This document shows positions 1 to 64,000 of a stretch of 64,000 bases of DNA, one piece after another (the stretch's first letter is position 1; every line of letters starts with the position of its first letter). The notes under the pieces were generated by a model that was not told the origin of the DNA, ran no database searches, and saw only the letters and a list, made by a program, of their open reading frames with translations. This DNA comes from an uncultured archaeon (GTDB lineage: Archaea > Thermoproteota > Bathyarchaeia > Bathyarchaeales > Bathycorpusculaceae). Where the stretch lies: NCBI GenBank assembly GCA_963782915.1, contig CAWALK010000001.1, positions 171,733 through 235,732 on the forward strand, in the 5' to 3' direction. Made by a program: the position numbers and the translations under genes.

Positions 1-714
1 CACGTTTATGGCGTCTGAGAGAATTTCGCGGTAAGTATCTACGATATCTATTTGGCGTGTTAAATCTTCATGGGTTGTGTCGAATAACGCGCGGGCTTTT
101 GCTGCCATGCAATTGTCTTCGCATTTGTGCAGGTTAAAAACTATGCCGCGCTCATACCATAGGAACTTGTTAAAGCTAATCATGTTTGATTTTAAGGTAA
201 AGATTTTCCTTAGCGTCTCAGGGCTGCTTTTTTCAACCACTTCCTCTTCAATTTCAGAGGTGAGGTCCTCAAGTTTTTCTAAGTGAACATAGTGGCTAGC
301 TATTATTTCATCGATAATATAGTAGGTTACTTGTGAGGGTGGATCAATCTTGGTTTTGCTCATTCGTTCCTTAGCGATATTGATTATGTGCTGGACTTCT
401 TTTGGGGCTACTGTTACTAAGAAGTCTTTTGAGAACGCCATGACTACGGGGAACGCTTTTTTGGTCGAAATTACATCCTGCATTATAACGAAATAGATTA
501 TTCCGAAGCCCATTTCTAAGCGTAAATCAACGATGTTTTCGCGGGGTAAACGCAGAAAGCTAATTGGTAACTGTGTGGCGTTTGAGACGGCTTGTAATTC
601 GTCTTCTGTTGGGTCAACGAGTTCCAGCCAAACATTTTGCAGGGGCCATGTTTGTAGCTCTTGGGGCTGGATGAAGTTTTCGCTGTTGTTGCCCAATTGG
701 ACGAGTCGAATCAT
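1..714 (-). CDS. corA: CorA-family Mg2+/Co2+ transporter (3' end truncated by window)
   Basis: Hand-translated open frame from ATG at 714: MIRLVQLG...VWLELVDPTEDEL...YYIIDEIIASHYVHLEKLEDLTSEIEEEV...DIVDTYREILSDAINV, typical CorA cytoplasmic domain; runs off the window edge. Confidence 0.85.
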   Translation of the reverse strand, partial: MIRLVQLGNNSENFIQPQELQTWPLQNVWLELVDPTEDELQAVSNATQLPISFLRLPRENIVDLRLEMGFGIIYFVIMQDVISTKKAFPVVMAFSKDFLVTVAPKEVQHIINIAKERMSKTKIDPPSQVTYYIIDEIIASHYVHLEKLEDLTSEIEEEVVEKSSPETLRKIFTLKSNMISFNKFLWYERGIVFNLHKCEDNCMAAKARALFDTTHEDLTRQIDIVDTYREILSDAINV

Positions 715-801
715 GAGTATTCAAGGATTTGGCTGCACCATATTAGAGTTGCGGATTATACGCTTGGTTAACCTATAAATAGGCTAACTTGCCTTGAAAT
801 A

Positions 802-1014
802 TTGAAGAGAGGAACTTTTTTGGATTACAAATCAATAACCGTAGCATCTTGCTGGTTAGCAGTCGCAGTTATCTCCGCTGTTTACATGATAGTATTTGGC
901 AGCCAAATCGGCGACGTACTCTTTGGAGTGTTTTTGCCCGTTGGATTGCTCGTTTTTATTGCCGTCGCAGTCACGGTTTATGTAACCTCCAAACCGAATC
1001 AAACACAAACCTAA
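802..1014 (+). CDS. Small two-TM membrane protein
   Basis: 70-aa ORF with two hydrophobic segments, directly upstream of the Fpg-like gene. Confidence 0.6.
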   Translation: MKRGTFLDYKSITVASCWLAVAVISAVYMIVFGSQIGDVLFGVFLPVGLLVFIAVAVTVYVTSKPNQTQT

Positions 1015-1039
1015 GATACACCCTAAACGCATCTGCATA

Positions 1040-1890
1040 ATGGTGTTTGATTTGAGTGTTGAGTTGCCCGAAGCATACATACTCTCAAAACAGATGAATA
1101 CAGAACTCGCTGGAAAACAGGTTGCTACATGTAACCTTCAGAACCTCGGCAACTACCAAAAGTTAGGCTTCATCAACATGTACCTCAGTGACTTTGAAAG
1201 ATTATGCAAGCACATCATTGAAGCTGTGGTTTCCCGAGGCAACACCATACGCATCAAACTTGACGGCGAAGTGAATCTGTTGCTTGCGCCTGAATACGGC
1301 GGAGTAATCCGTTACCACCCCCAAGGCAGCGCTGTATCCCCAAAGTATCACCTAAAACTTGGTTTCACCGATGAATCCGCCTTGACCGTTACATTGACGG
1401 GTATGGGGATTATACAGGCATTAACAGATGAAGAACTACCGCACAGCTATATATACCGCCGAGACTTCTCCGCAACCGCTTCTCCAGTTGAGGAGGTTTC
1501 ACTTTTGAGCGGTTCTCAAAGGAAATCGCTGGCAGAAACGTCAACCTGAAAACCGTTCTGGTTGGCAAAGACGCCGTTGTAGTGGGGCTTGGCAACGCTG
1601 CTTTCCAAGACATAATCTACAGAGCGCACCTGCATCCCAAACGCAAAGCCTCAGAGTTGAACGCCGCTGAGCAGCAGGCACTCTTTGAAGCCATACAATA
1701 CATTGTTAAGCAAAGAATTAATTCTGGGGGCAAGAACCAGTTTGTCGACTTATACGGCAAACAGGGCAGCTACACTCCAGCTATGGGGCCGAACATGAAG
1801 GGCCAAATCTGCACCACATGCGGCTCAGAAGTGGCGAAACTAAGTTTTGGCGGCGGACAAATCTACCTATGCCCCGAATGCCAGAAGTAA
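1040..1890 (+). CDS. Fpg/Nei-family DNA glycosylase-like protein, split by a frameshift near 1500
   Basis: N-terminal ELPE motif; H2TH GLGNAAFQDIIYRAHLHP; C-terminal zinc finger CTTC...CPECQ; two ORFs 1040-1549 and 1582-1890. Confidence 0.85.
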
Positions 1891-1971
1891 CCTTTTCCCA
1901 AGAGCTATCTGGTAAGTGATTGTACCTCAAGCCCTTTATCTATAGCAGACGTCAGGACTTGCGGGATATGG

Positions 1972-3471
1972 ATGAAGAAAAGTAACCTTTACGCTTTGGC
2001 AGCGATTCTAATCGTTTTTGTTGCGGTTTCAGCTTTTGCTGCCATAGTAGGCTATGGTTTGTCGTCTCGTTCGGATGGTGTTGCCGCTAAGAAACCCTTC
2101 TACCTTGGAGTCACTTACTGTGGAGAATCCGTTGACGGCGCATGTCAATTAATCGATAGAGTAAAAATTTATACTAATCTGTTTTTGGTACAGTCAAACT
2201 ATTTACAATCAAACCTCGATGAATTAGAGACAATTTGCGATTATGCAGTTAACTCGGGGTTAGATATCATCGTCTACTCTAGTTCTTATCAAATTCAAAA
2301 AGCAAATCTTTCGGTCTTGCTTACGGACTTGCAGTCGCGTTGGGGCAGCCACTTCTTAGGAGTGTATTACAATGACGAACCAGGCGGTAAAATGCTTGAG
2401 GCGCAAGTAGAAATGGGTAATATTACTAAGTATGAAGGTGGCGGAGTAAAAAGAATTGACTCAAATACCGATACTTATGGATCAGAAACCAGTTTTAGCA
2501 AGTCAGGAACTATAACCGTTAGCACTTATAATCGCTTGCAAACAGAAACAAATTATACGGATAACTCTACAACTACTATCTATTTTATCAACGGAACAAT
2601 CGCATATCAAACAAACAACTCAACTTACATTTATACCGAAAATGGAACGGAAACCAGTTTCCAAATGAATTCGCTAATATTTCAGCAGGATGGAACCGTA
2701 CAAGACAAAAACGGCCAAGCCGTAACCGACCAAGGAAACATCACTAGGTTCGCACCCTACCAGCAACTCTGGGATTCCCGACCCCTACAAACCTATGACG
2801 ACGCTGCAGTAGCATATGTCAATAATCTACAGGACACCGTTAGTTGGGTACATAACCAATCCTCTGTTATGGTTTTCACTTCTGACTATGGCCTCTACTG
2901 GTTTGACTATAAGGGCGGCTACGATACAGTGTTCGCAGAGTTAGGCCCAACAGGCAACCCCGAACAGGAAATAGCGATAGTCCGCGGAGCAGCAAATATG
3001 CAAAACAAGACCTGGGGTACGATGCTAACTTGGCCAAACAGCACAACCCCATCGCTCCTTAGCGGCGACGAAATGTACGAGAACCTTAAACTTAGTTATG
3101 AAAGCGGCGCGGACTATGCGGTAGTATTCAATTATGCACCCAACAGCAACGGCACAGGACTCTTGCAAGATGAACATTACACGGCTATCGAGCGGTTCTG
3201 GACTGAAGTAGTTAAAAACCCCACCACAACCAACAACATAACAATACAAGATGCGCTGGTTCTCCCCACCAATTACGGTTGGGGCATGCGACACATAAAC
3301 GATACCATATGGGGCATATGGCAACCTGACAACAATTCATCTCAGATCTGGAGCGCCATTCAAAATACCTTAGAAAGTAAAGCGGGCAAACTTGACATAG
3401 TTTACGACGATCCATTGTACCTCGTAGAAGGCAAGTACCCACATATTCATTACTGGAATATCACTGGATAG
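1972..3471 (+). CDS. Secreted or membrane-anchored hypothetical protein (possible glycoside-hydrolase-like barrel with Thr/Asn-rich insert)
   Basis: 499-aa ORF, N-terminal signal/TM, GVYYNDEPGG motif, many N-x-S/T sequons. Confidence 0.75.
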   Translation: MKKSNLYALAAILIVFVAVSAFAAIVGYGLSSRSDGVAAKKPFYLGVTYCGESVDGACQLIDRVKIYTNLFLVQSNYLQSNLDELETICDYAVNSGLDIIVYSSSYQIQKANLSVLLTDLQSRWGSHFLGVYYNDEPGGKMLEAQVEMGNITKYEGGGVKRIDSNTDTYGSETSFSKSGTITVSTYNRLQTETNYTDNSTTTIYFINGTIAYQTNNSTYIYTENGTETSFQMNSLIFQQDGTVQDKNGQAVTDQGNITRFAPYQQLWDSRPLQTYDDAAVAYVNNLQDTVSWVHNQSSVMVFTSDYGLYWFDYKGGYDTVFAELGPTGNPEQEIAIVRGAANMQNKTWGTMLTWPNSTTPSLLSGDEMYENLKLSYESGADYAVVFNYAPNSNGTGLLQDEHYTAIERFWTEVVKNPTTTNNITIQDALVLPTNYGWGMRHINDTIWGIWQPDNNSSQIWSAIQNTLESKAGKLDIVYDDPLYLVEGKYPHIHYWNITG

Positions 3472-3551
3472 CGAGATTTGAAACATTAAGTTTTAAAAGG
3501 AAGACCCGTAAACTATTCAGTCAGGTTCAATTAACCCCGTGTTGTGGTCGA

Positions 3552-3986
3552 ATGGGAATAAAACTATCAAAATCCGATAAAGCATTCATATCCGAATTAC
3601 CAGTTGGCAGATTAGCAACAGCAACCGAAGACTGCGAACCAGTCGTACGGCCTGTTTGGCCAGTCTTCGACGGTGTATACTTCTACATTGCATCCGACCC
3701 AGACACCCCCAAACTGGAACACATCGAAGCAAACCCGCAGGTTTCACTGGTTATCGATGACTATGACAGAGCCAACTGGTCCAACATTAAAGGCATCCGC
3801 GTCCAAGGCGAAGCAGAACTCATGTGGAACGGCGAAGAATACCGCTATGCCCATGAACTCCTCAAAGAAAAGTTCCCCGAATACCAAACTGAGGACGGCG
3901 GCTGGAAAGAAGGCGACCTTCCAATAATCAAGGTTACCCCCACAAGCTTCTACAAATGGTCTTCCGGTAGCAACTGGAAAAAATAA
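3552..3986 (+). CDS. Pyridoxamine 5'-phosphate oxidase family (PPOX-class) protein
   Basis: GRLATA...PVVRPVW...KLEHIEANPQVSLVID split-barrel signature. Confidence 0.85.
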   Translation: MGIKLSKSDKAFISELPVGRLATATEDCEPVVRPVWPVFDGVYFYIASDPDTPKLEHIEANPQVSLVIDDYDRANWSNIKGIRVQGEAELMWNGEEYRYAHELLKEKFPEYQTEDGGWKEGDLPIIKVTPTSFYKWSSGSNWKK

Positions 3987-4352
3987 ATCCAAAGAAGCAT
4001 GTTTGGACCCTAATGGATGCTCATTGCAGCATCTATTGAGGGGTGGTGCCCTTGGCGTTTTTAAGCCAAACCAAACCATTTTTTTGCCTTTAAAACTTGG
4101 AGATATAGTTTATCTTATATGTACTTTCTATCCGAATAGAGTATGGGTTGAGTATTTTGACTGCTGATGCAACCAGAGTAAAGAAGCCTAAACTGCCAAA
4201 GAAGCGTTTACTGAAAAAAGTTCAGCAAAAATAAACCCTCTTTGAGCACCCGTGATTACACGCTAACTAATCTATAGCAAACCTGCTGAGCGCTTAAATA
4301 GAAGATAAAACAAAAAAAGAAAATTAAAATTTTGGGAAAACAAAAAACAAGA

Positions 4353-4874
4353 TTACTGTGGCTTCGACGAAGCCAGATACTTGAGGTGGAACGGTTTGAT
4401 GACTATTCCGCCTTTAAGGTCAGCATTGAAGGTTTGGCTTTCAACAACCCAGTCAGATAGCTCTGAATCGTGTGCTCTGATAAAGTCTGCAAAGCTTGTA
4501 AAGTTCTCGTGCAGTGAAATGCAAACTGCATCCCAACCCATACCTCTGCCGTCCATGACGAGGATAACGTTGGTTTGCTTCATGTACCATTCTTTCATCT
4601 TCTGTAATGCCTGAGTCTTCTCGTCGCCTGTTTCACACTTTAGTTTACTTTTAACAAAGGTTATGGCTGCAATCTCAAACCCGATTTGGCCGAATTTGGG
4701 AATAACAGTGTATCCTTCGATAAAGTTTTCTTCAAGCATGGCACGTCTTCGAGTTACGGTAGGCTGAGAGACACCTAAGGCTTTGGCTAGTTGTCGATCG
4801 CTTCTGTGAGAGTCCTTCATGAGCTCGAACAGAATCTTGTAGTCAATTGGTTTTAGCTCTTTCATAGCATTCAA
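4353..4874 (-). CDS. Lrp/AsnC family transcriptional regulator
   Basis: DYKILFELMKDSHRSDRQLAKALGVSQPTVTRRR HTH. Confidence 0.9.
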   Translation of the reverse strand: MNAMKELKPIDYKILFELMKDSHRSDRQLAKALGVSQPTVTRRRAMLEENFIEGYTVIPKFGQIGFEIAAITFVKSKLKCETGDEKTQALQKMKEWYMKQTNVILVMDGRGMGWDAVCISLHENFTSFADFIRAHDSELSDWVVESQTFNADLKGGIVIKPFHLKYLASSKPQ

Positions 4875-5043
4875 CTCATGAATATTTTTTTATTCAATAG
4901 CATTTTTTGCCATACTATATAAACTTACATGTTTAATAATCAAAATTTCCACCCTATTATATCGGGTAGAAGTAACAGATACTCTTAAGTTAAAAAAAAC
5001 CTTTAAGGATTGCGGAGGGCAAAAAATAACGACTATTCAAATT

Positions 5044-6388
5044 TTGAATAATATTGAATCAGAAATCACTACTTTCCTTTCAAATCTAATTCGGATTAAC
5101 ACCACTAATCCACCTGGAAATGAAACCGATGCAGCAAGCTTCATAGCGCAGTATCTAGCCAGAGACGGCTTCACATGTGAGGTCTTGGAGTCCGCACCGG
5201 GCAGAGGCAGCGTTATAACACGGCTAAAGGGTTCAGGAGAAAAACCAAACCTGCTCTTGCTCTCCCACTTAGACGTTGTTGCTGCAAATCCGGCGGAGTG
5301 GTCAGTTGACCCATTTGCGGGCACAGTTAAAGACGGCTACGTCTACGGACGAGGCGCATACGACATGAAAGGTATGCTCGCCGTAGAATTATTCACCCTA
5401 AAACTCCTGAAACAAAACAACATCCCCCTAAAAGGCGACATAGTCTTGGCTGCAACCGCTGATGAAGAGAAAGGTGGCGAAGAAGGCGCAGGATACATAC
5501 TGCGAAAGCACAAAGACAAAGTTTGGTGCCCATATGTACTAAACGAAGGCGGCGGATTAGCCATTCCACAAAAAAACGGCAACGTTTACCCAGTGCAAAC
5601 CGCAGAAAAAGGTATCCTCTGGTTCAAAATAAAAGCCAAAGGCACCCCTGGACACGGCTCAACACCGAACACCGCTGACAACGCAATTCTGCGAATAAAC
5701 AAAGTCATAGCCAAACTTGACAGTTATAAACCAGCAACGGTGTATGTGCCGACCCTAAAGGAATTCTTATCAGAAATCGCCAGAATAAACCCAGACCTCA
5801 AAGCAGACTTCACAAACTTGCTGAACAACTCCAAATAAAGCGAACGAAATACTCGACGAATTAGCAAAGAAAGACAAAGCCCTCGCAGAAGAAATCAGAC
5901 CCAGAACAAAAACCACCATAACACCAACCATTATCCGCGGCGGAATCAAAGAAAACATAATACCCTCCGAATGCGAAGCAACCTTCGATTGCCGAGTACT
6001 GCCCGGCCAAAGCGTAAACGACACACTTGAAACCATCAAAGGTTTGCTTAAAGATGTGGGCTATGACAAGTTAAGCTTCGAAATAATACAGATACACGAC
6101 GGCAACGAATCCACAACCAAAACACCCCTCTACAGTGCCATCACGGACGTTCTACGCGAAGTAGAGCCTAACTGCGGCGTAACTCCAGCGATGACAACAG
6201 GCGGCACCGATTCACGCTTCTTCAGAGAAACAGGCAGCATATGCTACGGTTTCCACCCAATGCGCCCAGATGAACCCAACGATTTACTGGAAAAACGCAT
6301 GCACGGCATCGATGAACGCATAACAATCGAGAATCTCGTTTGGGGCACAAGCGTCTTCTATGAAGCCGTTAAAAGATTCATGACTTAG
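5044..6388 (+). CDS. M20/M25/M40 family metallopeptidase, frameshifted near 5830
   Basis: SHLDVV, GRGAYDMKG, ADEEKGG, GGTDSRFF and MHGIDER motifs across two ORFs. Confidence 0.9.
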
Positions 6389-6487
6389 AACCAAAGCTTT
6401 GTCCAGCTTTGGACCATTCATTTTTTATTATCAACCATACATCTCTATTACTCTATCAGGCAAACGCCTGCTGGAGCGATACATAGA

Positions 6488-7030
6488 ATGTTTAGCGGAA
6501 CCGCATTAGTAGGCAAAGAAGCACCCAACCTAAACCCATCCAAAACAGTCGGTTTAATCTCCGATACGCATGTCCCCAAAAGAGCCCATTGTCTACCACA
6601 CAGAGTGCTAGAAATTTTCCAAAACGTAGATTACATCATCCATGCAGGCGACTTAGTGGAGTTGGCAGTTGTTGACGAACTAGAAACGATCGCTCCAGTA
6701 CTGGCAGTGCACGGCAACATGGATGGCATGGATATCGTAGGAGCGCTTCCAAGGCTAAACTCCTTGAAGGTGTTTGATTGGAAAATCGGTGTCATGCATG
6801 ACCCAGACATCAATTTTGGCTTCAACAAGATGCGTGAACTTGTTAAGGAACAGGGATTCAACGTCTTCGTTTATGGCCATACGCATGTAGCGAACATTAA
6901 GTGGGAAGGTAAAACCCTCTACATCAACCCTGGCAGCGCCACTGTACCCTCTTCACCCCTGAGCAAGCCATCTGTGGGTATGCTTAAAATCACAAAAGAA
7001 ACTATTGTACCGGAAATAATTGATTTCTAA
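6488..7030 (+). CDS. YfcE/MJ0936-type metallophosphoesterase
   Basis: SDTH, HAGD, HGNMD, GHTH and NPGS motifs. Confidence 0.92.
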   Translation: MFSGTALVGKEAPNLNPSKTVGLISDTHVPKRAHCLPHRVLEIFQNVDYIIHAGDLVELAVVDELETIAPVLAVHGNMDGMDIVGALPRLNSLKVFDWKIGVMHDPDINFGFNKMRELVKEQGFNVFVYGHTHVANIKWEGKTLYINPGSATVPSSPLSKPSVGMLKITKETIVPEIIDF

Positions 7031-7477
7031 CTAAAGCAGCGCTGGTCCATAGAAGATTGCGAAGAGAACGATTCCTAAGATCAAAGAGAAAACCCAAATG
7101 CCAAGTGTAGGCAGCATCCAATTTTTTCGGCCAATGCAGCCTGCAAAGTTTTTTCTAAACCGCCAAAGCCCAGCAAGCAGGGCTGCTAACGCCACCGCTA
7201 TGCTTCCAGTGATTGCATGGATTAAAATTACCGCTGAAAGCAAAGTGAATGGCGCGAGAATATTTGGAAGCAGTGCAATAACCAAGGATGGAACCATAAT
7301 AGCGAAGATTAACGCGAAATGCAGTATTGTTGCTACAACCATGACGATGCCGTGTCGCATGAATTTTAGTTTACTTTTTAAATAATAACCGTAAAAAAGC
7401 AGAACCAGCACTGCCAGCTGCACTATTAAACTTGTCAGGCCTATAAGCGTAAAAAAATCCAAAGATGCCATAATCAA
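7031..7477 (-). CDS. Four-TM membrane protein (DUF420-like)
   Basis: Four hydrophobic helices with His residues (RHG, LHF, IHAITG). Confidence 0.7.
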   Translation of the reverse strand: MIMASLDFFTLIGLTSLIVQLAVLVLLFYGYYLKSKLKFMRHGIVMVVATILHFALIFAIMVPSLVIALLPNILAPFTLLSAVILIHAITGSIAVALAALLAGLWRFRKNFAGCIGRKNWMLPTLGIWVFSLILGIVLFAIFYGPALL

Positions 7478-7737
7478 ACAAGTGAAAGTTTACCATTTTA
7501 AGCTTTACTTTCACTCACCCCTCCCCTCCGTCTCGGAGTCGCTTCTGCATGCCGCTTAAAAGCAAAAAACGCTACACCGCTACTTTGATGATCAAACATG
7601 GAACATTGTAAGAACCCATGGAAAGATGCCTGCGCTAGTGAGGACATCAAACTCTATATCCAAATAAAAGGTGAAAACTTGCCCATTTGCCAGCAGTGCT
7701 GGAGCAAAATCGCTGATCAAGAGGCGGAATGGTGAAA

Positions 7738-7958
7738 TGGAGAGCTTCAGCGCCAACAGCGCAAAATCCTACATCGGAAGAAACGTCAACCTTCACCTAA
7801 AAGACGGTGCAGTAATAGTAAACGTGCAACTGACAAAACTACGCAAATGTGCCGGAAAAAACAACAACCAAATCGAGTACAGCCTAGGACGCAGAGCCAC
7901 CCGCATACCGCTTAGAAGCATCGCATACGCTGAAATGTTAAACGCCAATATCCTGTAA
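7738..7958 (+). CDS. Small protein with Sm/LSm-like beta pattern
   Basis: YIGRNVNLHLKDGAVIVNV...RIPLRSI; GGTGA SD-like sequence just before ATG 7738. Confidence 0.6.
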
Positions 7959-8022
7959 AAATCCAGTTTAATAATAAAAGACCGAGTAAATGCAGAAATA
8001 GAGCCAATATAATTCTCCGTTT

Positions 8023-8418
8023 ATGGATTGCTCAAACTGTGGCGTATGCTGTACCGAAACAGAGATGCTGCTCTCAAAAAAAGACATCAAACGCTTAGAA
8101 GATAGAGGGTATAGCCAAAACCAGTTTGTACGCTATGATACACATGGATATGCCACGCTTAAGAATCGTGAGGGTTACTGCGTGTTCTATGACCTTACCA
8201 AGCGCCAATGCAGCGAATATGAAAATCGGCCGTCGGGTTGCAGAGTTTACCCCGTTATCGTTGATGAAGAGAAAGGGATCGTTTTAGATACTATCTGCGA
8301 GTCAAGAAATACCATTACTGAGCAGGAAAAACATCTTAAGGGCAAACGTGTAGTGCATCTTTTAGAAGTGATTGATGCTGAGGCGCTTGCGCGTCGCTCT
8401 GGAAAGTTGAAGGGTTAG
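8023..8418 (+). CDS. YkgJ-family cysteine-cluster protein
   Basis: CSNCGVCC...CVFY...CSEYENRPSGCRVYP. Confidence 0.9.
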   Translation: MDCSNCGVCCTETEMLLSKKDIKRLEDRGYSQNQFVRYDTHGYATLKNREGYCVFYDLTKRQCSEYENRPSGCRVYPVIVDEEKGIVLDTICESRNTITEQEKHLKGKRVVHLLEVIDAEALARRSGKLKG

Positions 8419-8595
8419 TTTTAGGTTATTTTTTGGTTGTTTTGCTTGTTTGCATTGGCAGCAAATAACTTTGTCCCTGTTTGCTTCGGCTTCTTGCTTG
8501 GGGATTAGGCTTGTTTGAATTAGTTTGCCGCAGCTGTCACAGATAACTTGGACTTCGGCTACGCGGCTGTTGCTCTGGATTATCCTAACAGGCAA
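8362..8595 (-). CDS. Small zinc-ribbon protein
   Basis: CDSC...CCQC; starts immediately after the stop of 8598-8744; true 3' end uncertain. Confidence 0.55.
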   Translation of the reverse strand: MPVRIIQSNSRVAEVQVICDSCGKLIQTSLIPKQEAEANRDKVICCQCKQAKQPKNNLKLTLQLSRATRKRLSINHF

Positions 8596-8597
8596 AG

Positions 8598-8744
8598 TTA
8601 GGGTCCTTCCTTTGTGCGTTTATCAGTTGCCACTAAGTATTCTATGTATTCTTTGATTGTGCATCCTTTTTCTTTGGCTCTTAATTTCATTTCCTGATGC
8701 ACGCTCTCAGTTACGGTTAAGCATTTGTATCCTTTTCTGGGCAA
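8598..8744 (-). CDS. Small ribbon-helix-helix-like DNA-binding protein
   Basis: TTG start preceded by GAGGAG; MPRKGYKCLTVTESVHQEMKLRAKEKGCTIKEYIEYLV. Confidence 0.65.
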   Translation of the reverse strand: MPRKGYKCLTVTESVHQEMKLRAKEKGCTIKEYIEYLVATDKRTKEGP

Positions 8745-8773
8745 GCACGCTTCTCCTCGGGGGCTATCTCGCT

Positions 8774-8786
8774 CCGTACAGTACGG
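8774..8786. promoter_or_regulatory. Perfect palindrome CCGTAC-A-GTACGG, candidate operator
   Basis: Lies between divergent small RHH-like genes, next to the AT-rich TATAAAATTAA. Confidence 0.45.
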
Positions 8787-8898
8787 TACTATTGTGGATA
8801 TAAAATTAACGGTAAAAAACGGCGACCGCAAATAGTGTGAAAAGTTTTTAAACCTTAAATAAACGAGCACGCGGTTACTATCTTTAGAGGGGAACCGA

Positions 8899-9111
8899 AC
8901 GCCGAAAAAAGGCTACAAAACAATCACTGTAAAGACTGAAGTTTATGATTACTTCTTCCACGAATGGCTCAAAGTGAAAGAAGAATATACCATAACACAT
9001 GGCATCCGAAGCTTCTCAGCCTACATCACCTACCGCTTAGCACAGCTGATAAGCCAAGACACCAATCAAAAGAGTAAAAATTCTGTATCTACAACTTTAA
9101 ATAAGCCCTAA
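8899..9111 (+). CDS. Small RHH-like protein, paralog of 8598-8744, with apparent ACG start
   Basis: Hand-translated (ACG)PKKGYKTITVKTEVYDYFFHEWLKVKEEYTITHGIRSFSAYITYRLAQLI...; GAGGGG upstream; absent from ORF track. Confidence 0.6.
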   Translation, partial: TPKKGYKTITVKTEVYDYFFHEWLKVKEEYTITHGIRSFSAYITYRLAQLISQDTNQKSKNSVSTTLNKP

Positions 9112-9135
9112 GCTGACTTGTAGAGGGTAATAGTC

Positions 9136-10140
9136 ATGCCATGTTCAGTAATCGTCGGCGCCTTCTGGGGAGACGAAGGCAAAGGAAAAATAATCTCATA
9201 TTTAGCACTCAAAGATAACCTTGATTTTTGTGTCAGAACAGGCTCAGTGAATGCAGCCCACACCGTTTGGTATGAAGGCAAAAAATATGCCCTCCACATG
9301 GTGCCAGCAGCATTCCTCAACCCAAAGACACGACTACTCATCTCAGCCGGCGCCAACGTCCACATTGGACAATTCCAAAAAGAAATGGAACTAACACAAG
9401 TTGACGCCAAACGCATGGGTATCGATCAGAACGCCTCAATTATCGAGCAGAAACACAGCGACCAAGACAAAGCCTCTGCATTCAACAAAGGCATAGGCAC
9501 CACCGGATGGGGCGTCGGTCCAGCCATTGAGGACCGCGTAAGACGCACCGCCAAACTCGCAAAAGACATGCCCGAACTCAAACAGTTCCTCTGCGATGGA
9601 ATCCAAGAGGTCAACGACGGCTTAGACGAAGGCAAAAGCGTAATCTTGGAGGGCACACAGGGCTTCATGTTATCACTATTCCTGAGTGGTGGCTACCCAT
9701 ATGTCACCGGCAGAGACACCGGCGCATCCGCCATAGCCTCCGAAGCAGGCGTAGGACCCACCAGAGTCGACGACGTCATAGTTGTCTACAAATCATTCAT
9801 CACCCGCGTCGGCGCAGGACCATTACCCGGCGAAATCACCAAAGAAGAAGCCCAGAAACGCGGTTGGTTCGAAGTTGCCGCAGGCACAGGACGCGACCGC
9901 CGCTCAGCACCATTCGATTTCGACTTAGCTAAAAAAACCGCTAAAATCAACGGTGCCACACAAGGTGCAATGACAAAACTCGACGTAATCTTCCCAGCAT
10001 GCAAGGGCTCACGCAAATTCGCTGACATGCCAAAAGAAGCTAAAGAATTCATAAAAGAAGTAGAAAAACGCACAGGCATACCCATCACTTTAATCGGAAC
10101 TGGTCCTGAAGCGTTAGATATCATCGACCGCCGAGCATAG
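9136..10140 (+). CDS. purA: Adenylosuccinate synthetase (short archaeal form)
   Basis: WGDEGKGK, NAAHTV, GIGTTGWGVGPA, EGTQG and TGRDRR motifs. Confidence 0.97.
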   Translation: MPCSVIVGAFWGDEGKGKIISYLALKDNLDFCVRTGSVNAAHTVWYEGKKYALHMVPAAFLNPKTRLLISAGANVHIGQFQKEMELTQVDAKRMGIDQNASIIEQKHSDQDKASAFNKGIGTTGWGVGPAIEDRVRRTAKLAKDMPELKQFLCDGIQEVNDGLDEGKSVILEGTQGFMLSLFLSGGYPYVTGRDTGASAIASEAGVGPTRVDDVIVVYKSFITRVGAGPLPGEITKEEAQKRGWFEVAAGTGRDRRSAPFDFDLAKKTAKINGATQGAMTKLDVIFPACKGSRKFADMPKEAKEFIKEVEKRTGIPITLIGTGPEALDIIDRRA

Positions 10141-10187
10141 GAACTTTTATTTCCTATCTCCTTTATCCTGTTTTAAGGCATGACTCT

Positions 10188-11324
10188 ATGTTAACGTCTG
10201 AACGTGCTACCAAAGCTCAAGCTAGCATTCTTATCCTATTGTTTGTGGCGGGATTGCTGGTTGGCGGATTGCTCATATTCTACATGAATTATCGACAGGT
10301 ATACAGTCTTAACACGCAAGTTCAACAGCTACAGAATCAAGTGGATAGCCTCCAGGGCTTCCAGAATGCTACCTACCAGAACATCACTATTTTGCAGAAT
10401 GGCACTTCAATTGCAGAGTTATATGATAACGTGAGAGATTCAGTCGTGCTCATCCAGGGCGTAACAAGCAACGGTGGGGTACAGGGTTCAGGTTTCATCT
10501 ATAACTTCGCAAACCGATATGTTGTATTAACGAATTATCACGTAGTCGAAGGCACAACCTCGCTAAGTGTCACTTTCTCCGATGGCAAAGGCTATGCAGC
10601 CACCATCTTGGGCACTGACCCCTACTCAGATTTAGCCGTTCTCTCAGTAAGCGGTAACCACGAATTAAAACCGGTAACAATCGTTAGCTCATCATCATTA
10701 ACCGTGGGTGAACCCGTAATCGCAATCGGAAACCCCTATGGACTCGTCGGCTCCATGACAACCGGCGTCGTCAGCGCAGTAGGAAGAAGCATAACCGAAG
10801 ACACTGCAGGCGGATACTCCATCGCCAATGTAATCCAAACAAGCACACCCATCAACCCCGGCAACTCAGGAGGATTACTCCTAAACTCCATGGGCAACGT
10901 AGTGGGCATAACAACCGCAATTGTTAGCGAATCACAGGGCTTAGGATTCGCCATTCCATCCAACGCCATCTTACGTGAAATCTCTTCACTGATCAGTTCA
11001 GGCACCTACAAGGGGCACTCATACTTGGGCGTAACAGGAACAGACATGAGTTACAGTTTAGCCCAAGAAAGCGGCACCCCCGACTATACCTATGGCTGGA
11101 AAATCGCCACCATAACTCGCGGTGGACCAAGCGACGGCAAACTAACCGTAGACGATATAATAATTTCAATGGACAATCAAACTATCCGCAACAACGATGA
11201 CTTAGCAAGCTACCTCGAAGAACACACCCAACCAGGCGACACCTTAAGCTTAATGGTGGTTAGAAACAATTCGCCAATACATGTAGAGTTGACTTTGGGC
11301 ACTCGACCCGCCCCATCTACCTAA
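10188..11324 (+). CDS. HtrA/DegP-like trypsin serine protease with PDZ domain, membrane anchored
   Basis: TNYHVV, SDLAVL and INPGNSGG triad motifs; C-terminal PDZ. Confidence 0.93.
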   Translation: MLTSERATKAQASILILLFVAGLLVGGLLIFYMNYRQVYSLNTQVQQLQNQVDSLQGFQNATYQNITILQNGTSIAELYDNVRDSVVLIQGVTSNGGVQGSGFIYNFANRYVVLTNYHVVEGTTSLSVTFSDGKGYAATILGTDPYSDLAVLSVSGNHELKPVTIVSSSSLTVGEPVIAIGNPYGLVGSMTTGVVSAVGRSITEDTAGGYSIANVIQTSTPINPGNSGGLLLNSMGNVVGITTAIVSESQGLGFAIPSNAILREISSLISSGTYKGHSYLGVTGTDMSYSLAQESGTPDYTYGWKIATITRGGPSDGKLTVDDIIISMDNQTIRNNDDLASYLEEHTQPGDTLSLMVVRNNSPIHVELTLGTRPAPST

Positions 11325-11488
11325 GTTAGCGCTTTTTTGCTATCTTTTTTCTTTATTTTTATCGAGCGCAATCCACTCAGGGTTCATGGAAAGGTAGATA
11401 TTAAGCGCCTGCCACTGCAACAGTTGACTTACGCTTAGTCAAAAGCTATGCGTTGCGCTTAAAGAGCAGTCAAGGAGGGGAACATTGG

Positions 11489-13162
11489 ATGGATGAACTA
11501 CAGGGCGTACTTAAAGGACACAAGATTGCCTATTTCTCGATGGAAGTAGGTTTAACCAATTCAATTCCAACCTACGCCGGCGGTTTAGGTACCTTAGCAG
11601 GCGACGCCATCCGATCCAGCGCAGACTTAACAATTCCCCTAGTCGCAGTCACATTAATCAGCAAACGTAATTATTTTAGGCAAAAACTCGATGCAAACGG
11701 TAGACAGACCGAATTACCGAATGAGTGGGCACCAGAAAAACAGATGACCCTTTTGCCCAACGAAGTAAACGTGCAGATTGAAGGACGAACAGTAAAAGTC
11801 AAAGCTTGGCTCTACAAGTACCAAAGCATCGCCGGCGGAGTCGTCCCAGTAATATTCTTAGACACAGACTTCGATACTAATGCCCCTCAGGACCGTGAAA
11901 TCTCGTTTTACCTCTACGGCGGCGATGAACGCTACCGCCTAAAACAGGAAGCCATATTGGGTTTTGGCGGCGTACGCATGCTCGACGCCCTCGGGTTTAG
12001 CGTTAGAAAGTATCACATGAATGAGGGTCACTCGAGCTTTTTAGCAGTTGAACTCATGCGCAAATACGCCATGGATGAAGAAAAAGTCAAAGAACTCTGC
12101 GTCTTCACCACTCATACCCCAGTTGAGGCTGGGCATGACAAATTCAGCTATGACTTAATCCGTGAAGTGCTGGAAACCGTCGATTTAAGTGTACTCAAGG
12201 ATTATGGCGGCGAAGAACAACTAAACATGACCTGCCTAGCACTTAACCTAAGCAACTACGTCAACGGCGTAGCTAAACGGCACCAAGAAATCTCCAAAAA
12301 AATGTTCGCTGGATACGAAATTCACGCAGTAACCAATGGTGTCCACTCTTACACTTGGACTGGTGAGAGGTTCCGTAAACTTTTCGATAAGTACCTGCCG
12401 GGCTGGGCAATAGAACCAGAACTTCTTGCAAAGGTTGATTTGGTTCCTGACGGCGAAATCTGGCAAGCTCATCAACAACAAAAACAAACCCTAATCGACT
12501 ATGCCAACAAAGCCAGAAACGCCAACCTCGACCCCGAAGTATTCACCTTAGGCTTCGCACGACGCTCAACCGAATACAAACGGGCAACTTTACTATTCTC
12601 CAATCTTGACAGATTGCGTTCGATTAGCCGCAAAACAAAAATGCAGGCAATATATGCGGGCAAAGCGCATCCACGAGATGAAGGCGGCAAAAAACTCATC
12701 GAACAAATCTACAGCTATGCCCAGCAACTAAAAGGCGACATCGAAATCGTTTATCTAGAAAACTATGACATGGATATCGCTGCTAAGATGGTTGGTGGAG
12801 TTGATGTCTGGCTCAATACACCTCTGCGTCCCATGGAGGCTTCAGGCACTAGCGGAATGAAGGCAGCGCATAATGGCGTCATGAACTTCAGTGTATTGGA
12901 TGGCTGGTGGATTGAAGGTTGGATAGAAAACTTAACTGGTTGGGCAATCGGACCTCACCCAGACGAAATTCTCGACGATGCTGCCTGTTTTAGAAAAGAA
13001 CTCGAAGACCTATACAATAAACTTGAATACGTTATAACGCCAGCTTTCTATGACCGCCGTGACGAATGGATTTGGCTAATGAAGAACTCCATAGGTAAAG
13101 TCGCTTACTACTTTAACAGCCACAGAATGATGCGGCGGTATGTAACCGAAGCTTACCTCTAA
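11489..13162 (+). CDS. glgP: Alpha-glucan (glycogen/maltodextrin) phosphorylase
   Basis: AYFSMEVG, YAGGLG, HMNEGH and EASGTSGMKAA (PLP lysine). Confidence 0.96.
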   Translation: MDELQGVLKGHKIAYFSMEVGLTNSIPTYAGGLGTLAGDAIRSSADLTIPLVAVTLISKRNYFRQKLDANGRQTELPNEWAPEKQMTLLPNEVNVQIEGRTVKVKAWLYKYQSIAGGVVPVIFLDTDFDTNAPQDREISFYLYGGDERYRLKQEAILGFGGVRMLDALGFSVRKYHMNEGHSSFLAVELMRKYAMDEEKVKELCVFTTHTPVEAGHDKFSYDLIREVLETVDLSVLKDYGGEEQLNMTCLALNLSNYVNGVAKRHQEISKKMFAGYEIHAVTNGVHSYTWTGERFRKLFDKYLPGWAIEPELLAKVDLVPDGEIWQAHQQQKQTLIDYANKARNANLDPEVFTLGFARRSTEYKRATLLFSNLDRLRSISRKTKMQAIYAGKAHPRDEGGKKLIEQIYSYAQQLKGDIEIVYLENYDMDIAAKMVGGVDVWLNTPLRPMEASGTSGMKAAHNGVMNFSVLDGWWIEGWIENLTGWAIGPHPDEILDDAACFRKELEDLYNKLEYVITPAFYDRRDEWIWLMKNSIGKVAYYFNSHRMMRRYVTEAYL

Positions 13163-13248
13163 GTAAGCGGTTGAAATTAACAGTTAATAACTCCAAATAG
13201 CTTCTCTATTTAGCGGATTTTTCCCTCTTCTATCCCTGAGTTGATTTT

Positions 13249-14694
13249 TTGGAGTACAAATGGTTAGCTTTAACCGTTACTACCATCGGCGTTTTAATGG
13301 TTGGCATAGACACACGAATAGTCATAATCGGGTTGCCACAGGTTTCCGCGCAGCTGGGCGCCGATATTGAACAGGCCATTTGGATAACACAGGCTTACAC
13401 ATTAACCAACACTTTGATGTTATCGCTGATTGGTAGGTTGGGGGATATTTTTGGCAGAGTTAAAATATACATGTACGGCTTTGCCATATTCACCATCGGC
13501 TCCGCTTTAACTAGCATTGGCACCAACCCGACGGAGGTTATCTTTTTTAGGGGTGTACAGGGTATTGGGGCAGCGTTAGTATTCACTAACAGCATCGCAA
13601 TTTTAACTGATTCAGCGCCAAGGCGGCAACTCGGCTTGTTTTTGGGTATAAACCAAATTGCATTCCGCGCTGGCGCACTCCTGGGTTTAACCCTTAGCGG
13701 TTTGATCCTGTCTTTTCTGGATTGGCGGGCATTGTTCTACATCAATATACCCATCGGCATCTTCGGCACGCTTTGGGCAAGGCACACACTAAAAGAGACT
13801 GCATTGCTGGATAAGAATCGGCAAATCGACTGGATAGGATTCGTGCTGTTCACTGCTTTCCTGTTTTGCCTCATGGTTGGCTTAACCTTCGCTGCTTATG
13901 GCTCAAGCGGATTAACCTATGCATATGTTCTTTTAGCGGCTTCAGTTGTATTCATAGTTGTTTTTTTGGCGTATGAACGAAAAGCCAAGTATCCACTGAT
14001 TTACCTGAGGGTTTTTCGAATCCGCCAAGTTTCAGGCGGCTTATTCGCCCTGCTCTTTAACATCATCACATGGACAGCTGTTTTGCTGTTGCTGAGCTTG
14101 CAGTTTCAGTTGGTCAACGGCGAAAGCCCCTTGGAGGCGGGTCTGCGAATTTTGCCCTTCGAAATCGCTTTTTTAGCCATCGGACCATTAAGCGGCAGAT
14201 TAGCAGACAAATATGGGCAATCACAATTCGTAATCACAGGCTTAATCCTAAGCACCATAGCGCTTTTCCTGTTTTCAACCACCGACCAAACAACGCCTTA
14301 TTCGATTTTAAGCATCTATATGGTTATGCTGGGTTTGGGCACAGGTTTGTTTGTTGCGCCTAACCTGCGGGCAGTAATGAGTTCGGTTCCAACAGAGCGG
14401 CATGGTGTCGGCTCAGCGCTGTTTACGCTCTTCTTGAACATTGGTTTAACCGTGAGCCTCAACTTAACGGTACTTATAATGTCGCTGACTGCACCCTATG
14501 ACCTCATAACGCAGATTATCGGCGCTGTTAATCCCCAGAGTATCTCTGCTGCGGGGAGAACGCTCTTTGTTGATAGCCTCAAAAACACCTATTTTGCGTT
14601 TGCCATCATTAACGCCTTTGCGCTTGTTCCAGCGATTATCGGAGGCAGAATTAAAAGGCAAGATGACAGCGGCGAACCGACGGCAGCAGGGTAA
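13249..14694 (+). CDS. MFS transporter, DHA2/EmrB-like
   Basis: GRLGDIFGR motif A; WRALFYINIPIG; about 14 TM. Confidence 0.92.
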   Translation: MEYKWLALTVTTIGVLMVGIDTRIVIIGLPQVSAQLGADIEQAIWITQAYTLTNTLMLSLIGRLGDIFGRVKIYMYGFAIFTIGSALTSIGTNPTEVIFFRGVQGIGAALVFTNSIAILTDSAPRRQLGLFLGINQIAFRAGALLGLTLSGLILSFLDWRALFYINIPIGIFGTLWARHTLKETALLDKNRQIDWIGFVLFTAFLFCLMVGLTFAAYGSSGLTYAYVLLAASVVFIVVFLAYERKAKYPLIYLRVFRIRQVSGGLFALLFNIITWTAVLLLLSLQFQLVNGESPLEAGLRILPFEIAFLAIGPLSGRLADKYGQSQFVITGLILSTIALFLFSTTDQTTPYSILSIYMVMLGLGTGLFVAPNLRAVMSSVPTERHGVGSALFTLFLNIGLTVSLNLTVLIMSLTAPYDLITQIIGAVNPQSISAAGRTLFVDSLKNTYFAFAIINAFALVPAIIGGRIKRQDDSGEPTAAG

Positions 14695-14778
14695 ATCAAC
14701 TGAGACATATTTCCTTTATATGAAAAGAAGGTCGAATTGGCTGCTATACAGTCGATCAAAATCTGGTTGAGTTCTTGT

Positions 14779-14947
14779 TTTTCTTTAGTTGTTGTTGCTA
14801 AAAACCGCCTATACACAACAACAACCAGCGGCGTTTGGGGGCGGTTGTGTTTTGGGTTCTGCGTTTGGATTGGGTTGCTGGTTGGTTGCGGAGTTTTTTG
14901 CAAGCAGAACTGAAGCTATGTTGGAACCTGCTACCTACCTCAGAGCA
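14779..14947. repeat. Dispersed intergenic repeat family A, copy 1 (hairpin GTTGTTGTTG...CAACAACAAC)
   Basis: Identical 21-mer CCTATACACAACAACAACCAG at 14808 and 53089, with colinear similarity on both sides. Confidence 0.75.
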
Positions 14948-15045
14948 CCTACCCCCTCCCTTATATAAAGAGCCAAAAGCCAACATTACAGGAGAGTCTG
15001 CTGCTCATTTTCTTGGTTTTGATTTGTGTGGCTACGGCTTGAAAT

Positions 15046-16347
15046 TTATTTTCTCGAAAAATCAAAATAAGTAGCATTAAGAAAAGCTGTCGGTTTTTCT
15101 TGTTTTTTTGAAAAGACGTAAATAGCTACTATCAAAACTGTAATAACTCCCACGACGAGCCACAGCAGCATTAAGGGCACCCCAACAGGTGGTGTCGGAG
15201 TGGGTCCTATTGTTGATGCAAATCCCGAAGTAGTGGCATACATCAACGGAACAACGCGATCACCCACGTTTACGGGTTGACCCCGATAAATAATATGTGG
15301 ATTACCGTCGGAGTCTACGACCATTGGGCCGGCGCTAGTTGTATGTGAATCTATTGTTTGGCTGCTCCATACGGTGCCATTCCACTCAGAGTACACTAAA
15401 TCGCCTATCGAAGAATCGGAACCCCGAAGGTGATAGTTGATATGAGGGTTATCATGCGAATCTAAAGCCAAGTAACCAGCACTAAAATCTCCGTTTGTAT
15501 CCGAGGGGATTACTTGACTGCCCCAGGCAGTGCCGTTCCAACTGGCATAGTAAAGAACATAGTCATTGGTCCTATTTGTTGCTCCTTTCATCAAATAGGT
15601 AAAGTGGGGAAAACCATTCGAGTCTAACACCAAATTTTCGTTTCCGTGCACGTTTGTAACTACAGTTTGAACGTTCCACGATGAATTGTTCAAAGTAGCA
15701 TATTTTATTGTCGGTTGACGTATTCCCCGATTCATAACCATAAAGTATCTGAGGTGAGCCCTGTGTGTCTAATGCCAAATAAACATCAAAAATTAGTTCT
15801 GAGGTGTTATCGACTGTTTGGATATTCCACGCTGACCCCGTCCCACACAGCGTATTTTAGTATTAGCGGGTACTGATGGACCATTCGTAGTGTATGCAAC
15901 ATGAGGGTTGCCAGCTGAATCGAGTGCAAGTGAGCCATCTATTCCCTCATCATCTATTAATTGGGTATAAGTCAGTATTGATCCAGGTGTCCAAGTTGCA
16001 TATCTAAGACCCATAGCGTTTGAACGATATATTATGTGTGGGTTGTTGTTGGTGTCTAGCTTGAAATCTTGCAGGAAGACACCTTTTGTAACGGTTTGGT
16101 GGTCCCAAGAAGATCCTGTCCATGTTGAATAGATTAAATCTACTGGGCTTCGGTAATTGCCGTTTTCGTATTCGCCATAGAGTACATGAAGATTACCTGC
16201 TGAATCAATGGCGATTTCCCCGACGCCAGCGCCGTTTTTGGTTAGAGTCTGGTTGTCCCAAGCATACCCAGCATTAACCGATTGAGCGCCCAATAATATG
16301 GCAAATAGGATTAACAAAATTAATGAAGTAACTTTGTAACAACCCAA
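15046..16347 (-). CDS. Secreted beta-propeller/BNR-like repeat protein with C-terminal TM anchor, frameshifted
   Basis: Repeated LALDSxGNPH(I/V)xY and YAxWNGTxW units across three partial ORFs; signal peptide and TM tail. Confidence 0.75.
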
Positions 16348-16491
16348 TTAATGACACCCATTTAATTGCAATAGCGCATCCTATGGGTAATATAATTTTC
16401 TAAAACCAGCAAAATTTCAAAGCTCTTGAGAAAAGAGAGCGTTTCTAAAAGCATGCCTGCTGCGGATTGGGTGGTTTTGTCGGTTTGATAA

Positions 16492-17244
16492 TTAAGCCTG
16501 TGGTTTTGAAGAATTGTTTTTGTTCATCCAGTCATGCGCAAAAACTTCCGCTTCGCCGCTCTCAACAGCCCCCACAATCAATTTAGCAACGAATTCAGCG
16601 GAATCCGCTTTTGCATAAGCTTGCTGCCCCTCAAAAGTTTCCTCCTGAGTTTCAACGCCTGCGTCTTTGATGGTGTTCTTCTCAAAATCCGTCAAGGTAA
16701 TGTAGGGGTAAACTACGGTGACGGCTATGTTGTCATCTTTTAGCTCTTCTCTTGCGGTTAAGCTAAGTTGCGCCAACGCCGCCTTCAACGCAGAATACGC
16801 TCCCATATCGGGCAGCTGCATAAGCGCCGTTCCCGAACTGACATTAACGATTGCGCCGCCGCCCTGCATACGCATCACAGGAACCACCTCTTTTAAGGCT
16901 ACCACTGGACCCACAACATCCAAATCAAACAGGTACTGAAACGCACACAAGTTTGTTTTCTCCACTGGCGCATCATATCCTTGCCCCGCATTGTTAACTA
17001 AAATATCGATTCGCCCAAAGTGCCCAAGTACCGCTTTAACCATCCCAACAATTTCGTCTGGCTTGGAGATATCCGTCGGAAATGCTACCGCTTCGGGTAG
17101 TTCTTTTGCGAGTTTCTCAAGTTTATCTTTTGAGCGGGCAACCAACGCAAGCTTCACGCCCTTGCTGGATAAGAGTTTGGCAGTGGCATACCCGATGCCT
17201 GACGATGCGCCCGTAACTACAGCGACTTTTGCTTTAACATCCAT
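16492..17244 (-). CDS. Short-chain dehydrogenase/reductase (SDR)
   Basis: TGASSGIG, NNAG and YSALK motifs. Confidence 0.95.
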   Translation of the reverse strand: MDVKAKVAVVTGASSGIGYATAKLLSSKGVKLALVARSKDKLEKLAKELPEAVAFPTDISKPDEIVGMVKAVLGHFGRIDILVNNAGQGYDAPVEKTNLCAFQYLFDLDVVGPVVALKEVVPVMRMQGGGAIVNVSSGTALMQLPDMGAYSALKAALAQLSLTAREELKDDNIAVTVVYPYITLTDFEKNTIKDAGVETQEETFEGQQAYAKADSAEFVAKLIVGAVESGEAEVFAHDWMNKNNSSKPQA

Positions 17245-17252
17245 AAAAATCG

Positions 17253-17826
17253 CTAGTCAATCCGCTTAAGCACTACTGCAGGGCGTTTTGGCGGTGCCTC
17301 AGGGAAGCTCTTGGTGTAACCAAAGACTATGGCTGCATGGATTTCATGATCGTTGGGAACGCCGAGTTCAACTTTTATTTTTGGGTCATTCGCAATTCCA
17401 ACCGCCGTACCAATCCAGCAGCTGCCAATGCCCAGCGAATAGGCTGCAAGCATCATATTCTGCGCTGCCATGGAACAATCATACACTGCATAAGGCGATT
17501 TGACGCCGCTTACAAAAACTAACAGGGGTGCATTGTAGAAGATGTTGTAGTTGGGGTCGGATAACCGCTTTTTTAATCCCATTAAGCCTTCGTCGCCGAC
17601 ATCTGGCAGCATGTGGAGCAACGCGGGTTTTGCTGTGTCTGAGAGTTGCTTCATGGCTTCTTTGTTGGTTATTAAGTGAATTTCCAAGGTTGAATGTTGA
17701 TGGCGGATGGTGCATAAGTTGCTGCTTCCAGCAACGTTTGGATTGCTGATTCAGGAATGAGGTTTTTCTTCAAAACTTCGGATAGCTCGTCTAGATTTTA
17801 TAGCCTGAATAACTGGATTTGAGCAT
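17253..17826 (-). CDS. Nitroreductase family protein, multiply frameshifted
   Basis: IKSRRAIRSF, APSAINIQPW and DCSMAAQNMMLAAYSLGIGSCWIG in shifting frames. Confidence 0.85.
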
Positions 17827-17889
17827 AAAAAAATTCCTCAACATTAGAGGAAGATTGGTGATTTATAAAAACGATTCTGCTCACCGCGT

Positions 17890-18300
17890 TCAAGCAACTT
17901 TTTGCTGGGCAGTAACCAGATAAGCTGGCAGACTCTCGATGCATTGAACCTCATGACCCACCAAAGCCCTTAACTCACGTCGAAACCTAACGTTTACTTT
18001 GATTTTTGCTCTCTCCAAATCACGGTGCAACCGTTCCGTGCCTTCCCTGCCTCTACGGTCAAAATCCAACAGCAAAATAACTTCGCGGGCACCAAGATTT
18101 TCTATTTCTGTAGTGGCTTCCAAAAAAGATTTACCGCCTGTCTTCACAGTCACCACGGTGCCAGTTATGCCGAGTTCTTCAAGGGCTTGGGCGTCTTTTT
18201 TGCCCTCAACAACTATGGGTTTGCCCTTCGCTGACTCCTCAGCCAATTTGGCTATAATTAGCTCAATCTTTTCTAGGCGGTCTTTTAGGTGCGTGGACAA
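17890..18300 (-). CDS. Small Toprim-domain protein
   Basis: IVVEGKKD and LLDFDRRG motifs; directly downstream of tyrS. Confidence 0.9.
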   Translation of the reverse strand: MSTHLKDRLEKIELIIAKLAEESAKGKPIVVEGKKDAQALEELGITGTVVTVKTGGKSFLEATTEIENLGAREVILLLDFDRRGREGTERLHRDLERAKIKVNVRFRRELRALVGHEVQCIESLPAYLVTAQQKVA

Positions 18301-18305
18301 GGAGT

Positions 18306-19395
18306 TTACCTTGTAATTTTAGCTTGACGCACCGTCTCCAAGCAATCAGCTGCTTCCTTGTTGTTAGCGAAGTATCGGCGGACTGGCTCCAAAATCTCCC
18401 CAAGCGAGGTGGCGACGCCGCTTTTAAGATCCATCGGATGCAGTTTACCCTCAACATAGCATGCTTCGAGTTCTTGGAAGCTATGGAATTCTACGTTGCC
18501 GCCGAATTTAGCTGGACGCTCGATTTTGAGGCAGTCTTTTTCGCGGAAGACAATGTATTTGCAGATGTCCATTATAGGATTGTACTTGACGGTTTTTTCG
18601 GGGCAGAACGATTTTGATAGTTTCTGCTTGATTTCTTCAGGTGTGTCGTAGATGAAGATGCATGTGTCAGGTTTGCTCTTTGACATTTTAGCTGATGCTA
18701 TGGCTTCGCGTTCTTGACCTTCAGGAATAGGCCAAACAGCGGGTTTCGCTAAGTCCTTGAAGCAGGTGATGGTGGATGCAGACGGGTTTCCAGTAACCGA
18801 TTTTTTCGCCGATTTCTCTGGCAACCATGTTTGCTTTGCGCTGGTCCATGCCGAGTTGGCACATTTTAACGTTCATTTCGAATATGTCCGCGACCTGCAT
18901 GGGTGTGTAGAGGTAGTCGCTGACGTAGTGGGCTTCGCCTTCTTTTCTTCCAGCAATCTCAAGTGTGCGGGTGGTTCGGGCGATGGTGAGTTCTTTGGCT
19001 ATGGCCATTGTTTTTGCCCAGTAAGCCAAATCATTGTATAACTCGTCTGAGTAGATGAATTCTACTTTGTCCGCTGGGACGCCTAGTGCGATCCAGCTGT
19101 GGCGGAAAAGGTCGGCTGCTTTGCGGATAAGTGCGAGGTCTCCGCCGAGTTTATTGTTCAAGTAAGCGTGCCATGTGGCTAGGAACACTTTGAAGCGTAT
19201 GCCTGCTTCTGTGAAGTCTTTCATTTTGTAAGCGCAGATAACGCCAGTGCCTAAATGTACGAGTCCTGAGGGTTCAAAACCGTTGTAGGCGATTGGGTGC
19301 TCCTCAGTTTCTAGTAGTGCTCGTAGGTCTTCTTGGGTTACGACTTCTTCGGTTGGCAGTCTGCAGATGAGCTCGATTTTTCTTTCGATGTCCAC
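18306..19395 (-). CDS. tyrS: Tyrosyl-tRNA synthetase (archaeal), frameshift near 18750
   Basis: YNGFEPSGLVHLG, YTPMQVAD, LGMDQRK, KMSKS and LHPMDLK motifs. Confidence 0.95.
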
Positions 19396-19467
19396 TATTA
19401 TTCCAGCTTTCTCTTGATTATTAGCCTTTAATGCTATTGTTGAACTTAAGAATTTAGAGTTAATTTT

Positions 19468-19676
19468 CGCGGGCGGATTGTCTCCCGACGTAACCTAACA
19501 CTTTACCTCATAGCTGAGCGTCGCTTTAAGCTTGGTAAAGCTCTCTCGGCGCAGGAATTTATGCCCGTGCCCACCGTGTCCCTTGTTTGGGTGAACCCTT
19601 CGTCACTGCTAAGCAAGCGTAAGAGCTTGCAACTCTGTTGGGTCCGTCGTCAAGGGTGGAATTAGCCAGTGGGGAA
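19468..19676 (-). ncRNA. Candidate structured small RNA with two H/ACA-like hairpins
   Basis: GC-richer non-coding stretch; stems ACCCTT/AAGGGT and CTTTACC/GGTAAAG each followed by ACA; K-turn-like motif; AT-rich TATA-like sequence upstream. Confidence 0.5.
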
Positions 19677-19856
19677 ATGTATATGCTAAACCAGTAAAGT
19701 TAAGCATTCCTATTCAAAGACTGCTTTTTTCTAAAATGCCCCGGCAAACCTTCACCCTTTGCAAGAGCTTCTCTAGATTCATACGGTTGTAGGCAACAAT
19801 CATTTTCCTGTTTTTTATCCATAACGATTATACGTTAAAGGCAAAACAAAGATTGG

Positions 19857-20597
19857 ATGGCAACACTAAGCAAAGCCTCCTTCTGCTTCACAGTTGGCTT
19901 GGTTATCTTAATCGCTATACAAGTTATTGCACAAACCCCTATAATCGAATCTTCCCAGCCTACTCAAAATTACATACAACCAATCGCCAACAACCAAATA
20001 GTTCTAGACGCAGCCAAACACGATGCGTTCAACTGCTACAACACCAACGGAACCGCGCCTGCCATAAACGGCAATTCAGCACTCTTCTATGGCGCCAACA
20101 CAACCAACACTTACTCCGATATAGTATCACAGACCACCGTAAAAGCCGATAAATCGCTCGTACTAGAAGCCCAAATAACCGCAAATGTAACCTGCTTTTC
20201 GGATAGTGGTGAGGACCAGTTTGCAGTTTTCGCCACAGACGACATAACCAACTACAAATCAGACGAATTCGGGTTTGCTATGCCAGAAACAGGAAATATC
20301 TGGTACGCTTACATCCAATCGCCCAAAATTTTGGGTTTTTTTGTTTGGCAGCCTCTAAACATTCCCGATCCCTTGGAGCCGCATAACTTCAAAGCTGTTT
20401 ACTCAAGCCGTGGCTTATGGCACATGGTTAATTTCTTCGTTGACGGAAAACTACTTTGGAGTACTTCTTACCCAGATGTTTCTGGAAAAGAGTTTCATAT
20501 GGTTCTTACGTCGCATAAGGTAAGCGCTGAAAACTTCGACTTAAGCCTGAACCAAATTGAAGTTAAAAACGCCCTCTTAAGCGACGAAATAGAATAA
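19857..20597 (+). CDS. Secreted hypothetical protein, beta-sandwich (ConA-like) pattern
   Basis: N-terminal TM; HNFKAVY...VNFFVDGKL. Confidence 0.7.
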   Translation: MATLSKASFCFTVGLVILIAIQVIAQTPIIESSQPTQNYIQPIANNQIVLDAAKHDAFNCYNTNGTAPAINGNSALFYGANTTNTYSDIVSQTTVKADKSLVLEAQITANVTCFSDSGEDQFAVFATDDITNYKSDEFGFAMPETGNIWYAYIQSPKILGFFVWQPLNIPDPLEPHNFKAVYSSRGLWHMVNFFVDGKLLWSTSYPDVSGKEFHMVLTSHKVSAENFDLSLNQIEVKNALLSDEIE

Positions 20598-20631
20598 GAA
20601 AAAATTACCTAAACAGCGCTTTTCGTTAGCA

Positions 20632-21631
20632 TTATTTGACTATATTCTGCGGTTTACCATCAACAAAGGCTTTAATGTTCTCCAACGTCACCTCGACAAG
20701 CCTGTGCAGCGACTCCTGACTACTAAACGCACAATGCGGCGTAATAATTACATTCTTCAACCGCAACAGAATATGCGACCGCAACATCGTCGCCAACCTC
20801 TCCCGTGGCACATTATCCAAAAGCAACTGAGCCTCCTCCCGAATCAAGGCTTCCTCCTCCAAAACATCCAACCCCGCACCCCTGAGCCGCCCATTCATCA
20901 ACGCCTCCGTCAACGCCTGAGAATCAATCAAGCCACCCCGCGCAGTATTAATGACGACAGCGCCCTGCTTCATAGAAGCGATAGTGTCTCTATTGAGGAA
21001 ATGAAATGTCTCATCAGTCAATGGCAAATGAAGGGACACTATATCTGATTGCTTTAGCAATTCCTGCCAATCGACGTATTGGAACCCTAATGTTTCAGCT
21101 GATTTTTTGTTTGGGTACTTATCGTATGCTATCACCTTCATTTTGAAGCCTTTTGCGATCTCTATTACTTTGGTGCCGATGCGTCCAGTGCCTAAGACGC
21201 CTAAGGTTTTGCCGTTTAAGTCAAAGCCGCTGACATCTTCACAGGTGAAGTCGCCTTGGCGAGTGCGCTCGTAGGAGTCATGGATGCCTCTTGAGAAGGA
21301 AAGAATCAATGCGAAAGTATGTTCAGCGACAGCTGGTTTCTCCGTAAACTGGCACGTTGCATACGGTGATATCGTGCTCTTTGCATGCGGCTATGTCGAT
21401 GTGGTCGTATCCTGTGGAGCGTGTGGTTATCAAGCGGGCTTTGGCAAGCTGGTTTATGAGTTGCCCATTGAGGTTTGAGTAGATGGAGACTGAAATTACG
21501 TCTGCATCGAGTGCTTGGGCGATGTTGCGTTCGTCAAGTGGTTCAGTAAACAGATGGACCTCAAAACCTTCTAGGTCGCCTAGCAAGTAGGGTTGTTCCC
21601 AGTCTTGGACTTCAAAAAAAGCTGCCTTCAA
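20632..21631 (-). CDS. D-2-hydroxyacid (D-lactate-type) dehydrogenase, frameshift near 21330
   Basis: RSTGYDHID, GTGRIG, INTARG, LDVLEEE and TPHCAF motifs. Confidence 0.92.
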
Positions 21632-21849
21632 AAACTTCAACCTCAGAAACACTAGGATAATCAATGATATTTCAGTAAGTTAAGGAATTTGGCGAGAAAC
21701 CATTTTCGCTGGGCTGTGGCAGATTAAAAGTCGTTTGGCTTATTCAAGACCATATTGTTTGCTAGCCAGACGTATTATCGTACCATCGCATGTGTATATT
21801 TATAAATACAACTTGGTCGAATCAGGAGCAAAAGGTTGGTATCCGCCTC

Positions 21850-23874
21850 GTGTCAAAATCAAATAATCTAATTTATATTTCACTCGTTTTAGTGCTGGTT
21901 CTTTCAGTTGCCTCAGCAGCATTCTTCGCCCCAAAAATCAACAATACCCAAGATAACTACAAAGAAGCAATTGTTACTGCCCGAACCGAAATGTGGCAGA
22001 GTATAAACTCTGGGCAAATCGGCAGCGGCGCAATTGCCATAATGGACAACGGAAAAATCGTGTATTCTGAAGGCTTCGGCATGGCTGACAGGGAAAACAG
22101 CACCCCAGTGACCTCCAACACACTATTTAACATCGGCTCAATCAGCAAAACTTTCTGCGCCACAGCCATCATGGTTTTGGTGGATGACGGCAAAGTCAAA
22201 CTTGACGATAACGTTACCAATTATTTGCCGGATTTCACGATGGCAGACCCCAGATACAAGGATATCACCGTTAGAATGCTATTAGACCACACCAGCGGGC
22301 TACCGGGCACTACCTGGTCAAACAGCATCGGATACGAATACAACGTTAACTATTACCAAGAGGTTCTTTCCAGCCTGTCTCAAGCGCATCTAAAAGCTGC
22401 ACCAGGAGAAGCGGCACCCTACACCAACGACGCCTTCACATTAGCAGAGATGATTGTTGCCAGAGTTAGCGGCGAGAGCTACATCGATTTCCTTTCACAA
22501 CGAGTCTTCCAGCCTCTTTCACTTGACTATACGGGTCTTAGCGTCGGCGAACAAACCAGCCACACCATAGCCCAATACTACTCATCCAGTAGCGGATTAA
22601 AGGACCAGCCGCAGGTCGTCTCGATATTAGGCGCTGGCGGATTAGCCTCCACACCAAACGACTTAGTCCGGTTCGCTGATTCCTTCTCCAGCGGCGGACA
22701 ACACATACTTTCTCAAGCCTCCCTAGATGAGATGATGAAAGCTCAGCCCTCAGCCTTCGCAGTTCGCGCTATGAGCCAAATTGGGGTTAACCCTGAATGG
22801 CAGTATGGACTCGGCTTGGATTTCGCTGGACTTCCAGTTTATCATCAAATTGGCATAGACGTGTTCGGAAAAGGAGGCGACGTTGAGGATTACCATGGAA
22901 GCTTAATTTCATCTTCCAACCAACGGCTTTCTGTGGCTGTGCTCGTATCGGGACTCATGAATAAAGGAACCGACATCGCTTTCCACGTTTTTGACGCTGT
23001 CCTACAGGAGAAAGGGCTAATGCAAAAACCAGATGTGCCTATCGCTACTCCATCAACCGAACCAATTCCGGCACAATACGCCTCGTTTGAAGGGTACTAT
23101 TCCCCCAAATACCAGTTTTCATTTGACTTCACCGCAAATGTCTGCTTCATGTCATCCCTTGGCACCACCGGAACATGGAGTGCACCCTATCCACTTGCTT
23201 ACCGAGACGGCTACTTCGACGCTGGAACTACACACATCTCATTTGCAACAGTGGATGGGCAAAACTACATGTTAATGTCCGTGGACTGCAACACCGCATA
23301 CATCGTTGGAGGACAACAACTAAAACAGTTGGATAACCCTTTGAGCCTAGGAGTTGACATCAACGGCGCGGTGTGGCTTAGGCGAAACGTTGCACCCTAC
23401 GAAGCAGTAACGACCCTTGCTCCCCCATACATTGTTGTTTCCGCAACCACCGATGGATTGCCCGGTTATGTGGGTTTCAACGGCATCAAAGTGGTCGACT
23501 CTTTGGATCACGCAGGCATGCCGGCAGGCACGGTCCGAGACCAAACAGAACTGACGCTACTTAATCGGGATGGGCAAGTTTGGGTACAAGCCTCCGACGC
23601 TATCTATAGCCCAATCTCCGACGCCAAACTATTGAACAAAGGAACAAACTCCGTCACTATCGGCAGCGAAGGATACAACGAATGGTTCGTAGCCACAAGC
23701 GGTGCAGTTTTGAGCTTTCAAGTGCCCGCAAAGGACAAAGCAACTGTTTTTGCGCCAGACGGTTCACCTTTCTATGATAGTGCAACATTCACTGGCGAGG
23801 TGTATGTGCCGCAGGGTTGCTTTGTAATGCTAGCGGGGCAACCGGGAGACGTTTTGGGTGTATCCTCAAAATGA
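21850..23874 (+). CDS. Secreted serine hydrolase, beta-lactamase/PBP class C family, with C-terminal extension
   Basis: SISK (SxxK), LLDHTSGL, YTN and GAGGL motifs. Confidence 0.9.
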   Translation: MSKSNNLIYISLVLVLVLSVASAAFFAPKINNTQDNYKEAIVTARTEMWQSINSGQIGSGAIAIMDNGKIVYSEGFGMADRENSTPVTSNTLFNIGSISKTFCATAIMVLVDDGKVKLDDNVTNYLPDFTMADPRYKDITVRMLLDHTSGLPGTTWSNSIGYEYNVNYYQEVLSSLSQAHLKAAPGEAAPYTNDAFTLAEMIVARVSGESYIDFLSQRVFQPLSLDYTGLSVGEQTSHTIAQYYSSSSGLKDQPQVVSILGAGGLASTPNDLVRFADSFSSGGQHILSQASLDEMMKAQPSAFAVRAMSQIGVNPEWQYGLGLDFAGLPVYHQIGIDVFGKGGDVEDYHGSLISSSNQRLSVAVLVSGLMNKGTDIAFHVFDAVLQEKGLMQKPDVPIATPSTEPIPAQYASFEGYYSPKYQFSFDFTANVCFMSSLGTTGTWSAPYPLAYRDGYFDAGTTHISFATVDGQNYMLMSVDCNTAYIVGGQQLKQLDNPLSLGVDINGAVWLRRNVAPYEAVTTLAPPYIVVSATTDGLPGYVGFNGIKVVDSLDHAGMPAGTVRDQTELTLLNRDGQVWVQASDAIYSPISDAKLLNKGTNSVTIGSEGYNEWFVATSGAVLSFQVPAKDKATVFAPDGSPFYDSATFTGEVYVPQGCFVMLAGQPGDVLGVSSK

Positions 23875-23994
23875 GGTCTTGACCGCAAACGCCCTTAATA
23901 TCTTAAACGAAATAGTGGTGAGCACTTACAAGCTCACCTCACTATCAAGCCCTGAATTAAAAACCTCTTTTTATAAAATTAAATGAAGAATTCG

Positions 23995-24071
23995 TGGGGC
24001 CGGGGCCGAGATTTGAACTCGGGCGAAAGGCTCCACAGGCCTCTATGCTGCCAAGCTACACCACCCCGGCC
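23995..24071 (-). tRNA. tRNA-His(GTG) with encoded G-1 and CCA
   Basis: G-GCCGGGG...GAGGC CT GTG GA GCCTT...GTTCAAATC...CCCCGGC C CCA cloverleaf. Confidence 0.96.
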
Positions 24072-24365
24072 GCTCTATCTGCTTGCCTGCGTTTTTCGGT
24101 CGCCTTTTTCGTGTAGCGCTATGATTGAGTGACAAACCCCTTATTTTCGCTTTCGGAAAATTTCTTCGATAACTCATCAAAAATGGCGTCAGCCGCTCAA
24201 TTTGTTCTCCCTTGACGGTTAACTCCTTAAAAGTAGCTTCGGTTGCTGCATTAATCTGAGTGTAATTGCGTGTTTTGAGCTTTGTCTAAAATGTTTGTTA
24301 CACACGCAGAGCTATCCCAACCAAACACTCTCTTTTAAGAAAAACAATGCTTGAGTTGAAAAACA

Positions 24366-24566
24366 ATGGCTGGCAAAATCAAACAAATGTTAGATAAACT
24401 CATCGAAACAAGGAGCAAAGGAATCCCCACTCTGGTAAACACCACCAAAGCAAAACTGCAACTAAAAGGCATCGACTACCGAGCTTACACCGCAACCTCA
24501 CCCGACGACCCAGCGATGATAAACAAAATAATTGAAGTAGCCAAAGAAATGGGTATCACCATATAG
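24366..24566 (+). CDS. Small protein preceding the FIST gene
   Basis: 66-aa ORF, 13 nt before FIST, GGAG SD overlapping its stop. Confidence 0.8.
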   Translation: MAGKIKQMLDKLIETRSKGIPTLVNTTKAKLQLKGIDYRAYTATSPDDPAMINKIIEVAKEMGITI

Positions 24567-24579
24567 GAGAAACAAAAAC

Positions 24580-25683
24580 ATGACAGCAAAAACAGCATAC
24601 TCCATTAAAGAGAACATAACACAAAATATCCAAGAAATCAGCACTCAACTTGGCACATCTGCCCCCACATTGCTGCTTTTCTTTGCCTCAACAAAATATG
24701 ACTTAGCCAAATTGGGGCAAGAACTCCAAAAAACCTATCCCAAAACAAAAATCCTCGGATGCTCCACCGCCGGCGAGTTAGTTACGGGCAAAATGCTCAA
24801 GAACTCCGTCGTTGCTATGGCTTTCGACAAAGACTCCATATCCGACCTCGATGTAGCGGTTGCTGAAAACATAAAAACAGAAAACAACCTTAAAGCCGCT
24901 TTTAGCCAATTCGAAAAGCACTATAAACAAAAAATTAGCAGCCTAAACATCGACCAATACGTCGGCATAATCCTCATCGACGGCTTAAGTGGCCAAGAAG
25001 AAAAAGTCATGGATACCATTGGCAACTTGACAGATATCACTTTTATCGGGGGCTCAGCTGGTGACGACTTGAAATTCAAGTCTACTCAAATCTATGCAAA
25101 CGGAGCAGTCCACAGCAACGCAGCAGTCTTAGCGCTTCTAAAACCAACAAAAGGTTATGATATCATTAAAACTCAAAGCTTCAAAGCTCTTCCTAAGAAA
25201 CTCGTCGCCAGCAAAGTAGATGAAGCCAAACGTGAAGTTCTCTGCTTTAACCAAATGCCCGCAGTTGAAGCTTACGCAAAAGCCACCAAAACCACCCCTG
25301 CAACCGTACAAACAGTGTTCATGAAAAACCCAGTTGGATTAATGGTTAACGGTGAACCATACGTTCGCAGTCCTCAACAAATCAAAGGCGACAGTATAGT
25401 GTTCTACTGTAACATCAAAGAGGGCACCGAATTAACATTGCTTGAATCCACCGATATCATCGCTGACACACAGAAGGATCTAAAACAAAAGATTGCAACC
25501 GAGAAACCGGCAGGTATTATCAACTTCCACTGTATACTGCGCACTCTTGAGCTTGAAGAGAAAAAACAAACGGAAGCTTACGGAAAAATATTCGCTGATC
25601 TTCCAACCGTTGGCTTTAGCACCTATGGCGAACAGTATCTGGGCCACATAAACCAAACCTCAACCATACTTATCATAAAATAG
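24580..25683 (+). CDS. Stand-alone FIST (FIST_N + FIST_C) sensory protein
   Basis: GCSTAGE, DGLS, GGSAGD, CILR and GFSTYGEQ...HINQT motifs. Confidence 0.92.
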   Translation: MTAKTAYSIKENITQNIQEISTQLGTSAPTLLLFFASTKYDLAKLGQELQKTYPKTKILGCSTAGELVTGKMLKNSVVAMAFDKDSISDLDVAVAENIKTENNLKAAFSQFEKHYKQKISSLNIDQYVGIILIDGLSGQEEKVMDTIGNLTDITFIGGSAGDDLKFKSTQIYANGAVHSNAAVLALLKPTKGYDIIKTQSFKALPKKLVASKVDEAKREVLCFNQMPAVEAYAKATKTTPATVQTVFMKNPVGLMVNGEPYVRSPQQIKGDSIVFYCNIKEGTELTLLESTDIIADTQKDLKQKIATEKPAGIINFHCILRTLELEEKKQTEAYGKIFADLPTVGFSTYGEQYLGHINQTSTILIIK

Positions 25684-25873
25684 CCCTTTTTCTTCCGTCA
25701 TTTCTTTTTTTTCTGCTTCTTAACTTAATAAAACTGCTGAAGTGCTCTGAGACGTCTTTGTTTGCTAAAGTAGTTAAGTAGTTAACCCCTCTTTTGGCAT
25801 ATGTATTTATACCGAAAAGCGTTCAATTTGGGAATTAGTTTATTAACGAAAAGCGCCAAGCGGTTAAGCTAAC

Positions 25874-27045
25874 ATGCGACGTGCACCAACACAACTCTTC
25901 GGTCCAGTATGCAAAAACCCTGCTTTGCTCATGAGTTTTGGCAGAGGTGCCTATCGGCAATTCGTCAAATGCAAACTGGACTACGGCAAAGAGGATGGTA
26001 GCAGTTCTTCTCTTTGGCTTTTGAGTTTAAGGATTACTCATCGCTGTAATCACCGATGTGCAATCTGTGCGCAATGGGGCGAAAACGGTTACAACGCAAG
26101 AGGCGATACCCCAAAAGTTACCGGTGAAGTTCCCCCAGAGGTTTATCGTAGAGTTATCGATGAGGTGGCGCCAAAAAAAGTTCACGTTTACATAACCGGC
26201 GGGCGAACCCTTCCTTTACGAACCGCTTGTGCCCTTGGTTAATTATATGAAGGAGAAGGGGTTGACTGTTCAAATCGTTACCAACGGCGTCGGATTGGAA
26301 AAGAATGCCGAAACCATTGTCGATAATGGTTGGGATATGATTTGTGTCTCCTTTGATGGTCCCAAGGGAGGTTCATGATAAATGCCGAGGCGTTCAGGGT
26401 GCATTGGATGCTGCGATCAAAGGAATGTCTGAGATACAGCGGTTAAAGGCGCTCAAGAACAAGAAAAAACCAGCCCTCTTTGTGTTAACTACGATTTCTA
26501 AGAATAATCAGGATATGCTGCTTGAAACCGTTAAGGAAGCTGAGAAAATACAGCCTGACGGCATGATAGTGTACTATTCATGGTTCACTAAAGAATGGAT
26601 TGGGCAGAAGCACACTGAGATTGTGAATGAAAAACTGGGCGTAACACCCTTTGCATGGAAAGGCTATGTTCGGGATACCTCAACGTTGGATATTGACAGA
26701 ATCGCACAAGAGATACATGAAATTAAGTCTCAGAAATTCAAGATGCCCATCGTTTTTGTGCCTGACCTAAACCCTGAAGACATTCGAACATACTATACCC
26801 ACCCAGAAGACTTCTTCGGGTACAAAAAATGCATCTCCCCCTGGTTCCAACTCGACGTTATGCCAAACGGCGATACAGTTACCTGTCGTGATTTCCCAGA
26901 TTTCGTAACCGGAAACATTAAAGAATCAACCATCCAAGAAATATATAACGGCGAGAGGCACCGGCAATTCAGGCGGGCGCTGAGAAGCTGCGAAAATGGA
27001 GTTTTTCCGATATGTTCACGTTGCTGCGGATTAATGGGTTACTAA
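25874..27045 (+). CDS. Radical SAM protein with SPASM/twitch-like C-terminus, frameshifted
   Basis: CNHRCAIC, ITGGE, SFDG-like segment and CISPW...GDTVTC...GNI. Confidence 0.88.
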
Positions 27046-27100
27046 CGGATTCATATGCCAAGAATTCCTGTGGCGCTACGGTTAGCTGTAAATTTGGAAA

Positions 27101-27865
27101 ATGCTGGTGATTGGTATGGAACCCATTGATGTTGCTATCTTAACTTTGAATAGCGAACGTAAACTGCGGCAATGCCTAAACTCGGTTTACGCTTATGTGC
27201 CGGTTAAACGGTTACTTGTCGTCGATGGTTTCTCATCCGATGGCACGTTAGCTATTTTTGGGGAGTTCCAAGCGAAATACGGCAATGTCGTCATTGTTCA
27301 AGAGAAGGGAACTCGCGGTAGCGCAAGACAAACCGCCATTGAGATGGTGCAGACGGAATGGTTCCTGTTCGTAGACAGCGATGTTGTGCTCTGCAAGGAC
27401 TGGTTTACCCAAGCCGAAAAGCTATTGCGGGATGATGTGGGTGCGGTTTGGGGTATTGAAATCTGGTCCGTTCTAAGGAACTCCAAGATTCTTCCGATTT
27501 TTGAAAGAATGACGCTGAAGATTTTTGAGAAACGCGGCGGAACCCATGATTTGCTGGTTAGGCACAAATCAGTTGATGGCATCAAGATACCTTTTAAGTT
27601 GCACACATACGAGGATGGATACATTAAAAATTGGATTGAGCATAACGGCTACAAAGTGCTAGGCGTTTACGAGCCTTACTGTATGCATTATCGCCCCGAA
27701 AGCACCTGGAATGTACAGACAAACATAGGCTTCATGGTAAGCGACCTCAAGTATGCTATCCGGCGTCCAATGCTTCTGCTCTCTTATGCGTTCTATTCGG
27801 GGATTGTTGTGGTGCAGATTTTTATGAATAAGCAAAAGCAAAACCGAACGAAAAGAGTCAGATAA
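27101..27865 (+). CDS. Glycosyltransferase family 2
   Basis: VVDGFSSDGT, FVDSD and YED motifs. Confidence 0.9.
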   Translation: MLVIGMEPIDVAILTLNSERKLRQCLNSVYAYVPVKRLLVVDGFSSDGTLAIFGEFQAKYGNVVIVQEKGTRGSARQTAIEMVQTEWFLFVDSDVVLCKDWFTQAEKLLRDDVGAVWGIEIWSVLRNSKILPIFERMTLKIFEKRGGTHDLLVRHKSVDGIKIPFKLHTYEDGYIKNWIEHNGYKVLGVYEPYCMHYRPESTWNVQTNIGFMVSDLKYAIRRPMLLLSYAFYSGIVVVQIFMNKQKQNRTKRVR

Positions 27866-27898
27866 ACCCAGTTAGCATCACCTGTGAAAAGGCGCTGT

Positions 27899-27931
27899 TG
27901 CTCTTGGTGACTCCCCTCCCCTTATTTAAAG
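27899..27931 (+). repeat. Dispersed motif family B (TGCTCT-N7..10-CCCC(T)CCC(C)TTATTTA)
   Basis: Similar motifs on the minus strand at 44895-44928 and 53933-53967; variant at 14939-14970. Confidence 0.55.
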
Positions 27932-27960
27932 CAGCGAATTCTTTTTTGCTAAAGGCTTAA

Positions 27961-28890
27961 GTGCTGACATGGCAGTGTAGCTTCATCGGTGTGCACTTGG
28001 ATAAAAACGACGTAATACTCTGCCAGCTCCTGCTTGCAAACTCCAGAACCTCCTATAGGGAACTAGCCGAAAAACTGGATTTATCGATAACCGCAGTGCA
28101 CAACCGTATCCAATCGATGACTGAGGCAGGTATAATTCGCCGATACAACACAACCATTAGCTTAATTGCCAAACCCGCCATCCACATCTTAATCTACGGA
28201 ACCTCAAAAACCACCTCCGTTAACACTATAAAACCTAAATTAGCTGCACAGGGCTCAATCTACTGGTTAGCCGTTGCAGGCGGAAACATTCTCTACATAG
28301 GCGCTTATCTACGAGATATTGCCGAGTTAGATGATTTAGTGAGTTTTGTTAGACAAACTGCTGAGATGCCTGAACCAACCGTGGGCATAACAACCTCGCC
28401 CATACCCCCTGGCATGAAAACGATGATTGTTAAAACAAAACTTTCCGACTTAGACTACAAAATACTTAGGGCACTAAAAGATGACTCACGCAAAGCCACC
28501 TCAGACATCGCCCAAGAAGTCGGAGTCTCAGCCAAAACAGTCAGCCACAGACTCGCCTACATGACCAAAAACTATCTAGTACAGTTCTCAATCGATTGGT
28601 ACCCTGACGCTTCCAACGATATCTTGAGCGTATTCCACGTTAACCTAAAAAGTGACGCCAACCCCAACTCAGTTAACCAAATTTTACAGAACCACTACCC
28701 CAATACCCTCTTCTACTGGGGCTTCAGCAACCTCCCAAACAGTTACTTCTTCATGGTTTGGACCCCAACAAGCAAAGAACTAAAAGACGTCCGAGAAAAA
28801 ATCGAGCAGGACCCAGCCGTCCAATTCGTTTCACCCAACGTCGTCTACACAGGCTACATATTTCCGACCTGGCGAGACCAAATACCCTAA
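27961..28890 (+). CDS. Tandem Lrp/AsnC regulator (two HTH-RAM units)
   Basis: Two HTHs: NSRTSYRELAEKLDLS and DSRKATSDIAQEVGVS. Confidence 0.88.
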   Translation: MLTWQCSFIGVHLDKNDVILCQLLLANSRTSYRELAEKLDLSITAVHNRIQSMTEAGIIRRYNTTISLIAKPAIHILIYGTSKTTSVNTIKPKLAAQGSIYWLAVAGGNILYIGAYLRDIAELDDLVSFVRQTAEMPEPTVGITTSPIPPGMKTMIVKTKLSDLDYKILRALKDDSRKATSDIAQEVGVSAKTVSHRLAYMTKNYLVQFSIDWYPDASNDILSVFHVNLKSDANPNSVNQILQNHYPNTLFYWGFSNLPNSYFFMVWTPTSKELKDVREKIEQDPAVQFVSPNVVYTGYIFPTWRDQIP

Positions 28891-28926
28891 GAGCCCTTAG
28901 CAGCGCCGAAAAAATCCAGTAAAAAG

Positions 28927-29607
28927 TTATGGCGTTATGTACTCTATTGCTATGTTGCCGTTTCCGGACATAAGCGCCAAGGTGAGGTTGCCTTCTCCAT
29001 CGGAGGTAGCGCCCTTGAGTCGGGTTGTTGTTTCAGTATCTGCGTCTAATGGGATTCCTTGATGGGTAATGTTCCCGTTCACGGTTGTGGCGGTTACTTG
29101 GAAGAGCGTGTTCTGTGTTAAGCCGATATTAACGTTACCGTTGCCGGTTATGGCGTTTATTTCGTTGCTGTTGCTGCCTTGGGTATCTATGTTGCCGTTG
29201 GTGGTGGTGAGGGTCAAATTGTATTTGCTATTGTTTGGCAGGTTGACTATGAGGCTTGCCTTATAATTTACGCCTTGATTGATTTGAAGAGCAGCGCTGG
29301 TTACTATGGTCGTTACGTTGTCGCTTTTGGTCTCGTTTGTAGAAGTTTTAATATCCTTCAGGTATCCATAGGGCGCTGTAACATTATACATGACTTCGAT
29401 TTGGCTGCCCGTTGTTGAATGGATTTCTATGTCACCGTTAAAAGTGGCTGCTTGAATCACAACGTTTTCCTTGGGGGTATACGTTGTTTTGTCTTCTCGG
29501 TGTTCCATAGGCGCCATAGCGTTTTGTATGACTGCGAAGGCGCAGACTGTTAGTATCGCTGATATCAGAACTAATGCAAGTATGATGCTTTTGGTTGATT
29601 TCTTCAC
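28927..29607 (-). CDS. DUF4097-type beta-strand repeat (adhesin-like) protein
   Basis: Repeated T-x-NG-N/D-I motifs; N-terminal TM. Confidence 0.8.
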   Translation of the reverse strand: MKKSTKSIILALVLISAILTVCAFAVIQNAMAPMEHREDKTTYTPKENVVIQAATFNGDIEIHSTTGSQIEVMYNVTAPYGYLKDIKTSTNETKSDNVTTIVTSAALQINQGVNYKASLIVNLPNNSKYNLTLTTTNGNIDTQGSNSNEINAITGNGNVNIGLTQNTLFQVTATTVNGNITHQGIPLDADTETTTRLKGATSDGEGNLTLALMSGNGNIAIEYITP

Positions 29608-29873
29608 TTAATTCTTCCTAAGGTGTTCTGTTTAGCTCTTTGAACGGTTTGGCTGTTTTAAAATCTTCCCTATAAACCGCCGTACATGTCCATTTTTTAA
29701 CCTTCAGTAGTTGAAAAGGGAACTTTTCTGTTGACTATGTGCCGTTTTGTTTACTTAGCGGTAAACGTGAAACTAAATTCCTAAACGCCTTTCGCTATTG
29801 AGGTACGTAACAATGTTTCGTGGTTACTTAAATGAAAAATCAAATCTAACAAGTACTCAAGAGAGGAAGAAAA

Positions 29874-30620
29874 TTGACTGAACCAGCCATAAAAATTAGC
29901 AACCTTACCAAAAAATTCGAGGACAAACTAGCACTCGACGACCTAACACTTGAAATCCAAAAAGGTGAACTCTTTGGGTTACTGGGACCCAACGGCGCAG
30001 GCAAAACCACCGCCATAAGCATACTCTGCGGACTCATAAAGCCCACAAGCGGAACAGCCCAAATCAACGGTTGTGACGTACAAAAAGATGTGCAGAAGGT
30101 TAAGGAGCAAATCGGCGTTTGCATCCAAGAAACCGCAATTTACCCATACCTAAACGGCAAAGAAAACCTAGAGTTATTCGGCAAACTCTACGGCATGGAC
30201 GCTAAGGCAATCAAAGAAAGAAGCAAACTATTGTTAACCAAAGTAGGGCTCACTGAAGATGCAAAGAGATTAACATCAAAATATAGCGGCGGCATGAAGC
30301 GCCGATTAAGCTTAGCCCTTGCGCTGATCCATGACCCGCAAATCGCCTTTTTGGATGAACCCACCGTTGCATTGGATCCGCAGTCTCGCCATGCAGTTTG
30401 GGACCTTATAAAAGAACAGAAAACCCGCGGCAAAACCATCATTCTCACAACCCATCACATGGAGGAAGCAGAGGAACTCTGCGACCGAGTCGGCATAATC
30501 GACCACGGAAAACTCATCGCTTTGGGCACCCCTAAAGAACTCATCGCTAAAAACCACGTCAAAAACCTTGAAGAAGTCTTCATCCAGTTGACCGGTAGAA
30601 ACATGCGGGAGGAACTCTAA
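29874..30620 (+). CDS. ABC-2 exporter ATP-binding subunit
   Basis: GPNGAGKT, YSGGMKRR and LDEPT motifs. Confidence 0.96.
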   Translation: MTEPAIKISNLTKKFEDKLALDDLTLEIQKGELFGLLGPNGAGKTTAISILCGLIKPTSGTAQINGCDVQKDVQKVKEQIGVCIQETAIYPYLNGKENLELFGKLYGMDAKAIKERSKLLLTKVGLTEDAKRLTSKYSGGMKRRLSLALALIHDPQIAFLDEPTVALDPQSRHAVWDLIKEQKTRGKTIILTTHHMEEAEELCDRVGIIDHGKLIALGTPKELIAKNHVKNLEEVFIQLTGRNMREEL

Positions 30621-31775
30621 TGAACATTCAAAGAGTCTTCGCATTAACCAAGAAAGAACTCAAAAAAACTGTTCGAGAACCCGCAGCTTTGTTCATGATT
30701 TTCCTGTTCCCAGTAGTGTTTGTGCTTGCGTTTGGCTTATCCTTTGGCGGCGTCGGCGGCGGTACACCGGCGAATTATCAGGTTGGCGTCGTCAACCTTG
30801 ACGGGGGCAATCAGCAGTGGTCTACTGTTTTCATCGATAATTTGTCAGGAACACAAATAGTAACCATCAGCACCTACACTGACAACGCTACAGCGCAGGC
30901 TGATTTAAGCCAAGGCAAAATGCAGGCATTAATCCTGGTTCCCAGCAGTCTTTAGTGACAGCATAAACAGTTACACCGCTTCACCCGCTGATGGAAGCCA
31001 ATGGACTAACAGCACAATTCAAGTGTACTTAGACAAAGGCTCGTTGATTGCAACACAAGCGGTTCCGCCAATCATCCAGCAAGTACTCTCAGGAATAGTT
31101 AACCAAAACCAGCAAGCACCCCAAAGCCCAATACAGCTACAAACCGCCTCGCTCGAAGTAAAACAGACATCAACCTTCGACTACTTTGCACCCGGCATGT
31201 TCACGTTTGCATCGATCTTCATGATAATGATAGTTGCCCAATCTTTCGCTACCGACAGAGAAAACGGAATGATGAAACGCATCCGCATAACCCCAATTAC
31301 ACCCTCAGAGTTCATGACAGCCCAAGTTGCTTCTTACTTAGTAATCGCCATAATCCAATCCATAATAATGTTCGCAATGACCTATGGTTTAGGCTTTAAA
31401 CCAAACATTGGCATACCCGACTATGCATTCGCCTTCATACTGGTACTGGTATTCTCGCTATCCAACATAGGTTTTGGCTTAATCACTGCTACAATCGCAA
31501 AATCTTCAGGTGCCGCCACAGGGTTGAGTTTCCTGTTTCTGCTGCCTCAAATGTTCCTCGGTACATTTGTCGGTGCATCACTATCCGGTGCAGCACAGGT
31601 CGCTGGTAAAGCGGTTCCAAGCTACTACGTCACAGACGCCCTCACATCAGTGTTCCTCCGAGGCGCAAGCTTAGCAAGCGTAACGGTGCTATTGGATTTC
31701 GCAGTCGTATGCGCATCATGCATCGGCATCTTGGCAGTCGGCATAGTGCTCTACGCTAAATACTACAAAGTCTAA
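30620..31775 (+). CDS. ABC-2 exporter permease, frameshift near 30950
   Basis: KELKKTVRE, VVNLD and DRENGMMKRIRITP; two ORFs. Confidence 0.9.
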
Positions 31776-31852
31776 ACCCACCCCTTTTTCTTCTTTTTTT
31801 GTGATTATCTTTAAGGGCACCTTTTTTCATATCCTTGGACGGCTGATTAGAT

Positions 31853-32479
31853 TTGACTGATGCTTGGCGAGAACCCTACCACGTAGTAATCGAAATCGAA
31901 AACAAAGAATGCAAAATGGTCGAAAAACTCGCATCACTCGGTTTTAAACATCTTAAAGTTGTAGATGTACGAAGCTCCAGCACGGGTTCCGTACGCCACC
32001 TCATGGATGTAGGCGAAGACCAAGCCAAAAAAGTACCCAAAGAACTCTCAGCCCCCGGACATGTCGAAGGCAAATCCGCGGTTTGGCTGGAAAGCAAAGG
32101 CTGCGGCGTATGCAACACCATCCTTGGGCATGACGCTTTTCTGGTATCAGGCAAGAGCATGCAGGACAACATCATATCCTACAGTTTCATGGTGCCCACC
32201 CACGATGCTTATCGGGGTATTATTGAGGATTTGGAGAAAGCGGGTTACAAGGTGAATGTGCGTAAGGTGGGTAAGTTTGAGCAGCAGATTGGGGTTTTAA
32301 CTGAGAATCAGGAGCGGATTTTTTGGTTGGCGTTGAAGAGTGGGTTTTTTGATTATCCCAGGCAGGTTGGGTTGGCTGAGTTGTCTTCTAAGTTGGGGGT
32401 TAGTCCTGCGACGCTTTCGGAGATTATGCGGCGGGGTACAAGGCGGCTGCTTGAGCACTATTTTAAGCGTGAACTCTAA
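31853..32479 (+). CDS. HTH_10 (bacterio-opsin activator-type) transcription regulator
   Basis: LTENQERIFWLALKSGFFDYPRQVGLAELSSKLGVSPATLSEIMRRG. Confidence 0.9.
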   Translation: MTDAWREPYHVVIEIENKECKMVEKLASLGFKHLKVVDVRSSSTGSVRHLMDVGEDQAKKVPKELSAPGHVEGKSAVWLESKGCGVCNTILGHDAFLVSGKSMQDNIISYSFMVPTHDAYRGIIEDLEKAGYKVNVRKVGKFEQQIGVLTENQERIFWLALKSGFFDYPRQVGLAELSSKLGVSPATLSEIMRRGTRRLLEHYFKREL

Positions 32480-32545
32480 TTCTCTATTTGGGCTATGTTG
32501 GAGACCCAACTTCTTTGTGTTTTATTCTACAATATTCTTAGCAAC

Positions 32546-33213
32546 TTAGAGTTCCGACTTCAACTCTGCATAAATTGAATCAGCAATTATCTGGGCACCA
32601 TGGCCGTTTGGATGAACCCCATCCGTAAAATAGTCCGAGTGATCCAGTAGCGGCGTATTAGCGTCTATGAGGTGTACGCCTGTCTGGTTAGCTACGGTTT
32701 GGATGCTGGGCAAAATAGTTTCTACGAGAATGCTGTTTTTCAGCGGTAGGGTGTTGTCGAAGATTGGTGGAGGCTGCACTATCCATATTTTTGGGTTGCT
32801 TGGGAGCGATTGGAATGCAGTTATCAGCGTAACATAATCCGAAATATACTCTGAAGCTGACTCGTTTAAGTCCTTGTTTGCATCGTTAGTGCCCAACATG
32901 ATGATTACTATGGTTGGTTGGAATTCTTTGGCGAGGTTAAATGCGGAGGAGTTCATGTATGGGTTGCCCATGTTTATGGATACGGTTGTTCCGCCGACGC
33001 CGAAGTCTCCTATAACGTAGTCGGGTCCTAAGTGGCTCCAGAGGTCAAGGGTGTATTCGGTGCCTCTTGTTATGCTATCGCCAACACAAGCCACTCGAAT
33101 GGGCACATTTGGTTGCGGTTTTAGGTGTTGATCTGAAGCACATATGCTTCTGCGCCTGCTAAAACGATTAGAACAGCGATTGCAACAGACAGCAGCTTAA
33201 TTGTGCGGTTCAT
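32546..33213 (-). CDS. Secreted SGNH/GDSL hydrolase; signal-peptide part frameshifted
   Basis: GDSIT, LGTND and DGVHP motifs. Confidence 0.9.
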
Positions 33214-33455
33214 GACTCCTCAATGTAGTAGCTTTGCACTTTTAAGCATTAAAAAAGACAGCGCAAAAAGTACCTCTCCATCCATGATTCAAGTACCAGT
33301 TTTACGTAAATAACTTAATATCACCCGACTATGACTTAAAGCCAATAAAAACGTTAAAGACTAAACATTCTATGTTTAGTTTGTCTTAAGGTTGGATTCA
33401 TTTAACCGATTTTACCAAGACTATACGTTTCTAACAATAACGGACTGAACCATAC

Positions 33456-34712
33456 TTGAAAATTGAAGTGCTCGGAGGAGCTAGAGAAGTAGGAGGCTCC
33501 TGCATATCAGTCGAAACCGACTCCGCAAAGGTCGCGCTAGACTACGGTACAAAACTCGAAGAAGAAATGAAAAAATTACCCAAAGATTTCGACGCCGTAG
33601 TAATCAGCCACGCCCACCTAGACCACACCGGCAGTCTCTTGAGCTTATGCAAAAATAACAGCCCAACAATAATCGGCTCAGACATCACACGCGAAGTCAC
33701 AGTAGACCTTCTCCATGACATGGTGAAAATCCAGAATGAGAAAGGCATCTTTGACTTCGACGACAGCACCGCTGAAAAGGTTGGCGCATGCTGGTGGAAC
33801 AGAGACTCAGTTGCTCTACCCGGCTTAAGCATAAAGTTGCAATCTGCCGGTCACGTTGCAGGCGCAAAAATCACCAGCATAGAATCAGAAAATAAAAGAA
33901 TCCTCTACACAGGCGACATCTGCATGCACGACACCGAAATCCTGCAGGGCTGCCGACTTGAAACACTCCCCAAAAAACCGGACGTACTAATCACTGAATC
34001 AACTTATGGCGGCAAAGTCAGGTTACCCAGAGAGGAACTGGTTAACCAATTCATGCAGCAACTCCACGTTACCATGAAACGGGGCGGAAACGTCTTGATT
34101 CCCACCTTTGCCTTCCACCGTAGCCAAGAAATGGCCAAGCGAATCGACAGTGCCATGCAAGCCGGAATACTGCCACGCTACAACGTGTACACAATCTCCA
34201 ATTTAGCCCACAGAATAAACGGCTACTTCAACAAAAACAAATTCCTATTCACAAAAGAAATCAAAGCGCAAAAGCAACCCTTTACATACCGCTACGTCAG
34301 GCACCTCTACAGAACCCAACAGATAGAATCACCCGCCATCGTCATCTGCACCTCAGGATTTGGCCACGCAGGCGCAAGCTTACGACTACTCACAGAGTGG
34401 GCAGAAAACAAAGACAACTCCATAATCTTAACCTCAGGATACCTCCCACCAGACAGCCCCCTAAAACAGGCCAAAGAGGAACACTTCTTCAAAACAGATG
34501 AAGGCTCCTTCGAGGTCAACGCCGAAGTAAAACAGATCGAACTCTCAGGACACGCCGACCAAACTGAACTGGTCCAGATGGTGAGCAAACTAAAGCCAAA
34601 ACGTACAGTGCTCGTCCACGGCGACCTCGAACAGGCAGAACTGCTTTCCGAGAAAATCGGCGAAATGACCGATGTGTGCATCCCAGAAAGGGATGACGTA
34701 ATAGACGTTTAA
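33456..34712 (+). CDS. Beta-CASP metallo-beta-lactamase ribonuclease (no KH domains)
   Basis: LGGAREVG, SHAHLDH, AGHVAG, YTGD, ESTYG, SGHAD and VHG motifs. Confidence 0.93.
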   Translation: MKIEVLGGAREVGGSCISVETDSAKVALDYGTKLEEEMKKLPKDFDAVVISHAHLDHTGSLLSLCKNNSPTIIGSDITREVTVDLLHDMVKIQNEKGIFDFDDSTAEKVGACWWNRDSVALPGLSIKLQSAGHVAGAKITSIESENKRILYTGDICMHDTEILQGCRLETLPKKPDVLITESTYGGKVRLPREELVNQFMQQLHVTMKRGGNVLIPTFAFHRSQEMAKRIDSAMQAGILPRYNVYTISNLAHRINGYFNKNKFLFTKEIKAQKQPFTYRYVRHLYRTQQIESPAIVICTSGFGHAGASLRLLTEWAENKDNSIILTSGYLPPDSPLKQAKEEHFFKTDEGSFEVNAEVKQIELSGHADQTELVQMVSKLKPKRTVLVHGDLEQAELLSEKIGEMTDVCIPERDDVIDV

Positions 34713-34924
34713 GGCCCTGAGTGCCTGTCTATTTTCCTTTTTCCGTACTAAACACGGCATAGTATGGGGTTTGTTAATTTTTGTTCACCTTTGCGAAGTA
34801 GACTTAACCAAGTTTGCCCTCTCCACTTTGCAAGTTTGCGAAGCCCTGAATGCTAAATAGCGAATTTTGCTTTCTAAAAACCGTTAACTATCCAGTTGTT
34901 AGCGTTAACTAATGTGAGACCCAG

Positions 34925-35161
34925 ATGACTCAAGAAAAACCAGTAACTATGCAATCAAAAGCTAACAAGAAAATGCCAGTCTTCACCTGTTCATGTGGCG
35001 CAAAGATACTGATTGTTCCCGATTTACGTGAGATGACTAAAGCGATAAAAGCTCATGAACTCGAACATAGAATGTTAACTGGCAAGCATATGTCAGAAGA
35101 TGCGATAGCGGAGCAGATCATTATGGTTTTAGGTGAGCATTTCAGGGGATCCGTTGCCTAG
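34925..35161 (+). CDS. Small putative zinc-binding protein
   Basis: CSCG...HELEH; 78 aa. Confidence 0.65.
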   Translation: MTQEKPVTMQSKANKKMPVFTCSCGAKILIVPDLREMTKAIKAHELEHRMLTGKHMSEDAIAEQIIMVLGEHFRGSVA

Positions 35162-35170
35162 TTTTTGTGT

Positions 35171-36442
35171 TTACCCTTTTTTGTATCTTAAAAGCGCTGC
35201 AAAGCCTCCCAGCGCCGTTAACTGGTCTTTTTCTTTTGAAGCAGACGAAATCACTTCAACAGCCGAATCTTTTTGCGCTGCCAAATCCTCAAGGGCATCC
35301 ACAATATCCCTCTCTCTAAACTCATAGGAGACGGCACCGCATTTTTCGCATGGCACCTTCGTCATTTCCTCTGCGGCTTTAGCTTTCGATTGGGTGATGG
35401 CTTTTTTTGGGTAGCCACAGTTTCTGCATACCGCAACTACCTCAACCACATCTGTGTCATCCGTTACCAGTGCGACTTGCACTTCTCCTCGGCTTAGCGC
35501 ATCTAAAACAGAGTCTAAACCATACGTAGCTAAACCATTCTGTTTAGCCAACTCCACTGAGAGTCGCTCGATGAGTTTTTTCTCTTCAGGCCCACACATA
35601 TTACTCAATAACTCGGTTGATTTGGCGTAAATCTCTCTAAGCGCCGCCTTATCTGCCGATTGAGTATCGACGACGTTTAGAAGCATGTTACTTAACTCGT
35701 AATGCAGGAATTCGCCCTTCAGAAAATCATTCTTTGTTTGCCCCGGGCCACCCGCTATCAAAACGTTAACGTGGTTTTCAAGAAAAGCCTTGGCTGCGTG
35801 TTCTGCGATTCTGTGGAAGAAGTAGGTGAGTTCCATGTCGCGTTCTCTCTCATATCGCCTCTGGCTTTGACCGCCCTTCCCCGTTTTCCCAGGAACCCCC
35901 GAGGAGATGGTTTCGATTGATTCTACCTGTTCGCCCCTGAGGAGCCCAAAGCTTGCCTGTTTAGCGTCTAGGGCGAGGACGCCGACGATTTTCGGGTCTC
36001 TTAGCATCTCTCTTAGCGGTTCTAAATGGAAATGGTCATCTGCAAAGTAGCGGTAAGCCGTGATTGGTTCGGGTGGGATTAACTCCTCAACTCCTAATGA
36101 CTCTTTTTCTGTTCCCTCAGCGGCGTAGGTTCCGGCGAACAGGGCTAATCCATTCTCTGAGATTTCCTTGTGCTGCTTAAGTTGCTGTACTACAATTTTT
36201 AAGGTATCTTGAAGCTGTTGCTTTTCCCTCTCAGATTCTGAGGTGGCACATTCAGATTCCTTCTTTATTGCGGCGATTACTTGCTCCAGTGCCGTTTTTG
36301 GTTGCAGGTATAGTGAGATGAAATCTTTGGTTTTGCTTTCCTTGTCTGAGAGGTATGCTATGCGTTTGCGGAGTTTATGCTGCTTAACGGAGTGGGTGGA
36401 TGCTATTTGACATGAATAAAAACGGGTATTTTCGGTTGTCAA
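35171..36442 (-). CDS. aRF1/eRF1 paralog with intact GGQ but degenerate N-domain decoding motifs
   Basis: ISLY, ENGLALFAG, PPEPI, GKGGQSQRRYER, zinc ribbon CRNC...CEKC and LGGFAALLRY; NIKS absent; GGTGA SD before TTG. Confidence 0.92.
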   Translation of the reverse strand: MTTENTRFYSCQIASTHSVKQHKLRKRIAYLSDKESKTKDFISLYLQPKTALEQVIAAIKKESECATSESEREKQQLQDTLKIVVQQLKQHKEISENGLALFAGTYAAEGTEKESLGVEELIPPEPITAYRYFADDHFHLEPLREMLRDPKIVGVLALDAKQASFGLLRGEQVESIETISSGVPGKTGKGGQSQRRYERERDMELTYFFHRIAEHAAKAFLENHVNVLIAGGPGQTKNDFLKGEFLHYELSNMLLNVVDTQSADKAALREIYAKSTELLSNMCGPEEKKLIERLSVELAKQNGLATYGLDSVLDALSRGEVQVALVTDDTDVVEVVAVCRNCGYPKKAITQSKAKAAEEMTKVPCEKCGAVSYEFRERDIVDALEDLAAQKDSAVEVISSASKEKDQLTALGGFAALLRYKKG

Positions 36443-36466
36443 AAATTTTCACCAAAATTAGTTTTA

Positions 36467-36552
36467 TGGTTCAGGCGGTTGATTCGAACCTACGAACCTC
36501 TGCAGGATAGGTCCTGAAGCCTACGCCTTTGACCTGGCTCGGCGACCCCTGC
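36467..36552 (-). tRNA. tRNA-Leu(CAG)-like gene with degenerate anticodon, T and acceptor stems (pseudo-tRNA or tRNA-like RNA)
   Basis: GCAGGGGTCGCCGAGCCAGGTCAAAGGCG-TAGGCTTCAGGACCTAT-CCTGCAGAGG-TTCGTAGGTTCGAATC-AACCGCCTGAACCA; D arm and variable arm are typical archaeal Leu; 3' strand mismatched. Confidence 0.8.
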
Positions 36553-36679
36553 ACACATCGTTTGCTCTATTAAAAATAATTCAGACTGATAAATATATGC
36601 CGTTTAGCATTCGGTATCTTCTCGGTTATTAAAGCTTAAATCGCTATCTCGCCAGCTATAATGGTAAGGATGCATTGTT

Positions 36680-37279
36680 ATGGCTCTTGGCTGGAAGGAT
36701 TGGAGTAAAAAAGACTTAATCTACGGCATAATTGTACCCGTCATCGTTGTTTTAGTAATCGTGGGTTTCTCAAAAATCCCCTCACTCGTCGGTTACACCT
36801 CCGATAGTGCTGGATTAGTAATCGGCATAACCATGATGCTCCTCGAGTTAACGCTTATCGTCGTGGTTCCGTTGATGCTTGGGTTAATCTGGAACAGCTG
36901 GGCAGGCGGCGCATCAGGCTTCATAATGGGTGCTTTCTATGCCCAGTACTGGTCCAGCAGCTTCCATGGCATCGCCGGTTCAGGCACAGTCCTAATCGCC
37001 TACATCTTAAGTGCAATGCTAATCGGTTACATGGCTGGCGCATTGAATAAGCGCTCGGAGGACTTCCGCAGAATGCTCATCTCAGGCGTAATCGCAACAA
37101 CAATCGGCGGTATAATGCTCTTTGGCATCTTTCAGCTCTCAACAGCCAACGTGGTAACTGGTATAGATGGGTTGGCATTGACACTGCTGCCACGGATAGC
37201 CTGCGGAGCAATAATTGCTGCTATCGCGAAGGTGTTCCACTGGTACGGAATGGGCATTAAAGAAAAAACAAATCAATAA
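36680..37279 (+). CDS. Six-TM membrane protein (ECF S-component-like size and topology)
   Basis: 199 aa, about six hydrophobic helices, WAGGASGFIMG. Confidence 0.7.
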   Translation: MALGWKDWSKKDLIYGIIVPVIVVLVIVGFSKIPSLVGYTSDSAGLVIGITMMLLELTLIVVVPLMLGLIWNSWAGGASGFIMGAFYAQYWSSSFHGIAGSGTVLIAYILSAMLIGYMAGALNKRSEDFRRMLISGVIATTIGGIMLFGIFQLSTANVVTGIDGLALTLLPRIACGAIIAAIAKVFHWYGMGIKEKTNQ

Positions 37280-37311
37280 CTTTCTTTTCTTAATTACTGA
37301 GGCGACTTGAG

Positions 37312-37473
37312 ATGGGTCACCCTGTTTGTGAAAGAAAAAAGTGCATAAACTGGAAAAAGGGGCAATGTTCCCTACTTGACCCTGAAAGGGCTGGAGAAGA
37401 CTGCCTCGATTTCGAGGACGCAATGGATTTTCTGCGACTAAAAGCAGACGCAATAAGGGGAACCTTAGGCTAA
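37312..37473 (+). CDS. Small four-cysteine protein (53 aa)
   Basis: Hand-translated MGHPVCERKKCINWKKGQCSLLDPERAGEDCLDFEDAMDFLRLKADAIRGTLG; GAGG upstream. Confidence 0.6.
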   Translation: MGHPVCERKKCINWKKGQCSLLDPERAGEDCLDFEDAMDFLRLKADAIRGTLG

Positions 37474-37873
37474 ACTGTCTAAGAGTTCCTGTACTCTTCG
37501 TTCGATGTCATCCCTGATTTCCCGTACTTTCTCGACTGGTTTGCCTTTGGGGTCTTCAAGCGCCCAATCCACCACTGGTACAAAAAACGGGCCGGGACAA
37601 ATACCCTGAGCACTGCAACCCATGGTAACCACCAAATCCGCATCCGCTCGCCATCTTGGCAGTAATCAACTTGGGTTTATTTGCGGAAATGTCGATGCCC
37701 CGCTCTTTCATAGCTTCAACCACGACGGGGTTAACTGTTTCTGCGGGTTTGTTGCCAGCGCTGGATGCATTGATTTTGCCTTCTCCGTATTTTTTGGCAA
37801 ACGCTTCGGCCATCTGGCTTCTGCCAGCATTTTCTATGCAGACAAAAAGGATTTTCTTCAATATAATCGCCAT
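37465..37873 (-). CDS. arsC: Arsenate reductase (LMW-PTPase fold), frameshifted
   Basis: LFVCIENAGRSQMAE; VVTMGC, CP and LEDPKGK in the second frame. Confidence 0.88.
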
Positions 37874-37874
37874 A

Positions 37875-38160
37875 TTACTCTTTTGTTTTTTTAAGTTTAT
37901 CAATTATTGTCTGCGTTTGCTCTTCGTCTGGATGCGATATGGCTCCTGCTGGGCAGATGTCTTCGCATCCTCTGCAGAATACGACACATCGGTTGGGGTT
38001 GACTATGGTTTTTTTCTTGCCGTCGATAGTTTCTGTTTTGAAGGCTTTCATGTGACAGAATTCTACGCATTTGCCGCATGTTGTGCATTTGGTGTAGTCT
38101 ATTTTTGGGTCCCAGGGAATTTTGCTGCGGGGGATTCCTTGGTATTCTTTTTCTGACCAT
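37875..38160 (-). CDS. 2x[4Fe-4S] ferredoxin, frameshift just after the start codon
   Basis: Hand-translated EKEYQGIPRSKIPWDPKIDYTKCTTCGKCVEFC...RCVVFCRGCEDICPAGAI. Confidence 0.88.
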
Positions 38161-38238
38161 TGGGGTTTCTCCTCTTATCGTTGTTTAATAATTAAAATAT
38201 AACAACTTTTAAATATTGTTATAGATAATCTGGGTTAC

Positions 38239-38566
38239 ATGCCCAATAACCCGGAAAACAGCAACCGATTCAAATCAACAGTTTTCCACGCCCTCTCCGA
38301 CCCAATACGACTCGAAATAGTATCCTACTTACGCGACGGCGAAAAATGCGTCTGCGAAATCGTCCCCCACCTCAACCTAATCCAGCCACTCGTCTCTCGC
38401 CACCTAAAAATCCTAAAGGACGCAGGAATAGTACAGATGCCGAAAAGACGGAACCAAACGCATGTACTCCATCGTTGACCAAAAAATATTCAAAATCATT
38501 GATGCATTAACCCCTGAACTGGTCGGTGCCCTTACAAAAGAGGCTTACCAAAACGCATTCTGCTAG
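38239..38566 (+). CDS. arsR: ArsR/SmtB repressor, frameshift near 38435
   Basis: FHALSDPIRLEI, EKCVCEI and VSRHLKILKDAG. Confidence 0.9.
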
Positions 38567-38578
38567 GCGAAGTGTATC

Positions 38579-39655
38579 TTGGAAACAAAACAAGAGCACG
38601 TAAAGAAAGAATTATCCTTAGGACTTTGGGAAAAGTACCTGACCGTCTGGATAGCAATCTGCATAGTTGTCGGTTTACTCGTTGGAAGATTTATTCCTGA
38701 ATTTGGGCATTTTATGGATTCATTAAAGTATGCCCAATTATCCATACCGATTGGCATATTGCTTTTCTTCATGATGTATCCAACAGTGGTCGGAATACAG
38801 TTTGGCGACGTAAAAAAAGCGGTTAAAAATCCTAAACCCCTTATTGTAACTGTAATTGCTAACTGGCTAATTGCTCCGCCGCTCATGACGCTTTTGGCAA
38901 ACGTCTTTTTCCCTGGAAACCCACAATTCATGGCAGGTCTAATCCTTCTGGGCTTGTCCCCTTGTACAGCGATGGTTATGTGGTGGATGTTTCTTGCCCG
39001 AGGCGACATGGCACAAGGACTCATTAACACAGCCGTCAACGCTTTGCTCATGCTTGCGCTCTATGCGCCTTTGGCAGCCATCTACTTGGGCGTAAGCAGC
39101 ATACCTGTTCCATGGGACTTAATCGCCATCAGTGTTCTTGTGTTCATTGCACTTCCAGTTGGAGCAGGGGCGTTGTCTCGGCGGATAGTTATAAAAAAGA
39201 AAGGGGTTGAATGGTTCAAAGACAAATTCAATCCAGTGGTGGGCAAAATCTCCATCGTTGCACTGTTGTTGACTTTGATTGTGCTGTTCTCGTTTGAGGG
39301 GCAAACAATCCTCAATAACCCGCTTCTGGTCGGCTACCTTGCAGTACCCCTCCTGATACACTACGCCATAATGATAGCATGGACCTATCCCCTCGGCTAC
39401 TTCTTAGGCTGGAAATACGAGAGCGCCATCGACACAACCATCATCGGTGCCAGCAGCCATTTTGAAGTAGCCATTGCAGTAGCAGTCACACTCTTTGGCA
39501 TAGGGTCGGGTGCAGCATTAGCTACAGTTATTGGTCCACTCTTAGAGGTGCCGCTTATGCTATTGCTGGTAAAGCTTGGTTTACGCACAAGAAAGCACTT
39601 CCCAAGAAAGAAAAAGGGCACCATAACAAATCAGAATAATGAGGAAGCAAAATGA
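38579..39655 (+). CDS. acr3: Acr3 arsenite efflux transporter
   Basis: [30 protein letters not shown] and GPLLEVP motifs. Confidence 0.95.
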
Positions 39656-40413
39656 AAAACACAAATGATGAAGTAAAGAAAACAGTCAAAAAAGCATACT
39701 CCAAAATAGCCACCAACAGCAACTCCTGCTGCTGTCAATGCGGCTGCGGAACCCTCGATGAGAAAACCAAAAAGAAAGTATCCAAAAGCATAGGGTACTC
39801 CGAAGAAGAAATCAACGCCGTCCCCGAAGCTAACCTTGGGCTTGGCTGCGGCAACCCCACCGCTTTTAGCAGCATCAAAGAAGGCAACACGGTGCTTGAT
39901 CTTGGAAGCGGCGCAGGTTTTGACTGTTTCTTAGCCTCCAAAAAAGTGGGCAAAACAGGCAAAGTCATCGGCTTAGACATGACCGAGGAAATGATAGCTA
40001 AAGCCAGAAGCCTCGCCAAAGAACACGGCTACACAAACGTTGAATTCAGGTTAGGTGACATCGAAAAGATGCCCCTTGAGGATGGCTCCGTTGATGTCAT
40101 CATCAGTAACTGCGTCATCAACCTCGCACCAAACAAGTCCGCTGTCTTCAAAGAAGCCTACCGCGTGCTCAAGAGCGGCGGCAAAATGTATGTCTCAGAC
40201 ATAGTTTTGCTTGGGAAGCTAACAGAGGAGCAATTGAATGATGAGGACCTGCTTTCCGGCTGTGTTGCTGGTGCCCTGCAAAAAGACGACTACATCGGCA
40301 AGATAGAGCAGGCAGGCTTTAAAGTCAACATTCTGGGCGAGGATAAGGAAATCAGCAAAACCCAGTACAGTGGGTTAGCGCTTGAGAGCATAAAAATCGA
40401 GGCTCAAAAATAG
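39652..40413 (+). CDS. arsM: Arsenite S-adenosylmethionine methyltransferase
   Basis: [27 protein letters not shown] and GCVAGA motifs. Confidence 0.95.
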
Positions 40414-40420
40414 AGGGATA

Positions 40421-41697
40421 ATGATGCGAAAAAATCTAGTTAGCGTTATTTTGTTGGCTCTTTTGGTCTTCCCATTAATATCAGCTGTGGGGACAGTAGC
40501 TGCCTCTTCAGATGATTGGACAATGTTCCGCCATGACCCAACTCACACAGGCACTTCATCCACAGCCCCCGCAACAACCAGTAGTTTGCTTTGGAATTTT
40601 ACAACTGGCGCTCCAATGGGTGCATCCGCCGCAATCCTCGATGGCAAAGTATATGTGCCCTCAAACGACGGCACCGTCTACTGCCTAAACGCGGCAGACG
40701 GATCTCAAGTTTGGGCTTACACAACTCCCTCGAAAGGCGCAATCAGCTCCTCCATCGCCATCGCAGACGGCCATGCCTACTTCGGAAGCTACGACTCAAA
40801 CGTGTACTGTTTAGACATCGCAAGCGGCGCAAAAGTTTGGACCTATAAAACTGGCAACAGCATACAATCTTCCCCAGCAGTCGCAGATGGCCACGTCTAT
40901 GTTGGTTCATGGGATGGTAACCTCTACTGCCTCGACGCTTCAAGCGGCAACAAGGTATGGAACTATACAACGGGCGGCCTGGTAGACTCTTCTCCAGCGG
41001 TTGTAGACGGTCATGTGTATTTTGGGTCGGCTGATAAGAACGTGTACTGCCTTGATGCAACAACGGGCGCAAAAGTTTGGAGTTATGCAACTGGAGCTAC
41101 GATACAGTCCTCACCCGCAGTCGTCGATGGCTATGTCTACATTGGCTCGCAAGATAACAACGTCTACTGCCTCAACGCAGCTACTGGCGAGAAAGTCTGG
41201 AATTTTCAAGAACAGGGCTTAGTTGATTCTTCCCCATGCAGTCGCCAACGGGTTTGTCTACATTGGTTCAGGTGTCCTTGACAGTAGCGCAGACAAGAAC
41301 GTTTACTGCCTAAACGCAACTACAGGCTCAAAAAGTTTGGAGCTACGAAACATATGACGGCATCTACTCCTCTCCCGCGGTCGCTGGCAACTACGTTTAC
41401 GTGGGCGGCTGGGATGGAAACCTCTACTGCCTAAACGCCTCAAGCGGTGAAAGTTTGTGGTCTTACACAACTAAGGATAACATCAGCGCTTCCCCGGCAA
41501 TTTCCGGAGGCGTTGTCTACATTACTTCTTGGGACCGCAACGTTTACGCTTTAGGCGCTTCGCAGGCAACAAATCAACCGGTTGTTGGTATGGACTCTTG
41601 GGTACTTGTTGTAATAGCGGTAGTCATTGTTGTGGTTGTCGCAGCTTTGATTGTGATTTTGCGGGGAAAATCGCGCTCTAAGAAGTTTAGAAAATAA
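40421..41697 (+). CDS. Secreted PQQ-like beta-propeller repeat protein with C-terminal TM, frameshifted
   Basis: WTMFRHD followed by repeats SSPAVxDGxVYxGSxDxNVYCLxAxxGxKVW. Confidence 0.88.
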
Positions 41698-41797
41698 GTT
41701 ATTCCCTTATCTTTTCTCTTTTTTTAAACTGTTTTTAGTAAGCATATATATTATATAGTTAAAAATAATTAGTATAATCAAAAAGAAATTAGTATAG

Positions 41798-42109
41798 TTG
41801 GAAAGAAATCTTATGCCTGATTTCCAAGAGCCAAAAAAAGAAGTCACAGTCGGCGGCGAAGAAGCACTAAAAGTTGCAGACGCACTCACCGCAACAACCA
41901 TGAAAATGCTCAAGTTGCTTTGGATTGAACCTCTGGATGTTTCCACAATAGGCAAAAAACTGGGTTTCAGCCAAGCTTATATCAGCGAGCAAGTGAAGAT
42001 TCTTGAAGAGCTAAAACTTCTTAATGTAACTTATCTACCCGGCAAGAGGGGTATCAGAAAGGTTTGCTCGCCAGCGGTTGAAAAGGTAACTTTGCTTATC
42101 AAAGAATAA
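41798..42109 (+). CDS. ArsR-like winged-HTH regulator
   Basis: LDVSTIGKKLGFSQAYISEQVKILEELKLL. Confidence 0.8.
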   Translation: MERNLMPDFQEPKKEVTVGGEEALKVADALTATTMKMLKLLWIEPLDVSTIGKKLGFSQAYISEQVKILEELKLLNVTYLPGKRGIRKVCSPAVEKVTLLIKE

Positions 42110-42299
42110 ATGAAATAATACTGATTGTCTTTCATCCGTTTTCTCCTCTTTATTCTTAGAACATTCCCTATTTGGGTGATAGAAACGCATGTATGGGTAT
42201 ATCCATATTTGTATCGGTAAATAGGAATATTTATATCTAAAAAGCCATGCAAACAGGCAGAGGATACACAAAAAAGGGGTAACCGGGAGGGGAAACAAC

Positions 42300-43622
42300 A
42301 TGGCTCAACTAGATCCAGTACTACAAGCCGTCCTAACCATATGCATACTAGTTTTCGCAGCAAAAATTCTAGGCGAAATCTTTTCCTGGCGAAAAATCCC
42401 CTCAGTACTAGGCGAATTAATCGCCGGCATGATTCTGGGACCCTACGCCATAGGCTCCATATTAATCATCAATGGCGTGCAATTCATCCAAATAAACGAA
42501 ATAGTACTGGCCTTTGGTGAAATAGGCGGCATACTCATCCTCTTCGCGGCCGGCTTAGAAATGACATTCCAAGATTTCCGAAAAGTAGGCACCGCCGGCT
42601 TCGTAATTGGAACATGCGGTGTTATCGTTCCTTTCATCATGGGTTACGGATTATCGTTTCTATTCGGGTACGGCACCATTGTCGGTCTAGTTGTTGGCGC
42701 TGCACTCGTAGCTACAAGCATATCGATTACCTCGCTGGTTTTAATGGAACTCAATAAAACAAGAGCGCCTGAAGCGCGCATGATGATAAGCGCCGCCGTA
42801 GTAGACGACGTCTTAGGCCTAGCAATTTTAGGCGTAATCGTCTCATTCATAACATCTTCAACAGCTATCACTGCACTTGGCGTAGTGGAAGTTATTGCAT
42901 GGTCTCTTGCCTTATGGCTTGGCATCACCATCCTCTTAGCCGTCATCTTGCCAAGAATAGTAAATTTTGTATCTAAAGGAAAATCAGAAGGCCCACTTGA
43001 AGCAACAGCCACAGCCGCATGCTTCGGCGCATCAGCCCTAGCCGCACTACTTGGCCTATCAGCTATCGTTGGCGCTTTCGCTGCAGGCATGGCAATTGCG
43101 AGCTCCCACACGATAGAGAAGATACGCGACTACATCAAAAAAATAAGCTCAATATTCTCTCCAGTATTCTTTGCGTTGGCTGGTGCCCAATTTAACATTC
43201 AAAGCTTCGTTACAACAGATTGGATGTTCTATCTCTTCTTTATAGCTCTGGTAATAGTGGCTGTTGTGAGCAAATTCATCGGCTGCGGATTACCTGCTGG
43301 CTTCTTCTTAAAGAATAGATCTAAAGGGACCAAAGTTGGCTATGGCATGATTTCACGCGGAGAAGTAGGACTTATAGTGGCTGGAGTAGCTATCTCTGCA
43401 GGAGCAATCAGTCAGAACGTTTACTCAGCAATATTGGGCATGATCATAATCACAACTATCTTAGCACCAATACTGCTCAAAAAAGCCTATGATAAGGAAC
43501 CCGCTGAAGAAGAGCAAGCCAATACTGCTCCAGATAATAGGGATGCACCTGACTTTATCCCAACCTACCCTTTAGGAATAAGCGGTACCCCTACGACGGG
43601 TTGCGAAAAGAATAAGTGCTGA
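42300..43622 (+). CDS. CPA2 cation:proton antiporter (NapA/Kef-like)
   Basis: ELIAGMILGP, AAVVDDV and MISRGEVGL motifs. Confidence 0.93.
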   Translation: MAQLDPVLQAVLTICILVFAAKILGEIFSWRKIPSVLGELIAGMILGPYAIGSILIINGVQFIQINEIVLAFGEIGGILILFAAGLEMTFQDFRKVGTAGFVIGTCGVIVPFIMGYGLSFLFGYGTIVGLVVGAALVATSISITSLVLMELNKTRAPEARMMISAAVVDDVLGLAILGVIVSFITSSTAITALGVVEVIAWSLALWLGITILLAVILPRIVNFVSKGKSEGPLEATATAACFGASALAALLGLSAIVGAFAAGMAIASSHTIEKIRDYIKKISSIFSPVFFALAGAQFNIQSFVTTDWMFYLFFIALVIVAVVSKFIGCGLPAGFFLKNRSKGTKVGYGMISRGEVGLIVAGVAISAGAISQNVYSAILGMIIITTILAPILLKKAYDKEPAEEEQANTAPDNRDAPDFIPTYPLGISGTPTTGCEKNKC

Positions 43623-43684
43623 CAGCTTTTAACAACTAATGGCATTCCTAAAGAATGCACTGTTTGTTTTAAGGAGGCGATAGT

Positions 43685-44719
43685 TTGGCAGAAGTATTTT
43701 CTAGCTTCATCGTTAACATACTCATCATTGCTGTCTCCTTTGTCGTGCTAAACTTTGCCAGCAACATCGTCATCAACAACGCCGTCAAAGTTGCATCTAT
43801 AACCCGTTTAGGAAAGACTGCTGTTGGTTTTAGCATAATTGCTTTTTCAACTTCGCTTCCAGAGTTGACTGTAGCTTTTATTGCAGCGTTTTCTGGTGGT
43901 GCAGCGCTTTCTGTCGGTAACGTTTTGGGTTCAAATATAGTTAATATTTCGGTAATTGTGGGGTTAGCCGCTTTTCTAGTGTATTTTCAATGTCGACGAA
44001 GAGCTAAACGTGCCAAAGCGCCGCCACCAACTGAGTGTAATATTGTCCCTGCATTTGCCAAATCAGAACTAAGCAGCATCTACTTTGGGCTCTTTATTTC
44101 ATCGATTATACCTATTGTTTTGATTTTTATCTCGGCTGCGGCGTGGATTGTAGGTTTAGTTTTAATCGGCATCTTCATCGGTTACATGTATCAGCTCTCC
44201 AAAGTGCGGATGCCTGAAGAAAACAACGGCGGCGTTACCGCACAGGAAAAAGGCAGACTAAACAGGTACCTCCTCTTCACCATTGCTGGTGCTCTTGGCG
44301 TGGTTGTAAGCGCCTATTTCTTGGTTGAATCCGCCGTCGCTATTGCCCAAGTAGCGGGGCTTTCGCAGCAAGTGATTGGCGCAACCATAATAGCCATTGG
44401 AACCAGTTTGCCCGAATTGACCTTGGATTTAAAAGCTATGCTTCATGGGCATGCGGGGCTTGCGTTCGGCGACATTATCGGTAGCAGTTTTGTTAATATT
44501 ACCTTGATTTTGGGGGTTACGCTTTTTGTTCCTGCACTTGTTGGTTCGCCCGTGGTTTTGGTGGCGGATGTTTTCCAGAACCTTGTGCTGTTTTCTATTG
44601 TGGTTAATTTGCTTTTTTGGTATTTTCTTACGAGGGGTCAGATTGGGAAGAGGGAAGGGGCTGTTTTTTTGGTTATTTATGCGCTTTTTATTTTGACGAC
44701 TATTGGGTCAGTCAGTTGA
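43685..44719 (+). CDS. Sodium:calcium antiporter (YrbG/NCX_Mj-like)
   Basis: Two alpha repeats: STSLPE...GNVLGSN and GTSLPE...GDIIGSS. Confidence 0.93.
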   Translation: MAEVFSSFIVNILIIAVSFVVLNFASNIVINNAVKVASITRLGKTAVGFSIIAFSTSLPELTVAFIAAFSGGAALSVGNVLGSNIVNISVIVGLAAFLVYFQCRRRAKRAKAPPPTECNIVPAFAKSELSSIYFGLFISSIIPIVLIFISAAAWIVGLVLIGIFIGYMYQLSKVRMPEENNGGVTAQEKGRLNRYLLFTIAGALGVVVSAYFLVESAVAIAQVAGLSQQVIGATIIAIGTSLPELTLDLKAMLHGHAGLAFGDIIGSSFVNITLILGVTLFVPALVGSPVVLVADVFQNLVLFSIVVNLLFWYFLTRGQIGKREGAVFLVIYALFILTTIGSVS

Positions 44720-44894
44720 AAATAAACCCGAAAAGCCTATGCTTTGGTTACTGTGCAGCGTAAAACCCTGTTATGCCCAGCTTGACTGCTGCAAATGTAC
44801 ACTTAAAACAAGCCCTATCCAGCAACCATTCAAAGAAACATGCAGCACTCAATGAATGCAGCGTTCCAAAACAAGCGAATAAACAAACGTCCAG

Positions 44895-44928
44895 CCTATA
44901 AATAAGGGAGGGGGCCTATCTCAGAGCA
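44895..44928 (-). repeat. Dispersed motif family B copy between convergent genes
   Basis: Minus strand TGCTCTGAGATAGGCCCCCTCCCTTATTTATAGG. Confidence 0.55.
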
Positions 44929-44959
44929 GCTCAAGCCTCTGTTTTCGCGGCATGGATTG

Positions 44960-45856
44960 TTAAAACAGCGGGTTAATCTTAAGCAAACTACTGAGCATCA
45001 AAGCCAACGTAAACACAATCGCCACAATCACAAAGTCTTTGGCTAACACTTCACCGAGTTTTAGAAGCTTCGTGTTATCGGCGCTGTCATCTCTAAAGAG
45101 CGTATTTCTCTTCTGGACTAAGCGCAAGGTGATGAAGCTTGCCAATGCAGTTAAGGCTGCATAGTAAACAAGCGGCAAATTAAACAATACACCAACGAGC
45201 ACCATTAATGGAATCATGATGTAGCCCATCGCAACCGTGAAGAGCAAGCCACGGCGGAAACCCAGAATAATCGGCAACGTCCTCGAACCACTGTTAAAGT
45301 CTGAGGCGTAATCAGCTAAGTCTTCCCAGAGGCTGTTAATGGCTGTGGTTACACCGATAAGCAAAGCTAATGTGACAACGTTGATTGAGAATGCGCTAAA
45401 GAATGCCGCGATAATCATGATTGGCACCGCGCCGACGGTAAAGTTAACAATCGGTTTATACGGTGTTTTTCGCAGTCGGAAAGGCGGCACAGAGTAAACT
45501 ACGCCGAAGAATAAGCCCAAACCCACAAACAACACCACATACGGCATCAAAGTTAAGGCTCCAAGCGCCAAAGACAACGCAGTAAACCCAACCGCAATCA
45601 ACAATCCAGCTTTGCCCAAGCGCTTCGTAAACTTCGCCCGCAGAGGATCCGAGAGCACATCCAAGTCTACGTCGCAGAGGTTATTCATTGCATCCACGGC
45701 GCTCCAAACACAGAAAACAATAGCGCCCAAAAACAGTGCGGTTGGCCATGCAAAGGCTTCGCCTGCAAGAAAGGTTGCGCCGATTGAAATCATGAAAAGC
45801 ATGAGTCCGCGTTCGACGGATATGAACTGGGCGAAGCCCCTGATGTTCGAAAGCAT
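44960..45856 (-). CDS. UbiA-family prenyltransferase
   Basis: NNLCDVDLD, YSVPPFRLR and EDLADYASDFNSGSRTLP motifs. Confidence 0.9.
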   Translation of the reverse strand: MLSNIRGFAQFISVERGLMLFMISIGATFLAGEAFAWPTALFLGAIVFCVWSAVDAMNNLCDVDLDVLSDPLRAKFTKRLGKAGLLIAVGFTALSLALGALTLMPYVVLFVGLGLFFGVVYSVPPFRLRKTPYKPIVNFTVGAVPIMIIAAFFSAFSINVVTLALLIGVTTAINSLWEDLADYASDFNSGSRTLPIILGFRRGLLFTVAMGYIMIPLMVLVGVLFNLPLVYYAALTALASFITLRLVQKRNTLFRDDSADNTKLLKLGEVLAKDFVIVAIVFTLALMLSSLLKINPLF

Positions 45857-46057
45857 ACCCACGTAGGCTAGATGACCATTCTTAAGGTTTCCCCAACATT
45901 GAACCCAAAAAGCCCTGAAAAGATTTCTGCTCAATTTGGCTTGCTTGCTCTATATGCATGCTTTGGCTATGTACGTAGTTGTCTTCGCTTTTTAGCAAAG
46001 GTTATTTGGCAAAAACTCTTTTATGTTATTAGAAGCGGCTTTTGTTTGTAAGGGAGA

Positions 46058-47254
46058 TTGTTTGCTTTGGACTTTGACCAGAGAGGATTCGCTAAAATTC
46101 ACGATTTCAGCATGAACTTTGAAGCCATGAATAGTAGGCTTAGGGATTTATCAGAAAAGTATCCTTCAGGTGTGATCATTCCGATAATCGAAGCTGACCT
46201 CAAAGGTCAAGTGCTCGTAAACATAGTGAATGAATTAAATGAATGCGATTACCTAAAAAAAGTGTACATTGCACTTGCTACTAAAAACCCCCAAATCTAC
46301 CAAGAAGCAATGCATGTTTTCGATACCTTCGAGGTTCCTCACGAGGTCATCTGGTGTAACAACCCCAAGATTGATGGGGTGCTAGAAGAGCTTAAACAAA
46401 AAGGCTTAGACGTTACTGACTTCAATGGGAAAGGCCGCGACGTCTGGATGGCTATGGGCATCGCCTCTTTAGATTTACACGCATTCGTTGTTCATGACGC
46501 TGACATCCTAAATTATACACGCATGTTACCCACAAAAATGCTCTATCCAGTCATTGAACCCCGACTTGACTTTTTCTTCTCCAAAGGCTACTATGCAAGA
46601 ATTAACATAGAAAAACGCAGAATGTACGGTCGAATCACTCGACTCTTCATGAGCCCTATCCTGCAAGCGATGGAAGAAAAACTGGGATACAATTCCAAGT
46701 TCGTAAGATACCTACAAACGTTTAGCTACCCCATGTCAGGAGAAATCGCGATCTACAGTGACTTAGCCATGCGCCTACGTATACCCTGCGATTGGGGCTT
46801 CGAAGTAGGTTTGCTGGCTGAACTCTACCGCAGAGCCTCATACGAATACATCTGTGAAGTTGACTTGGGCTTCTACGATCACAAACACAAAGAAGTCATA
46901 GGAAATGAATTAGTCAAAACAGCCCAAGACAGCCTGATAACTTTGCTGCGCACATTAACGGAGATAGATGGGATTGAAGTTTCCGAGCCTTTCTTGCGGA
47001 GTCTCCAAATAATGTACCGTAAAATGGCGCAAGACAAAATTCGACAGTACCACGCCGACGCCATGTGCAACAATTTGGATTACGACCGTCATCAAGAAGA
47101 ATCCAGCGTTGATACTCTATCTCAAGCCATTATGGCTGCAGGAAAAAAGTATCTCGAGAATCCAGCTAAAACCCAGATGCCTGATTGGTTACGTGCCAAC
47201 GCGGCGATGCCTGATATTAGAGAACGCTTACGGGACGCTGCAATCGAAAAGTGA
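46058..47254 (+). CDS. gpgS: Glucosyl-3-phosphoglycerate synthase (long GpgS type)
   Basis: GKGRDVW, HDADI, KGYYAR, GRITRLF, YPMSGE, DWGFEVG and YDHKH; coupled to a HAD phosphatase. Confidence 0.82.
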   Translation: MFALDFDQRGFAKIHDFSMNFEAMNSRLRDLSEKYPSGVIIPIIEADLKGQVLVNIVNELNECDYLKKVYIALATKNPQIYQEAMHVFDTFEVPHEVIWCNNPKIDGVLEELKQKGLDVTDFNGKGRDVWMAMGIASLDLHAFVVHDADILNYTRMLPTKMLYPVIEPRLDFFFSKGYYARINIEKRRMYGRITRLFMSPILQAMEEKLGYNSKFVRYLQTFSYPMSGEIAIYSDLAMRLRIPCDWGFEVGLLAELYRRASYEYICEVDLGFYDHKHKEVIGNELVKTAQDSLITLLRTLTEIDGIEVSEPFLRSLQIMYRKMAQDKIRQYHADAMCNNLDYDRHQEESSVDTLSQAIMAAGKKYLENPAKTQMPDWLRANAAMPDIRERLRDAAIEK

Positions 47255-48018
47255 GAACTAAAACCGTCATCTTCTCTGACATCGATGGAACATTCCTCGA
47301 TGAGCAATACAGTTATGCCTCTACTAAACCGATAGTTGATAAACTGCTTGCGTTGGGCACATCCATCGTGTTCAACAGCAGTAAAACAAAAGCAGAGATA
47401 GAATTCTATCGCAAAGCAATCGGTTTAGCTGAGCCCTTCATCTCGGAAAACGGAGCAGCCATATTCATCCCCAAAAACTACTTCCCCTTTACATATCCAT
47501 GCAACCAAACAGATGGCTATTGCGTAATCGAGTGGGGCATACCCTACAAGGAATTACGGGTCAAGCTAAACATAATCAAAGAGAAAACGGGGGCAAAAAT
47601 CGTGGGATTCGGAGACATGACCCCAGAGGAGCTAGCCGAGGATACAGGTTTGCCGCTGCATTTGGCGCTGTTAGCCAAAGAACGTGACTATGACGAACCT
47701 TTCAGAATTTTAGAAGGCGATAAATTCGCTGTTCTACAGGCAATAGCTGATGAAGGTCTACATTGCGTATTGGGCGGCGGCAGGTATTTCCATCTAACAG
47801 GAGCCAACGACAAAGGTGCAGCCACCACCATTCTAAGCAGCCTCTACAGTCGCGCCTTCGATAAGGTTGAAACGTATGCGGTGGGTGACGGACCTAACGA
47901 TTTGCCTATGCTAAAAGTGGTCGATAAACCGTTTTTTATAGAAAAGGGTGAGGAGAATTCGCGGGTTAATGCTTGGCTGGCTATTCTGCGGGATGTCTGT
48001 GGTAAAGTTATGGTTTAG
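47251..48018 (+). CDS. Glucosyl/mannosyl-3-phosphoglycerate phosphatase (HAD-IIB)
   Basis: SDIDGT, SSKTKAE, ENGA, GGRYFH and GDGPND motifs. Confidence 0.9.
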   Translation: MRTKTVIFSDIDGTFLDEQYSYASTKPIVDKLLALGTSIVFNSSKTKAEIEFYRKAIGLAEPFISENGAAIFIPKNYFPFTYPCNQTDGYCVIEWGIPYKELRVKLNIIKEKTGAKIVGFGDMTPEELAEDTGLPLHLALLAKERDYDEPFRILEGDKFAVLQAIADEGLHCVLGGGRYFHLTGANDKGAATTILSSLYSRAFDKVETYAVGDGPNDLPMLKVVDKPFFIEKGEENSRVNAWLAILRDVCGKVMV

Positions 48019-49282
48019 GGTTTGACTTTTGCCGCTTCCAGTTCTCTTTAAGGCAGCTATCAATAATGTCAACACTAAAATTAGGATTATAGGACCCGTG
48101 GTTGTTGGGACCTCTGGGATTACTGTGGCTGTTAGTTTGTAGATTTTGCCGTCGTAAGCACTGAAGTAGAGTTCATTGTTTTGGTCTGTGCCAAATGAAG
48201 CGATGTTTAAGCCAGAATCCACAAGCAACACATTATTTGCTTCACTGCCGTTATAGCGTAACGCCCAGATTCTGCCTGAACCATAATCGCCATAAACATA
48301 AGCGCCAACAAGACTGGGCAAAGCCTTGCCATGATAAACGTAGCCGCCGATAACTGCGTTGCCCAAGGTCATGGGTATAATTCCATATGGGCAAAGTGAG
48401 CCCCGTCTGGTTGCAGCCACTCGGCGGGTTATAGCAGAGTGTGCCCTCCATGGTGTTCCAGCCATAGTTTTTGCCCTTTTCAACTAAATCGATTTCTTCC
48501 ACTCTGTCCTGCCCCACATCACCAACCCACAACGCGCCAGTTGCTGAGTCGAAGCTGAAGCGCCAAGGATTGCGAAAGCCATAGGCATAGATTTCCTCAC
48601 GGTACCCCGCAGTGTTGCCCGCAAAGGGGTTGTCAGCTGGGATGCTATAGTTGCGTCCGTTAGATTGCGTGTTTACGTCGATTCGCAGTATTTTGCCCAG
48701 TAGCGTGGAGGGGTTTTGTCCGTTGCCGTTGGGGTCGCCTTCTGAGCCGCCGTCGCCTACACCAATGTAGAGGTACCCGTCTGGTCCGAATGCTAATTGT
48801 CCGCCCTTGTGGTTGCTGAAGGGTTGGCTTATTTCAAGTATGACTTGTTGGCTGTTTGAGTCGGCAACGTTAGCATCGTTGGTGCTAACAGAGAAACGTG
48901 CGATTACGGTGCGCCTCGGATTATCAGCCACATAATCCACATAGAAGTAGCCATTTTGGCTATAATTTGGGTGGAATGCTAAACCTAAAAGCCCCTGTTC
49001 GCCGCCATAAAGCACCCGACTGCTAATATCCAAAAATACGCTTGAGGCAGATGCGTTTTGGGTGTTGTTGAAAACCTTGATTACGCCTGCCTGCTCAATT
49101 ACAAAAAGTCTGTTGCTGTTGGTGGGGTCTGGGAATATGCCGTCTGGCTGGTTAAAAGTCAAATTTGGAAATGCCACTGTAACTGAGTAGGCGCTTGAGT
49201 TTTGAGCACTAACATTTCCAGTAGCTAAGATGAGCAATACACATAGGGTTGCTGCAAAAGAAAGCTGCCTTATAGAATTCAA
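48015..49282 (-). CDS. PQQ-dependent sugar dehydrogenase (GSDH family) with PEF-CTERM-like tail, frameshifted
   Basis: GEQGLLGLAFHP, NHKGG, GFRNPWRFSFD and NYGW; C-terminal VIPEVP + TM + basic residues; exact stop uncertain. Confidence 0.88.
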
Positions 49283-49361
49283 TCTTATTCAAAATATAAT
49301 AATTAATAAGAGAAATTAAGTTCATGCAGTAGGTACACTACAGCATCAACCCGAAAACTGA

Positions 49362-49844
49362 TTAATGGCTGACTTCTGCGGTTTCTTCCCTATTCTTGAG
49401 CTTCTCTTCGAGAAGAACCAGCAGTTCCTGAGGCTTCACTGGCTTAACCAAATAAGCATCAGCCCCTTCATCAAGCGCCTTAACACCCGTCTCCAAAGAC
49501 GGAAAACCCGTAATCATAATTTTAACGGTGTGCTGAAGTTGCTTTTTGAGTTTCGCAAGCAAATCAGTGCCATCCATATCAGGTAGCCTAATGTCAACAA
49601 GCGCTAAGTCATAGTGGCGATTCTCCGTTTTTTCCATAGCTTCCTTTCCTGTTTCGGCTGTGTCTATCTCGTAGCCGCTTTTCTGGAGAATACGCGTGAA
49701 GGTGCGAAGGATCGATTTATCGTCGTCTACAACTAATATGGTTTTTTTCGATTCTGCCACTTCTAACATTCCCTTCCTCTTTATAATTGGCTTCTCGACA
49801 AACTCGAAGGCTGCCGATGTGCCGATATTTTCTTTGTCAACCAA
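49362..49844 (-). CDS. Stand-alone response regulator receiver protein
   Basis: ILVVDDD, DIRLPDMDG, ITG and YLVKP motifs. Confidence 0.93.
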   Translation of the reverse strand: MVDKENIGTSAAFEFVEKPIIKRKGMLEVAESKKTILVVDDDKSILRTFTRILQKSGYEIDTAETGKEAMEKTENRHYDLALVDIRLPDMDGTDLLAKLKKQLQHTVKIMITGFPSLETGVKALDEGADAYLVKPVKPQELLVLLEEKLKNREETAEVSH

Positions 49845-50062
49845 ACAATTGCCACACCAATTGGATATGACAAAGAACTCTTTAACTCCTGTTTCGCCAA
49901 TCCTAACAATGATTTTCGAGATTAATAAACGCTATCCCCTCTGCTAAAAAGCATTTAATCGCCTGCACTGCCAAAATTGACAAGAATACGCTAACTTGCA
50001 TGTTGACAATAAGAATATTAAACCCAAAAACGTTGAGTTAATGTAGGTTTTGACACTCAGAA

Positions 50063-51529
50063 ATGATGTCCACTGGTTCTTCGTCTTTTTCTTATAGAAT
50101 AGCCCCTGAAGTTCCTCCCAGCTACTACGAAAAACTATTCGACTTCATATACACCCAGTATCTGATACCTCAAAAGCAGCGGTTCACCGATATTGTCAGG
50201 GAATCCAATAGCCAAGGTGAACGATTAACCTATGTAGTCACCGATACACAGGGAAATCGCCTCATTAATATGGAAGTTAAAAGCGGCACACCCTTTGAAC
50301 TGCAAATTAATCCGTTAAGCTCTGTTGCTTCCCACACAGCCGTTGAAGAAGCCAAACAGGACATCTTAATCGCCATGCAAATCTTCTCTCAAAACGCCAA
50401 AAACGCAACAGTCTATTTTGCTTGGCGGGAAGGCGAACAAGTTGTTCCGGAAGCCTACACTAAACCGGCGAAATCATTCAATCGGCTGTTTCTTGAAACT
50501 CAAATTCTCTTTTTCATCGTTTTTATCGTTTTTGGCATGTTCATATTCATAACTATATCCACAACACTTCCTGATGCCTTCTGGGTTGCACCACTGATCT
50601 TGATTGGTATCCAGTTTGGCTTCGTCTTTTATTCTAACAAGTTTATTGGGCGTAGCGCAGACTGGCATATAACCGAAGCAAACCCCACTATCCATCTGCT
50701 CGAATATTACTTGCCGGTAAGTGAGAAAAACGATTTTAACAAAAGCTACCCACGAGAGACACTGATTGCGATAAAGAAGGAAATCTATGATGAAATCATC
50801 GCTAAAAAAGGCGAAGTTGACATTGAATCCGCACAGAAAGTCTTCCTAAAATATGGCGTACCCTGCGAGCTGCAGAATCTTAAAGCAAAAAAAATCAACG
50901 TATATGAAATCGTAAAAAAGATCGCTGACCGATTCCATTTCCCAATGCCTGAAGTCGTTGTTTCCAACACTATGGTGCCTAATGCGGCTGCTTCCGGTCC
51001 AAGCCCCAAACGTGGATTAGTGCTCATTACCACGGGGATTCTGGTGCAGCTTAACGAGAATGAATTGATGGGTGTTTTAGGACACGAGTTTGGGCACCTC
51101 AAAGGACGCGACCCACTCATACTCTACGGATTAGTATCGGCAGAATTTCTCTTCCGCTTCTACGTATTGTTCCCGCTGTTTCCGCTGATTTTCTCTTCAT
51201 TCCTCTTCTTCGCTTACTTCTGGGCAGTGATGGTTGTCATATTCTTCATCGCCAAATTCTTTGAAGCCCGCGCCGACTTAGTATCCGCCATGGTCATAGG
51301 TAACCCGCAGATTTTAGCAGGGTCGCTTGAAAAAATCGGGTTCCAACGCCTACTCTACGAGCGGACGCCTTCCTATCGGATTCAGGAATGGCTGGGTTTG
51401 GATCCGCATCCACCCATCTATTTCAGGGTAAACCGTCTAGAGAACCTTTCACCGGGGATAATTCGGCATCCACTGATCCAATCCATCAAAGATGTTACCC
51501 GTGGCTTCATTGCTACCCTTAAAACTTAG
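50063..51529 (+). CDS. M48 (HtpX-like) membrane metalloprotease with N-terminal extension
   Basis: PNAAASG, HEFGH, EARAD and HPPIYFR motifs. Confidence 0.9.
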   Translation: MMSTGSSSFSYRIAPEVPPSYYEKLFDFIYTQYLIPQKQRFTDIVRESNSQGERLTYVVTDTQGNRLINMEVKSGTPFELQINPLSSVASHTAVEEAKQDILIAMQIFSQNAKNATVYFAWREGEQVVPEAYTKPAKSFNRLFLETQILFFIVFIVFGMFIFITISTTLPDAFWVAPLILIGIQFGFVFYSNKFIGRSADWHITEANPTIHLLEYYLPVSEKNDFNKSYPRETLIAIKKEIYDEIIAKKGEVDIESAQKVFLKYGVPCELQNLKAKKINVYEIVKKIADRFHFPMPEVVVSNTMVPNAAASGPSPKRGLVLITTGILVQLNENELMGVLGHEFGHLKGRDPLILYGLVSAEFLFRFYVLFPLFPLIFSSFLFFAYFWAVMVVIFFIAKFFEARADLVSAMVIGNPQILAGSLEKIGFQRLLYERTPSYRIQEWLGLDPHPPIYFRVNRLENLSPGIIRHPLIQSIKDVTRGFIATLKT

Positions 51530-51661
51530 CAGTGATTTTGGGTAACCTTTATTGGCGTCTTTTTGATAATCGCTTTAAGGGATGCGAGTAGAGCGCTTCT
51601 ATCCCCAAAAACATAGTTTTGAATGCAAAGAATAATAAAGCATGCATGATAGCCATAACAC

Positions 51662-52957
51662 GTGAGGCAAAAAAGGTTGAAACTACTCTTTGTCGCAATC
51701 GACGGCATGGGCGATTTGCCAATCGAAGCCTTAGGTAACAAAACAACCCTTGAAGCAGCAAAAACCCCCAACTTGGACTCTTTAGCCGAGAAGGGAAAAA
51801 CAGGTTTAATGTACACTGTTGAAAAGGGTGTTGCTCCTGAGAGTGATGTTGCAGTTATTTCTCTTTTAGGATATGACCCCTTCAAGTACAGCACTGGCAG
51901 AGGCGTCATCGAAGTTGCTGGTGTAGGATTAAAAATGAAAGACGGCGACTTAGCTCTACGATGCAACTTTGCCACACTTGGTGAAGGCAAAAACATTTTG
52001 GACCGCCGAGTCGCACGCAGCCTCACAACAGAAGAAGCAACAATATTAACTAATGCCGTTAACAAAGAAGTCACTTTAACCTCGTATCCAGCAACGTTTG
52101 AATTCAAAAATACGCTGGGTCACAGAGCCGTATTGCTTATCCGAAGCAAAGATAAGCCATTATCCAGCCAAATAACCAACAGCGACCCCGCATATGCAAT
52201 AATCAACGGAATCGGGGTAGCCCAAACTAACGTTGAAATGGTTCTAAAAACCTGTGAACCCATGGATAACACCCCTGCAGCAAAGGTTTCAGCTGGCTTA
52301 GTAAACGAGTTCATCACTAAATCACATGATCTCTGGGAAAATCACCCCATAAATGTGAAACGCGCCAAAGAGGGCAAACTAAAAGCCAACGTCGTCTTAA
52401 CACGCGACGCAGGACACTTACTGCCCAAATTCTTCAACATTAACCAGCATTATAATGTTGACTTCGCTTGCCTTGCTGATATGCATGCGGAACGCGGCAT
52501 CGCCCAACTAGCAGGCATGGACGCCACTCTTCTCCCACCGCCCACAGGCAACCTGCAAGCTGACTGCGAATACAGAGTAAACGCACTCCTTGAAGCCATG
52601 CCCAAACATGACTGCTTCTACATCCACCTAAAAGGCCCCGACGAACCAGGCCACGACGGCAACTATAAACTGAAAACCGAAATCATCGCAGCCATCGACA
52701 AGTACTTCTTTGGTCCACTGCTAAAGCAGATTTCACTTGAGGACACGCTTATCTGTGTAACTTCCGACCATGCGACGCCATGTGCGCTTAAAGTTCACAG
52801 CGACACCCCCGTTGCGGTGCTGATTGTAGGGGGCAAAGTGGTCGGCGATGGCAGAGCTATCAAGTTCTCGGAGAAGAACTGTGCAGGCGGCAGCTTAGGC
52901 ACGATTGAGCGTGGCTGCGAGTTAATGCCCAAACTGATGGAGTTACTTAAAAAGTAG
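51662..52957 (+). CDS. apgM: 2,3-BPG-independent phosphoglycerate mutase, archaeal
   Basis: IDGMGD, TPNLD, PESDVA, HLKGPDEPGHDG and TSDHATP motifs. Confidence 0.93.
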   Translation: MRQKRLKLLFVAIDGMGDLPIEALGNKTTLEAAKTPNLDSLAEKGKTGLMYTVEKGVAPESDVAVISLLGYDPFKYSTGRGVIEVAGVGLKMKDGDLALRCNFATLGEGKNILDRRVARSLTTEEATILTNAVNKEVTLTSYPATFEFKNTLGHRAVLLIRSKDKPLSSQITNSDPAYAIINGIGVAQTNVEMVLKTCEPMDNTPAAKVSAGLVNEFITKSHDLWENHPINVKRAKEGKLKANVVLTRDAGHLLPKFFNINQHYNVDFACLADMHAERGIAQLAGMDATLLPPPTGNLQADCEYRVNALLEAMPKHDCFYIHLKGPDEPGHDGNYKLKTEIIAAIDKYFFGPLLKQISLEDTLICVTSDHATPCALKVHSDTPVAVLIVGGKVVGDGRAIKFSEKNCAGGSLGTIERGCELMPKLMELLKK

Positions 52958-53057
52958 GGCTATAACGCCTCTATTTCCTCTTTATGGGGTTTGTTTAGCC
53001 TTTTTGGGCTTGATTCTTTTTAGGGTTAAAATTTCATTTCTTTTGGATATTTGCTGT

Positions 53058-53236
53058 CTTTTCTACAGTGTGTTGTTGGCGAAAAGCCCCTATACACAAC
53101 AACAACCAGTAGGCTTAGCTGGCAATTGCGTTTTAGCGTTAGCGTCCAAATCAAATTGCAGGCTGGTTGTGGAGTAATCAGCAAGCAGACGGCATAACCT
53201 TTCGGTATTGATAGAGAAGATAATGCCCACAGAGCA
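53058..53236. repeat. Dispersed intergenic repeat family A, copy 2
   Basis: Shares the 21-mer, TGTTGTTG/CAACAACA hairpin, GG(C/T)TGGTTG(C/T)GGAGT, GCAAGCAGA and CAGAGCA with copy 1. Confidence 0.75.
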
Positions 53237-53319
53237 GCAGACTTTTGCCTTAGTTCAATCCATAACAAGTCTGAGCGAAGAATAAATTCTACTCTAAACC
53301 TATAGCTTGCAGTGATGGC

Positions 53320-53898
53320 TTGAAGATACTAAATGTGGGCTATCGATCAGTCAACTGCTACCTCATAGTTACAGAGAAGGCAAAACTGCTAGTTGATGTC
53401 GGCTGGCCCAGTGGCATGCAGGAACTCAAATGGAGCATGGCAAAGGAAGGTTACTCGGTTAAAGATGTTACGCATGTTTTGGTTACCCATTATCATATGG
53501 ATCATGGCGGCATCGCTCAGGAAATGAAGGATAAAGGCGCAAAACTCATAGTCATGGAAAGCCAAAAAGCGTATCTAAACGAACAGAAGAAATTCATTAA
53601 GCCACCCATGGTTTTCCGTGAAATCAAACCTGAAGGCAACTTTGAGTTGGCATTCAGCGACAGCAGAGGCTTCCTAAAAACGCTCGGTATTAATGGCGAA
53701 GTCATCTCAACCACTGGGCATAGCGCCGACCATATTACACTTGTCCTTGACGAAGGCATCGCTTTTACAGGAGATTTGTCGCCTGAGAATGCTTCAGAAG
53801 TAGGATCAGATGCCTATAGAGATTGGCGGCATCTTAGGGCGTTGGGGGTAAAGCGGCTTTTTCCCGCTCACGGAATGTATGACGTTGCTTTGGCTTAA
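53320..53898 (+). CDS. Metallo-beta-lactamase fold hydrolase
   Basis: THYHMDH, GHSADH, TGD and PAHG motifs. Confidence 0.92.
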   Translation: MKILNVGYRSVNCYLIVTEKAKLLVDVGWPSGMQELKWSMAKEGYSVKDVTHVLVTHYHMDHGGIAQEMKDKGAKLIVMESQKAYLNEQKKFIKPPMVFREIKPEGNFELAFSDSRGFLKTLGINGEVISTTGHSADHITLVLDEGIAFTGDLSPENASEVGSDAYRDWRHLRALGVKRLFPAHGMYDVALA

Positions 53899-53932
53899 AA
53901 TTTCGGTTCTGTTTTCTAACTTGGAGGTTTTG

Positions 53933-53967
53933 GCTATAAATAGAGGGGGGATAGGCTCCCAAGAGCA
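53933..53967 (-). repeat. Dispersed motif family B copy between convergent genes
   Basis: Minus strand TGCTCTTGGGAGCCTATCCCCCCTCTATTTATAGC. Confidence 0.5.
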
Positions 53968-54061
53968 AAAGACCCTTTTTTGATTTGGCAAAATAGCAAT
54001 ATAATTTAGAGCAGCATTTGCAGCCGCTGAACTTAAAACCGCATAAAAAACCAAACAACCA

Positions 54062-54403
54062 CTAAGGCGAAAACTCATCGAGCAAATCATTAAGCTGCGC
54101 AAACAACTCCAAAAAACGATAACCCTTCTCGGTTGTTGAGTACTTGTTTAGTCTTTTACCAAGCAACCCCTGAGAAGTCAACGAATCCATATGATTCTTC
54201 AATTGACCATAATTCAAGTTAGTGTTATACATGATGCTGGTTTTGGTTTTCTGCTGCTCACAAAACAGCAGTATCTCAGCGATAATATCCAGCTTCCCTC
54301 TTCGTTGCCCTTTGATGTTGCTTCTTTCCCTCTCATGCTTAAGCAGAGCAAACTGGAGCTCATGAGAATTCAACTTGGCCATTCCCGCGGCGTTGCTTGT
54401 CAC
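54062..54403 (-). CDS. Archaeal winged-HTH regulator (HTH_45-like)
   Basis: RGKLDIIAEIL...KTSIMYNTNLNY...TTEKG. Confidence 0.88.
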   Translation of the reverse strand: MTSNAAGMAKLNSHELQFALLKHERERSNIKGQRRGKLDIIAEILLFCEQQKTKTSIMYNTNLNYGQLKNHMDSLTSQGLLGKRLNKYSTTEKGYRFLELFAQLNDLLDEFSP

Positions 54404-54555
54404 CTAAACCTTCCTCAACTTAATTTTGTCTATGTGCGTTTTAGCACTTAAACGAATGTGATTGTACGCCAACAGCAACAACCAACCAAAACATCGCCAT
54501 CCTGACTTAACGGTTTAAATAAGTTAAACCTCTAAGTCTGCTTAGAGACGAAACT

Positions 54556-55428
54556 ATGAGCCCCAAACTACTGATTTACTCCGACGGCGGCGCAAGAGGC
54601 AACCCAGGGCCATCCGCAATAGCTTTCATAGCAACAAACGAGGCAGGCATAACAGTAAAAGCTGATTCAAGCTACATCGGCGTCCACACAAATAACCAAG
54701 CCGAATACAAAGCCCTGCTAATGGCGCTAAAATTTGCCGTTGAACAGAAAGCGCAGGAAGTCATCTGCCACTTAGACAGTGAATTAGTAGGCAAACAACT
54801 CAACGGACAATACGCTGTTAAAAACAATGGATTACTGCCACTCAACCTTGAAGTAAAGAAATTACTTGGTTGCTTTAAAAAAATCCAATTCGTCAATGTT
54901 CCAAGGGAGCATCCTCAAATACAGAGGGCAGACGCATTAGTCAATAGGGCGCTTGATGAAGCAGCCAAAAAGGGGTATCCCAAAATCGCTGAAGTATCCC
55001 GTAATGAGGCAGTCATTGGTGAGGGAAGCATGTTTGTCCACGCAAGCATACGAACCAGCAACATGGAACGTTCAATCGATTTTTACTCTCGATTCTTTGA
55101 CATGAAAGTTAAGAGCCGCCTAGACTTCAAGCGAACAGGCGCCAAAATCGTTTTCCTCCAAGATGCTCAGGGCAAAGGTTCCACGTTGGAATTAACGTTC
55201 TATGGCAGCCAAACAAAGTTTGTGCAGCCTGCTTTTGAGAGTCGACTGTTTGATCATTTAGGCTTCGAAGTGCAAGACATACACCAAACTATTTCAGCCA
55301 TGAAAAAAGAAAAAGTAACTATTACTGATGAACCGTTTATGCTTGATGCTAACACCATACTTGCTTTCGTAGAAGACCCTGATGGAACACGAATCGAATT
55401 AATCGAGCACAAAAAGCCTTATTCGTAG
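54556..55428 (+). CDS. rnhA: RNase HI fused in frame to a VOC/glyoxalase domain
   Basis: DGGARGNPG, TNNQAEY, LDSELV and ADAL; then HASIRTSNMERSIDFY...HLGFEV...FVEDPDGTRIELIE. Confidence 0.88.
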   Translation: MSPKLLIYSDGGARGNPGPSAIAFIATNEAGITVKADSSYIGVHTNNQAEYKALLMALKFAVEQKAQEVICHLDSELVGKQLNGQYAVKNNGLLPLNLEVKKLLGCFKKIQFVNVPREHPQIQRADALVNRALDEAAKKGYPKIAEVSRNEAVIGEGSMFVHASIRTSNMERSIDFYSRFFDMKVKSRLDFKRTGAKIVFLQDAQGKGSTLELTFYGSQTKFVQPAFESRLFDHLGFEVQDIHQTISAMKKEKVTITDEPFMLDANTILAFVEDPDGTRIELIEHKKPYS

Positions 55429-55820
55429 AATTTTGGTCTAGCCCGTTTGCTGTATTCCTCGATGGCTTTGGCTCTTTCATCTTCCTCTTTATCTTTCTCT
55501 TTAGCTTCTTCTTCGGCTGGTTGCGCAACGGCTTTTTCGAATTCTTCGTCAACGTTTTTGTAGCTGCCCTCCAATGCTGTTACGTAAGTTTTGAAATCAG
55601 CTAATGCGCTTTCGGCTTGCCGATGGGAAGTATGCACCTGTTCCGAGAGCAGTATTATGAGGTCAAGCATGGCACGTAGAGTCTGTTTGTCGCCGTCTGG
55701 TGCATGGTCATAGTAGCGTTGAAAAACGCTTAGTAAATCCATGAACATATCGTCAACTTCTTTGGTTTCTCTTTTGAAGAGGTTCTCGGAAGTTAACGAT
55801 TTAGTTTTCAAGGTTAGCAT
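55419..55820 (-). CDS. Hypothetical helical/coiled-coil protein
   Basis: Open frame, acidic helical composition; start uncertain. Confidence 0.6.
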   Translation of the reverse strand: MLTLKTKSLTSENLFKRETKEVDDMFMDLLSVFQRYYDHAPDGDKQTLRAMLDLIILLSEQVHTSHRQAESALADFKTYVTALEGSYKNVDEEFEKAVAQPAEEEAKEKDKEEDERAKAIEEYSKRARPKFYE

Positions 55821-56274
55821 GAGATTTTTAAGAAGAATACTAGAATCAGCGTGAGACAAAACAAAAACCCAATCTAGCTTATGCGTGCTGAGGAAGTTAT
55901 ATTTTTTGGTTAGACGATTTTGCGCCAATAATTTGTGCGCTAAACGTCTTTGGCTCTTGTTAGCGCCTTTGGTATCGTTGCCTTAGCGCCTTAACCTGTT
56001 TACAGTAAGAAAACGCTGTATTGTTTGAGTCTAATATCGATTGATTGCTATGGGTATGCGTATAAATTCCTTTCAATATTGCTTGAACAAAAACTTGTTA
56101 CCTCGCCACTTGATTAATATGTACCGAAAACGCAGTTTGTATGTAAAACTGTGTGGTAAACTGGGGTATCCGTGCCTTTGGTTTAAGCCCAGAAAAGTAA
56201 TTTGCGATCTTTGGGGTTGGCGGCGTCTTTTCTTGGCGGCAGAATGTAGATGGATGGTGTGAATTAGCCTGCGT

Positions 56275-57378
56275 TTGATGGGACGAAAAACGTTTGCGTT
56301 TATGGTTTTAGGTTTAGTAGCTTTTATTCTGTACTTGTGGCTTTTCGTCGGCTTCGATGGCTTGTTTACTCTTCTTAGCCAACTAAACGTGTACCAATAT
56401 TCACTCTTTATTGGCTTAGCAGTCGGTGCCCTAATCGCAGCAGTTATTTTCGATTCACTCATATGGAAAAGCCTCCTAAACACGCTATCCGTCAAAGTAA
56501 AGTTCCGAAAACTCCTCCTATTCAACTGGATTGGAAACTTTATCGAATTAATCATCCCTGGCGCCACCATCGGTGGAGAAGTCGCCCGCATCGCCTTAGC
56601 ACAAAAAGAAACCAACCACGATACAGGTATCGCCGCTGCAACCGTAATTGGGTCACGGATAATCAGTACGTTTGTGTATTCAGGCGGGTTACTGGTTGGT
56701 TTTCTTCTCCTCTTATTCACCCATCAACTCCCAGTCTACCTAATCACGCCAGTAATACTGGTAATTTTAGGAACATCCCTTGTCCTGCTTTGTATCTTCG
56801 GGATTGCCTTCAAAGAAGGGGCAGTTGACAAAATCGTCAACGTAATCATGTGGTTAACAAAGAGAGTGGTAAAGAATCCCCTTAAACAGGAATCGTTTAA
56901 GCTACGAATCCACCATGGCTTATCTTCCTTCAGTGAGGTTTTTAAAACCTTTAAAGATCATCCCCGACAACTCATTAAACCCACACTGTATGCCATCGCT
57001 GCATGGATGTTCAATTTGGTTGTTTACTTGATGATTTTCTATGCACTAAACTTCACTGCAATTTCAATAATTGACTTAGCAACCGTGTACTGCATTGTCA
57101 CCACAGTAGAAACCGTAACAGCGGGTATACCTGTGGGTGCAGTCGAAGTCACCATGGTAAGTATGTTCTCAATCTATGGCGTTCCTATCGCGATTGCGGG
57201 AGCTGCCACAACTATCGCCCGATTGCTGACTTATTGGTGCCAAGTTCTGGTTGGTTATCCATTGGTGGAGTGGATAGGTGTCAAGTCGCTGCTTCAGGGT
57301 AGTTTGAAGAATGTGTTTTTACCCAAACCGCAAGATTGTATCCCTCCGACTATCCCAAATGTGGTTTCGTCAGCGTAG
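56275..57378 (+). CDS. UPF0104 / lysylphosphatidylglycerol-synthase-TM (flippase-like) membrane protein
   Basis: IPGATIGGEVAR, GAVE and RLLTYW motifs. Confidence 0.88.
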   Translation: MMGRKTFAFMVLGLVAFILYLWLFVGFDGLFTLLSQLNVYQYSLFIGLAVGALIAAVIFDSLIWKSLLNTLSVKVKFRKLLLFNWIGNFIELIIPGATIGGEVARIALAQKETNHDTGIAAATVIGSRIISTFVYSGGLLVGFLLLLFTHQLPVYLITPVILVILGTSLVLLCIFGIAFKEGAVDKIVNVIMWLTKRVVKNPLKQESFKLRIHHGLSSFSEVFKTFKDHPRQLIKPTLYAIAAWMFNLVVYLMIFYALNFTAISIIDLATVYCIVTTVETVTAGIPVGAVEVTMVSMFSIYGVPIAIAGAATTIARLLTYWCQVLVGYPLVEWIGVKSLLQGSLKNVFLPKPQDCIPPTIPNVVSSA

Positions 57379-57425
57379 ATACGTTTCTTTATCTCATAGC
57401 TAAAAGTGGTTATTGTTACGGTTAT

Positions 57426-59960
57426 TTACTTGGTTTGGGTAGCCACTAAAACTCGCGGCTGGACAGTGTAGGGGTAAGCTTGCCACTTTAATGTCTCCTC
57501 CAACTGCTTGGCTTCAAGTGCATGTTCAAGGCGGCATGTGACGATTTTTTTCCTGTTCGGTATAAGGTCAAAAAAGTTATCGCTAAATTTTGCGTTTGTA
57601 TCCTCTATGTCTAGTTTGACGGCTTTAGCGTAAACCTGCGATTGGACAGTGATTTCGAAGGTTTTATCGTCAACCTTGTTGATTGCAGTTTGGATTTGTG
57701 GAGTGGGCAACTTCAAATCTTTAGGTTCAGCAACCGTTCTTACGTCTTCAGATACAATTTTCCCAGCGCTCTCCAGTGTCAGCAAAAGTAGGCAATTATT
57801 TTTTGTCGGTAAACTTTCTATGGCGTTCTCTATTGCCAACTCGGATGTATAGGCAGCTACATTTGTTTTGACTATTTGGTCATATAGTACTTCGCCGCTA
57901 AAAGTTATCACTTCAAGCTTAAGCGTTCCATCGACAGGCAGTGCTGTTTCGTTGATTACGAACGCTTTGACTTTGTCATCCTTAATTATTATTGGTGCAA
58001 TGATTGGTTGGCAAGCCCGTTTCACATAGTAATATGCTGCTTTTGGGTTTAAGCCGTAATCGATGAGGCTCCAGCTGATAACTGGCCAGCAATCATTAAG
58101 CTGCCAAATTAGGCATCCGCTGGTTTTGAACATGCGGCTACGCCAATGCGTCACCGCTGTTTTGAGGGCATCACCCTGATTGAGTTGGCTATAGAGCACA
58201 AAAAGCCGTAGATCCTCCGAGACTGGGTAATGTACCGCTAACAATGCACGCAGAAGTTCCAGGCCGCCTGTTTGTTTCTCATGAGCCTTAAACGCATACG
58301 AACGAGGCGTAAGGTCCTCTTTTTCTAGGTAAGCTGCCAGCAACTCTATCGTCGGAGGAGCTTGCCAGCCGAACTCTGAAATAAATCTGCCATTATCCTC
58401 TAAATAAGCTGGGTAATCGATGCCTTGACTCCATACTTCCCAGTTATGGCGGTCACCTTCATGTCTGCCTGCTGCGTCTTCACCGCCAAATGGCGAGCTT
58501 GGTCTGTAGGGTCTTGTTGGGTCTAAGCTTTGGCATGTCCTTGAGAGCAGAGACTCATAAATCGTCGAGCCGTATAAGCGCTCGACTTTGTCGCGTTGTT
58601 TCCAGAGCACATTATGAAGCCACTGGTTTTCGTTATTGCCGCACCAAACAACAATCGAGGGATGTCGCCGAAGCCGCAAAATAGCTTCCATGGCTTCCCG
58701 TTCTGCTTCTCTTAGGAACCATTCTTCTTCTGGGTAACCTGCGCAGACATACATGAAGTCCTGCCAAACCATGATACCCAATGCGTCACATAAGTCGTAG
58801 AATTCGTCTGCTTCATAGACTCCTCCGCCCCAGACTCGGAGCATGTTAAAGTTGGCGTCGGCTGCGTATGTTAGGAGTTTGTTGTAGAGTTGATAGTTTA
58901 CTTTTGGGAGGAAAGAATCGGCGGGTATCCAGTTTGCGCCTTTACAGAAGATGTTTTGACCATTGATTTTAAAAATGAAAGATTTTCCTTCCCCGTCTGG
59001 CTCCTCTACCAGCTCTATGCTTCTTATTCCGACTTTAATTGAGGTGTCATCGAGTAGTTCTGCGCCCGAATAAACCTTAACCGATGCGTCGTAGAGGCTG
59101 GGTTCGCCGTAGCCTCGGGGCCACCACATCTTTGGTTCCTCAACATCAAAAGTGTATTCCGCAAAGTTTCTACCTGCCGAAACTTTAACGTTAACTTCCT
59201 CTTCATATCTTTGGCCAAAGCCGCTGAGCAGAAACTTTACGCATAATTCCGCTTCTGCGGACCCATGGATTTCAGCGGTAACTTTCACTTTAGCTTTCTG
59301 CCCGGAAACCTCCAGAGGCGTAGCAGCAACATAGCCTAATCTCGCCTTGTTGTAAGCGTAGATTTTTGCTTCTCGCCATATGCCTGCGGTGGGCAATGTG
59401 GGTCCCCAGTCCCAGCCAAACGAGTACTGTGCTTTGCGAACGTATGGGCGTGCGCTAAAATTTTCTGCGCTAAGGCAGGCGTACTTGTGTTTATGCTGTG
59501 CTTCTAGGTCGCTTGCGACTTTGTAGACTGGTTTGAAGCGGATGGCGATGAGGTTTTTTCCAGTTTTTACCTCTTTTTTTATGTTGAAGCGCCATGGCGT
59601 GAACATGTTGTTTGCTTCGCCCACTTTAACATCGTTTACCCATATGGTGGCGAATGTGTCTAAGCCGCCGAAGAAGAGCTCAACTGTGTCTTTGTCTATG
59701 AGTTCTTGGGTTAAGTCGATTTCTTTTCTGTACCACCATTCGTTCTCGTTTACCCATTGCACTTCGCGTTCGTTGCAGCCTTTGAATGGGTCAGGAATAA
59801 GTTTGTTATCCATCAAGTTTGTGTGGGCGGTTAGTGGTGCTTCTGCTAGTAGCCAACCTTCTGGGCTGCATTTGGTGGTGTGTGCTCCCATTTCTTCTCC
59901 GTTGGCGCCTTTGTAGCCTTTGAATCTCCAGAGTCCATCTAAAGCTACTTCTGCTAACAT
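57426..59960 (-). CDS. Beta-mannosidase, GH2
   Basis: RKAQYSFGWDWGP, KGANWIP, RVWGGG, WCGNNE, FISEFG and WQLNDCWP motifs. Confidence 0.95.
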   Translation of the reverse strand: MLAEVALDGLWRFKGYKGANGEEMGAHTTKCSPEGWLLAEAPLTAHTNLMDNKLIPDPFKGCNEREVQWVNENEWWYRKEIDLTQELIDKDTVELFFGGLDTFATIWVNDVKVGEANNMFTPWRFNIKKEVKTGKNLIAIRFKPVYKVASDLEAQHKHKYACLSAENFSARPYVRKAQYSFGWDWGPTLPTAGIWREAKIYAYNKARLGYVAATPLEVSGQKAKVKVTAEIHGSAEAELCVKFLLSGFGQRYEEEVNVKVSAGRNFAEYTFDVEEPKMWWPRGYGEPSLYDASVKVYSGAELLDDTSIKVGIRSIELVEEPDGEGKSFIFKINGQNIFCKGANWIPADSFLPKVNYQLYNKLLTYAADANFNMLRVWGGGVYEADEFYDLCDALGIMVWQDFMYVCAGYPEEEWFLREAEREAMEAILRLRRHPSIVVWCGNNENQWLHNVLWKQRDKVERLYGSTIYESLLSRTCQSLDPTRPYRPSSPFGGEDAAGRHEGDRHNWEVWSQGIDYPAYLEDNGRFISEFGWQAPPTIELLAAYLEKEDLTPRSYAFKAHEKQTGGLELLRALLAVHYPVSEDLRLFVLYSQLNQGDALKTAVTHWRSRMFKTSGCLIWQLNDCWPVISWSLIDYGLNPKAAYYYVKRACQPIIAPIIIKDDKVKAFVINETALPVDGTLKLEVITFSGEVLYDQIVKTNVAAYTSELAIENAIESLPTKNNCLLLLTLESAGKIVSEDVRTVAEPKDLKLPTPQIQTAINKVDDKTFEITVQSQVYAKAVKLDIEDTNAKFSDNFFDLIPNRKKIVTCRLEHALEAKQLEETLKWQAYPYTVQPRVLVATQTK

Positions 59961-60077
59961 TTTGTTTTGCCCTCAATACTGCGAGGATGTTCGCCGCTAA
60001 TAATCTTATTCATCAAACACTAAAAAGTGCGTTGGTAATGAAACAAAAATAAAAAAGTTAACGCTAAATTGATTGAG

Positions 60078-60741
60078 TTACAAAAAATATGTAAACAAAC
60101 ACTTCAACGATGCAATGCTTATTCGCCAATTGGCCCGAATGGAGCCGCCGATTCTCGGTTGACTTCGCCTGGGTGGGGCTTCATATTTTATTTCGCCGAT
60201 TTTAAAGCCCTTCTTTTTGGCGAGGACTAATAATTCGCCGCCGAAAGTCTCTCCACCCGCCAATTCAGCATCGACAATCGCTTCTCTTTTATAAACCCTA
60301 AAATTGGAATAAAAATCTGAGACACCGCATAACCTGCCAAGTGTTCTTGCTGCCCATCTCTCAGAAAATCTTGGCAAAACTGTCCGTGAAGCCACCACCA
60401 AATCATAAACGCTTAGCTTCTCGACTGCTGAGGGTATTAGTTCGGGCGGGTTTTCCAAGTCAGAGTCAATAGTTACTATGATTGGGAACTTTGCGAGTTT
60501 TGCTCCGTAGAGTAAGCCTTTGGTTTGTCCTTCCCGTTTTTTCCCAACGGCTATGTCTGCTAATTGTTTGGCGACTTCTAATGTGCCGTCGGATGAGTTG
60601 TCGTCGATGACGATTATTTCATGCGGTGTAGCTGTTGAGTGTTGTGTTGATTCTTTGGATTAATTCTTGGATGTTTTCTTTCTCGTTCCATGTGGTTGTA
60701 ACTACAGATATGCCCTGTATGGCTGCAGTGTTGCCGCTCAT
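60078..60741 (-). CDS. Glycosyltransferase family 2 (DPM1-like), frameshifted
   Basis: SVVTTTWNEKENI, IDDNSSDGT and TIDSDLENPPE across frames. Confidence 0.85.
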
Positions 60742-60971
60742 AAGTAGGCTTAAGCGCGTCTTTGGTTATAAGCCGTATTGATATCTGTGCGATTTTTAGG
60801 TAAGCGCCATGGTTTATGAGCCTACTCGCCAAGCCATAACTCAAGCCCAACCATCATCATAAGCTTAAACGAGAAGTCTCAGGGTGACGTCTCCCGCGTC
60901 CCTCCTTCCCCCTCTTTTTCTGTAGTCTTCACCTGTTGTCTAGTCATCTGTGCAGTTTTGGAGGTTTCTTG

Positions 60972-61196
60972 ATGAAGCGTGTTCCTTGCGAGTTTACCCG
61001 AGATTGTGGGCTTAACGGCCTATTCTGCGATATTCATGCTGATCCTGATCAGTGTTTGAAGCATCGGCGTTTCTTGATTCGTGAAGGGATTATTCATCGG
61101 GCGGGTTGGGAGTTTAACCGCTTTGAGGCAGCCGATTTTGATCGATTCTGGAAAATGGTTGCGTTCTATTCGCGTTATCATTGCTTGCCCGAGTGA
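60972..61196 (+). CDS. Small Cys-rich hypothetical protein
   Basis: MKRVPCEFTRDCGLNGLFC...QC; GGAGG upstream. Confidence 0.6.
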   Translation: MKRVPCEFTRDCGLNGLFCDIHADPDQCLKHRRFLIREGIIHRAGWEFNRFEAADFDRFWKMVAFYSRYHCLPE

Positions 61197-61214
61197 ATTC
61201 GAGGAGTCAATCTG

Positions 61215-61331
61215 ATGGCCTCTATTCATTGTTGCTGGAAAAAATGCAAAGAAAAGTCTTGTCCTAGCCGCATGCGTGGGCGCCATTGCCCTAAACAAAA
61301 AAAAGTAAACGAGTTCCTGTTGGAGGCGTAA
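61215..61331 (+). CDS. 38-aa Cys-rich peptide
   Basis: Hand-translated MASIHCCWKKCKEKSCPSRMRGRHCPKQKKVNEFLLEA; GAGGAG upstream. Confidence 0.5.
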   Translation: MASIHCCWKKCKEKSCPSRMRGRHCPKQKKVNEFLLEA

Positions 61332-61334
61332 TTG

Positions 61335-61942
61335 TTGGGTAAGCCTAAACATATTCCGATGTTTGGGACAGTCTTCTCGTCCGTCTGGGTTGCAGGAGAA
61401 GAAGTGGCGGGTTCAGTCGAAGTGTTCTGAGGATAAGCAGCAGTCGGTTTTCTGTGTTGCTAACGAGAGTGTGGGGCTTAAGGAGAATCCGTCCAAGTTT
61501 GCTATGATTACTGAGAAGGGTATTGATCCATTTCTTAATGTCCGCTGCCCATTCTGCCTTAGTCACTTGCCGCTGACAAAGTTTCTCATTACTCGTTATG
61601 ATCGGAAGGGTAGGAGTAAGGGTTTTGATCGTGGTAAAGGCAAGTGCCCGGAGTGTGGTCAGGGTATGCGTTTGCAGACGCTTATGTCTATGCGGACTTG
61701 GATGTTAGCTAAGGCTCCTGAGGCAGGGTGTTTTGCTGTATGCTGCTTGGGTGTATGAGTACCGTAGGAGCGGCTTTTTTCAGAAAATAAAGTTTGCCCA
61801 GTTTAATTCGATGCTCAAGTCGATGGGTTGGAGCCGGGATTTTTGGGATGAGTATAAGCGGTTGAAGGGTGATTTGCCGTCGGCTGAGGAGCAGGATAGG
61901 GTTGATGATTTGTTTGCTGCTCAAGAGGAGGCGTTCCAATGA
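61335..61942 (+). CDS. Zinc-finger hypothetical protein, frameshifted
   Basis: CPFC...CPEC, continuing in another frame as YAAWVYEY...FWDEYKRLKG. Confidence 0.6.
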
Positions 61943-62151
61943 TTAGGAAGGCTAAAGATTCTGGTTCTTTGCTGAATTTTTACAGTGAAGAGCAAAAGAA
62001 GCGGATGCTTAATTTCCGCTCGGCTAGCGAACTCTTGCCCAAGGCTGATGCAGCTGCAGTGGTGCCTGTGGATCCTGTTAAGCCAGCTCCGACGCCGGAG
62101 GTTGTTGATCTCTGTGAGTTTGTGGGGGATTATGCGTTTTCCTGGTTCTAG
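61939..62151 (+). CDS. Small hypothetical protein
   Basis: ATGA overlap with previous gene; GAGGAGG upstream. Confidence 0.55.
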   Translation: MIRKAKDSGSLLNFYSEEQKKRMLNFRSASELLPKADAAAVVPVDPVKPAPTPEVVDLCEFVGDYAFSWF

Positions 62152-62280
62152 TGGCCGGCTTTGCGTGGATAAAACGTCTTGTCCTGCTCGTATCTATGGG
62201 AATGTAGAGTTTTATCGTATTTGCCCGACGCGTGTCTCTGAAGTTAAGAGAGAAAAGGGAGCAATTTAGGAGGTTTTTTT

Positions 62281-63309
62281 CTGACAAAAAAGATTGCAAT
62301 AGAAGTCAAAATTTTGCGCTTCAAAGTCAAAAGTCAAATTTGACTTCTCCACTGTTAGGACCCGCGTTCTTCCTATCCTCAAAGGTATTGAGGTGAAGAT
62401 GTATCCTGCAAAGATAGCGCGTTCTCGTAGGTTGGAGCAAGCAGAACGTCGATTACTATGTAAAAAAGATAGTTAAGGCAGGCTTGATTAAGCGAAAAAA
62501 GCGCAGCAATTTTGTTGATTACGAGCTTACGTCGAAAGGTCAAAATTTTCTCATATCATGTGAGGGTGTGTTGTTTAGTTCGGGTGTTTCGGTTCATCGG
62601 TGCTTTTTCAAGTATCCGCATTATCCGAGAGGGTTATATCCGTGAGGGTGGATTTCGTAAGGTTGAGATGGTGAATTGGACTGCTTTGCTTGGGGTGGAG
62701 CAGGGTGTTTCGGTGCGTAAGACTACGGCGTCTTGGATTGTGCATGTTGAGACTTTGTATGGTCGTTCGCCGGGGGAGTTGGTGACTTTGGCGAAGAATT
62801 TGGCTGACCAAGTCGCTCAGGGGTTGAAGAATAAGTATGGTGTTGTTTTGGGTGATGGCGAGATTAACAAGCGGCATGAATTGGGCATTGATGATCCAGT
62901 GGCGAATATGCTTAACCGCTATTTTATGGTGAGTGCTCCGAAGCGTCTCATCGATGACAGCCCAGGTGAAGACGAGGGTGAGCTGGATCATCTTGGCCGT
63001 GATGCTGCTGTTGAGTATTTGTTGATGCCTGAGCGTATGAAAAAAGTTGAAGGGCAGATGGATGGTTTTGCTGACTAAGTTGGACCAGATTTCTGAGGGG
63101 TTAAGAAGGTCGGGAGTTCTGAGGTGAAATCTGAGATTGCGGCATTGCGGGCTGATTTTGGTAAGTTGATGGCTGCTTTGTCTGTCGCGGTTTTTCTTGG
63201 AGCGGTTGTTCCTGATTTGGAGGCGGGTCAGCCAAAAGGCGGATTGAGGGCGTCAGCGGAAGGGTGGCGGAGGTACGAAAAGATTAAAATGTATCATAAG
63301 ATTTTATGA
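62281..63309 (+). CDS. wHTH-containing putative replication/DNA-processing protein, multiply frameshifted
   Basis: Stitched frames: YPAKIAR..GWSKQNVDYYVKKIVKAGLI...YELTSKG (wHTH), HRCFFK, IDDSPGEDEGELD, coiled-coil tail; start and end approximate. Confidence 0.55.
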
Positions 63310-63545
63310 TAAGGATTCAGTTAGCCAGCTCCGCGAAAAAAAAAAAAAAAAAAAAAAAAAAAAAGCAAAAATGTTTTTGGTAGTAAAAAGCCGCTCAGAA
63401 CGTTTAGAGGGCACTTTTTGGGCGGTTTTTCATGGACTTTTCCCATGCTTCGGGAAGTGCCGTTTTGAGGGTTGCCGATGTAGACTACAGACGGTCAGTT
63501 CTACCGTTCGTGAAGTTAACGAAACATTGGAGTGTGCATTCTGTG

Positions 63546-64000
63546 ATGGAAACAACTGAAAAACCTGCTCAGATGCCCAAGAAAAAAGCGTTCTGAGAGC
63601 GAAAAAATAGGGCGAATTAAGTACCTGATTGAGATAGCAAAGCGGATAGACGGCAAGCTGGATTCCCTCGACCGTAGGATTAGCCGAATTGAGAAGTACC
63701 GCAAGCGGGATTTAGAGTTTGTACGCTCGGACATCGAGGACGTCTGCGCCGACGAGGTCGACAGGGAAATTGTGCGTTTAGTGTTTGAGGCTGGGGATTT
63801 GGGTTTATATCCCCGGGTCATAGCCCAGCGGCTCGAGAATTTCAAGGTTACCCGTTTCCAAGTTGGCCGTAGAATTAGGCGTATGAATAAGCTGTTTCGG
63901 GTGCGGCTTGATGAGTCTTTGTTTGAGTTACGGGGTTGGCGTTGGGCACTTTCGAGTTTTGCTGTTGGCGCTTGGGGGAGAAATGCGAGAAGGCTGAGGT
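63546..64000 (+). CDS. Coiled-coil + winged-HTH protein (truncated by window; frameshift in A-run near 63585)
   Basis: Hand-translated CADEVDREIVRLVFEAGDLGLYPRVIAQRLENFKVTRFQVGRRIRRMNK...RGWRWAL. Confidence 0.65.

Follow-up and report, generated by a model that had tools for sequence, protein, structure and literature searches.

An aRF1 paralogue without stop-codon-reading motifs beside a decayed tRNA-Leu(CAG) gene in an uncultured member of the Bathyarchaeia

When the gene for a release-factor-like protein starts 24 nt downstream of a sequence that resembles a tRNA, do the two work together, or have they come to adjoin in the course of genome history? The question is raised by a locus within a 64-kb stretch of DNA (64,000 nt, hereafter the window) from an uncultured archaeon, for which an earlier note had proposed a ribosome-rescue module made of a tRNA-like RNA and a codon-blind aRF1 paralogue. 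The features concerned are the following.

33456..34712, plus strand: gene for a beta-CASP metallo-beta-lactamase RNase-like protein, 418 aa (Pfam Beta-Casp, RMMBL and Lactamase_B)
35171..36442, minus strand: aRF1-like gene, 423 aa, three eRF1 domains, TTG start at 36440-36442
36443..36466, minus strand: spacer of 24 nt between the tRNA remnant and the open reading frame, containing GGTGA at 36449-36453
36467..36552, minus strand: decayed tRNA-Leu(CAG) gene of 86 nt with its CCA encoded, assigned by homology to the intact genes of relatives
36585..36595, minus strand: AT-rich promoter-like box, TATTTATCAGT, 33-43 nt upstream of the tRNA 5′ end

The three domains eRF1_1, eRF1_2 and eRF1_3 were all matched in the 423-aa protein (Pfam, E 3e-13 to 4e-30). 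Its score on the TIGR03676 aRF1 model, 342.1 bits, is above the cut-off of 234.7, and its top match among solved structures is the aRF1 4af1_A (E 3.9e-54, residues 20-423). The GGQ catalytic loop is kept (GKGGQSQRRYER), and so is the C-terminal GGFAALLRY motif. The earlier description of a three-domain protein of aRF1 fold with a GGQ loop is therefore correct, and the same is true of the claim that its decoding motifs are replaced, as the alignment places KTKD at GTS, TSES at NIKS and YFADDHF at YxCxxxF. The zinc ribbon of the C domain, also pointed out previously, does have its four cysteines (C339, C342, C365 and C368), but it is not distinctive, because the same four were present in 11 of 11 canonical aRF1s checked. 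On the TIGR00111 model, which describes Pelota, the protein reached 68.5 bits, below the cut-off of 177.65. Homologues of the same length start at a Met equivalent to the TTG start of the window, and the Shine-Dalgarno-like GGTGA announced for the spacer was indeed found, 6 nt 5′ of this TTG. An AlphaFold2 model built from 18 sequences was of low quality (mean pLDDT 63.4, pTM 0.37, N-terminus below 50).

The window protein belongs to a large, conserved family of aRF1 paralogues from soil and peat Bathyarchaeia. None of its 120 best homologues (59-96% identity to the window protein) has NIKS, and the equivalent loop is hypervariable in the alignment of 161 distinct members. Not one of these 161 has the Cys of YxCxxxF, which is replaced by V (120), I (28), A (7), T (3), M (2) or L (1), and the Thr position of GTS, a K in the window protein, is K, M or R in 143 of them. 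At the third position of the GGQ loop, 92 members have Q, 59 S, 5 E, 3 M, 1 W and 1 A; the Gln is gone in 69 of 161 (43%), and GG itself is present in every one. SQRRYER and the C-terminal LLRY hardly vary or do not vary at all, and the C-terminal motif is the one that binds aEF1-alpha in aRF1. Near the N-terminus, a motif HF[YH]xCQ, which reads RFYSCQ in the window, is conserved in the family and absent from the 11 canonical sequences compared. The family has lost all three stop-codon-reading motifs and has kept the three-domain body, the C-terminal motif and, with the basic residues beside it, the GG loop. As many as two NIKS-less copies occurred in a single MAG (loci L017 and L021, L015 and L032, L039 and L051). 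No description of a NIKS-less Bathyarchaeia aRF1 family was found in the main texts of the open-access literature, and the family is apparently undescribed.

In a phylogenetic tree the NIKS-less clade is supported at 100/100. It is sister to a canonical subclade of the Nitrososphaerales (98/94) within the Nitrososphaerota clade (100/100), and the canonical aRF1 clade labelled Bathyarchaeia branches apart from it (100/100). Judging from this branching, the NIKS-less family descends from an aRF1 of Nitrososphaerota type. The separate family bearing NIKS, GGQ and YxCxxxF is Bathyarchaeial for 9 of the 11 NCBI-named rows among the matches listed, and in one MAG a basal NIKS-less copy (L059) occurs together with a canonical one (L069), at loci with GC of 0.63 and 0.58. 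With canonical aRF1 as the query, tblastn revealed no second aRF1 in the flanks of any of the best 80 of 301 loci. With a canonical Bathyarchaeia family on one side and a hypervariable NIKS loop on the other, the view of the window protein as a conserved aRF1 relative devoid of decoding motifs was upheld.

We considered whether the protein might instead be the working, perhaps the only, release factor of its organism, decoding stop codons in some altered way. With 342 bits versus 234.7 it satisfies the aRF1 equivalog model, and the family has an unremarkable stem branch, at 0.50 compared to 0.47-0.50 for neighbouring clades. Moreover, tblastn revealed no other aRF1, canonical ones included, within the 64-kb window. 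However, a hypervariable loop at the NIKS position means that there is no consistent reading head, and all three stop codons are in use in the window (TAA 32, TAG 12 and TGA 11 for 55 ORFs). The loss of GGQ in 43% of the members, the presence of two NIKS-less copies in some MAGs and the existence of the canonical family labelled Bathyarchaeia speak against it as well, and we consider such a role highly improbable.

We now turn to the sequence upstream of the gene. The CCA end of the 86-nt element lies exactly 24 nt before the start codon, on the same strand, at the place where a tRNA-Leu-like sequence had been reported. The element is 92% identical over 73 nt to the tRNA-Leu(CAG) gene of locus L005 (blastn-short, E 4.9e-21), and the resemblance is for this reason one of homology, not of chance. 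It had also been called degenerate, and all searches agreed: ARAGORN found no tRNA, with or without introns, and the Rfam tRNA model (RF00005, 29-bit gathering score) gave nothing at E≤10 in 451 nt, whereas the intact L005 homologue, used as a control in a search of equal size, scored 55.3 bits. No cloverleaf was seen in the minimum-energy fold of the element.

Six lesions separate the window copy from intact homologues, 2 deletions and 4 substitutions, and no compensatory change is among them. They all lie within the 3′ 45 nt; over the 5′ 42 nt there is no difference from L003. The anticodon stem has a 1-nt deletion in its 3′ strand; the T-stem has a G>A change in its 5′ strand, and a deletion plus a C>A change in its 3′ strand; the acceptor stem has two substitutions in its 3′ strand. 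An 8-nt anticodon loop (CUUCAGGA), which might have read a quadruplet or UCA, was also envisaged, and dropped because the alignment places a 1-nt deletion in the stem and leaves the CAG loop unchanged. Among relatives, L005, L007 and L009 have an intact tRNA-Leu(CAG) whose end lies 24-25 nt before the orthologue; the tRNA of L003 has a 26-nt insert, and that of L010 is cut by the end of the contig. The nearest relative, L001, whose protein is 86% identical, retains only a stub of the T-arm and 3′ end, together with the spacer, and decay has followed two different routes in the window and in L001.

Such lesions could in principle be errors of assembly or sequencing, in which case the tRNA-Leu(CAG) of the window would be functional. 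Single-base deletions are a common error type of long-read assemblies; 2 of the 6 lesions are of this type, and the 5′ 42 nt are perfect. The other 4 lesions are substitutions, though, and the deletions fall outside homopolymer runs. The adjacent 1272-nt ORF is intact, and L001 has independently decayed further at the same site, so that we regard the error explanation as very unlikely. From these comparisons, the element is best described as a tRNA-Leu(CAG) pseudogene, and not as a dedicated tRNA-like RNA.

Is there nevertheless a sign that the tRNA and the gene are used together? The 24-nt spacer is too short for a separate archaeal promoter, and a spacer of 24-25 nt with GGTGA is also found in L003, L005, L007 and L009. 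The box TATTTATCAGT, or its variant TATTTATTCAGT, recurs in L003, L005, L007, L009 and L054, upstream of the intact tRNA-Leu(CAG) in relatives. It is TATA-like, and may function as a promoter. Because of the short spacer, the absence of a T-run in the relatives and the retention of this box, the aRF1-like gene would probably be transcribed from the tRNA promoter. As for the window itself, the claim that its spacer has an SD and no long T-tract is borderline in its second part: one T4 and one T5 run are present, the latter overlapping the TTG start.

These are the observations that best suit the two-component rescue unit, in which the tRNA-like RNA and the codon-blind aRF1 would be co-transcribed, with the beta-CASP RNase as an accessory: both elements are on the same strand, 24 nt apart, with an SD and no space for a second promoter, the promoter box is retained, and the arrangement of tRNA and gene is maintained in several relatives. 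The survey of upstream regions, made on the best 80 of 301 relatives, of which the 64 non-NIKS loci served for upstream and neighbour counts, gave a different picture. A linked tRNA was limited to one subclade, with 5 of the 64 non-NIKS loci, plus the L001 stub and the window, and no tRNA lay directly upstream in 56 of the 64. Where the partner is present in relatives, it is a normal, intact tRNA-Leu(CAG), as judged from the 55.3 bits of L005, and its copies in the window and L001 are decaying in two different ways. The tRNA-like RNA thus loses its standing as a functional partner.

The RNase fares no better. Its gene does lie beside the aRF1-like gene in convergent orientation, as had been stated, with a 78-aa ORF (34925-35161) between them, and its product scored 185 bits on the TIGR03675 aCPSF1 model (cut-off 580). 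It was a neighbour in only 4 of 80 loci (L001, L008, L012 and L052), which does not fit its proposed part in the unit. More generally, no conserved operon partner was found, the largest real cluster of flanking ORFs covering 7 of 64 loci. Three larger clusters (35, 32 and 24 loci) were discarded as antisense shadows of the aRF1-like gene itself. The beta-CASP gene is a neighbour only, outside any conserved unit, and the two-component rescue unit as a whole appears to us barely credible.

What, then, brought the two elements together? Integrases use sites in tRNA genes, with att repeats made of the tRNA 3′ half. Direct repeats flank the locus in L005 (37 nt, 100%, spacing of 1371 nt) and L003 (52 nt, 87%, spacing of 1374 nt), and in both they start in the anticodon loop. 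L009 has three copies of a 32-nt tRNA repeat, and flanking tRNA repeats were also found in L007 and L010. In one subclade, the aRF1-like gene thus occupies a stretch of about 1.37 kb that has the whole tRNA-Leu(CAG) on one side and, on the other, the 3′ half of this tRNA as a direct repeat, an arrangement of the kind that site-specific integration at tRNA genes leaves behind. Of the 20 ORFs that flank the repeats within 4 kb in L003, L005, L007, L009 and L010, none matched an integrase family (Pfam), so that the case for integration is made by the repeats themselves. No downstream tRNA repeat was found in the window. In the window lineage, the tRNA body would have decayed later, the parts kept being the promoter box, the 3′ end and the spacer with its SD. 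The history of a simple single cassette does not account for the beta-CASP gene, which lies downstream in the window and L001 and is common to the tRNA-less loci L008, L012 and L052. We conclude that the tRNA and the aRF1-like gene adjoin through genome history, and not as the two parts of a rescue machine. Taken together, the explanation that we favour, with somewhat more confidence than doubt, is that of a tRNA-Leu(CAG) pseudogene and a stop-codon-blind aRF1 paralogue of separate origins, which adjoin through an integration-like history, the paralogue being an A-site factor.

We see in the protein a probable A-site factor that works independently of stop codons, serving either rescue and release or hibernation in the manner of Balon. 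It would probably be delivered by aEF1-alpha to the ribosomal A site without any reading of a stop codon, and those members that carry GGQ, including that of the window, would free the peptide on ribosomes that are stalled or non-stop. The earlier note had proposed a codon-independent peptidyl-tRNA hydrolase. The loss of the decoding motifs agrees with the first half of this name; the second half is weakened as a statement on the family, given that 69 of 161 members no longer have the Gln. In a tree comprising 60 members, this residue changed at least 5 times, with a series of S, A, E and Q within a single clade, which speaks against hydrolysis being the function that the family conserves. GGQ is kept in all basal members and in the 9-member clade of the window.

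A more specific reading, tentative and in our view possible rather than probable, makes the family a counterpart of ArfB/ICT1: a stop-codon-blind aRF1 derived from Nitrososphaerota would be brought in by aEF1-alpha and would hydrolyse peptidyl-tRNA on non-stop or stalled ribosomes irrespective of the codon. It would have spread to hundreds of soil Bathyarchaeia species, as a single-gene cassette of about 1.37 kb inside the tRNA-Leu(CAG) gene in one subclade; the N-terminal HF[YH]xCQ would replace codon reading as the sensor, and members with GGS, GGE or GGA would be shifting towards a Balon-like, non-hydrolytic role.

The main alternative is that the protein is a non-catalytic occupant of the A site, active in Balon-like hibernation or Pelota-like splitting, and that the GG loop is kept for its fit to the peptidyl-transferase centre. 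The loss of the decoding motifs suits this proposal, and so does the Gln, lost in 69 of 161 members and drifting through S, A, E and Q. There are precedents in bacterial Balon and in the putative archaeal Balon lacking NIKS and GGQ (PMC13324472, in its available portion), and NCBIfam names the eRF1-like families of Rv2629 and MSMEG_1130 hibernation factors. Yet the window protein scored far under the cut-offs of the hibernation-factor models (38.4 versus 320 for NF052289, 26.4 versus 480 for NF052288), and GG, together with the K, S, Q, R, R, Y, E and R beside it, shows no variation among all 161 members, whereas Pelota and the reported Balon-like proteins have no GG(Q) motif at all, according to the part of PMC2613156 that was accessible. 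The reported Balon-like proteins belong, in the same portion of PMC13324472, to Methanosarcinia, Syntropharchaeia and Thermoplasmatota, and not to Bathyarchaeia. The basal members and the clade of the window all have GGQ. On balance, we hold a non-catalytic role to be rather unlikely for the protein.

The preferred A-site factor, whichever its activity, has some general interest. A widespread aRF1 paralogue with a GG loop and an aEF1-alpha-binding end, and without codon reading, is a candidate archaeal factor for release-type rescue or for hibernation. To our knowledge, archaea have no tmRNA, and Pelota, the only established codon-independent A-site factor that we know of in archaea, leaves the peptide unreleased. 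With Q, S, A and E all occurring at the third position of GGQ, the family also offers a natural mutational series on the role of the Gln. The locus calls for caution too, since integration and the sharing of a promoter can leave a tRNA-like sequence as a relic beside a translation gene.

How does the family compare to known systems? The insertion resembles tRNA-integrated elements, in that relatives have a complete tRNA and, from the anticodon loop onwards, a directly repeated 3′ half; it differs by an insert of only about 1.37 kb, a single cargo gene, no integrase within 4 kb and, in the window, no repeat. With classical aRF1, the window protein shares three domains, the GG loop, the four-Cys insert of domain C and the C-terminal LLRY. 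GTS, NIKS and YxCxxxF, near-universal in a/eRF1 according to the accessible part of PMC2613156, are present in classical aRF1 and all missing from the window protein; furthermore, the Gln of GGQ is optional in the NIKS-less family, and HF[YH]xCQ is found in the family only, as compared to 11 canonical sequences. Extra aRF1 genes, such as aRF1-2 of Methanosarcina, are reported in 4.3% of sampled archaeal genomes as lineage-specific duplicates (PMC12626013, in part). These are duplicates like the window family, and the available part of that paper does not describe a loss of decoding motifs.

Pelota/Dom34 is a paralogue of the eRF1 superfamily that lacks stop-codon motifs and acts codon-independently in the A site (PMC2613156, same part). 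The absence of these motifs is common to Pelota and the window family, but Pelota has no GGQ minidomain and a different N domain, whereas the window protein has the GG loop and falls within classical aRF1. Balon is an mRNA-independent hibernation factor in bacteria, and its putative archaeal counterparts are aeRF1 homologues without NIKS and GGQ, found alongside canonical aeRF1 and forming their own lineage (PMC13324472, available portion). NIKS is missing there and in the window family alike; those proteins, as far as that portion goes, lack GGQ and form a lineage of their own, whereas the window family has an invariant GG loop, occurs in Bathyarchaeia and would have a Nitrososphaerota-type origin. 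ArfB/ICT1, finally, is a GGQ-type factor that acts without a stop codon (PMC6514570, in the part available); its likeness to the window family would be one of functional analogy only, its fold being unrelated and of the bacterial RF type.

The features of the locus to which we refer are as follows.

Features of the aRF1-like locus in the window
34925-35161, + strand: 78-aa ORF with a CxC motif, between the beta-CASP and aRF1-like genes
35171-36442, - strand: aRF1-like gene, an ORF of 423 aa with a TTG start
36467-36552, - strand: tRNA remnant, 86 nt, homologous to tRNA-Leu(CAG)
36585-36595: promoter-like box TATTTATCAGT, 33-43 nt upstream of the tRNA remnant
36680-37279, + strand: 199-aa predicted membrane protein, divergent from the tRNA remnant
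37556-40413: arsenic-resistance-like cluster (Pfam), just past the tRNA remnant

The TTG start of the aRF1-like ORF is preceded by GGTGA, 6 nt upstream, and is backed by homologues of equal length, which begin at the equivalent Met. All three eRF1 domains (1, 2 and 3) were detected by Pfam, the score of 342.1 bits lies above the NCBIfam aRF1 equivalog cut-off of 234.7, and the top solved relative is the aRF1 chain 4af1_A (E 3.9e-54, residues 20-423). GGQ is kept, within GKGGQSQRRYER. Alignment to 4af1_A and alignment of the family both place KTKD at the GTS loop, TSES at NIKS and YFADDHF at YxCxxxF, which upholds the motif reading, GGQ included, made in an earlier note on this DNA. The zinc ribbon it reported stood in part: the four Cys of domain C are real, but they are no special feature, since they are common to all 11 canonical aRF1s compared. 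Residues 6-26 (36365-36427, - strand) hold an N-terminal HF[YH]xCQ motif followed by SVKQHKLRK; the HF[YH]xCQ region has a pLDDT below 40 in the predicted structure.

NIKS was found in none of the 120 best homologues, which are 59-96% identical to the window protein. In an alignment of 161 distinct members of this NIKS-less family, the loop at the NIKS position is hypervariable, K, M or R mostly stands for the Thr of GTS, and no member (0/161) has the Cys of YxCxxxF. In the GGQ loop, the two Gly, together with K, S, Q, R, R, Y, E and R around them, are invariant or nearly so. Also conserved are a C-terminal GG[FV]AALLRY and the HF[YH]xCQ motif; 140 of 141 ungapped members have the Cys of the latter, and the canonical sequences compared lack this motif. 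After GG stands Q in 92 members and S in 59, with E (5), M (3), W (1) and A (1) making up the rest. On a 60-member tree this residue changed at least 5 times; GGQ is found in every basal branch and in the 9-member clade of the window, and one clade has S, A, E and Q, a series which, by codon reading, would consist of single-nucleotide steps.

Among the protein representatives from the homologue searches, other aRF1s have GGW, GGF, GGM, GGA, GGS or GGE for GGQ (P0141, P0178, P0181, P0185, P0220, P0269, P0196, P0241, P0252, P0257, P0152); NIKS is retained in the majority. aRF1 copies without the catalytic Gln may extend beyond the NIKS-less family. Many aRF1 representatives of 538-1452 aa (P0124, P0126, P0131, P0143, P0150 and others) match the query in two stretches, with a break at query residue 192/193, exactly the GGQ site; these may carry inteins inserted in the GGQ loop.

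Related loci were sampled from species-representative genomes (L001 to L080, the best 80 of 301 relatives). Sixteen of the 80 carry a canonical, NIKS-bearing aRF1 of Nitrososphaerota and 64 are not of this type; motif reading covered 63 of these 64, all but L056. In L060, L071 and L080, the aRF1-like gene is split into two or three frames, which could reflect frameshifts, pseudogenes or assembly indels.

In a search of cluster representatives, the NIKS-less family collapsed to one full-length cluster, and the next full-length matches were canonical aRF1s. The family of P0134 has GTASNIKS, GGQ and YRCDARF; of its 11 listed rows with an NCBI organism name, 9 are labelled Bathyarchaeia. A careful maximum-likelihood analysis of 50 aRF1 sequences gave the NIKS-less clade 100/100 support. 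Its sister is a canonical subclade of Nitrososphaerales (98/94), the two are nested in the Nitrososphaerota clade (100/100), and canonical aRF1s of Bathyarchaeia form a clade apart (100/100). Nitrososphaerota rows formed one group excluding the NIKS-less family in just 4% of bootstrap trees. The MAG of the most basal NIKS-less member, L059, also has a canonical copy, L069; the GC of these two loci is 0.63 and 0.58, versus a median of 0.44 for Bathyarchaeia loci. Three MAGs have two NIKS-less copies on different contigs (L017 and L021, L015 and L032, L039 and L051), which could be real duplications or strain mixing in the bins. No canonical aRF1 was found within the 64-kb window, whose 55 ORFs end with TAA (32), TAG (12) or TGA (11). 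Together, the tree, the MAG with L059 and L069, the canonical family of Bathyarchaeia, the double copies and the use of three stop codons argue that the NIKS-less family is a paralogue, probably a xenologue from Nitrososphaerota, existing beside canonical aRF1, rather than a sole release factor.

In the accessible parts of the published sources, nearly all a/eRF1 proteins have NIKS and YxCxxxF, both of which Dom34 lacks (PMC2613156), two aRF1 copies are reported for 4.3% of sampled archaeal genomes (PMC12626013), and a survey of the release-factor superfamily makes no mention of such an archaeal family (PMC6514570). Our literature search found no description of a NIKS-less Bathyarchaeia aRF1 family, and this large, conserved family of codon-blind aRF1 paralogues is apparently undescribed.

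We then turn to the RNA element. The 3′ end of the remnant is CCA, exactly 24 nt ahead of the aRF1-like start codon. ARAGORN found no tRNA at this site, introns allowed or not (its sole tRNA in the window is a tRNA-His(GTG), 23995-24070, - strand), nor did an Rfam search of 36300-36750 at E<=10, and the minimum-energy fold shows no cloverleaf. With an equal search size, the tRNA-Leu(CAG) of the related locus L005 scored 55.3 bits on Rfam tRNA. Despite the failed detection, the remnant is clearly homologous to tRNA by alignment, with six changes relative to the intact tRNA-Leu(CAG) genes of relatives: the anticodon stem has lost 1 nt from its 3′ strand (the CAG loop being intact), the T stem carries G>A in its 5′ strand and one deletion and a C>A in its 3′ strand, and the 3′ acceptor strand has two substitutions. 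No lesion is compensatory; all six fall within the 3′ 45 nt, and over the 5′ 42 nt the remnant matches L003 exactly. In the nearest relative, L001 (protein 86% identical), only a T-arm/3′-end stub and the SD spacer are left, the remainder being unalignable. Because the window and L001 have decayed in two different states, the 86-nt element is, on sequence grounds, a pseudogene, a decayed tRNA-Leu(CAG) gene, and not a conserved tRNA-like RNA. The position, the CCA and the likeness to tRNA-Leu noticed earlier hold.

Bona fide tRNA-Leu(CAG) genes end 24-25 nt upstream of the orthologue in L005, L007 and L009. That of L003 (1405-1518) is interrupted, on the 5′ side of its anticodon stem, by a 26-nt insert, perhaps a non-canonical intron; ARAGORN missed this tRNA without intron mode and mis-typed it as tRNA-Pro(cgg) with it. 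That of L010 is cut off at the contig end. A tRNA-Leu(CAG) thus lies directly upstream in these five of the 64 non-NIKS loci. In L054 it is 1,205 nt away from the aRF1-like gene, and L080 has a 31-nt T-arm-like fragment 91 nt upstream. Counting also the stub of L001, 56 of the 64 are left, and in these neither ARAGORN nor blastn-short with the L005 tRNA as query found an upstream tRNA. On the tree, the tRNA-carrying loci and the window form one subclade, to which the linkage is limited. The beta-CASP gene adjoins the aRF1-like gene in 4 of the 80 loci, and clustering of all flank ORFs gave no partner common to more than 7 of the 64. There is therefore no conserved module. The observation in the earlier note was largely right, but its reading of a tRNA-like RNA and the aRF1 paralogue as a candidate ribosome-rescue module found no support.

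Five relatives suggest another history. In L003, L005, L007, L009 and L010, the 3′ half of the tRNA is directly repeated about 30 nt past the aRF1-like stop codon, at a spacing of 1353-1374 nt. The repeat is 37 nt long and 100% identical in L005 (3927-3963 and 5298-5334, spacing 1371 nt), and 52 nt long and 87% identical in L003 (1468-1519 and 2842-2893, spacing 1374 nt); both start in the anticodon loop. L009 has three 32-nt copies (3945-3976, 5298-5329 and 8286-8317), the third lying past an ABC-transporter/TetR islet, which it closes. Site-specific integration into tRNA genes usually leaves a complete tRNA and a displaced 3′ half as its scar. The repeats around the aRF1-like gene form an att-like signature of this kind, and suggest integration into tRNA-Leu(CAG) in these relatives. 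Three results speak against integration or are not accounted for by it: no integrase was found among 20 flank ORFs within 4 kb in these five loci, no downstream tRNA repeat was found in the window, and the beta-CASP neighbour of the window and L001 is also present at loci without tRNA. The lesion-bearing 3′ part of the remnant is the part repeated in relatives, and may have arisen by a swap of the 3′ half instead of by mutation on site.

The box TATTTATCAGT or its variant TATTTATTCAGT is also found upstream of the intact tRNAs of L003, L005, L007, L009 and L054. The 24-nt spacer between remnant and aRF1-like gene is too short for another promoter, and, given box and spacer, the gene would be read from the tRNA promoter. 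Such a use would account for the survival of promoter, 3′ end and spacer while the tRNA body decays. The decayed tRNA-Leu(CAG) gene would mark an old site of integration or of promoter sharing.

As to other neighbours, the arsenic-resistance-like cluster comprises an LMW phosphatase (ArsC-type fold), an ArsR-family HTH protein, an SBF/ACR3-type transporter and a SAM methyltransferase. The 78-aa ORF and the 199-aa protein had no Pfam or NCBIfam match, and a comparison with the ORFs of at least 90 aa at the 80 loci gave no homologue for the latter.

In the sequences of the NIKS-less family, the decoding head is lost, and strong constraint is seen on the body, the GG loop and the GTPase-binding end. 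aEF1-alpha would deliver such a protein to the A site, with no need for a stop codon. Peptidyl-tRNA hydrolysis is a candidate role: the invariant GG loop and the Q retained in basal members and in the window copy speak for it, but the free drift of Q speaks against it as a role common to the family. Release factors with Gln replaced by small residues keep partial activity. A role in hibernation, like that of Balon, is the main rival. Putative archaeal Balon proteins are, in the accessible part of their description, aeRF1 homologues with neither NIKS nor GGQ; they occur in Methanosarcinia, Syntropharchaeia and Thermoplasmatota, always beside a canonical aeRF1 (PMC13324472). Compared with the proteins described there, the NIKS-less family belongs to another lineage, has another origin and, unlike them, keeps the GG loop.
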